Part shown: piece by piece, positions 1 to 64,000 of the stretch
Numbering within the stretch: the stretch's first letter is position 1
Layout: the number at the start of each line of letters is the position of its first letter
Source of the DNA: Malacoraja senta
Lineage: Eukaryota
Assembly: GCA_038087875.1 (NCBI GenBank)
Contig: CM075991.1
Coordinates: 11,100,001-11,164,000 of the forward strand
DNA length: 64,000 nucleotides
Reading direction: 5' to 3'
The notes under the pieces: generated by a model
The model's database searches: none
Told to the model about the DNA's origin: nothing
Seen by the model: the letters and a program-made list of their open reading frames with translations, nothing else
Translations under genes and position numbers: made by a program

Positions 1-815
1 TATCATTCTCTCTCAGTCCCATTCTTCTGCCTTCGCCCCATAACCCCTGACACCTTTACTAATCCAGAATCGGTGAATCTCCATTTAAAAAATATCCATT
101 GACTTGGCCCTCACAGCCGTCTGTGGCAATGAATTCCGCAGATTCACCACCCCTGTGTGAATGTTGTGCACATGTTTCCCTTTCTTCTCCTGTACTGCAC
201 AACCCAACATTTGTTGTCATAGGGTGGAAGCAGAGAGTATGTGTGTGTCAGAGATGTTTTACATACGCGATATATTTCCATTATCTGCAATCAGAGGCCA
301 CCACTGTAATCGCCCCCGCACTTCACCACCCCCCCCCCCCCTACCCCTTCTTTGCAGGCACCATACAAAGGGGCGACCGTCCCCGACTGCCTCGCACGTA
401 CTTCCATCCCCACCAGCAACCATTCTGCTTTGGCTAACATTCTCTTATAAAGCACACCATCCCCCTATGGTTTGACAAAAAGTTTCGAACTGAAATAATT
501 CTCTCTCCGCAGATGCCGCCCGAGCCTTTACCTGTTAAAATCGGAATGTTCTGTCTATATTTCAGATGACCTATACTTCATAATTTTTAGGAGCAGTATT
601 AGGCTGCTCGGCCCATCAAGTCTATTCCGCCATTCAATTATGACAGATCTATCTTTCTCTCCCTCAACCCCATTCACCTGCCTTCTCCCCATTACCCCTA
701 ACACCCGTACTAAAGATAGTTTGTTTTATACTTTACAGGAAGTTAGTAATCTGTTTCTAACCCCGGCACTGATTTGTTTCCAGAGGTGATAATTTCCTTT
801 CCCTTTCTGTTGCAG

Positions 816-1714
816 TTAACTTGGTGGCGATCGTCATCCTGTCCCGGGGAAAATGCGGACTCTCCAAATGTATTACTCGCTATCTGGTTGCCATGGCTGT
901 GGCCGATGTAATGGTGGTGATCGTCGAAGTCGTACTGAAACGGATTAACAACATTTATTTGCCGGTAAATATTTTGTTCATCGCTCCAGTCTGTGCCATG
1001 AAACTAGTTTTAAAACACGTAGCCCTGGATTGCTCTGTCTGGTTCACTGTCGCTTTTACCTTTGATCGTTTTGTGGCCATTTCCTCTCCAAACCTCAGAC
1101 CAAGGTATTGTACCACAAGGACAGCAAGTGTGGTTATAGCAAGCGCGACGGCAGTGGCCTGTTTGAGGGACATCCCTCATTATTTTATGTATGAACCCAG
1201 ATATATTATTAACAACATCCCGTTTTTCTGCGTTGAAACCGCTGCCTACTATACTTCGCCTCTGTGGGCGGCTTACGAGTGGTTCGACAGTATCTTAACC
1301 CCTTTGGTACCAATCTTCCTCATCCTTCTATTCAACGCCCTTACCGTGAAACATATCATAAAGTCCAATAAAATCCGTAGGGCGCTCATGAATAAAGTGG
1401 ATGAACGCAATGATTCTGAGAGCGAAAACCGTAAGAAGTCCATGATTTTGCTTTTTACTCTGTCTGCCAATTTCATCCTTCTCTGGGTAACATATGTTGT
1501 ACATTCCTTAAACTGGCGGGTAAAAAACTATAACTACACAGACAGATATTACACCAACCCGATATACATCAACCAGCAAACAGGTTACATGTTGCAACTA
1601 CTGAGCTCCTGCACCAACACGTGTATCTATGGACTGACGCAGAGGATGTTCAGACAGGAGCTGAAAAATGGAGTGAAATATCTGGTTACACTGAATGGGA
1701 AACTCTGTAAATAG
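816..1714 (+). CDS. GPR139/GPR142-like class A GPCR, array copy 1, exon 2 (exon 1 lies upstream of the window)
   Basis: Acceptor ttctgttgcag|TTAAC at 815/816; open to TAG at 1714. Hydrophobic TM segments with AVAD (TM2), FTFDRF (DRY variant) and NTCIY (NPxxY variant). Bases 1-815 match the intron of copies 3 and 4. Confidence 0.9.
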
Positions 1715-2869
1715 GAAGCTACGGACATAAAGCCGTCCCGGTGTTGTAGTGTCTCTTCCTGCTAATCGGATTCTATTCTTCAGAACTGGAAGATGGGAGA
1801 TGAAACGGATCTAATAGTGGATTAACCATACACATTGGTAGAAGAAACCAATGAATTGGTACAGCCCCTCGCATTAGATTTGATATTAAAGTAACTCCTC
1901 TTATTTGACTAAATCAGAAGCAGAGAATAGAGAATGAATAAATAGGCAGTTTTCTAGTAAACAGAAGGAACTCACATCAATCATTTGCAAGAATACCTGA
2001 CTGATTTGGAGTAATTATGAACACTGAGTTTAGAAAATGTGTCATGGTTTTAAACTTGACCATTTCCATTGTAATTCATTTGAGATAAGATTATGCAGAA
2101 GTGGGCTGTAAATAGTCAATTGCAAGATAAGCTATGAGGGTTTTTCAAATAGTGAGGATAGTGAAGTTCATTCAAAGCAGAGTTGGAGTCGTGGAAAGCA
2201 GCCACATCTAGATCTCCATAGATGCAAAGAAATGGATCAAAATTATGGGGATTACTTCACACACTGAGTACCTCACATAGGAGAAGCTGGAGTGGATAGA
2301 ATGTGCAGAAGTGAAGGTAGAAAGGGAATTCAGAGAGCGGACAGGGTACATTGTTGTGGCTTTCATTGTAAATCTGTCTCACGTACAAGGTTTTGTTCCA
2401 CTGGTGGCAGGGGGAGATAAGAAAGGATAGGATGGTTCCTATCGGAAACCGAAGACCACTCAGGATTGGTGGAATGCGTATCAATGTGCATTCTGGATGA
2501 ATCTTCATTGGAGGTAGTCAATGGAAAATGAATAATTTGGGGGGCACATGAATAGAGGGGGCACATTAATGGTCAAGCATTTTTAAAAGTGCAAAGGTTA
2601 CCCGGTCAATTTTAATTCATTTTATGTTCATAAGGAAGCCTGGGATTATATGTCCCAAATCCTAAATATAATTTTTGAATGTTATCTAATCCAAAACTGA
2701 GTGCTGAAAGTCTGCTGACGTTGCACTTGTACTTGGGATTGGACAATGGTAGACTGAATGTTTACAGTCACGAATATCACACGTGGACATATTACAACCT
2801 TGATTCACCCTCGTTGTAATAGTTAGAGAGCCACAGTTTACAAAGCGATAAAAGTATATTAAGGGCACA

Positions 2870-3590
2870 AAGGAAAGAGATGTGGAGGTGGAGGGCGAGA
2901 GGGTGGCAGAGAGGGATTACGAACGGTGAGAAGGGTCAGTGGGAAAGAGATACAGATAGAAATGTAAAGAAGATAGACAGGTGGGGGAGGAGGAGGCGGT
3001 GGAGGAGAAGGGGACATAGGGAAGAGAGAGGTAGAGAAAGAGATAGGGAAAGGGAGAGAGGGATAAAGGAGGGAAAAGAGAGAGAAAGTGATAGAATAGA
3101 GGGGTGTGACAAAGGGGAGACAGATGGATACATAGAGAGAGTGAATAGACAATAGACGATAGGCAATAGGTGCAGGAGTAGGCCATTCGGCCGTTCGAGC
3201 CACACCGCCATTCAATGTGATCATGGCTGATCATCCCCAATCAGTACCCCATTCCCGCCTTCTCCCCATATCCCCCAAAAAGGGGAGAGTGAGGCAGAAA
3301 GAGAAAGGGAGAAAAATTGGAGAGAGGGGAAGAGAGGTGGTGAAAGAGATGGGAGAGAGATGGAAGAGAGGAGGGAAGAAGAGAGAGAGGGAAGGAGGTA
3401 GAGAGAAAGGAGACAGGGAACGAGGGCGAGGGGCAAGACTGAGAAGAGATACACGTGTGGAGAGACAGGGAGGAAGAGAGAGACAGAGAGAGGGAGATGG
3501 GGGGAGAGAGGAATAGAGAAAGAACAATACACAGAAAGAGGTAGTGAAAGAAAGAGATGGAGATATAGAGTGACAGGGGAGAACAGAGTG
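2870..3590. repeat. GA-rich polypurine low-complexity tract (paralog at about 11590-12210)
   Basis: Almost only G/A on the + strand; part of a block (2806-3857) duplicated at 11528-12470. Confidence 0.85.
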
Positions 3591-3860
3591 AAGCTTCAGT
3601 TGAAATGTCCACAAGAGTGAATGAAAAGACGATGTTCAAGCAATCTCATAATTTACTGAAGGGACTCAGGAAGCCAAACCACACTGTGGAAGACGTTAAA
3701 GGAGATGCGGTGATACAGGGGAGTGCAAACTTACCGGGGGCTCTTCTTTAATTTAGTAGGGATACACAGACCAATATTCATAGGAGCAGGCCATTGAGCT
3801 CAAGATATCTGTATCTACAACGATGCCAACCAATACCGTGTATATACATGTGCCTGTACA

Positions 3861-4360
3861 TGGTTCACTGTCGCTTTTACCTTTGATCGTGTTGTGGCCA
3901 TTTCTCTACAAACTTCAGACCAAGGTATTGTACCACAAGGACAGCAAGTGTGGTTATAGCAAGCGCGACGGCACTGGCCTGTTTGAGGACCGTGAAACAT
4001 ATCATAAGGTCCATTAAAATCCGTAGGGCGCTCATGAGTAACGTTGATGAAGGCAATGATTCTGAGAGCGAGAACCGTAAGAAGTCCATGATTTTGCTCT
4101 TTACTCTGTTTGCCAATTTCATCCTCCTCTGGACACCATATTTGATACATTCCATAAACTGGCAAGTGACAAACTGCAATTACGCAGACAAGTATTACAC
4201 CAACCCGATATTCATCAACCAGCAAACAGGGTTCATGTTGCAACTACTGAGCTCCTGCACCAACACTTGTATCTATGGACTGACACAGAGGAAATTCAGA
4301 CAGGAGCTGAAAAATGGGGTGAAATATCTGGTTACACTGAATGCGAAACTCGGCAAATAG
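3861..4360 (+). pseudogene. GPR139-like copy 2, truncated pseudogene
   Basis: Homology starts mid-TM3 (WFTVAFTFDR) with no promoter or exon 1. A 1-nt deletion near 3903 shifts the frame. An in-frame 174-nt (58-codon) deletion joins LACLR to TVKHII, removing ECL2 and TM5. Confidence 0.9.
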
Positions 4361-4678
4361 GTTGGCAATCTGTTATATCTGTAGGTTTGCCTTCATCGAA
4401 CTCTTCTGTACCTGTGGGATAATGGCTTGAAACAAGCTTGAGAAGGGATAGACAAACTGGAACAAAATGATACATAGACAAACTGGAACAAAAATTGAAT
4501 TTCTTGTCTCAGTTCCTACCCCTAATTTATATAATATATTAACCATGTTGGTTAAAAAAAAAATTTAATCAGTGTATGAACAAATTCAATGAAGGTGCGG
4601 TAAAGGGGAAGGAATATAAAATAACATACTTTGGTTATTTGTATGTTTTTGGAGTATTTAGCAATGAATACTGACAAC

Positions 4679-5135
4679 ATCTAACTCTCTCTTGAAAGTA
4701 TCCTGAGAAGTGCCCTCCACCGCTCTCTGAGGCAGAGAATTCCACAGACTCACAACTTCCTGTGAGAAAAAGTATTTCTCATCTCCGTTCTAAATGTCTT
4801 ACCCCTTATTCTTAAACTGTGGTCCCTGGATTCTGGACTCCCCCAACATGGCGAATAAGTTCCCTGCCTCTAGCATGTCCAAGCCCTTAATAATCTCATA
4901 TGTTTCAATAAGTCCCCTCTCATCATTCTAAATTCCAGAGTACACACGCCCAGCCGCTCCATTCTCTCAACATATGACAGTTCCGCCATCCCGCGAATTA
5001 ACCTCGTCAACCTCTGCTGCACTCCCTCAATAGCAAGAATGTCCTTCCTCAAATTTGGAGACCAAAACTGCACACAATACTCCAGGTGTGGTCTTACAAG
5101 GGCCCTGTACAACCGCAGAAGAACCTCTTTGCTCC
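4679..5135 (-). mobile_element. CR1-clade LINE ORF2 3' fragment (paralog at about 8370-8890)
   Basis: Minus-strand translation LVRPHLEYCVQFWSP...[10 protein letters not shown]...RGDL is the typical CR1 ORF2 C-terminal region. Confidence 0.85.
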
Positions 5136-5904
5136 TATACTTATAACTTTTCTCTTATGACTCTCTATTGAGTCCACCAATAGACATGCGACAAAAAGAC
5201 AATTGTGAATAAAAGTGAAGTTGTCAACATTCGTCCAACAAGAGATCAACGTCGCTCCGTGTGTTACCTTCTGATATGAATAAACTTTGAGCATTTGTGT
5301 GCATTCTACAATCATATTTTCTGGATTGTCTTCAAAACGGTCAGCGCCGCCCTTCAGGTAACTGCTGTCTGTTTTAGGAGCAGACTTGGGCCATTCGACT
5401 CTTCACGTCTACTCCGCCATTCAATCATGGCTGATCTATCGCTCCCCCCTAACCCCATTCTCCTGCCTTCGCCCCAGAACCTCTGACGCCCGTACTCATC
5501 AAGAATCTATCTATCTCTGCCTTAAAAATATCCACTGACTTGGCCTCCTCAGCCTTCTGTGGCAAATAATTCCACTGATTCTGGTAGCTCTGCGAATATG
5601 CTTACAGAGACGATTTGTCTGCAAATCAGATGAAAAATCCCCAGACTTCTTAATGTGGCAACCTTTTGGGGATTTATATGGAAAAATTGTGTTTTCTGAA
5701 AAAAATACAAAACAACTTTAAAATAGCCTGTAAAGCATCTTCTGCGGTTGGTTCATTAACTCAGGTTATTTAATTACATATAACAGAGTGCACTCCAACT
5801 AAGTGTCCCAGCAGACCATCCCTTTACATATAAGGGAGGTCTCGTGTAACCAAACTGACACCTTGCAGACATCGCCTAATCGGCAACTGTCCTTGACGCA
5901 TAAC

Positions 5905-7803
5905 ATGGGCTATCCGGTCATCTTTGTGTTTGAAAGTATCTACTATCCTATTCTTGCAGCAGTCGGCATCACAGGTAAGGAATGGAACCAGTCACTGTGC
6001 ATGATATTGTGAAGGTTCCTGAGTTCATTTGGTCTAGGAGCAGAATTAAGCAATTCGACCCATCAAGTCTACTCTGCCATTCAATCATGGTTGATGTATC
6101 ATTCTCTCTCAGTCCCATTCTTCTGCCTTCGCCCCATAACCCCTGACACCTTTACTAATCCAGAATCGGTGAATCTCCATTTTAAAAATATCCATTGACT
6201 TGGCCCTCACAGCCGTCTGTGGCAATGAATTCCACAGATTCACCACCCTTGTGTGAATGCTGTGCACATGTTTCCCTTTCTTCTCTTGTACTGCACAACC
6301 CAACATTTATTGTCATAGGGTGGAAGCAGAGAGTATGTGTGTGTCAGAGATGTTTTACAAACGCGATATATTTCCATTATCTGCAATAAGAGGCCACCAC
6401 TGTACTCGCACCCTCACTTCACCCCCCCTCCCCCTTCTTTACACGCAGCATACAAAGGGGCGACCGTCCCGGACTGCCTCGCACATATTTCAATCCCCAC
6501 CAGCAACCATTCTGCTTTGGCTGACATTCTCTTATAAAGCACATCACCCCTATGTTTTGACAAAAAGTTTCGAACTGAAATATTTCTTTCAGCGCAGATG
6601 CTGCCCGAGCCATTACCTGTTAATATCGGCATGTTCTGTCTATATTTCAGATGACCTATACTTCATAATTTTTAGGAGCAATATTAGGCTGCTCGGCCCA
6701 TCAAGTCTATTCCGCCATTCAATTATGACAGATCTAGCTCTCTCTCTCTCAACCCCATTCACCTGCCTTCTCCCCATTACCCCTAACACCCGTACTAAAG
6801 ATAGTTTGTGTTATACTTTACAGGAAGTTAGTAATCTGTTTCTGACCCCGGCACTGATTTGTTTTCAGAGGCAGGAGATAATTTCCTTTCCCTTTCTGTT
6901 GCAGTTAACTTGGTGGCGATCGTCATCCTGTCCCGGGGAAAATGCGGACTCTCCAAATGTATTACACGCTATCTGGTTTCCATGGCTGTGGCCGATGTAA
7001 TGGTGGTGATCGTCGAAGTCATACTGAAGCGGATTAACAACATTTATTTGCCGATAAATATTTTGTTCATCACTCCAGTGTGTGCCATGAAACTAGTCTT
7101 AAAACACGCAGCCCTGGATTGCTCTGTCTGGTTCACTGTCGCTTTTACCTTTGATCGTCTTGTGGCCATTTCCTCTCCAAACCTCAGACCAAGGTATTGT
7201 ACCACAAGGACAGCAAGTGTGGTTATAGCAAGCGCGACGGCACTGGCCTGTTTGAGGAGCATCCCATATTATTTTATGTATGAACCCAGATATATAATTA
7301 ACAACATCCCGTATTTCTGCGTTGAAACCGCTGCCTACTATACCTCGCCTTTCTGGGTGGGCATTGAGTGGTTCGACAGTATCTTAAACCCTTTCGTTCC
7401 AATCTTCCTCATCCTTCTGTTCAACGCCCTGACCGTGAAACATATCATAAGGTCCAATAAAATCCGTAGGGCGCTCATGAGTAACGTTGATGAAGGCAAG
7501 GATTCTGAGAGCGAGAACCGCAAGAAGTCCATGATTTTGCTCTTTACTCTGTCTGCCAATTTCATCCTCCTCTGGACACCATATTTTATACATTCCTTAA
7601 ACTGGCAAATGATAAACTACAATTACGCAGACAAGTATTACACCAACCCGATATTCATCAACCAGCAAACAGGATTCATGTTGCAACTACTGAGCTCCTG
7701 CACGAACACTTGTATCTATGGACTGACACAGAGGAAGTTCAGGCAGGAGCTGAAAAATGGGGTGAAATATCTGGTTACACTGAATGGGAAACTCTGCAAA
7801 TAG
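5905..7803 (+). CDS. GPR139-like GPCR copy 3, intact; join(5905..5974,6905..7803), 322 aa
   Basis: Exon 1 MGYPVIFVFESIYYPILAAVGIT ends ACAG|gtaag (phase 1). Exon 2 starts after tgcag and reads (V)NLVAIVILSRGKCGLS...GKLCK*. Total 969 nt with no stops. Confidence 0.92.
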
Positions 7804-8109
7804 GTTGGCAATCGAACTCTTCTGTACCTGTGGGATAATGGCTTGAAACAAGCTTGAGAAGGGATTAAATACATAGACAAACAGGAACAAAAATAGAATT
7901 TCTTTTCTCACTTCCTAGCCCTAATGTAATTGATACATTAACCATGTTGGTTAAATTATTTTTTTAAATCAGTAAATCAACAAATTCAATGAGGGTGCGG
8001 TAAAGGGGAGGGATTATAAAATAACATACTTCGGTTATTTGTATGATTTTGGAGTATTTAGCAATGAATACTGACAACATTATTTCCCCCCGTCATTATT
8101 GGTGATAGG

Positions 8110-8248
8110 AGGGTGGGAGATTGCAACCTTTACATAGTCCGCCCTGTTTCGACCAATGCAATCAACCCGGCGTGCACAATCAAATAAGAACAAATAGAAC
8201 AAGTTGTCCCTACAACTTTAGGCTGCGCAAGCCATACGCAAGAAGAAG
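8110..8248 (+). mobile_element. Short retroelement 3' end with (GAA)n tail; second copy at about 55995-56135
   Basis: Absent from the paralogous flank at about 16070; bounded by an imperfect duplication attggtgatag / attggggatat. Confidence 0.65.
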
Positions 8249-9579
8249 ATTGGGGATATGCTAATTTTACTAGTCTGAGATTAGATTATGCTGCAGTTGA
8301 TAGGAAATAAGTATTTAAATGTAAAATGATGAAGGTTTCATTCTAATCATTTATGTGATCATTGATCATCCATAATCAGTACCCCCGTTCCTGCCCTCCC
8401 CATATCCCCTGACTCCGCTTTCTTTAAGAGCCCTATCTAACTCTCTCTTGAAAGTGTCCTGAGAACCGGCCTCCACCGCCCTTTGAGGCAGAGAACTCCA
8501 CAGACTCACAACGCTCTTCGAGAACAAGTATTTCCTCATCTAAATTTTAAATGTCTTACCCCTTATTCTTAAACTGTGGTCCCTGGATTCTGTACTCCCC
8601 CAACATCGGGAATATGTTCCCGCCTCTAGCGTGTCAGAGCCCTTAATAATCTCATATGTTTCAATAAGACCCCTCTCATCGTTCTAAACTCCAGAGTATA
8701 CATGCCCAGCCGCTCCATACATATGACAGTTCCGCCATCCCGTGAATTAACCTCGTCAACCTACGCTGCACTCCCTCAATAGCAAGAATGTCCTTCCTCA
8801 AATTTGGAGACCAAAACTGCACACAAAACTCCAGGTGTGGTCTTATAAGGGCCCTGTACAACCGCAGAAGGACCTCTTTGCTCCTATACTTATAACTCTT
8901 CTCTTATGACTCTCTATTGAGTCCACCAATAGTCATGCGGCAAAAAGACAATTGTGAATAAAAGTGAAGTTGCCAACATTCGTCCAACAAGAGATCAACG
9001 TCGCTCCGTGTGTTACCTTCTGATATGAATAAACTTTGAACATTTGTGTGCATTCTACAATCATATTTTCTGACTCTTCAAGTCTACTCCGCCATTCAAT
9101 CATGGCTGATCTATCGCTCCCCCCTAACCCCATTCTCCTGCCTTCGCCCCAGAACCTCTGACGCCCGTACTCATCAAGAATCTATCTATCTCTGCCTTAC
9201 AAATATCCACTGACTTGGCCTCCTCAGCCTTCTGTGGCAAATAATTCCACTGATTCTGGTAGCTCTGCGAATATGCTTACAGAGACGATTTGTCTGCAAA
9301 TCAGATTAAAAATCCCCAGACCTCTTAATGTGGCAGCCTTGTGGGGATTTATTTGGAAAAATTGTGTTTTCTGAAAAAAATACAAAACAACTTTAAAATA
9401 GCCTGTAAAGCATCTTCTGCGGTTGGTTCATTAACTCAGGTTATTTAATTACATATAACAGAGTGCACTCCAACTAAGTGTCCCAGCAGACCATCCCTTT
9501 ACATATAAGGGAGGTCTCGTGTAACCAAACTGACACCTTGCAGACATCGGCTAATGGGCAACTGTCCTTGACGCATAAA

Positions 9580-11499
9580 ATGGGCTATCCGGTCATCTTT
9601 GTGTTTGAAAGTATCTACTATCCTATTCTTGCAGCAGTCGGCATCACAGGTAAGGAATGGAACCAGTCACTGTGCATGATATTGTGAAGGTTCCTGAGTT
9701 CATTTGGTCTAGGAGCAGAATTAAACAATTCGACCCATCAAGTCTACTCTGCCATTCAATCATGGTTGATCTATCATTCTCTCTCAGTCCCATTCTTCTG
9801 CCTTCGCCCCATAACCCCTGACACCTTTACTAATCCAGAATCGGTGAATCTCCATTTTTAAAATATCCATTCACTTGGCCCTCACATCCGTCTGTGGCAA
9901 TGAATTCCACAGATTCACCACCCCTGTGTGAATGTTGTGCACATGTTTCCCTTTCTTCTCCTGTACTGCACAACCCAACATTTATTGTCATAGGGTGGAA
10001 ACAGAGAGTATGTGTGTGTGTGTGTCAGAGATGTTTTGCAAGCGCGATATATTTCCATTTTCTGCAATAAGAGGCCACCACTGAACTCGCCCCCGCACTT
10101 CACCCCCCCCCCCCCCCCCCCCGCCCCTTCCTTGCAGGCAGCATACAAAGGAGCGACCGTCCCCGACTGCCTCGCACATATTTCCATCCCCATCAGCAAC
10201 CATTCTGCTTTGGCCGACATTCTCTTATACAAGCACATCATCCCCCTATGTTATGACAAAAAGTTTCGAACTGAAATATTTCTCTCTCCGCAGATGCTGC
10301 CCGAGCCTTTACCTGTTAATATCGGCATGTTCTGTCTATATTTCAGATGACCTATACTTCATGAATTTTAGGAGCAGTATTAGGCTGCTCGGCCCATCAA
10401 GTCTATTCCGCTATTCAATTATGACAGATCTATCTTTCTCTCTCTCAACCTCATTCACCTGCCTTCTCACCATTACCCCTAACACCCGTACTAAAGATAG
10501 TTTGTTTTATACTTTACAGGAAGTTAGTAATCTGTTTCTGACCCCGGCACTGATTTGTTTCCAGAGAAAGGTGATAATTTCCTTTCCCTTTCTGTTGCAG
10601 TTAACTTGGTGGCGATCGTCATCCTGTCCCGGGGGAAATGCGGACTCTCCAAATGTATTACACGCTATCTGGTTGCCATGGCTGTGGCCGATGTAATGGT
10701 GGTGATCGTCGAAGTCATACTGAAGCGGATTAACAACATTTATTTGCCGATAAATATTTTGTTCATCACTCCAGTCTGTGCCATGAAACTTGTCTTAAAA
10801 CACGCAGCCCTGGATTGCTCTGTCTGGTTCACTGTCGCTTTTACCTTTGATCGTCTTGTGGCCATTTCCTCTCCAAACCTCAGACCAAGGTATTGTACCA
10901 CAAGGACAGCAAGTGTGGTTATAGCAAGCGCGACGGCACTGGCCTGTTTGAGGAGCATCCCTTATTATTTTATCTATGAACCCGGATATATAATTAACAA
11001 CATCCCGTACTTCTGCGTTTTAACCGCTGAATACTATACCTTGCCTTTCTGGGTGGGCATTGAGTGGTTCGACAGTATCTTAAACCCTTTCGCACCAATA
11101 TTCCTCATCCTTCTGTTCAACGCCTTTACCGTCAAACATATCATAAGGTCCAATAAAATCCGTAGGGCGCTCATGAGTAACGTTGATGAAGGCAATGATA
11201 CTGAGAGCGAGAACCGTAAGAAGTCCATGATTTTGCTCTTTACTCTGTCTGCTAATTTCATCCTCCTCTGGACACCATATTTTATACATTCCTTAAACTG
11301 GCAAATGACAAACTACAATTACACAGACAAGTATTATACCAACCCGATATTCATCAACCAGCAAACAGGGTTCATGTTGCAACTACTGAGCTCCTGCACC
11401 AACACTTGTATCTATGGACTGACACAGAGGAAGTTCAGACAGGAGCTGAAAAATGGGGTGAAATATCTGGTTACCCTGAATGGGAAACTCTGCAAATAG
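9580..11499 (+). CDS. GPR139-like GPCR copy 4, intact; join(9580..9649,10601..11499), 322 aa
   Basis: Same two-exon GT-AG structure as copy 3, with 12 amino-acid differences by manual comparison. Confidence 0.92.
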
Positions 11500-14087
11500 A
11501 TTGGCAATCTGTTATATCTGTAGGTGTAACCCTCGTTCTAACAGTTACAGTGGCACAGTTTTCTAAGCGATAAAAGTATATTAAGGGCACAAAGGAAAGA
11601 GATGTGGAGGTGGAGGGGGGGGGTGACAGAGAGGGATTACGATGGGTGAGAAGGGTCAGTGGGAAAGAGAAACAGATAGAAATTCAAAGAATGGAGACAA
11701 GTGGGGCTGGAGGAGGGGTGGAGCAAAAGGGGTCTATAGGAAGAGAGAGAAAGAGAAAGAGATTGGGAGGGTGGATGGAGAGAGGGGAGATGGAGAGAGG
11801 GATAAAGGAGGAAAAAGCTAGAGAGAACGTGATAAAATAGAGGGGAATGAAAAAGGGGAGACAGATGGATACATAGAGAGAGCGAAAGAGGAGAGAGTGT
11901 GGCAGAAAGAGAAAGGGAGAAAAAATGGAGAGAGGGGAAGAGGGGTGGTGAAAGAGATGGGAGAGAGATGGAAGAGAGGAGGGAAGAAGACAGAGAGGGT
12001 AGGAGGTAGAGAGAAAGGAGACAGGGGAAAGAGGGTGAGGGAGAAGACTGAGAAGAGAAACTCGTGTGGAGAGACGGAGGAAGAGAGAGACAGAGAGAGG
12101 GAGATGGGGGAGAGAGAAATAGAGAAAGAACAATATACACAAAGAGGTAGAGAGACAGAGAAAGAAAGAGAGGGAGAGATAGTTACAGGGGAGAACAGAG
12201 TGAAGCTTCAGATGAAATGTCCTCAACAGGGAATGAAAAGAACGATGTTCAATGAATCTCATAATTTACTGAAGTGACTCAGGAAGCCAAACCACACTGT
12301 GGAAGACGTTAAAGGAGGTACGGTGATACAGGGGAGTGCAAACTTACCGGGGACTCTTATTTAATTTAGCAGGGATACACAGACCAATATTCATAGGAGC
12401 AGGACATTGAGCTCATGATATCTGTATCTACAATGATGCCAAACAATGCCCTGTATTTACATGTGCCTGTTTTAATGTCAACTGAATGTCGGAATTATCT
12501 GCTTCTACCATCTTTCCCGGCAACACATTCCAGGCATCTATCACTCTCTGTATTAAGAACCGACCTGACAAATCTATAAATATTCCCATCAAAGAAGGGA
12601 AGAAATTGAACTTTTTTTCCCCTTCCATCACAGTGAGGAATGTGGAGGAGTCACTGCGGTGGATGTTCATGTTAAAATGTATTTTGTGTGTTCTGTTGCT
12701 TTTTATTAGCATGAAAGTATGGCAAATCCTTGTATGTTGCAAAACATACATGATTAAAAAAGTATGATTATGATCATGACTATGATTTCTCACCCTAAGT
12801 GTAGGCTCTCTGGTATTTGACATTTTCATCCTGAGAGAAAAAAAAAGTCTCTGACTATCCACCCTATCTATGCCTCTCATCATCAACATACTTTTTTTTA
12901 AGAGCAAAGTTGATGTCAGGTTTAGAACAGGAAGGTCTCTGATAGGATAGAGGGCTGGAGTAATAGAATGACAAAAGGTTAAAGCAGAATACCATTGGTG
13001 ATGGGAAAAGGTAAGAGATGTTAGGTTTAGAGAAGGACTAAGTCGCGAAATAAGTTTATTCTTGCCGAAAGGAAATGGGAGTAATAGTTAAAATGTAAAG
13101 TTTAAATTCAATGTTTTGACTGAAAGGTTTAGCTTAGTTTAGTTTAGAGATAGAGCGCGGAAACATATGACAGTCCCGCCATCCCGGAAATTAACCTTGT
13201 GAACCTACACTGCACTCCCTCAATAGCAAGAATGTCCTTCCTCAGATTTGGAGACTAAAACTGCACATAATACTCCAGGTGTGGTCATACTAGGGCCCTG
13301 TACAACTGCAGAAGGACGTCTTTGCTCCTATACTTATGCCTCTATCCTTGTGACTCTCTATTGAATCCGCCAAAAGCCATGCGGCACATATGACAATTGT
13401 GAATAAAAGTGAAGTTGTCAACATTCGTCCAACAAGTGATCAACGTCGCTCCGTGTGTTTCCTTCTGATATGAATAAACTTTGAGCATTTGTGTTCATTC
13501 TGCAAGCTTAAATTCTGGATTGTCTTCAAAACGGTCAGCGCTGTCCTTCAGGTAACTGTTGTCTTGTATAGGAGCAGACTTGGGCCATTCACCCCTTCAA
13601 GTCTACTCCGCCATTCAATCATGGCTGATCTATCTCTCCCCCCTAACCCCATTCTCCTGTACTCTCCCCATAACCCCCGACTCCCGTACTAATCAAGAAT
13701 CTATGTATCTCTGCCTTAAAAATATCCACTGACTTGGCCGCCTCAGATTTCTGTGGCAAAGAATTTCACTGGTTCTGGTAGCTCTGTGAACATGATTACA
13801 GAGAAGATTGGTCTGCAAATCAGAGTAAAAATCCCCAGACCTCTTAATGTGGCAGCCTTGTGGGGATTTATTTGGAAAATTTGTGTTTTCTGAAAAAAAT
13901 ACAAAACAACTTTAAAATGGCCTTCTGCGGTTGGTTCATTAAGTCAGGTTATTTAATTAAATATAACATACTGCACTCCAACTAAGTGTCCCAGCAGACC
14001 ATCCATCTTCATATAAGGGAGGTCTCATGTAGCCAAACTGACACCTTGCAGATATCGCCTAATGGGCAACTGTCCTTGACGCATAAC

Positions 14088-15549
14088 ATGGGCTATCCGG
14101 TCATCTTTGTGTTTGAAAGTATCTACTATCCTATTCTTGCAGCAGTCGGCATCACAGGTAAGGAATGGAACCAGTCACTGTGCATGTTTTTGTGAATATT
14201 CCTAAGTTCATGAGTTCATATGGTCGAGGAGCAGAATTAGGCAATTCGACCCATCAAGTCTACTCTGCCATTCAATCATGGTTGATCTATCATTCTCTCT
14301 CAGCCTCATTCTTCTGCCTTCGCCCCATAACCCCTGACACCTTTACTAATCAAAAATTGGTCAATCTCCATCTTATAAATAATAATTGACGGCCCTCACA
14401 GCCGTCTGTGGCAATTAATTCTACAGATTCACCACCCTTGTGTGACTGTTGTGCACATGTTTCCCTTTCTTCTTGTGTACTGCAACATCCCAACATTTAT
14501 TGTCATAGGGTGGAAACAGAGAGTATGTTAATGTGTGTCAGGGATGTTTTGAAAGCGCGATATATTTCCATTATCTGCAATGTAGACTCGACCCTGGGAC
14601 TGATTTGTTTCCAGAGGAAGGTGCTAATTTCCTTTCCCTTTCTGTTGCAGTTAACTTGGTGGCGATCGTCATCCTGTCCCGGGGAAAATGCAGACTCTCC
14701 AAATGTATTACACGCTATCTGGTTTCCATGGCAGTGGCCAACGTAATGGTGGTGATCTTCGAAGTCATACTGAAGCGGATTAACAACATTTATTTGCCGA
14801 TAAATATTTTGTTCATCACTCCAGTTTGTGCCATGAAAGTAGTCTTAAAACACGCAGCCCTGGATTGCTCTGTCTGGTTCACTGTCGCTTTTACCTTTGA
14901 TCGTCTTGTGGCCATTTCCTCTCCAAACCTCCGACCAAGATATTGTACCACAAGGACAGCAAGTGTGGTTATAGCAAGCGCGACGGCATTGGCCTGTTTG
15001 AGGAGCATCCCTTATTATTTTACTTATGAAGCAGGATATATAATTAACAACATCCCGTATTTGTGCGTTTCAACCGCTGAATACTATACCTCGCCTTTCT
15101 GGGTGGGCATTGAGTGGTTCGACAGTATCTTAAACACTTTCGTACCAATCTTACTCATCCTTCTGTTCAATGCCCTGACCGTGAAACATATCATAAGGTC
15201 CAATAAAATCCGTAGGGCGCTCATGAGTAATGTTGATGAAGGCAATGATTCTGAGAGCGAGAACCGCAAGAAGTCCATGATTTTGCTCTTTACTCTGTCT
15301 GCCAATTTCATCCTCCTCTGGACACCATATTTGATACATTCAATAAATTGGCAAGTGACAAACTACAATTACGCAGACAAGTATTACACCAACCCGATAT
15401 TCATCAACCAGCAAACAGGGTTCATGTTGTAACTACTGAGCTCCTGCACCAACACTTGTATCTATGGACTGACACAGAGGATGTTCAGACAGGAGCTGAA
15501 AAATGGGGTGAAATATCTGGTTACACTGAATGGGAAACTCTGCAAATAG
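14088..15549 (+). pseudogene. GPR139-like copy 5, probable pseudogene; join(14088..14157,14651..15549)
   Basis: CAA>TAA nonsense codon at 15430-15432 in TM7, before NTCIY. Also TM2 Asp>Asn (AVAD>AVAN) and TM5 Pro>Thr (LNPF>LNTF). Intron shortened to 493 nt (vs 930 and 951). Confidence 0.85.
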
Positions 15550-15811
15550 GTTTGCAATCTGTTATATCTGTAGGTTTGCCATCATAGAACTCTTCAGTAC
15601 CTGAGAGGACCTGTGGAATAATGGCTTGAAACAAGCTTGAGAAGGGATTAAATAAATGGACAAACAGGAACAAAAATGGAATTTCTTGTCTCAGTTCTCT
15701 GTCCCTAATTTAATTAACCATATTGGATATATATTTTTAAATCAGTAAATGAACAAATACAGTGAGGGTGCGGTAAAGGGGAAGGATTATAAAATAACTA
15801 TATAAAATATA

Positions 15812-15990
15812 GCTATATTTAAGAGGGAGCTAGATGTGGCCCTTGTGGCTAAAGGGATCAGAGGGTATGGAGAGAAGGCAGGTACGGGATACTGAGTTGG
15901 ATGATCAGCCATGATCATATTGAATGGCGGTGCAGGCTCGAAGGGCCGAATGGCCTACTCCTGCACCTAATTTCTATGTTTCTATGTTTC
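15812..15990 (+). mobile_element. Young CR1-type 3' end with (TTTCTATG)n tail; identical copy at 61574-61752
   Basis: Absent from the paralogous flanks of copies 2 and 3; 179 nt identical by eye to 61574-61752. Confidence 0.8.
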
Positions 15991-16314
15991 TATAACATAC
16001 TTTGGTTATTTGGATGTTTTTGGAGTGTTTAACAATGAATACCGACAACATTATTTTCTCCCATCATTATTGGGGATAGGCTAATTTTACTAGGCTGGGA
16101 TTAGATTATGCTGCAGTGGATATGAAATAATTAATTAAATGTAAAATTATGAAGGTTTCATTCTAATCCTTTATAGGTTTGGAGTGGGAATATACAATAT
16201 AGCACAGAGCAAAAATAAAAATGCTTTGTACACTTACAAAAAACTCAGAACACACAACCTCGAGAAGATCAAAGCAGCAGAGGTGAAATTGAAAATAAAA
16301 AATTGAAAAAAAAC

Positions 16315-16890
16315 TGTGCTATGAATATTGATTTCTCTAACTTCGTAAACCCCTGTCTTCCCTCTCTCTCCATCCCTCTCCCACCCAAGTCTCATCAGCT
16401 TCTCCTTCTCAACTTGCAAACAGTTAACGATGTGTAAGAAAGAACTGCAGATGCTGGTTTCAATCGAAGGTAGACACAAAATGCTGGAGTAACTCAGCCG
16501 GTAGGCAGCATCTCTGGAGAGAAGGAATGGGCGACGTTTCGGGTCAAGACCCTTCTTCAGACAGTGTCTTCAGAGTCTGAAGAAGGGTCTCGACCCAAAA
16601 CGTCGCCCATTCCTTCTCTCCAGAGATGTTGCCTCACCCGCTGAGTTACTCCAGCATTTTGTGTCACGATTGCCTGTTTCCTTTATCATCGTTACTTTTT
16701 TTTGCATGTCTTTCATTCGTTTGTTCTATATCTCTCTACATCATCGTTTGCAGTATATCTCTCGTTTTCATTTCCCCAGTCTGAAGAAGGGTCTCGACCC
16801 AAAACGTCACCCATTCCTTCTCTCCAGAGATGCTGCCTGTACCGCATGTTGTGTCTATCATCAGATTAAATCAGCATCTGCAGTTCCTTG
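16315..16890. mobile_element. Penelope-like element 3' end containing a nested fold-back pair of terminal repeats (about 16431-16665)
   Basis: Begins with MNIDFSNF, the end of the GIY-YIG ORF. Inverted copies of tctgaagaagggtctcgacc...cagagatgctgcc...gagttactccagca. Confidence 0.7.
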
Positions 16891-17619
16891 CTACACACCA
16901 AACAACAAATGTAGTTAATCCCATTTAACCAAGCATTTCCTTTCTAATATAAATAGTAGGTGATATGATGTTGTGAAAGTGGGAAGTGCAATTTCCTGAG
17001 ATACAAAATATCATATCTAGCATCTGCCCTCTTTTGCTTCTCCATGTTACTGCAAAGACTGCATTTGTACAGTAACATCTCCCTCTGTTGGTGAGCACTG
17101 AAAGAAGATATTGCATGGCACAATGGTAATGTGTGCTGCTACTGTAAATCATATACAATACAGTAACACTGATCGGTCTGAAGAAGAGTCCCGACCAAAA
17201 ACTTCGTCTGACCATTACCTCCACTGAAGCAGCCTGACTCGCTGAGTTCCTCCAGCACTCTGTGTTTTGCTGAAGATTCCAGCGTCTGCAAGTCCTTGGT
17301 TTCCAATATTTAGGCATCGTCTCCATCTGGTGGTGTATCCTTCACACTGCAATAGTATACTTGTAGTCACAGAGTCTCTGAAAAAAATTATTAGTTGATT
17401 AAGAGGGACACAAGAAACTATAGATGTCGAAATATAGAGCAAAACACAAAGGGGCAGCAGTAGATTTGTAGAGACCCGGGTTCGAACCTGACTACCGGTG
17501 CTGTCTGTACCTCGTTTGCACGTTCTCTCCATGACCGTGTGGGTTTTCTCCGGGTGCTCTGGACTCCTCCTAACTTCCAAAGATCTTCAAGGTTTGTAGA
17601 TTAATTGGCTTAGGTAAAA

Positions 17620-18686
17620 AAATAATACTATAATACTATCTATTAGGTACATTATTGACAGAAATATTATATATTAGTACATTATTTTATAATTTACTTG
17701 AGTACTATATATTATAAGTACTCAAGTAAATAATATAACTAATATACAATACAATACCGTTTATTGTCATTTGAACCTCAAATGAAGTTCAAACGAAATT
17801 TGGTTTCTGCAGTCATACAACAAGAAAAGAACCAAGACACACACCAACACAATTTACACATCCATCACAGTGAATCTCCTCCTCACTGTGATGGAAGGCA
17901 AAGTCTTGTCTCTCCCCTGCTCTCCATTCTTCTCCCGATGTCAAAGTCATATATAATATATAATATTTCAGTCAATAATGTACCTAATAGATAGTATATA
18001 TATATTATATAGTACTCAAATAAATTATATATAATTTACTTGAGTACTATATTGACCAGAATTCTATATATTAGTTAAATTCTTGACTGGAATATTATAT
18101 ATATATATATAATATTCCAGTCAATAATTTACTATGATAGTTTACTATGATATTTAATATAATATTCCAGTCAATAATTTACTATGATTCACGAGAGTAC
18201 TATCAGAAATATTATATATTAGTTATATTATTTACTAGAGTACTATCAGGTACATTATTGACTGAAATGTTATATATTTGTTATATCATTTACTAGAGTA
18301 CTTACTATCTATTAGGTACATTATTAACTGGAATATTATATATTATATTATTTACTAGAATATTATATTTAATTCTATCACTGAGCATTTATAATTTATA
18401 TATAATTTACTTGAGTACTATCATTGACTAGAATACTATATATTAGTTAAATTATTGACTGGAATATTATATATATATATATGATTCACGAGAGTACTAT
18501 CAGAAATATTATATATTAGTTATATTATTTACTAGTACTATCAGGTACATTATTGACTGAAATGTTATATATTAGTTATATTATTTACTAGAGTACTTAC
18601 TATCTATTAGGTACATTATTAACTGGAATATTATATATTATATTATTTACTAGAATATTATATTTTAGTTCTATCACTGGGCATTT
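17620..18686. repeat. AT-rich degenerate satellite with direct and inverted blocks
   Basis: Recurring tactatc(tatt)aggtacattattgactgaaatattatatattag motif. 18184-18390 repeats at 18482-18686; about 17955-17995 is an inverted copy of about 17634-17675. Confidence 0.8.
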
Positions 18687-18699
18687 AAACGCAGTTGAT

Positions 18700-18835
18700 T
18701 CGGTGGCCAATGGGGAGCGGTGTTGGTAGCGAGCTCGGTCATTGGTTGGCCGGCAGCCAATGGAATGCCGGCGGCGCCGGGTGCCAGCCAATAGCGTGGG
18801 GCGGTTGCAGGCGGCCGGCCACTGATTGGCCGGGC
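18700..18835 (+). promoter_or_regulatory. GOT1L1 promoter: five CCAAT boxes and a GC box in a CpG island
   Basis: CCAAT at 18707, 18757, 18788; ATTGG at 18741, 18825; GGGGCGG at 18798. CpG-rich from about 18690 to 19270. Confidence 0.7.
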
Positions 18836-18846
18836 CGCCGCCGGGC

Positions 18847-19173
18847 GTTGCCATGGAGACGCGGCCGAGCGCCATGGCGGGGCCCAGATAGCGCGGGTTG
18901 CCATGGAGACGCGGCCGGGCGCCATGGCGGGGCCCAGATAGCGCGGGTTGCCATGGAGACGCGGCCGGGCGCCATGGCGGGGCCCAGCTGGCGCGGGTTG
19001 CCATGGAGACGCGGCCGGGCGCCATGGCGGGGCCCAGCTGGCGCGGGTTGCCATGGAGACGCGGCCGAGCGCCATGGCGGGGCCCAGATAGCGCGGGTTG
19101 CCATGGAGACGCGGCCGAGCGCCATGGCGGGGCCCAGATAGCGCGGGTTGCCATGGAGACGCGGCCGGGCGCC

Positions 19174-19183
<10 letters not shown>
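18847..19183 (+). repeat. 50-bp GC-rich minisatellite, 6 full units plus 1 partial, each with GTTGCCATGGAGAC (RFX X-box)
   Basis: Units start at 18851, 18901, 18951, 19001, 19051, 19101, 19151. The last unit runs into the GOT1L1 ATG at 19174. Confidence 0.95.
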
Positions 19184-31640
<12,457 letters not shown>

Positions 31641-34600
31641 TGTACAAAATAACCTTTGTGTATTCAAGCCTTTTTCTTGTTTGTGTTCATTTTCCATGTT
31701 GACTGTGCAAGATGATTAAAAAATATATGTTTTGATGATGGATGGATTAGTGTTGTATTTAAAAAAGAAACAACAGATAACATGTTGGCAAACTAGGTCG
31801 AAAGATGATTTGGTAAATGAAGACAGGGAGTGATTGAATACCTGTGACTAATAGTGTACCACAGGAGTCTGTGCTTGCACCCTCACTATTATACCAGCCA
31901 TCCCAGGGTTAAGAAGGCCATACTTCAGAACACCTCTGCATACGAATAAGCTCCCACAATATTATTAAATTCAAAAGTATGGCTTACATATAAACATTAA
32001 TTCCTGCAAACAACAGAACTAGTTTCCTATTTCCACTTTTAGCAATTGTTCTTTCAAATAAGTTGTAAACATAGAACTGTACAGGAAAAGGCCCTTCGGC
32101 CTATGATGTCTGTGCCAGACATCGTACCAATTAAACTAACCCCATTTTCAGGCATATGATGTATAATCCTTCCTTTTCCTGCCTATTTATGTGCCGGTTT
32201 AAATGAGTCTTAATTATGGTGTCACTGTCATAACTGCTTTCACCACCATTCCCGGCAGCCGTTCTAAGCACCCACCACTCTATGTGTCAAACAAAACATG
32301 TCTCGCGCAAGTCCTTTAAACTTTCTGAAACTCACCTTAAAGCTATGCCCTTGAGTATTTGGCACTTCCGTCCATGGAAAAACAAAGTGACCATTGTGGC
32401 TTTGGGGACAACGCTGGGTTTGGCAGCGATCACACCAACGATCGCAGTAGAGTGAGCTCACATGAAGTTTTATTTACAGTGACAAGGAAGCCTAGGACCA
32501 CATGGAGGCACTGTCCCTCATCATCAGGATACATGTGCAGTGGCACTGGCAATTCCACATTTAGTTTAAGGTAGACAAAAAAACCTGGAGAAACTCAGCA
32601 GGTGAGGCAGCATCTATGGAGGCAAGGAATAGGCGACGTTTCGGGTCGAGACCCTTCTAGGCTGCCTATAAGACAATAAGACAGATGGGAGGTCTAGCTG
32701 ATGAGAGGATTGTTCAGTTGTCTGATAACATCCGGGAAGAAATTTGCCCCTCTCATCTCCTTTAAACTTTGCTCCTCTCACCTGAAAGCTGTGCCTCGAA
32801 TCTTTGATATTTCCCCACTGGGAAATAGGTTTTCATTGTCTATGTCTCTCATGATTTTATATCCTGGTACTTCTCTCAGCTCTCCCCTCAGCCTCTGACG
32901 GACCAGAGAAAACAATCCCAAGTTTTTCCAATCTCACTGCACACAGTTCATACCTTCTCATTCAGGCAGCATTCTGGTAAACCTCTTTTGCGCCCTTTCC
33001 AAAGCCTCCACATCCGTCCTGTAATGGGGTGACCAGAATTGCACACAATATTCCAAATACTGCCCAACCAATATAAAACTGCAAAATGACTTACTGTCCA
33101 TTATACTCAAGATCAAGATCAAGAGAGTTTATTGTCATGTGTCCCTGATAGGACAATGACATTCTTGCTTTGCTTCAGCACACCAGAACATAGTAGGCAC
33201 GAATACAGAACAGATCAGTGTGTCCATATACCATTGTATAAATATATACACACATGAATAAATAAACGGATAAAGTGCAAATAACCAGATTATGGGCTAT
33301 TAATGTTCAGAGTTTTGTCCGAGCCGAGTTTAATAGCCTGATGGCTGTGGGGAAGGAGCTATTCCTGAACCTGGTCGTTGCAGTCTTCAGGCTCCTGTAC
33401 CTTCTACCTGAAAGTAGTGGGGAGGTGAGTGTATGGCCCGGGTGGTGTGGGTCCTTGATGATGCTGCCAGCCTTTTTGAGGCAGCGACTGTGATGGAAGG
33501 GAGGTTAGAGCCGATGATGGACTGGGCAGTGTTTACTACTCAATGCCCCAACCAACAACGGTAAACATACCATATTCTTTCTTTACCGCTTTATCTCATT
33601 GTGCCCGGCTCCCACATTTTTCCACCTTTCTCCCCCCTATTACAATGTCTGAAGAAAAGTCCCAACCCAAAACGTCACCGATCCATGTCCTCCAGAAATG
33701 CTGCCTGACCCACCAAGTTACTCCAGCACATTGTGTATTATTCATCATGTATTATGTATTGAGTACCCAGCATCAGTAGTTCCTTGTGTCAACAAATGAC
33801 TGAACCTCTTCTGCACTCTTTCTAATACTACCACATCCTGTAATGCTCACAATGATCTCAGTACAGTGTGATTAATGTTCGGTACAGCTGTAACATGACG
33901 TCCCAACTCTTATACTCAATGCCATGACCTTTGATGGCAAGCATGCCGAATGCCGCGTTTACTACTCCATCCATCTGTGTTGCCATTTTCAAGGAGTTAT
34001 GAACGTGCACTTCAAGGTCCTGCTGTTCATCATCACTCCTGCGTTTCTACCATGTATGTAAATCTAACGTTTTGCCATCTAAAATGCTGCTGTCTATTTC
34101 CCAACTTGACCAAGTTTAATTCACCCATCAACTTTGGATTTACTGGCCTTCACTTCCTCCCTGTTGGACAATGCCCCCATTTTAGAATTCTCGTTCTTTC
34201 TTTCAATTAGCTACACCTTCATCCCTTGCTATCTCTCCTCAGCTCTTCCTGCTCGTTGAGCCTCTGCCTTCTCTGCTCTCCCGCGGTGCTTCCCTATGCT
34301 CATTCTCAGCTTGAATCTGGCCGTGTCCTCCACCACCAAGGCGTTCCCAAGTCTGGAGTTGCCTCCCGGAACTTTTCCTGACTACCTCTTTCTGCCTGTA
34401 AGATAGTCCTTAAAACCAACTTTCACGAAACTAAAGATAGACTCAAAATGCTGGAGTAACTCAGCGGGACAGGCAGCATCTCTGGATAGAAGGAATGGGT
34501 GACGTTTCAGTTCACAAAACTAATGTCCCTCAGCTTTGACTTGCGTCTGTCCTAGGTTCCTGTGACATTTTTACAATGTTCAAAGATCCACCCTGATGGT

Positions 34601-35804
34601 GTTGTTACCTATGAGGAAGCAGATTTCGCAATGAATTGGAATGCTGCAGATTGCACAAAGACACACCCACACACAGATTAATAGAGGCCATGAAGGAAGA
34701 GGAATGCTTGGAATGTCTCAAAGTCCAAAATGACTGAGCACTAAGCAGTATTGCATTCTCCGACATCACTACAAAGTGTGCATACTGAGGACGTCTCAAC
34801 TCTCCAAGCATAAAGATGAAAGAATGTTTCCACAAAGCCACAATATGGCATTGTTATTCAATCACTTCTTATTTGTGTAGTGAAATCAAAAGTTTATTTA
34901 TATGCCTTTTATGTAAAACATTTTAAATTATCATTACAAAACATAACGAGATTTTTGCACAAGTGAGCAAAATCTTGGTCAAAGAAGACGAAGAGTGTTT
35001 GAAAAGGGGAATGAATGTTTGAGCTTAGTACATGGGTAATTAAAGGCATGGGCTCCAATATTGTGGTGTTCACATTGGGAATAATCAAGAGGTCAGAATT
35101 GGAGATTAACCTCTCAAAATAATGTTTTGAAAAACTCTGGAAATTTTCAAAAAAACAATTTTTTAAATCACCCTGACACTAGGAATTATGGCTTGTCAGA
35201 AGTCCAGAACATTTAAGATATGAGAAACCTAATTAAAATATAGATGAGTTCACCAGAATGTTGCATGAAAAACTGCCAAAGAAAATCTTCAGTGGCGAGG
35301 CACAGGTACAAGTGCAAGCACGAAGGCTTCAACAAACATGCCTTTGAACATAGACCAGAACATGGACGTGTACAGCATAGGGATAAACCCAAAATGTCAA
35401 TGTCAAGATAAACTAATTGCATCTGCCGGCATATGACCCATATCATTCCATTCCCTGCATATCCATGTGCCTATCTAAAAATTCTTCAAGGGTTTCAACA
35501 TTGACTCAGAGACCTGGGAGGATCTCACCAACAATCATCCCACGAAGCCTGGAGCAAAAAAAAACAAAGTTCTGGAGTAACTCAGCAGGTCAGGCAGTGA
35601 CTCTGGGGAATATGGATAGGTGGCGTTTCGGGATGATTGGATTAATGTAGAAGAAGTGTTTGAATGGTCTGGGCTTGTACTCACTGGAGTTTAGAAGGAT
35701 GAGGGGGAGATCTCATTGAAAGTTACTGGATAATGAAAGGCCTAGATAGTGGACTTTCAAAGGATGTTTCCAGTAATGGGAGAATTCAATGTTCATACCA
35801 TTGG

Positions 35805-36230
35805 GTTCTACTGTATCCGGTGTTCCCAATGAGGCCTCCTGTACATTGGCAAGAGCAAGCATAGACTAGATGACCAAGTCAAGTCAAGTCAAGTCAAGTC
35901 ACATTTATTTATATAACACATTTAAAAAACAACTCTCATTGGCCAAAGTGCTTTACATGTGTTATAAGAATAGCATAAACAAAACAAACTACATACATAT
36001 ATACACCATTTCACTAAACACGCACTCAGTCTGCCAAGGCCTGTTCGATCTCCCGGTTGCTAACCATTTTAACTCCCCTTCCCATTCCCACACTGACCTT
36101 TCTGTCATGGGCCTCCTCCATTGCCAGAGTTAGGCCACACACAAACTGGAGTAACAGCACCTCATATTTTGCTTGGGCAGCTTACAATCCAGTGGTATGA
36201 ACAGTGAATTCTCTAATTTCAGCTAATTTC
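35805..36230 (+). mobile_element. Penelope-like GIY-YIG endonuclease remnant interrupted by a (CAAGT)n-tailed insertion at about 35876-36008
   Basis: YCIRCSQ*GLLYIGKSKHRLDD...SVCQGLFDLPVANHFNSPSHSHTDLSVMGLLHCQS*ATHKLE*QHLIFCLGSLQSSGMN; CxxC between the GIY and YIG halves. Confidence 0.8.
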
Positions 36231-37361
36231 TCCCCTTTCACCCATTCCTCCCTCCACCTTTCTTTTCCCCTCCCCTGTACTCACACTTATATCTTCCCCT
36301 CCATCCTGATTCCTTCCTCTGGCTTCACAAATCACAATTATATTGAACAGTACAGCACAGGAACAGCCCTTTGGCCTACAATGACAAGCTGATCTAGTCT
36401 GCCTGTGTTGATCTATCTCCCTCTATTCCCTGCATTCCCATGTGCCTATCTAAAGGCCTCTTAAACACCACTTTTATACCTGCCTCTACCATCACCCCTG
36501 CCAGTGCATTCCAAGTCCCCATTAGTTTCTGTCTAAAAGACCTGCCCTGCACATCTCCATTAAACTTTCTCCCTCTTGCCTTATAGCTTTGCCCTCTAAC
36601 ATAGGACATTCCCACCCAGGGAAAAAGGTTCTGACTGCCTACCATATCTTAGTTTAGTTTCGTTTGGAAATACAGCGCGGAAACAGGCGCCTTTCGGCCC
36701 ACTGAGCCCGCTCCGACCAGCAATCCCCACACACCAACATTATCCAAAACACACTGGGGATAATTTACATGTATACCAAGTCAATTAACCTACATACCTG
36801 TACGCCTTTGGAGTGTGGGAGGAAACCGAAGATCTCGGAGAAAACCCACGCAGGTCACGGGGAGAACGTACAAACTCTGCACATGCCGATGTGCATGCCT
36901 CCGTAAATGCTGCCACAAATCTATGCCTCATAATTTTATATACTTCTATAAAGTTGCCCCTGAACTTCCGATGTTTCAGAGAAATCTTCAATCCTTTTGT
37001 CTCACACATTCAGTTTTAATCTCTGGTTGTTGATCCAACCATCTGGCTATCGAAACCCCCCTCCCCTGTGTTTACCTATTAACCGCCATGCATTGTTTTG
37101 CCTCTCCTCTCTACCAGCTTTCTTCCCCCCCCCCCCCAACCCTCACACCTCCCCAATCAGTCTGGAGAAGGGTCCTGACCCAAAAGATCACCTATCCATT
37201 ATCTCCAGAGATGCTGCTTGACCCGTTGAGTTACTCCAGTATTTTGTGTCATTTTCTGATGTACTGATTGTGGATAAAGTGTCACATGTGGGTTGAGAGA
37301 GATTTTAGGGGTTCTTCTTGCTAAGGATTGGCAGACCCACAACTGGCTGTAGGCATCTAGT

Positions 37362-37389
37362 CTGAAGAAGGGTCTCGACCCGAAACGTC
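37362..37389 (+). ncRNA. Minimal type I hammerhead-ribozyme-like core in a Penelope terminal repeat (representative copy)
   Basis: CTGAAGA-a-[gggt ctcg accc]-GAAA-cGTC. Same core at 37814-37841, 51130-51157, 59119-59146 (+) and 16533-16560, 61534-61561 (-). Stem I is weak. Confidence 0.5.
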
Positions 37390-38464
37390 ACCCATTCCTT
37401 CTCTCCAGAGATGCTGCCTGTCCCGCTGAGTTACTCCAGCATTTTGTGTCTATCTTCGGAATCTAGTGAATCTATTGTCTCATGCATTGAATGCTATGAT
37501 ATCTACTGGGAGTTAATGCTTAGACCTCGTTTTTCCAGTGAGAATAAGAAGCTTATATTATCTGTGCATTGGGATGAAAGCATGTTTTAATGCTCTTAGC
37601 CGGCTCAGACCTCAGAACAGCTCAGGAATCAAGGCAACACAGATCAATAAGGCAAACAGTCATGCTTCCCAGCTGCAGACCTTCAGAGCAAACATTGTCA
37701 TTTTCAATGCTTTAAACTTTAGAGATACAGCACAGAAACAGGCCCTTCAGCCGACCAGCGATCACTCCGTATACTGACAAGTAGGCGATGTTTTGGGTCG
37801 AGACCAGACTAGTCTGAAGAAGGGTCTCGACCCGAAACGTCGCCTACTTTTCTCCATAGATGCTGTCTCACCCACTGAGTTTCTCCAGCATTTTTCGTCT
37901 ACTTTCGATTTTTCCAGCAGTTCGGCAGTTCCTTCTCAAACATCCTTCTGCGTCATGTTAAGTTGAAGAAAATAATGCTGGGGTTTGTAGAGATGTGAGT
38001 CAAAGGGCTTCGGCTGCTGGAAGGAGCCCTGAGGGAGTATACTTCCTGACTATTTCGTCATCTGGTGAAACAGATAACACCTGTGGGCTGAATATTTCCC
38101 AGCCACAGACAGGTTGGGGCAGATGAAGAAACAATCCTGTCGGCCCATCACACATTGAGAACACTCAGGTACGGACCGTATCTCTACCGCTGCCTCACCA
38201 TCTTCTGATGAGCTGCTTTTACTTGGAGGTTTGGACTGGACTGGAGACAAATCATCTGCTCATAGAAACATAGAAAATAGGTGCTGGAGTTGGCCTTTCG
38301 GCCCTAAGAGCCAGCAACGCCATTCAATATGATCTGGCTGATCATCCAAAATCAGTACCCCGTTCCTGCTTTCTCCCTATTTCCCTTGATTCCTTTAGCC
38401 CTAAGAGCTATATCTAACTCTCTCTTGAATACATCCAGTGAATTGGCCTCCACTGCTGTCTGTG

Positions 38465-39020
38465 GCAGCCACAGCTGTGCCTCAGAGAGCACTTGCTCTC
38501 CTCGTGTGAGGAGTTTACAGTTCAAGTCCTACAGTCAGAGATGAGGAAAAACCTTTTCACCCAGAGAGGTGAGAATCTGTGGAATTCTCTGCCTCAGAAG
38601 GCAGTGACGGCCAATTCTCTGGATGCTTTCAAGAGAGAGTTAGATGGCAGAGTCAAGGGATATGGGGAGAAGGCAGGAACAGGGTACTGATTGTAGATGA
38701 TCAGCCATGATCACAGTGAATGGCAGTGCTGGCTCAAAGGGCCAAATGGCCTACTCCTGCACCTATTGTCTATTGTCTATAACTCAGCACAAAATCCTGT
38801 GCGGACACTCCTGTAATACCGAGGGAGTGATGCACTGTCAGACGTGCCAATTCTGTAGGAGACATTAAACCCTGGTCCTGTCTGCCCATTCACTGGTAAT
38901 GAAATATCTTGCAATCACATTCTAAAGAGTCAACAAATCGTTTCTGTTAAAGAAATCCCTCAATCAATGTAACCAAAATAGTTAATTCAGCCCTTTATCA
39001 TATTACTGTTTGTGGGAGAT
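38465..39020 (+). mobile_element. Ancient DeuSINE-like element split by a CR1 3' fragment (about 38540-38780)
   Basis: gacactcc...gagggagtgatgcactgtcagacgtgcc...gagacattaaaccc...cctcaatcaa...tgtttgtgggagatc resembles the Deu domain as remembered. Further fragments near 49110, 62330, 28770(-) and 46000(-). Confidence 0.6.
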
Positions 39021-39898
39021 CCTATTATCAGGGTTTGTGTTGAACTAGGCTCCAGTTAGTTGGAGGAGATGTGATTAAGTCATTTCCTGAGTTGTATTCT
39101 CGATGAAGAAATAACATTACCTATTCTCCAGTTCTCTGGGACCTTGCCTGTGGCTGGAGAGGATACAAAAATCTTTGTCGAGGTTCCCATCGATCTCCGC
39201 TCGTTTCTCTCCCAATAACCTAGGATAGATCCCATCGGGTGCTGGGGAATTATCGAACAATGTTCTTCAACAGACCCGACATCTCCTCCTTCTTGATCTC
39301 GAGCTGCCCCAGCATATTGATATCCCCCACACTGATCTCACTCTCCTCCATGCCATTTCTCTTCGTGACTACAGTATTCCTTTAGTACCTCATTTACACC
39401 ACCCCATCGCCAAGCAGAAACTTCCGCTTGTATTCCAAGTAAAGTCGGTAAATAAGAAGACGGAGGTTTAAATTAAATTGGCAATTAATGAGAAGGGGGT
39501 GATCATCAGTTGTGATCTGGAATCTACCGTCTGGAAGTGGTTTATGAGCAAATTCAATAATAACTCCCAACAATAAAGGAAACGACTCTCCTGATTTTTG
39601 GGCACCCGGTACAGAGGGGGGAGGGTTGGGAGGGAGGAGGGGGGTCTCCCTGTCGGTCTGCTCCTGGGCCTGGCCAAGATGGCTGTAGATTGGTTTATGC
39701 ACAGAAGCCAGTCATAGTTGAATAGCATCACTAACCCCACCTTACTGTATGATTCATACTAACACCCACTTCCTACACTGGTCAGTCTTGGAAGCGGTAA
39801 CGATGAACTAACAACTAACGACCTGCTGTACCGTTATAATATGGGTACTGATTAAAGATGATCTTGAACTTCAGATTGTGGAAATTACTTATTTACAA

Positions 39899-40205
39899 TG
39901 GCCAGGCAGCGGGCTGTCGACGGCCGCACACGGGTCGGCTGCCTGCCCCTTTTCCGGGGTTACGTCCGTGCCCGCGTGTCCCTGGAGAGGGAGCACACAC
40001 GCGGTGTCCACGGGGACGCTGGAGGCCTTCCGCGAACGCTGGTCGCCGCGGGAGGCCGATTGTATTATAGACAAGGACGGCGGGATTTTAATTTGATTTT
40101 TGTCTTGTTTGTAAGCTGCCGATACAGGCAGCTTTTGATACGAATGCTATACTACTTTGTATGCTGATTTTGTTTTTGGAATAAAGTATTTGTGTAAAAA
40201 AAAAC
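39899..40205 (+). mobile_element. Tx1-clade (L1-like) LINE 3' end
   Basis: [19 protein letters not shown]...[10 protein letters not shown], followed by AATAAA and an A-run. Related piece at 39640-39685. Confidence 0.6.
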
Positions 40206-40343
40206 AATAAAGGAAACTAGAAAGGGAATGGGAATTATTGGAGAGGCCCTGCAAAGACCTAACACCGTCTCAGTGGGCTGAATGGCCTCACAGTGAAAAT
40301 TCAAGTGACACCATACAGCAGACACACATATTTTAAAAAAATG

Positions 40344-40349
40344 TTTATT
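40344..40349 (-). terminator. Candidate TGFA polyadenylation signal AATAAA
   Basis: tttatt on the + strand, about 365 nt after the stop codon, followed on the - strand by U/GU-rich sequence. Confidence 0.5.
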
Positions 40350-40713
40350 TTCATGTTTAAAATACTTAAATAGTTTTGAATACAATTTGAACTCTTTTAC
40401 TCCGGTTCTTAAATAATCAAATCAACCCACAGCTACTTATTATGGTTGCAATCTGCAAATTTTGAAGAGATGATATTCTTCACTGTGGCATCTCCAGTGA
40501 TTCTATAAATTAAGTGATGGGACGAACAAACAAAATAGTGGAACTTCCATATCGTACAAAAGGTTTTCTTCCCGCTCAGCAAACGTGGTCCCTGTACCTG
40601 AGGTGAGATGGTCCCGTGTGGCAGGAACAAGAAGGCTGCGATGTTACTGTGCTATGGCAGTGGAGAGATGGAGAGGTCAGCAGTGGCCAGCATTGGACCG
40701 GCACCACCATTTC

Positions 40714-40721
40714 TCACACCC
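40714..40721 (-). CDS. TGFA: TGFA exon 6 coding part (8 nt)
   Basis: ctttctctgtttcgtacag|GG GTG TGA gives ...DTGV*, matching the two-residue terminal exon ending in Val. Confidence 0.8.
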
Positions 40722-43700
40722 CTGTACGAAACAGAGAAAGAAACAGGTCATTAGAACACTGACGGGGAACACAGCCCTGAAAGACATTAAACAGTTTGAC
40801 TTAAGATAGACACAAAATGCTGGAGTAACTCAGCGGGTCGGGCAGCACCTCCGGAGAGAAGGAATGGGTGACGTTCCGGGTCGAGACCCTTCTTCAGTCC
40901 TCATGCCTTCAGTCTAAGGGGGGGGGGGGGTCTCCCTGTCGGTTTGCTCCTGGGCCTGGCCAAGATGGCCATTCGCGGGTCCAGGCAGCAGGCAGTCGAG
41001 GATTCTGCTCGGGTCGACTGCCTGCCCCTCTCCCGGGCCTGCATCCGTGCCCGCGTGTCCCTGGAGAGGGAGCATGCGGTGTCCACGGGACTCTGGAGGC
41101 CTTCCGCGAACGCTGACCGCCGCGGGAGGGAATCGAGTGCATTGACCAACATTTTAATCTGATAACAGTTTGATTGTTGTTTGTAAGCTGCCGATGGCAG
41201 CCTTGATTTTGTTCTCACTCTGTATTTGTGTTTAATTGAATTACAGCTCTTTGTTTTAAAACAAAAATGTGAGTTTGAACGTGTGAGATTCTCATCTGAG
41301 AAGTGAATTCAACGGATTGAGCCCCAGCCGTCAGCGATTGTTTGGGACGGTGTGATATGATAGTTCAAGGCCTTGCCTGTGTCTCCAAGGTTGCTGGGTG
41401 TCCCACTCTTCAGCAGGCTGGTCTCAGGCTTGGCCAACATCCCCCGACACAGCTCGCACTTCTTCCGTTTCCGACAGGAGCTGGAAGAGAGCGAACAGAG
41501 AGGTCAGTGAGCATCTGTGTGCTGACCGCTAGGATTTCAATAGAGAGTTAGATTTAGCCCTTAGGGCTAAAGGAATCAAGGGATATGGGGAGAAAGCAGG
41601 AACGGGCTACTGATTTTGGATGATCAGCTATGATCATATTGAATGGCGGTGCTGGCTCGAAGGACCGAATGGCCTACTCCTGCACCTATTTCCTATGTTT
41701 TTATAAATATAATAAGATCACATACAAAATGAAAGACCAAACATTGATCAAGAGCAGAGTCATCGAGTTACACAGCACGGAAATAGACCTCTCAATCCAA
41801 CTCATCATAATTACCAAGATGTCCGATCAAATGCTAACCCCATTTGTCTTCACTTGGCACATATGCCTCTGAACGATTCCTATCCATGCACCTGTCCAAA
41901 CATATTTTAAATATTGTTACAGTACCATGCCACAACTACCTCCTCCAGCAACTCGTTCCATATTCCCCTCACCATCTGTGTGAAAAAGTTGCCCCTCAGG
42001 TTCCTATTAAATCTTTCCCCTCTCACCTGAGGGGTTGCTTTTTCAGACAAAGGGTGGTGGGTGTATCGAACGAGCTGCCGGGGGAGGTAGTTGAGGCGGG
42101 TACTATTGTAACATTTAAGAAACATTTAGATAGGTACATGGATAGGGTAGGTTTAGAGGGATATGGGCCAAATGCAGGCAGATGGGACTAGTATAGTTGG
42201 GACATGTTGTGGGCAAGATGGGCCGAAGGGCCTTTTTTCACACTGTAAAATGATGACATTAAAGCTTTGGCATGTGTAGAGGTTGTTGCTGGACATAGAA
42301 CGAGGGGGAATGGAGTGAGAGGGAGGGTGTAAGATGGGGAGAGAGCGGAAAGAAAAATACAATGAATGCAAGGAATGAGGAAAAACAGCCTTTCTATCCC
42401 TTTCACAATCTGCCCACATCTAATGCTGATACATATTTCACAGAATCCATTGGATTTTTTCCAAAAGTTAAACGTCTTCAGATACCCGAGACTGTTGAAA
42501 GTTCCATTGAACCATCGAACCATTGGCTCGGGAGAATTGCAAGTTCATTCATTCTCAAAACAATAGCCAACCACCCTGTGTTCAGATTACATCACGGGGC
42601 CTCAGGCAACGAGGCCAGTCCCCACCCACCGACAGGCAAGGACATGAGCTGCAACTTACTGTAGTAAGACGCAAACTGCGATCAGGAGGACGGAGACAAC
42701 GACAGATACCACAACGAGCGTCGTGATGGCTTGCTGCTTCTGCCTGATGGCCACCACAGCCAGGATGTCCGCGTACGCACACCGAGTGCCGATGAAGCCA
42801 GGGTGACAACTGCAAATACAGAGGAGCTGTGAGCCACAGAAACAGACAGGAGAACATTTGACCATCTTAGACAGAGTGTCCAAAGAAATTCCATCCAGCC
42901 CCTCAATCCGAATGCTATCCTATCAAAGCTCCATGAAAACTCTCCCTGGTTTTAACAGTCTTCCTAAAAGGTTCCTCACTCTTCCTCACTCACTTGATTG
43001 CACGCTTCTCTTCAGCTTTTGCCATGAAGAAAGGTGTGGGCTTTGTTCATGGCTCAACCATGAATGGTTGGTTCATTCACTGTAATAGTGGGGATTCAAT
43101 GAGTGGCGCCTGGTGGGACCACGTGCCTGGGTTCTTCATGCCACGGGAGGCAGCCAAGTAATCTGAGTTGCCCAAATGATCAGAATTACCCAAGTGATCT
43201 GAGTTTAGTCTGATCACTAGTCTGAAGAAGGGCCTCGACCAGAAACGTCACCCATTCCTTCTCTCCAGAGATGCTGCCTGTCCCGCTGAGTTACTCCAGC
43301 ATTTTGTGTCTATCTTCGGTTTAAACCAGCATCTGCAGTTCCTTCTTACACGATCTGAGTTAAGTTTATGTTTCCAATTATTACAGTTAAAAAGTAACCG
43401 TTCCACAACAGGACACAAGGATTAATCCCATTAATGTTTCCTGCACATGGTCAAGAAACTGGAAAAATGTCACTTTCCTTAAAAAGTGACTTGCAAATGT
43501 CGGCACATCGGACGACTGGGAATTCCCATTGCAAACAGTGGGACATTAGGGTGGCGCAGCGGTAGAGTTGCTGCCTTACAGCACCAGAGACCCGGGTTCG
43601 ATACTGACTACGGGTGCTGTCTGTACAGAGTTTGTACGTTCTCCCCGTGACCTGCGTGGGTTTTCTCTGAGATCTTCGGTCTCCTCCCACACTCCATAGA

Positions 43701-46700
43701 CGTACAGATATGTTGGTTAATTGGCTTGGTGTATGTGTAAAATTGTCCCTAGCGCGTGTAGGATAGTTGGGCCGAAGGGCCTGTTTCCGCATTGTATCAT
43801 TAAAACTAAAAAGTAAAACCTGTAGATGCAACGTGCCAATAGGAATGGGATGACTACAAAGAGTTGTGGTTTTGAATTGGGGAAGCCTACAAGGAGCACA
43901 CCTGGAGTGCTCTGTGCAACCATGTTCTCAGTCCCCAAGTAAGGAAGACCCTAGTCTTGGAAGTGCTCCAGTTTATATTCCCTGAACTGAACCTACGGAT
44001 GAAGGGTTGTTCTATGAAGAGAGATGAAGAGTGGCTGATACTCAACACCACTTAGAGGAATGGCACAAAATGCTAGAGTAACCCAGCGGGATAGGGGGGC
44101 TTTCAGAGTATTGTGCTCAGTTCTGGGCACCATGTTCTAGGAAAGATGCTGCCAAGCTGGCAATGGTACGGAGAAGATTTACGAGGATGTTGCCAGGACT
44201 AGAAGGTCTGAGCTATAGGGAGAGATTAAGTAGGGAGGGACCCTGGAACGCAGGAGGATGAGGGGTGATCTTATAGAGGTGTATAAAATCATTCAGCATC
44301 TCTGGAGAAAAGGAAAAGGTGACTTTTCAGGCCGACAAGTAACGTCACCTATTCCTCTTCTCCGGAGATGTTGTCTGACCCGCTGAGTATTTCCAGCTTT
44401 TTGTGTCTACCTGAGGTCAATAGATTGTTGGGACACAATAGGAATCAGGGATAAAGGGATAAGGAGGCAGCATGGATGAGCTAGATGGATAGACCATCAT
44501 CCCACTCAATGGTAAAAGGTCCGAAAGTCTTTCCATTCTTAGACTCCACATTGCATTATCATTCAGACAGTGACCCAGGGCTCAGCGTTTGACGTTGAAG
44601 ATGGGTTGATGGAATTGGCGGCTGAGCAAAGTGACCTACACGCAAGCTGGAGTCGACTCCAAGACAAAGAATCGGCATGTCCCATGAATGCAGAAGTGAA
44701 GATGGGCGTCGGGACAGTCGGCAAAGTGCGATCGTACTGCAGCGGCAACAGGGGGACCTGGAGACAGACAGAAAGAGAGGTCAACAACATGAGTTTGTTG
44801 TCCCACACGTTAGCCCGGCCACTCTGGGTCAGTCAGCCTTCAGTCCAACTTTACACAGAAACAATTCTTTAACACGGCGTCAAGGAAAACGTCACCATTT
44901 CAGTGTAGGAAAGAACTGCAGATGCTGGTTTAAATCGAAGATAGACACAAAGTGCTGGAGTAACTCAGCGGGACAGGCAGCATCTCTGGAGAAAAGGATT
45001 GGGTGACGTTTCGGGTCAAGATCCATTCCTTTTCTCCAGAGATGCTGCCTGTCCCGCTGAGTTACTCCAGCACTTACACGAACGGGGTACTGTTTGTGGA
45101 TGATCAGCCATGATCACAGTGAATGGCGGTGCTGGCTTGAAGGGCCAGAAGGCTTATTCCTGCACCTATTGCCTATTGTTTTGTGTCTATCTGCCATTCT
45201 TTCAGACACAGGTTCGACTGGGTTGTTCCAGTTTCTGGACACAAATAGCTGGAGTAACCCAGGGGGTCAGACAGCATCTCTGGAGAAAAAGGATGGGTGA
45301 CATTTTGGCCTGCAGTTCCTTCCTTCACTCTAAGTCCAATGTTGTACTTTCCCCCCACTCATTGCCACATCTTGTTCACCCGTTCCAGATGCAGTAAATA
45401 CAGGTCAGGGTGAAACACGATCTGGCTCTCAGAACACACACCTGTTGAACTTGGAAGAGACTATTGTGCATTGTGTACACAGTAGTTTCACTTTATTTCA
45501 TGGAGATAAATGGGACAGGGTGCCATACAACACCTGCTGCTGAAAATGACTGCTCCAATGCCTTTGATGTGCCGGGGGGGTTGGCTTCTGACCAAGAGGT
45601 GGGGCTGATCCATCCAAATGCCATTACTTTCAAGTCTTACTGGGTTTCCACTCCCTGTGCCAGGATCTCATTCAACAGATTAGCCTCAATGCAGCGAGGA
45701 TATCACAAACAGCCAGGAAGACGATTTTCATTTCTAAGCAGGACCTAACCCAGGCAACATCTGTTATTGATCAGAGGGGAACCAGTGACTCAGACAGCTG
45801 CACAAGTGATTCCCTTTGAACTACCTTTGTACGGTGGCATTTAGATGATGCATTTTGCAATCTCGGAGGGCTTCTCATTATCGTTTTAAGTTTAGGAACT
45901 TCAGCAGCCAACTTGCAGGCAAGCCAGATCCCAGGCCACAATAACATGGTGACAAGACATGGTTCAAAGCGAAATCTCGTTCCCACAACGCTGGGGAGAG
46001 CTCTCTGGCTTTTCTTACAAGGGTGCCCATGGGATCACTTGTTCACCTGAGAAGAGCAACTGGTGACTCCGCTACAATATCGTAGCATTGTCGCACGCAG
46101 GTGGCACCTCGGACAACGTGGCATTCCGAAAGGTTGACACCTTCAGAACAGAACCAATGGGAATGTTGTACTTGGGATAGGAAGTGGGGGCGGGGAAGGA
46201 TGGTTTCATTTAACTGGGACTAAATTCTGGGAAGTTTGTTTGCTGTCTGATCAAAGATGAATCCGTGACGTTTAAAATTGAGCAGAATTCCTAAACCCTG
46301 GATTTGGTGGATAGCATTTCCCCAAAGGGCGGCACTGTGGCTAGGCGGTAGAGTTGCTGCCTTACAGCGCCAGAGAATCGGGTTCGATCCGGACTATGGG
46401 TGCTGTCTGTAGAGAGTTTGTACCTTCTGCCTGTGACCTGCGTGGGTATTCCCCAGGTGCTCCGCTTTCCTCCCACACTCCAAAGACGTACAGGTTTGTA
46501 GGTTAATTGGCATGGTAAAATTGTAAGTTGTCCCTAGTGTGTGTGGGACAGTGGAAAACCCACGCAGTCACGGGGAGAACATACAAGCTCTGAATGCATT
46601 TGATGAATGCCCTGCCTTTACAATTCTTACAAAGATCGCTGCCAGGTGTCTCCCTGGTTTCTTCTCCACCTGACATGTGTGCAGAAGTGTTAGTCGTTCC

Positions 46701-49700
46701 CCCTCTGGGTTTGCCTTTTATACTTGTAAATCTCTTTTACACCTTCTCTGTGTCTTCCATCAGTTTCCGCACATTGAGACCAGGCTGTGCTCAGTACACA
46801 GAGCTGTTAACAGTACAACAGGTCTCCAGGTAGATAATTAAACAGCAGCATACCTGCTTCAGAGGATAGATAAATCTTTCTACCACTTCACACTCATCCC
46901 TTGGTGAAGTTAGTGCAGAGGAGAGGGATGTTTCATCGGCTAATTAATAACCCAACAAGCCCTGACATGAAACTTGCTTCCTGGCCATAACTATTTTTAA
47001 ATTCAGTCCTTTATGTTTGACTGCACAATCCAGTTGATCTGGGATTAGTTTCGGGGAGGAAGAGGAGGTTTGGGATGAATCACCAACATCCACTGGATGA
47101 GCTATTTTGACCGGGTATCAACCTGAACAAGGGGACTAGTCACCGCAGGGAATGGTCAGTTTTCTTCCCGCAAGGTGGAGGGGTCTAAAACCAGAGGGCA
47201 TAGCTTAAGCTGAGAGGGGCAAGGTTTCAAAGGACCTGCGGAAGGGGGGGGGGGGGGGGGGCAGATTTTTACATTTGTGGGTAGTGGGCGGCGTGTAAGT
47301 GGAACGAGCTGCCAGGGGTTGGTAAAGAGGTGGGTACAATAACAACATCTAAAAGACATTCGGAAAGGTTGCTGAATAGGACAGGTTTAGAGGGATGCGG
47401 GCCAAATGTGGGCAAATGGGTGGCTCAGGGAGGCATCTTGGTTTGCATGGACAAATTGGGCCAAAACACCTTTTTTTCCACGCTGCATAGCTCTCTGATT
47501 CCATCGCAGCTGTAACATAACATCCGAAATTCTATACTCGATACATTGACTGATGAGCCAGTGTTTTGAAAGACTTCTTGATTGCCCTATCTAGCTGTGA
47601 TCCATTTTTCAAGGAACTATGTACCTGCACTTCTAGAGATGGCCACCAATCTTCAACGGCTGTGGTTCCATAATCCTTTACCAAGATGTTTGGTGTAGTC
47701 TAGGTTATTGTCACGTGTGCCGAGGTACAGTGAATAGCTTTTTGTTGCGTGCTAACCAGTCAGCGGAAAGACAATACATGATTACAATCGAGCCACCCAG
47801 AGAGTACAGATACAGGATAAAGGGAATAATGTTTAGTGCAAGATAAAGTCTGTTCAAGGATAGTCTAAGGGTCTCCGGTGAGGTAGATAGTAGCTCAGGA
47901 TTGCTCTGTGTGTGTGGCATTTTTGAATATTGCTTGTCTAATAGTAAAGGAAAAAAAACACTGAATCAAATACTGATCATTTTCCAGCCACGCCCAAACT
48001 AGGAAACCCCGAAGCTTTCTATGTCCGTGGCGGAAGTTGCACTCATCTCCAGACTGCTAAGAATTGTAACACAGAGGACTTGACGTCAGGAATGAAAGGT
48101 CACGTCTTGGTCATGTTAAGTCTGAGGCCATGCACACATCATCCGATGTGGGTCTGCCAATCCTTAGCAAGAACCCCCCAAATCTCCAAAAATTAAAGAT
48201 TAATTCTCTCAACCCACTGCAAACGGAAAAGCAATATCATTGAAATATCATTGAAGCTCTAAAGCGTGGATCTTCCTTAATAATACAGTGTACCTGTGTG
48301 AAAACGTTGTTAATTAACTGTGTGAAAAAAGCTACATCTTCTAGATGCGCTGGGACGCATCCTCAGTGCTGTGACCTGGGGTCATCGGGTGTTTCGGGTC
48401 TCACAACATCAGACCCCCTCGCCCAGGCGACCCAGCCGGGGTTGATCAGGCCCCGACTTGCGTCCCAGCAGCAACAGCCCACGGATCAGCCATCTTAGTA
48501 ACCACTCTGCAGGGGTTGGGAGACTCTAGTGCGTGGAGGGACTGGGGTCTGTGGGGGTGAGTCCAGGCCGGGCTCCTCCTGCGTCTCACCAGGTTCAAGG
48601 CCTGTGCGCTGCGTTGCATCTCTTTCTCCTTCTCCGAGCATTTCATTCTCGCCTGATGGATTTTTAGGCCATGGTGGTTCATTAGGCCTTTCCGTAGCTT
48701 TGTTGGGTGTCTTTCCCACGAAAGACACAGACTGGGGTGCTAACCCAGCCTTAGCGTTGGAAAGAACTGCGAGTCAAATCCACCCGTTCCTTTTCTCCTT
48801 GAGGCTGCAAAGCTGCACTCAGCAACTCTGCCTCATGCTCACAGCCTACCGCGGGAGTGGTGACAAAATAAAAGTTAAAGAATGATATTTCTTTGTCTGA
48901 GATGTGTCCGAAACAATTCCGGGCTGTGAGGAGACATCAGCACTGTCTGGGGTGTCCAGTCTGAAGAAGGGACCCGACCCAAAATATCACCCATTCCTTC
49001 TCTCCAGAGATAGTGCCTGTCCCGCTGAGTTACTCCAGCATTTTGTGTATATCTTCAGTGTAAACCAGCATCTGCATTTCCTTCCTACACAGAGTCCCTC
49101 CAATGTTTAGATCACTCATTCAACAGTATTTCTGGTCACTGTCACATTGCTGTTTGTGGGAGATCTCTGTGGCTGCTGTGGGCAGATTTCACAAGTATTT
49201 GAATGACACAAGTGTGTAGGCATGTCCTGAAGGGCATTACAGAAATGCAAGGGAGCTTGACGGACTGTAAGCAGAGAGAATTGCGGAGCCTGAAAGTGTA
49301 GCCTTTGTCAATTAGAGCAGCAAAGGTTATGGGGCATTGCCTTGGAAGAGTTGCACTGGTAACCGCACAAGTTGAGATGATGCAGGTCCTGCAACTCGAG
49401 TGGAGCACTGGTAGATCTGCTGTCATACAACGCCGGAGTCCCAGGTTCGATCCTGACTACGGGTGCTGTCTGCACGGAGTTTGTACGTTCTCCCCGTGAC
49501 CACGTGGGTTTTCTCCGAGACCTTCGGTTTCCTCCCACACTCCAAAGACGTACAGGTTTGAGGGTTAATTGGCTTGGTATAAAGGTAAATTGTCCCTAGT
49601 GTGCATAGGATAGTGTTAATGTGCGGGGATCGCTGGTCGGCGCAGACTAGGTGGGCCGGAGGGCCTGTGTATGAGGTGTATCTTTAAATTAAGCTAAACT

Positions 49701-52700
49701 TCCACAGCTGCATGCCCATGGGCATCTGTCCTGTTTTGAAACAACGTTTAAATCCTACAGTCAACTTCCCAGAAAGAGATTTCCCAATAACCAGCGTCCT
49801 GTGTGAAGCAATTTCCTATTGCATTCTCAACTAGCAGATTGCAGCAGGCAATTGGGAAGGTCTCGTCACAAAATGATGCATAGCTTCCTGTTGCCCACAT
49901 ACTCAAACATCTATCCATCCTCGCCCGTTCCAGAAAGTAGCACAGGTTAGTTCCATGCTGATTTGGAAAGGAAGTATTGATTTCACTCAATAATCAATAA
50001 TGAAATCTCATGTTTCCCTTTCCCCTGTCTAGAAGGGTCTCGACCCGAAATGTCACCATTCCTTCTCTCCAGAGATGCTGCCTGTAACGCTGAGTTACTC
50101 CAGTATTTTACGTCTATCTTTGGTTTTACTCACTTGTCCCAGCCAAAACACCAGTGTCCCTTCTCTCAGTCACTGACACATGGTTATGTGTGGGTCCTGC
50201 AGCTTAGTTTAGTTTAGTTTATTGTCACGTGTACCGAGGTACAGTGAAAAGGTTTTGTAGCGTACGAACCAGTCCTATCATGTATCTATATACTGTAAAT
50301 GGATCGATTGTAATCATAGAAACATAGAAAATAGGTGCAGGAGGAGGCCATTCGGCCCTTTGAGCCAGCACCGCCATTCATTGTGATCATGGCTGATCGT
50401 CCCCTATCAATAACCCGTGCCTGCCTTCTCCCCATATCCCTTGACTCCACTAGTCCCTAGAGCTCTATCTAACTCTCTCTTAAATCCATCCAGTGACTTG
50501 GCCTCCACTGCCCTCTGTGGCAGGGAATTCCACAAATTCACAACTCTCTGGGTGAAAAAGTTTTTTTCTCACCTCAGTCTTAAATGACCTCCCCTTTATT
50601 CTAAGACTGTGGTCCCTGGTTCTGGACTCGCCCAACATTGGGAACATTTTTCCTGCATCTAGCTTGTCCAGTCCTTTTATAATTTTATATGTTTAGTTTA
50701 GTTTAGAGATACAGCGCAGAAACAGGCCCTTCAGCCACCGAGTCCGCGCCGACCAGCGATCCCTGCATATTAACACTATCCTACACACACTAGGGACAAT
50801 TTTCACATTTACAAAGCCAATTAACCTACATATCTGTATGTCTTTGGAGTGTATTGTCATGTATTGTCTTTCTGCTGACTGATCATGGTCGATCTATCTC
50901 TCCCACCTAACCCCATTCTCCTGCCTTCTCCCCACAACCCCCGACACCCAAGCTAATCAACTATCTATCGGTCTCTGCCTTGAAAATACTCGACGGCCTC
51001 CGTAGCCTTCTGTGGCAAAGTATTCCACAGATTCACCATCTTCTGACTAAAGAAATTCTTCCTCATATCCTTCCTTTAATTCTGAGGCAAGGACATCTAT
51101 CCTAAACTCCCCCACTAGTAGAAATCAGTCTGAAGAAGGGTCTTGACCCGAAACGTCACCTATTTCTTCACTCCATAGATGCTGCCTCACCCGCTGAGTT
51201 TCTCCAGCATTTTTGTCTACCTTCGATTTTTCCAGCATCTGCAGTTCTTTCTTAAACAACTACTAGTGGAAACATCCTCCCCACCATCCACTCTATCCAA
51301 GCATTTCACTATTCGGTACGTTTCAATGAGGTCCCCCCCTCATTCTTCTAAACTCCTTTGACAGGTATCTTCAACTTGAACAAAGAGTGTAGCCTGCCTC
51401 TTTCTACCTTCCCGATCCTTTCATCATTTCAAACAATTCTATCGGATAGGATTTCCACGAAAGTGCCTTCGAGACGGTCAAACTGCAGGATGCATGTGTT
51501 GCCCTGGGAGATGAGTCACTGAAGTGTATTCAGGAATTTTGTGAAAGAAAATCGCAGGGGCACAGATCTGTACCTGTGTGCATTTCAATAGCATCATGTT
51601 TCAAATGGGCTCGCTTCTGAGAAGGGCACAATCGTTTGATGTGAATCTTTCCCCGTAAAGCAGAACACTTTAAGCAAGGAAAAGAACATTTCAAAAGACA
51701 TTTGGACAGGTGCATGGATAGGAAAGGTTTAGAGGGATATGGGTCAAACGCAGGCAAATGGGCTTGGCTTAGATGGCGATCTTGGTCACCATGGGCTGGT
51801 TGGGCCGAAGGGCCTTGTTTCTATGCTTCCTCACTCAATGACACAGAGAAGATTCCACTCAATAGACAATAGGCAATAGGTGCAGGAACAGGCCATTTGG
51901 CCCTTCAAGCCAGCACCGCCATTCAATGTGATCATGGCTGATCATCCCCAATCAGTACCCAGTTCCTGCCTTCTCCCCATATCCCTTGACTCTGCTATTT
52001 TTAAGAGCCCTGTCTAGCTCTCTCTTGAAAGCATCCAGAGAACCTGCCTCCACCGCCCTCTGAGGCAGAGAATTCCACAGACACACCACTCTCTGAGAGA
52101 AAAAGTGTTTCCTAGTCTCTGTTTTAAATGGCTTACTCCTTCTTCTTAAACTCTGGCCCCTGGTTCTGGACTCCCCCAACATCGGGAACATGTTTCCTGC
52201 CTCTAGCGTGTCCAAGCCCTTAACAATCTTATATGTTTCAATGAGATCCCATCTCATCCTTCTAAACTCCAGAGTGTACAAGCCCAGCTGCTCCATTCTC
52301 TCAGCATATGACAGTCCCGCCATCCCGGGAATGAACCATGTAAACCTATGCTGCACTCCCTCAATAGCAAGAATGTCCTTCTTCAAATTAGTGGACCAAA
52401 ATGTGGAAAGCCCAACTGATATACGCCTATCTTTGATATAAATGATTCAGTGAGCTTGGGTTGCATCACGCCAAGACAGCCAGATCTTAAAAGAAGCACA
52501 CAGGGCTGGTGGAACTGCTTCTCAAGGGCTCCCTATAAAGCCACCTTCCAGAAGGTAATAAATGCCAGTGGAATCTGCGTTATAATGCAAACGGACCCTC
52601 AGCAATATTGAGAAGTTCAACCTTTGCAAAGATCCCCCTGGAAGATTAAAGCCAAACGTATAACATTTCAAGTTAATTGCGTAACCCACGGACTCACCGG

Positions 52701-55700
52701 CCATCGTTGCATTTTCCAGAGCATTGCAGACAAATAATAGACCTGTGAACAAAAAGAGAATCTTGGAATAAGTTGCTGCGCTGTGGAAAGGAATGGCAGT
52801 ATCTTCACATTTCCCAGTGTCGAAGACAGACACAAAATGCTGGAGTAACTCAGCGGGGCAGGCAGCATCTCTGGAGAGTAGGAACAGGTGACATTTTGGG
52901 TTGAGACCCTTCTTCAGACTGAGAGTCCAGGGAGAGGGAGTGTACAGATATGGACGGGTAAGGTGTGGAAAGGACAGATCAAAGCAGATGATGATAAGGA
53001 AATGTAGATTGGTTCATTGTTAGCTATGGGTAAGTGACAACGAGGCGTACATGTGTACTATTTCATCAGGAGGACAGTAGAACTAGTCAGGGAACTAGGG
53101 TGGGGGAGGGTTTTTATATTCATAAGTTGTGGGAGCAAAATCATGTCATTCGGCCCATCAAGTCTACACCGCCATTCAATCATGGATGATCTATCTTTCC
53201 CTCTCAACCCCATTCTCCTGCTTTCTCCCCACAACCCCTGACACCCTTACTGATCAACCTGACAATTTTGTAAAGTGTTAATAAAGGACAGTTACACAAG
53301 AGGGATTGCAATCCTAACACAGGATAAACTGGGAGTTTCTGCATCCGGGCACTAAGGTTGATCCTTTCGCATTCTCCGGGATTCTCTGCAACATCTTCAT
53401 TGGAGATTAGGGAAGATTAGCAAGGAGATTAAGCTAGCAATTACTTAACCAAAATTAAACCCCTTGTTTACATAAGAATAGCTGTGTAATGAAGAGTGTC
53501 CATGGGTCTGTGAGTGGCAAACCAGCAAAGCAGGGGAGCGGATCGAGGGGGATGCAATGCCAGTTTCTCCTCGTCTCTCATTGTCATTCTGGCACTCGGG
53601 TGGCCAGGCAAGAGAAGGCAACAAGTGATGCATCTTTTGAAATCTGGAGGGGCAAAGTGGACCTCATGATGCCCAAGAACCCCCTGGGACAGTTTCTTCC
53701 CAGCTGTTATCAGGCAACTGAATCATCCTACCACAACCAGAGAGCAGAACTGAACTACTATCTACCTCATTGATGACCCTCGGACTATCTTTGATCGGAC
53801 TTTACTGGCTTTACCTTGCACTAAACGTTATTCCCCTTATCATCTATCTGTACACTGTAAATGGATCGATTGTAATTCTGTATTGCCTTTCCGCCGACTG
53901 GTTAGAACGCACAAAAGCTTTTCACTGTACCTTCACATACACTTCACATGTGGCATTAAACTGAACTGAACCCTGGTTTCACACCTTAGGTCGACCTGGT
54001 TTAGGCTCAAGACTAAGGATAAAACTAAGGAGGGGTAGAGATTGGTATTGGGTAGACAACCCGTGTTGGGTAGGAGCGATCTTTAGCTCAGGTTGAAAGC
54101 CTGGAGATGAGGGATCAATCTGTCTAGTTTAGTTTAGTTTAGAGAGATACAGCGGGGAAACAGGCCCCTCAACCCACTGGGTCTGCACCGATCAATGATT
54201 CCCGCACATTAACACTACCCCACACACACTAGGGACAATTTTTACATTACCAAGCCAATTTACCTACATACCTGTACGTCTTTGGAGTGTGGGAGGAAAT
54301 CTCAGGGAAAACCCACGCAGGTCACGGGGAGAACGTACAAACTCTGTACAGACATCACCCGTGGTAGGGATCGAACCCAGGTCTCCGTCGCTACAAGCAA
54401 CTCTACCACTGCGCCACCATGCCAATGGACAAAATTCCCTCCACCTGCAGTGAAAACTGGGACCTCCTCACTCTCGGCATCCTGATGTGGGGCTGGGAGT
54501 GGTGCGGCAATACCACAAAGGGTCGGGACACACAGCCCAACTCAACCATGTTTCCCACAAAGACCATCAGCCAAGGGCCCCTTAAGGAGGGAACCAATAC
54601 CACAGCACCTCCTGGTCCACAGCGTGTTTGAGCAGGTCAAAGACTGCAGAAGCTTCCTGAAATATTGACAATTCCTTTCCCTCCCCCCCCACAGATGCTG
54701 TTCCACCCACATGCCCTTTTCAAAAGAATTTATCAACATCTCAACAAGGAAACGTCTGAAAACAAACACAAACGCTGGAATAACTCAGTGGGTCAGTCAG
54801 AATCTGTGCAGGACATGGATAGGTGACGTTTCAGGTCGGGACCCTTCTTCAGACTGAAGAACAGTCACCTATCCATTATCTCTAAAGGGCCTGTCCCACT
54901 TGGGTGACCTAATCTGCGAGTTTAGGAGAGAGGCTGCAGTGTATCAAACACAGCTTAAAGCAGCTCAACCCACTAAGAAGGGTCTTGACCTGAAACGTCA
55001 CCCATTCCTTCTCTCCATAGATGCTGCCTGTCCCGCTGAGTTACTCCAGCTTTTTGTGTCTATCTTCGGTTTAAACCAGCATCTGTAGTTCCTGCCTACA
55101 CCCCCAGTTCCTCAGGCAGACTGCTCTAGATTCTAGTATCTACAGCTTCCTCCGTCACCAATTGTCAGAACTATTGATCTGTCTGGTCCCCGGCATCAAT
55201 ATTGACCCTTGTAATCAATATTTACACACCAAATTATCAGTGTGGGAAAGAACTGCTCTCTCACCACCCCCTCCCCCTTCCCTGTTCTCCTACCAGTCTT
55301 ACTGTTTCCGACTGTATTTTATCCCTGTACCGTCCACTCCCCTGACATCAGTTTAAAGAAGGGTCTCGACCCGAAACGTCACTCATTCCTTCTCTCCATT
55401 CCTGTCCCGCTGAGTTACTCCAGCATTTTGTGGCCACCAGCAAATTATCAGGTCGTATCCGTTACTTTGATGGGAATTATTATTGTCAGCTCCTGATGGG
55501 AGCATACACCCAAGGGTTAATGTGGAGGCCACGATGTAATGTGTTGACAGTGAGTACAAAGGGGAGGTGGTGGTGGGGACAGATCTAACCCGGTGTGACA
55601 TGAATACAGTCACAATCCATTACACTGATGATGCTTCACGATACAAGTCATCTCTCAGATTAAAGCAGATGAAAGCACGATTCACAAGAGGCTGCCTTGC

Positions 55701-58700
55701 TGACATGGGATCAAAAGTGTCATCCTGAATGACATCCTAACGCTGCCTTCAACTATATATTCCACTTAATGCGGATCTGCCTCTGGTGTAGGCGGCTGAA
55801 ATGAAAGGCATACGAGGCTGCAACTCCAGCTCTCAGCCCATTCCCCTCGCTCTGCTGGCTGCAAAAGAATGAGTTATTGAGAGTCATACAGTGTGAAAAG
55901 AGGCCCTTCGGCCCAACTTGCCCAGAACGGCCAACATGTCCCATCTACACTAGATCCACCTACCTGCCTGCCTGGAATGAATTCAGTGAAGGAATGGGAT
56001 GGAAGATTGCAACCTTCACGTGGTCCGCCCTGTTTCGACTAATGCAATCAACTCGACGTGCACAAACGGAAGATCAAATGGAACAAGTTGTCCAACAGCT
56101 TTAGGCTGTGCAGGCCACACGAAAGAAGAAGAAGTGAAGGAATGAACTGGGAACTGCTGAGAACTGTCACTGGAGAACAGCACAGGGGCAGCAAACTCGA
56201 GTGTGATCTTTGCAGACATCACTGCCTTCGCAATGCATCAAGGCCATAATGGAAGAGACATTTCAGAGACATTTGGACAGGCACATGGATAGGGTAGGAT
56301 TAGAGGGATATGGGCCAAGCGCGAGCAGGTGAGACTACTGTAGCTGGGGCATGTTGGTTGGCGTGGGCAAGTTGGGCCAAAGGGCCTGTTTCCATGCTGT
56401 ATCGCTGTATGACTCTATAAGAGCCTCTTTTTACCACTGTTGTATAAACAACAAATCATTGTACCTTACCTTACTTATTCTATACTTTTCAAAAGCATTT
56501 ATCAACATCCCAACAAGGAGACATCTGAAAACAAACACAAAGTGCTGGAGTAATTCAGCAGGTCAGGCAGCATCTGTGTGTGACTTGGATAGGAGACGTT
56601 TTGGGTCGAGACCCTTCATCACACTGAAGAAGTCACCAATCCATTAGTCTGAAGAAGGGTCCCGACCCAAAACGTCACCTGTCCATTTTCTCCAGGGATG
56701 CTGCCTGACTCGTTGAGTTACTCCAGCACATTGTTCTTACATTTCTTTGTTGTAAACGAGCATCTGCAGTTCCAGGGATTTGTTTTGATGTTCTTTCATT
56801 ATCGCTGGGACAAAATCCCGGAATTCCTTCCTCTGTGCTTGTGTTAGATTACATTTAGAATTATTCTAACCTCTCGACAATCTGCCGAACAAGCTTTAAA
56901 ACGCAGGGCCTAGGAGAACTCAGAGGTGACCTGTAGCCATGATGTTGGACCAGTTCCATCACCATACACTCCAACACACATCCAATAACTCCTTGGTATA
57001 TGTACTACCACAACACAGACTTTGCTGGTCAGAGTGAGGCCCAAGGCAAATTGGAGGAACACCACCTCATATTTCGCTTGGGCAGTTCACAACCCAGCAG
57101 TATGAATATTGATTTCTCTAACTTCAAGTAACTCTTACTTTCCCTCTCTCTCCGAGCCTCCCCCATCCTAGTTCTCCGACTAGTTTCACTGTCCTCCTAC
57201 ATACGCCTCCTTGTCATCGTCCCCTCACCTAACAATGAACCGTTCTACATTTCCTTGAACACCGTCTGCTTTGATCTCTCCTTTTCACACCGCACCCTTC
57301 CATATCGCTAGACTCCCTCTCTCCCCTGACTCTCAGTCTGAAGAAGGGTCTCGAGCCGAAGCGTCTCCCATCCCTTCTCTCCAGAGATGCTGCCTGTCCC
57401 GCTGAGTTACTCCAGCTTTTTGTGTCTCGCTTCTTTTCTGGTGTTGTTTACTTCCGACTATTTCAGACAAACTCGCTGGAATACAATGATGCGGGCCAAC
57501 ACTCCTGGTGCCAAGAGGGTGCGCCGCTCAGGTGGACAAATCAGACTTTAAATCGAGGCCCTTGATGTGTTTAAGAAGGAACTGCAGATGCTGGAAAATC
57601 GAAGGTAGACAAAAATGCTGGAGAAACTCAGCGGGTGAGGCAGCATCTATGGAGCGAAGGAAATAGGCAACTTGCCTATTTCCTTCGCTCCATAGATGCT
57701 GCCTCACCCGCTGAGTTTCTCCCAGCATTTTTGTCCACCCTTAATGTGTTTATTCTGAGGCCCTTTGTCAATGAAATGTTGCCAATCGACTTTATTGAAG
57801 CAAAAACACCAAATTTGTCCTGGGAATGCAGTTTGTCAGAGTCTGCTGCGCTCCATTGGGCCGTGGTTCTTGCATTACTACAGCACCCACATACTTAAAC
57901 TCTGAGGGAGAATGAGATGATGAAAGAAGCCAAAGAAATACAAGATTTTCTGCTTTGCGCGGCGACTTTCAATAGGATCCATCCGCATCGGACAAGATCA
58001 CCCGAGGAAGAACGGCGTCAAGAACAAATCTCAGTCGCCAAGTTTTTAATTCCCCCATTTTACCTTTGATGCTGTCCCTACAGCTCTTTTCCAAAACAAT
58101 TCTTTCACCGCAGAGTTTTTAAACCCACTTTCAATGGCTCTTCCAGGGTTAGTGTGTACGAAGGAACTGCAGATGCTGGTTTAAACCGAAGACAGACAAC
58201 AAATGCAGGACCTGCTGAGTTACTCCAGCTTTGTGTGTGTGTCTTCCAGGGTTAACACTTTTTAAGTTTAAATGTTGGTCGGTGTGGGCAAATTGGGCTG
58301 AAGGGCCTGTTTCCACACTGTATGACTCTGTGACTCCATGACTAACTCTGTCTTAGATCAATGTTGTATTCAGGAGTCTCTTAAGTGCATAGCAATGGCC
58401 ATTCTAATGCTTCATATTAAAACTGCCGTCAGACTTCTCAACAGCACGAAATTTCGAATATTGGAATAAAAATAACAGGAATCTGAGGGGTAACCTTTTC
58501 ATACAAAGGGTGGTGGGTGTATGGAACAAGCTGCCAGAGGAGGTAGTTGAGGCTGGGACTATCCCAGCGTTTAAGAAACAGTTAGACAGGTACATGGATA
58601 GGACATGTTTGGAGCGATATGGACCAAATGTGGGCTGGTGGGACTAGTGTAGCTGGGACATGTTGATCGGTGTGGGAAATTTGAGCCGAAGGGCCTGTTT

Positions 58701-59722
58701 CCACACTGTATCACTCTATGACTGTGACAAGGCAATAATTGGTGGATGTAACACCAACAAGGCAAACACTTTGGGCAAAGGACAGTGAGTGCCACAGATC
58801 TCAACGTTAACCATCCCTCCCCTCTCTCTCTGGGATGTGGACTGACAAAGAGGGCTCCGCTGGACAGACGTGGCCAACTTTCTCAAGAAGGGTCTCCATC
58901 TGAAACGTCACCCATTCCTTCTCCCCAGAGATGCTGCCTGTTCCCGCTGAGTTACTCCAGCATTTTGTGTCTGACTTTACCTCTTGTTTCACACAACCGC
59001 CCAACCCCGCAAAACCCAAGAGCTCCACCCGCCCAGGGAAACCTGCCTTGTGTTTTGTATAAGGAGCTGCAGGTGGCTGGTTTACACTGAAGATAGACAC
59101 ACAAAAATGCTGCAGTAACTGAAGAAGGGTCTCCACCCGAAACGTCACCCATTCCTTCTCCCCAGAGATGCTGCCTGTTCCCGCTGAGTTACTCCACCAT
59201 TTCTGTGTCTATCTTTTTGTTGGGTTTAACCTGTCCAAAGGTTGGCGGGCCCTTCCTCCCACCGACCGCGCTGAGTTGGAATGGATTGTCTGGTCGGAGT
59301 CTTTCCGAAACGAGAGAGGGCGACTGAGATTGGCGCTGCAGGCCGGTCGGTGCGAAACCTCACCCATTCCTTCTCTCCAGAGATGCTGCCTGCCTGTTCC
59401 CGCTGAGTTACTCCAGTATTTTTTCGCGTCTATCTCCGGTCAGCGAGAGAGAGACGAGTAGCCCTCGCCCGGCCTTTTAATCAGCATCTGCGGACTTTGG
59501 GAAGGGAACGCAGACAGGTCCAGACCCGCCCCTTGTAGCCCCATCCAAAAGCAGCAGGTCCAAAAGGCTTCAAGCTCCCAAACATAACCCGCAGAAAATA
59601 AAACATCCATGTAATTCTTAGACGAGAGGGAAGGTGTGTGTGTGTGTGGGGTGGGTGAGAGAGAAGATGATTGAAATCTTACCTGATAATATGAGGATTA
59701 CTTCGCCACTAGAACTCTGCAT
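40714..59722 (-). CDS. TGFA: Protransforming growth factor alpha, 6 exons, 154 aa
   Basis: complement join(59683..59722,52698..52742,44640..44757,42660..42809,41377..41480,40714..40721) = 465 nt. Contains [15 protein letters not shown], a six-Cys EGF domain, [12 protein letters not shown] segment and terminal Val, with the TGFA exon pattern. Confidence 0.93.
40920..41215 (+). mobile_element. Tx1-clade LINE 3' end in TGFA intron 5
   Basis: [18 protein letters not shown]...DCLPL...[15 protein letters not shown]; homologous to 39899-40135. Confidence 0.6.
41377..41480 (-). CDS. TGFA: TGFA exon 5 (104 nt), cytoplasmic tail, GC donor
   Basis: cttccag| [35 protein letters not shown]|gcaagg. Confidence 0.85.
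42660..42809 (-). CDS. TGFA: TGFA exon 4 (150 nt), EGF C-terminus and transmembrane helix
   Basis: ttgcag| [49 protein letters not shown](H) |gtaagt. Confidence 0.95.
44640..44757 (-). CDS. TGFA: TGFA exon 3 (118 nt), N-terminal part of the EGF domain
   Basis: ctccag| (G)[38 protein letters not shown](V) |gtaggt. Confidence 0.95.
48342..48860 (-). mobile_element. Internally deleted HERO-like (RLE-type) non-LTR retrotransposon
   Basis: N-terminal zinc-finger remnant [11 protein letters not shown] and [14 protein letters not shown] join directly to C-terminal [14 protein letters not shown] and a 3' UTR tgatcaaccccggctgggtcgcctgggcgaggg...gacccgaaacaccc. Family assigned from memory. Confidence 0.55.
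50316..50690 (-). mobile_element. CR1 LINE 3' fragment
   Basis: (catagaaa)n tail plus the same 3' UTR and ORF2 end as 51862-52400. Confidence 0.75.
51862..52400 (-). mobile_element. CR1 LINE 3' end, ORF2 C-terminus still open
   Basis: ORF 51952-52386: [14 protein letters not shown]...[20 protein letters not shown]...FFSQRVV.LWNSLP...FKRELD, followed by 3' UTR and repeat tail. Confidence 0.88.
52698..52742 (-). CDS. TGFA: TGFA exon 2 (45 nt)
   Basis: ttcacag| (G)[15 protein letters not shown]|gtgagt. Confidence 0.88.
57025..57430 (+). mobile_element. Penelope-like element 3' end (similar copy at about 60640-61160)
   Basis: [27 protein letters not shown], then UTR and the tctgaagaagggtctcga terminal repeat. 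Confidence 0.75.
59683..59722 (-). CDS. TGFA: TGFA exon 1 (40 coding nt)
   Basis: acc[17 protein letters not shown]|gtaaga; signal-peptide start, phase 1. Confidence 0.8.
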
Positions 59723-60193
59723 GGTACTACTTGGTCGTCAGTCACTGGGCTTGTGTTGGTAGGCTGGGCTGTCGTCAGGCAGAGGCAGACACCAGGGTGT
59801 GTGTGTGTGACCTTCCAGGCATAAAGGGAGGATCTACCCACAAACTCTTAAAGGAGTATTGCCCTTGTGACTGGAATAATATCAACAGCTCTGTATATAT
59901 GTGTGTCATTAAAGCGCCGGGGTTTTCCAGATTCCTGAAATATGTTGAACGGATTGTCATGGATGTAGTGGGAAGGAACTGCAGATGCTGGTTTAAACCA
60001 AAGATAGACTACAAAACGCTGGAGTAACTCAGCGGGGCAGGCAGCGTCTCTGGAGAGAAGGGATGGGCGACCCTTCTTCAGACATGTCATCTTTGACCGC
60101 GGGACACTGTTCATTGAATCATAGAACGATACAGCATGGAAACAGGCCGTTCGGCCCACGTCCACTCCAACCATAGATCACCCGTTCACACTA

Positions 60194-60416
60194 TGTTTAA
60201 GAAGGAACTGCAGATGCTGGAAAATCGAAGGCAGACAAAAATGCTGGAGAAACTCAGCGGGTGCAGCAGCATCTATTGAGCGAAGGAAATAGGTAACGTT
60301 TCGGGCCGAAACCCTTCCTATTTCCTTCGCTCGATAGATGCTGCTGCACCCGCTGAGTTTCTCCAGCATTTTTGTGTACCTTCGATTTTCCAGCATCTGC
60401 AGTTCCTTCTTTAACA
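60194..60416. mobile_element. Fold-back pair of Penelope terminal repeats (about 100-bp arms); similar at 57566-57740 and 61283-61481
   Basis: tgtttaagaaggaactgcagatgctggaaaatcgaagg... is mirrored by ...ccttcgattttccagcatctgcagttccttctttaaca. Confidence 0.8.
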
Positions 60417-63400
60417 ACAAGAGAGCAGTCCTGGACTACTATCTACCTCAGTGGAGACCCCCGGACTATCGTTGATCTGACTTTGCTGGCGTTACCTTGC
60501 ACTAAACGTTATTCCCTTATCACATGTGTCTGTACACCGTGAATGGGTCGATTGTAATCATGTATTGTCTTTGGTTAGCACGCAACAAAGCTTTTCACTG
60601 TACCTCAGTACACGTGACAATAAACTAAACATCCATCTAATTCACCTTCCCATTCCCACACACACCTTTCTGTCCTAAGTCTCCTCCATTGTCAGAGTGA
60701 GGTTAAACGCAAATTGGAGGAACAGCATCTCATATTTCCCCTGGGCAGCTGACAGCCCAGTGGTATGAATATTGATTTCTCTAACTTCATGTAGCCCCAG
60801 CATTCCCCCTCTCTCTCTCTCTATCCCTCCCCCACCCAAGTCGCACTGGCTTCTCGTTTTCACCCAACAAATAACCTATTTCCTTGATCATCGTTACTTT
60901 TTTGCATATCGTTCATTCATTGTTCTTTATCTCTCGACATCATCGTCTATATCTCTCGTTTCCCTTATTCCTAACCAGTCTGAAACATAGAAAATAGGTG
61001 CAGGAGTAGGCCCTTCGGCCCTTCGAGCCTGCACCGCCATTCAATATGATCATGGCTGATCATCCAACTGAAGAAGGGTCTCGATCAGAAAGGTCACCCA
61101 TTCCTTCTCTCCAGAGATGCTGCCTGTCCCGCTGAGTTACTCCAGTTTTTTGTGTATATTGACCATAAATTAAAACTGAAACTCTTGTTTCCCCACTTTC
61201 TAATCCACTCCCTGCACACTAGGTGGCAATTTACAATTAACCTACTGGACCGAAGATAGACACAACATGTAACTCAGCAGGTACACAAAAATGCTGGAGA
61301 AACTCAGCGGGTGCAGCAGCATCTATGGAGCGAAGGAAATAGGCAACGTTTCGGGCCGAAACCCTTCTTCAGACCGAAACGTTGCCTATTTCCTTCGCTC
61401 CATAGATGCTGCTGCACCCGCTGAGTTTCTCCAGCATTTTTGTGTACCTTCGATTTTCCAGCATCTGCAGTTCCTTCTTTAACAACATGTAACTCAGCAG
61501 GTCAGGGAGCATCTATGGAGAGAGGGAATGGGTAACGTTTCGGGTCGAGACCCTTCTTCAGACTACTTCATTGGCTATATTTAAGAGGGAGCTAGATGTG
61601 GCCCTTGTGGCTAAAGGGATCAGAGGGTATGGAGAGAAGGCAGGTACGGGATACTGAGTTGGATGATCAGCCATGATCATATTGAATGGCGGTGCAGGCT
61701 CGAAGGGCCGAATGGCCTACTCCTGCACCTAATTTCTATGTTTCTATGTTTCATCCCTTCTCTCTAGAGATGCTGCCTGTCCCGCTGAGTTACTCCAGCA
61801 TTTTCGTGTCTATTTTCGGCGTAAACCAGCATCTGCAGTTCCTTCCTACACAGTGACTGGACCGACTGCTTGCAGTGACTTTGGCTGAGAAATGAACATT
61901 TTCCGTGATGCCAAATTGATTCGCCAACCCCACTCTCGAGAGCAATATGATTTATTTCCACCTGAGAAGACTGCTTTAAAACCCCGTGTAAAAGGCAGCA
62001 GCACTCCTGACTGCACTGCTCCCTTGCCAGCGCGGTACGCCGTGTGCCTGAGGTTTTATGCTTCCATCTCTCAATCTCAATGCCCTGAAGATACGAGTTT
62101 TATCTACAGCTGGCGTGTTTTTCCCCAACGGTTGAGAGGGATGTTGGCTTCAGAGAGTGGTGGTGTGCTCCCTCTTGTGCTCCCATCTCAATCTACACGG
62201 CTGGAGTGTGTGTTGGGGTGGTCCCTCGTGTAGGTAGGATGTCCCATTTCTTACAGACCTCGCCGCTCTGAGATAAATGCTACATTACTGCGGGATGTTA
62301 CACTGAGGCCTTATATGGAAAAGAATGTCGGTGTCTGAGCCAATATTCTTCCCTCAATCAGCACTATCCGAGGGTGTTGAGGCATCTGATCTAGCTGTGT
62401 GCCAATTAGCTGGAATGTTTACTTACAATAGCAGCGACTGCAGTTGGAAAGTAACAATTTGGCCGTGAAGTGTTTGGCAACATTTCAAACATGTGATGCA
62501 GCAGCGTTTTCACAACCTTGTCCTGTACCACAGGTTTGTTAGTGTAAGAAAGAACTACAGATGCTGGTTTAAATCGAAGCTAAGACACAAAAAATGCTGG
62601 AGTAACTCAGCGGGACAGGCAGCATCTCCGGAGAGAGTTAGTTTAGTTTATTGTCACGCGTACCGAGGTACAGTGAAAAGCTTTTATCCAGTCAGCAGAA
62701 AGACAATAGACAATAGGTGCAGGAGTAGGCCATTTGGCCCTTCGAGCCAGCACCGCCATTCAATGTGATCATGGCTGATCATCCCCCATCAGTACCCCGT
62801 TCCTGCCTTCTCCCCATATCCCCTGACAATACATGATTACAATCGATCCATTCACACTGTATAGATACATGATGAGGGAATAACATTTAGTACAAGGTAA
62901 ACCCAGCAAAGTCTGATCAAGGATAGTCTGTCTGAGTGTTTAAGAAGGAACTGCAGATGCTGGAAAAATAGAAGGTAGATAAAAATGCTGGAGAAACTCA
63001 GCGGGTGAGGCAGCATCCATAGAGCGAAGGAAAAGGTGATGTCACCAAAGAGGAAATTGGTAGTCAGCACTGCTCTCTGGTTGTGGGAGGATGATTCAGT
63101 TGTCTGATAACTGGGAAGAAATTGTCACTGAATCTGGAGGTGTGGGTTTTAACATTTCTACACCAGGTATCCTGGGACACAACAGATTTGAACGCAAGAA
63201 GCGAGTGAACTCCAGGTTTAGTGTCTCCAGTTGATTAGAACATCTGATAACGGGTGGGGTCACATATGTAACTGGAGACCATTTAATCATTCAAGCCCCA
63301 CATACACCCAGTCTGAATCAGTCAGACCTGAAGTCTGAAAATGGGTAGACACAAAATGCTCATGTAACTCAGCGGGACAGACAGCATAGTCATACAGCGT

Positions 63401-64000
63401 AGAAACAGGCCCTTCGGCTCAACTTTCCCACTCTGGCCAACTACATTAGTCCCACCCAAAGATACTAGAGGCTCCTATAGTATCTTTGGTCCCACCCGCC
63501 TGCGTTTGGCCCATATCCATCCAAACCTGTACTATCCATGTTTCTGTCGAACTGTTTCTGAAATGTTGAAATATTCCCTGCCTCAACTACCTCCTCCGGC
63601 AGTTCATTCTATTAACTCACCACCCTTTGTGTGAAAAAGTTACCCCTCGGTTTCCTATTAAATCCTTCCAACCACTGAAGCACATTCATTCTCAGGTCTC
63701 GGAGGTTAACACACTTGAATATGATGTCTGATGGAGTGGTGAAGGTAGACTCTCACAATCGGCAAGACATTGCAGGCTGTGCTGGTGAATTAGATTAGTA
63801 GGGATAGGTACTGTGGTCAGCATGGACATACTGAGCAAGGAGCATGTTTTTGCGTTGTGACTCCAAATGCATGACTCAAGTCACAAAGTCTTAATTTGAA
63901 AAATGCAAGGGAACAGAGATTTCTCAATGCACATTCACGCAGCCTGTCCATTTGTAGCCCGTGAAGTCCAAAATCTTCACCATTTCTGTCCGAACCAAGA

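Follow-up and report, generated by a model that had tools for sequence, protein, structure and literature searches.

Introduction

Promoter repeats that multiply the binding sites of a transcription factor have been described for EGFR, where a TCC repeat is linked to Sp1, for the reduced folate carrier, where a 61-bp repeat is linked to Sp1/AP2 (PMC3899988), and for hTERT, with the MNS16A repeat and GATA1 (PMC5438627). For genes under RFX control, mouse Got1l1 is scored "yes" for RFX2 ChIP and has a logFC of -2.45 in Rfx2 knockout testis at P30, in a study where RFX2 peaks cluster at the start site (PMC4498915 and its S1 Table). In ependymal cells the same gene has an RFX1 peak at -35 and an RFX3 peak at -16 and is classed as "Down high" in two comparisons (PMC7498320). 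Mouse Got1l1 is reported as testis-high, which agrees with the testis enrichment that an earlier note on the DNA studied here ascribed to mammalian GOT1L1, and its product keeps aminotransferase activity (PMC4282708). The mouse protein has been placed tentatively in the C1b part of the sperm central apparatus, an assignment that its authors call uncertain (PMC12297659). Here we describe a locus in the skate Malacoraja senta at which a minisatellite repeats a putative RFX X-box at the start of GOT1L1; the stretch analyzed, 64 kb in length, is referred to as the window.

Structure of the array

The 14-bp motif GTTGCCATGGAGAC has seven exact matches, annotated without strand at 18847, 18897, 18947, 18997, 19047, 19097, and 19147 (18847 + 50n, spanning 18847..19160), so the exact 50-bp spacing described in the earlier note is confirmed. 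Elsewhere in the 64 kb there are no further matches at up to two mismatches, against 0.46 expected, and none of 100 shuffles reached seven. All seven lie, one per unit, in a GC-rich minisatellite on the forward strand (18847..19183) with a period of 50, 6.7 copies, 97% matches, and 0% indels; they are a single tandem array rather than the product of seven independent events. Each unit comprises the X-box, the first codons of the gene, and a 13-bp spacer, and the units stand head to tail in genomic DNA and exceed 10 bp, as in minisatellites generally. Only three of the 50 unit columns vary (22, 42, and 44), the X-box is free of variants, and three unit variants follow one another in an ordered pattern.

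Sequencing data were used to judge whether these copies exist outside the assembly. Twenty-four runs were matched, one of them containing more than half of the sequence words, and four were examined on the promoter and unit 1; no RNA run was among those matched, a result that does not bear on expression. Two of these, X1 and X2, share an organism label and a study and differ in sample code. The joint that leads from 18896 back 50 bases to 18847 is present in contigs of both (two of the four runs), and a 130-bp contig of X2 consists of 30 + 50 + 50 bases in tandem, equal to 2.6 consecutive units. In X1 the contig depth is 5.7 on the promoter and 23-29 on the unit, a depth that does not equal copy number. 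Runs X3 and X11, from other organisms, yielded no contigs for the promoter and unit 1, an absence that can be false. The array is real tandem DNA: the contigs carry tandem units but cannot count copies, and seven is the figure of the assembly. The artefact that the earlier note had allowed for, a single X-box mis-assembled as seven, is already largely refuted by the tandem joints in two runs, the consecutive units within one contig, and the ordering of the unit variants; that X1 may be the source sample and that copies are uncountable from contigs speak for it, and we consider it very improbable.

The period is not close to five helical turns, as had been suggested, since 50 bp makes 4.76 turns at 10.5 bp; the periods of 32 and 30 bp deduced below for a sawshark make 3.05 and 2.86. 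Helical phasing of the X-boxes is thus ruled out, the 50-bp spacing being out of phase. Translation of the whole array as protein was also ruled out, because 50 is not a multiple of three and four of the six full units contain a stop. Two database matches were set aside. The sole metagenome match to the first 20 bases of the unit (L001) is single-copy with unrelated flanks and was taken as chance, and the single weak phmmer match to the array-coded extension plus exon 1 among 1.84 billion proteins (P0149) is a repeat protein matching the exon part.

Probable RFX sites and upstream promoter

The earlier note had recognized an RFX X-box in this motif, and comparison with bound sites upholds that reading. 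The skate 14-mer is the core of a MAP1A probe whose complexes are supershifted by anti-RFX1 (PMC2859551), and its reverse complement is the validated X-box of C. elegans bbs-5 (PMC3245922); it thus matches experimentally bound 14-bp sites. It also lies less than about 500 bp from the gene start, within a start window of -500 to +500 taken from PMC5838959, and the array overlaps the start codon, which served here as the gene start. Two looser RFX consensuses match the array and have one and two other sites in the window. The stricter GTNRCC(N0-3)RGYAAC, which we take to be an RFX consensus, has no site in the window. Given that RFX binds the 14-mer elsewhere and directly targets Got1l1 in the mouse, a single X-box in skate GOT1L1 would, by analogy, very probably be functional.

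Five CCAAT boxes of the NF-Y type were found by motif search just upstream of the array, where the earlier note had placed them, starting at 18707(+), 18741(-), 18757(+), 18788(+), and 18825(-) within 18705..18831. Five of five fit RRCCAATVR, which we take as the CCAAT-box (NF-Y) consensus, and four of five fit RRCCAATSR. This is the densest 130-bp window for CCAAT in the 64 kb (five, against three in the next best and 0.26 expected), and none of 20000 local shuffles reached five. Together with a match to GGGCGG, presumably a GC box, at 18799..18804 on the forward strand, the CCAAT boxes fill the roughly 140 bp ahead of the array, and no TATA box is found in the 18705-18831 stretch. The pairing of X-boxes with NF-Y sites to which the earlier note referred is documented by the enrichment of Y-boxes within RFX1-3 peaks (PMC7498320).

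The surroundings are also repetitive. A very AT-rich patch with direct and inverted repeats (17940-18680) ends just before the CCAAT boxes; it contains 39 inverted pairs and a 132-bp duplication whose two copies, 98% alike, are spaced 295 bp apart, and could act in nucleosome exclusion or hairpin extrusion. The forward strand at the start of intron 1 (19300-19950) carries degenerate repeats rich in G and one long run of G, with a GC skew of 0.61, giving the stretch predicted potential for G-quadruplexes or R-loops. Farther upstream, a tandem cluster of single-exon rhodopsin-family receptor genes lies on the forward strand within 773-15432, with one gene identified by Pfam 7tm_1 (773-1714) and, as ORFs, two others (6835-7803 and 10531-11499), one whose frame ends early (14509-15432), and a partial copy near 3887-4360.

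The GOT1L1 gene

The last array unit continues into an exon matching "aspartate aminotransferase, cytoplasmic-like" of Leucoraja erinacea and Hemitrygon. Nine coding exons occupy 19153-31640 on the forward strand: exon 1 at 19153..19291, and by homology exons 2-5 at 20793-20974, 22448-22571, 24261-24370, and 25589-25693 and exons 6-9 at 27231-27381, 28442-28607, 29244-29386, and 31481-31640. All eight introns are GT-AG. Translated with an X at one break, the skate protein is identical to that of Amblyraja at 411 of 425 positions (97%) and to that of Leucoraja at 404 of 424, which places the source among the rajid skates. Phylogenetically, the window protein groups with Leucoraja and Amblyraja at 100/99. 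A tree built from 44 of the matched proteins, none of them a mammalian GOT1L1, unites 13 chondrichthyan rows with two unlabelled amphibian rows and with 12 that bear the name "putative aspartate aminotransferase, cytoplasmic 2", which we take to denote GOT1L1, and sets this clade apart from GOT1 and the outgroups at 100/100. On this phylogenetic evidence the gene is a GOT1L1 orthologue, as the earlier note had called it. A similarity search of PDB ranked GOT1 (442 bits) above chain 9ijj_4R, which bears the "cytoplasmic 2" name (299 bits), an order that we put down to fast evolution; the exon 1 peptide matched nothing relevant in PDB.

The reading frame of exon 9 breaks at four consecutive A (31504-31507, forward strand), leaving a spliced length of 1280 nt and a stop after 398 aa rather than about 426. 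The 1-bp deficit is either an assembly error or a real allele, and if real the gene may be decaying. Up to the break the frame has no in-frame stop, and all splice sites are intact. Private amino-acid changes number 10 on the skate lineage, seven in Leucoraja, and one in Amblyraja, and its end branch is 0.029 against 0.009 and 0.005.

At the active site, the PLP lysine is replaced by Thr in three named skates and in Narcine (P0002, P0006, P0139, and P0142), and exon 6 of the window reads SFSTNF. The columns that should hold K258, R266, D222, N194, and R386 in an active enzyme, in what we take to be the residue numbering of aspartate aminotransferase, read T, G, Y, R/Q/W, and Q in skates. R386 is lost in all 26 rows of the GOT1L1 clade save one without that column, and further catalytic columns are altered across the clade. 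With these changes the skate protein is probably a pseudo-enzyme, which would agree with a structural function in the axoneme.

Start codons and upstream ATGs

Exon 1 offers two in-frame start codons. The ATG at 19174 (MAGLSVF) is the start conserved across vertebrates, and the ATG at 19153 (METRPGA-), seven codons ahead, is the centre of the last X-box. Upstream, between 18853 and 19141 on the forward strand, there are 12 further ATGs, two in each of units 1-6 and all in the context GCCATGG. Ten of the 12 open short or out-of-frame ORFs, of 12 and 5 aa in units 1, 2, 5, and 6 and of 62 and 55 aa in unit 3, while the two in unit 4 (19003 and 19024) read on in frame into exon 1, adding a 50-aa extension. 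Only for transcripts starting within 18975-19024 or 19125-19174 is the first ATG open and in frame. Because each unit also duplicates two ATGs in the GCCATGG context, a purely additive model of activation is insufficient. As RNA the array folds at -210 kcal/mol; arrays assembled in tandem from shuffled units gave -175 +/- 14.5, and 2 of 60 were as low; a plain folding z-score of -4.5 was discounted in favor of this fairer control, because its shuffles destroy the repeat.

Possible arrays in other lineages

Orthologous promoters were viewed through the protein N-termini of skates, carpet sharks, and a sawshark and through mouse ChIP peaks. The Leucoraja and Amblyraja models begin METRP. In those of Rhinoraja, stingrays, mantas, sawfish, Heptranchias, and Heterodontus the first residue is the conserved Met, which leaves their promoters unaddressed. 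Carpet sharks (Chiloscyllium plagiosum, C. punctatum, Stegostoma, and Rhincodon, and internally Hemiscyllium) carry MET or MEI 10-12 codons ahead of TASLSVF. These proteins (P0029, P0145, P0146, P0147, and P0045) have no Met at the conserved start. From these models, carpet sharks appear to start at an ATG inside an X-box. The Hemiscyllium sequence QVTMEI is compatible with an X-box at two mismatches and represents the one site in 41 residues, so the array would not be universal in GOT1L1 promoters.

The model from the sawshark Pristiophorus japonicus (P0143) has an 83-residue N-terminal extension with X-box-compatible sites in changing frames, a pattern that was spotted by eye before testing. 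Their implied offsets are 29, 61, 93, 123, 155, 185, and 217, a spacing of 30 or 32 bases, and the series ends 32 bases ahead of the conserved ATG. Six of the seven are within two mismatches of the skate 14-mer, a count that none of 2000 shuffles reached (mean 0.27), and none of 624 control windows from the other proteins reached three sites. The seventh is at three mismatches, as is one off-period site, and with three mismatches and the degenerate pattern the test is weak (100 of 2000 shuffles). A motif-free comparison of lags 10-69 gave 62 and 32 as the best; the best single lag was equaled in 5 of 1500 shuffles and the mean of the best two in none of 1500. Similarity to the skate unit extends into the 10 bases that follow the X-box, with 15 mismatches against about 30 expected (14 of 100000). 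Most sawshark units have no central ATG, and a search with residues 1-130 found, among 488 candidates, only the protein itself. Read from a predicted protein rather than DNA, the sawshark promoter thus appears to hold about seven X-box-like units at 30-32 bp. The sawshark and skate arrays would go back either to one ancient array or to the same element being amplified more than once; the split between sharks and batoids dates to about 250-300 million years ago.

Discussion

The account we prefer, and to which we give an even chance, is an RFX-driven skate GOT1L1 promoter whose X-box, overlapping the start codon, was recently amplified into a minisatellite. The array and the gene exist, and the repeated unit is, as the earlier note proposed, the gene's own X-box and start region. 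By close analogy with the mouse gene, RFX dimers are expected on each 14-mer in spermatocytes, spermatids, and motile-ciliated cells, where, with NF-Y on the CCAAT boxes, they would open the promoter. The copies may stem from slippage or from unequal exchange, in DNA that is GC-rich and palindromic and lies at a germ-line promoter; the locus would have been amplified at least twice, or the array would predate the split of skates and sawsharks. Extra sites would then raise RFX occupancy and push initiation to the 3' end of the array. For NRF1, NFY, Sp1, and YY1, though not for RFX, it is reported that the most 3' bound factor tends to set the start and that initiation is depleted between sites (PMC11269187), and suppression of initiation between activator sites is described elsewhere, again not for RFX (PMC13017510). 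By that analogy, we speculate that the penultimate site may place starts in a productive zone at 19125-19153, leading to the METRP start, whereas starts farther up would meet short upstream ORFs and strong structure. Against this, a start lying 16-35 bp downstream of the last X-box would coincide with or follow the ATG at 19174. Also counting against the account are the lack of any sign of selection on the X-box within either array, the lone Hemiscyllium site, the out-of-phase spacing, the reading of the sawshark array from a predicted protein, and the exon 9 break with the private amino-acid changes, which may point to a decaying gene. Since transcripts meet an open in-frame ATG first only when they start in 18975-19024 or 19125-19174, copy number would affect start-site choice and protein output together rather than act as a plain additive dial.

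The copies may instead have been neutral or tolerated, with one functional X-box and the others arising incidentally from an unstable promoter that is GC-rich and palindromic, perhaps at a relaxed or pseudogenizing gene. We regard this as unlikely, though there are points in its favor: the array is very young and homogeneous (97%), the promoter has further unstable repeats on either side, exon 9 is broken and the end branch is longer (0.029 vs 0.009 and 0.005), and mice lacking Got1l1 have been generated and analyzed (PMC4282708). The motif itself shows no specific constraint, as the three variable skate columns miss the X-box with P=0.36 and the sawshark X-box is 87% alike compared with 84% over the following 10 bp. 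Sequencing often drops a single base within an A run, however, and the intact splice sites, the frame open to the break, and the 97% identity to Amblyraja count against this reading. A comparable array, of similar copy number and place, in the distant sawshark lineage also argues weakly against neutrality, given that mutational bias could produce it too.

Two further readings would give the copies a negative effect. The array could be a translational brake in the 5' leader, with NF-Y setting the start near 18850-18900, the ladder of upstream ORFs and the structure lowering or delaying GOT1L1, and unit 4 supplying an N-extended form. The preferred position of NF-Y sites is -120 to -40 relative to the start, which would put starts in units 1-2 (PMC11269187), and the 12 upstream ATGs and the low folding energy (-210 vs -175 +/- 14.5 kcal/mol, 2 of 60 as low) would suit such a brake. 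On annotation, X-boxes would be transcribed in some lineages, the sawshark model spanning the whole array and carpet sharks having no start other than the X-box ATG. With ten strong ATGs closed or out of frame, however, almost no output would be left, and the ladder is not common to both arrays, most sawshark units being without a central ATG; we consider the brake doubtful. Still less probable in our judgment is a silencer outside germ cells, in which RFX1 or RFX3 at or behind the start would block initiation in somatic tissue. In MAP1A, non-neuronal repression is described as requiring two RFX sites of exon 1 (PMC2859551), a distal X-box represses C. elegans F25B4.2 (PMC3245922), and activators bound downstream of a start repress (PMC11269187, PMC13017510), but loss of RFX lowers mouse Got1l1, indicating net activation there.

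Returning to the RFX-driven promoter, a wider form of this account can be put forward tentatively, as possible but on balance improbable. The X-box minisatellite would be recurrent or ancient at shark and skate GOT1L1, with similar copy number and differing unit lengths, and kept because RFX dosage matters for a sperm-axoneme protein. In skates and carpet sharks the X-box ATG would have been taken over as the start, making the 14-mer both factor site and translation start and letting repeat number tune transcription start and translation. The GOT1L1 promoter may thus be repeatedly retuned by repeat expansion. The locus offers a natural series for relating the number and spacing of RFX sites to output, from one apparent site in a carpet shark through about seven at 30-32 bp in the sawshark, both deduced from proteins, to seven at 50 bp in the skate. 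It would also be a plain example of a binding site that serves at the same time as a start codon, in which added activator sites cost upstream ORFs, and even if neutral the array marks a promoter prone to repeat birth.

Among the literature matches listed, in which subscription papers are mostly uncovered, none concerned an X-box minisatellite or an elasmobranch GOT1L1 promoter. Compared with known GOT1L1, the skate gene shares the clade, the nine exons, and the loss of R386; the mouse enzyme keeps its activity, whereas skates, Narcine, and the window have Thr for the PLP lysine. Like mouse Got1l1 and ALMS1 (PMC4498915, PMC7498320, PMC2913254), the skate promoter has an X-box near the start, is TATA-less and GC-rich, and combines a GC box with Y boxes; it differs in having seven identical sites, the mouse data giving one peak per factor, a figure for peaks and not for X-box copies. 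Multiple RFX sites are shared with MAP1A, whose exon 1 contains the same 14-mer, and multiple X-boxes per gene with C. elegans F25B4.2 and seven other genes (PMC3245922), but MAP1A and F25B4.2 have two sites and the skate has seven by tandem amplification. As in EGFR, the reduced folate carrier, and hTERT, a unit of minisatellite size holds a whole binding site beside the gene start. Unlike in those genes, the factor in the skate is RFX, the site overlaps the start codon so that ATGs are multiplied with it, and a parallel array appears to exist in another lineage. A promoter minisatellite that multiplies a factor site is a known kind of element, to which the overlap with the start codon adds an unusual twist.
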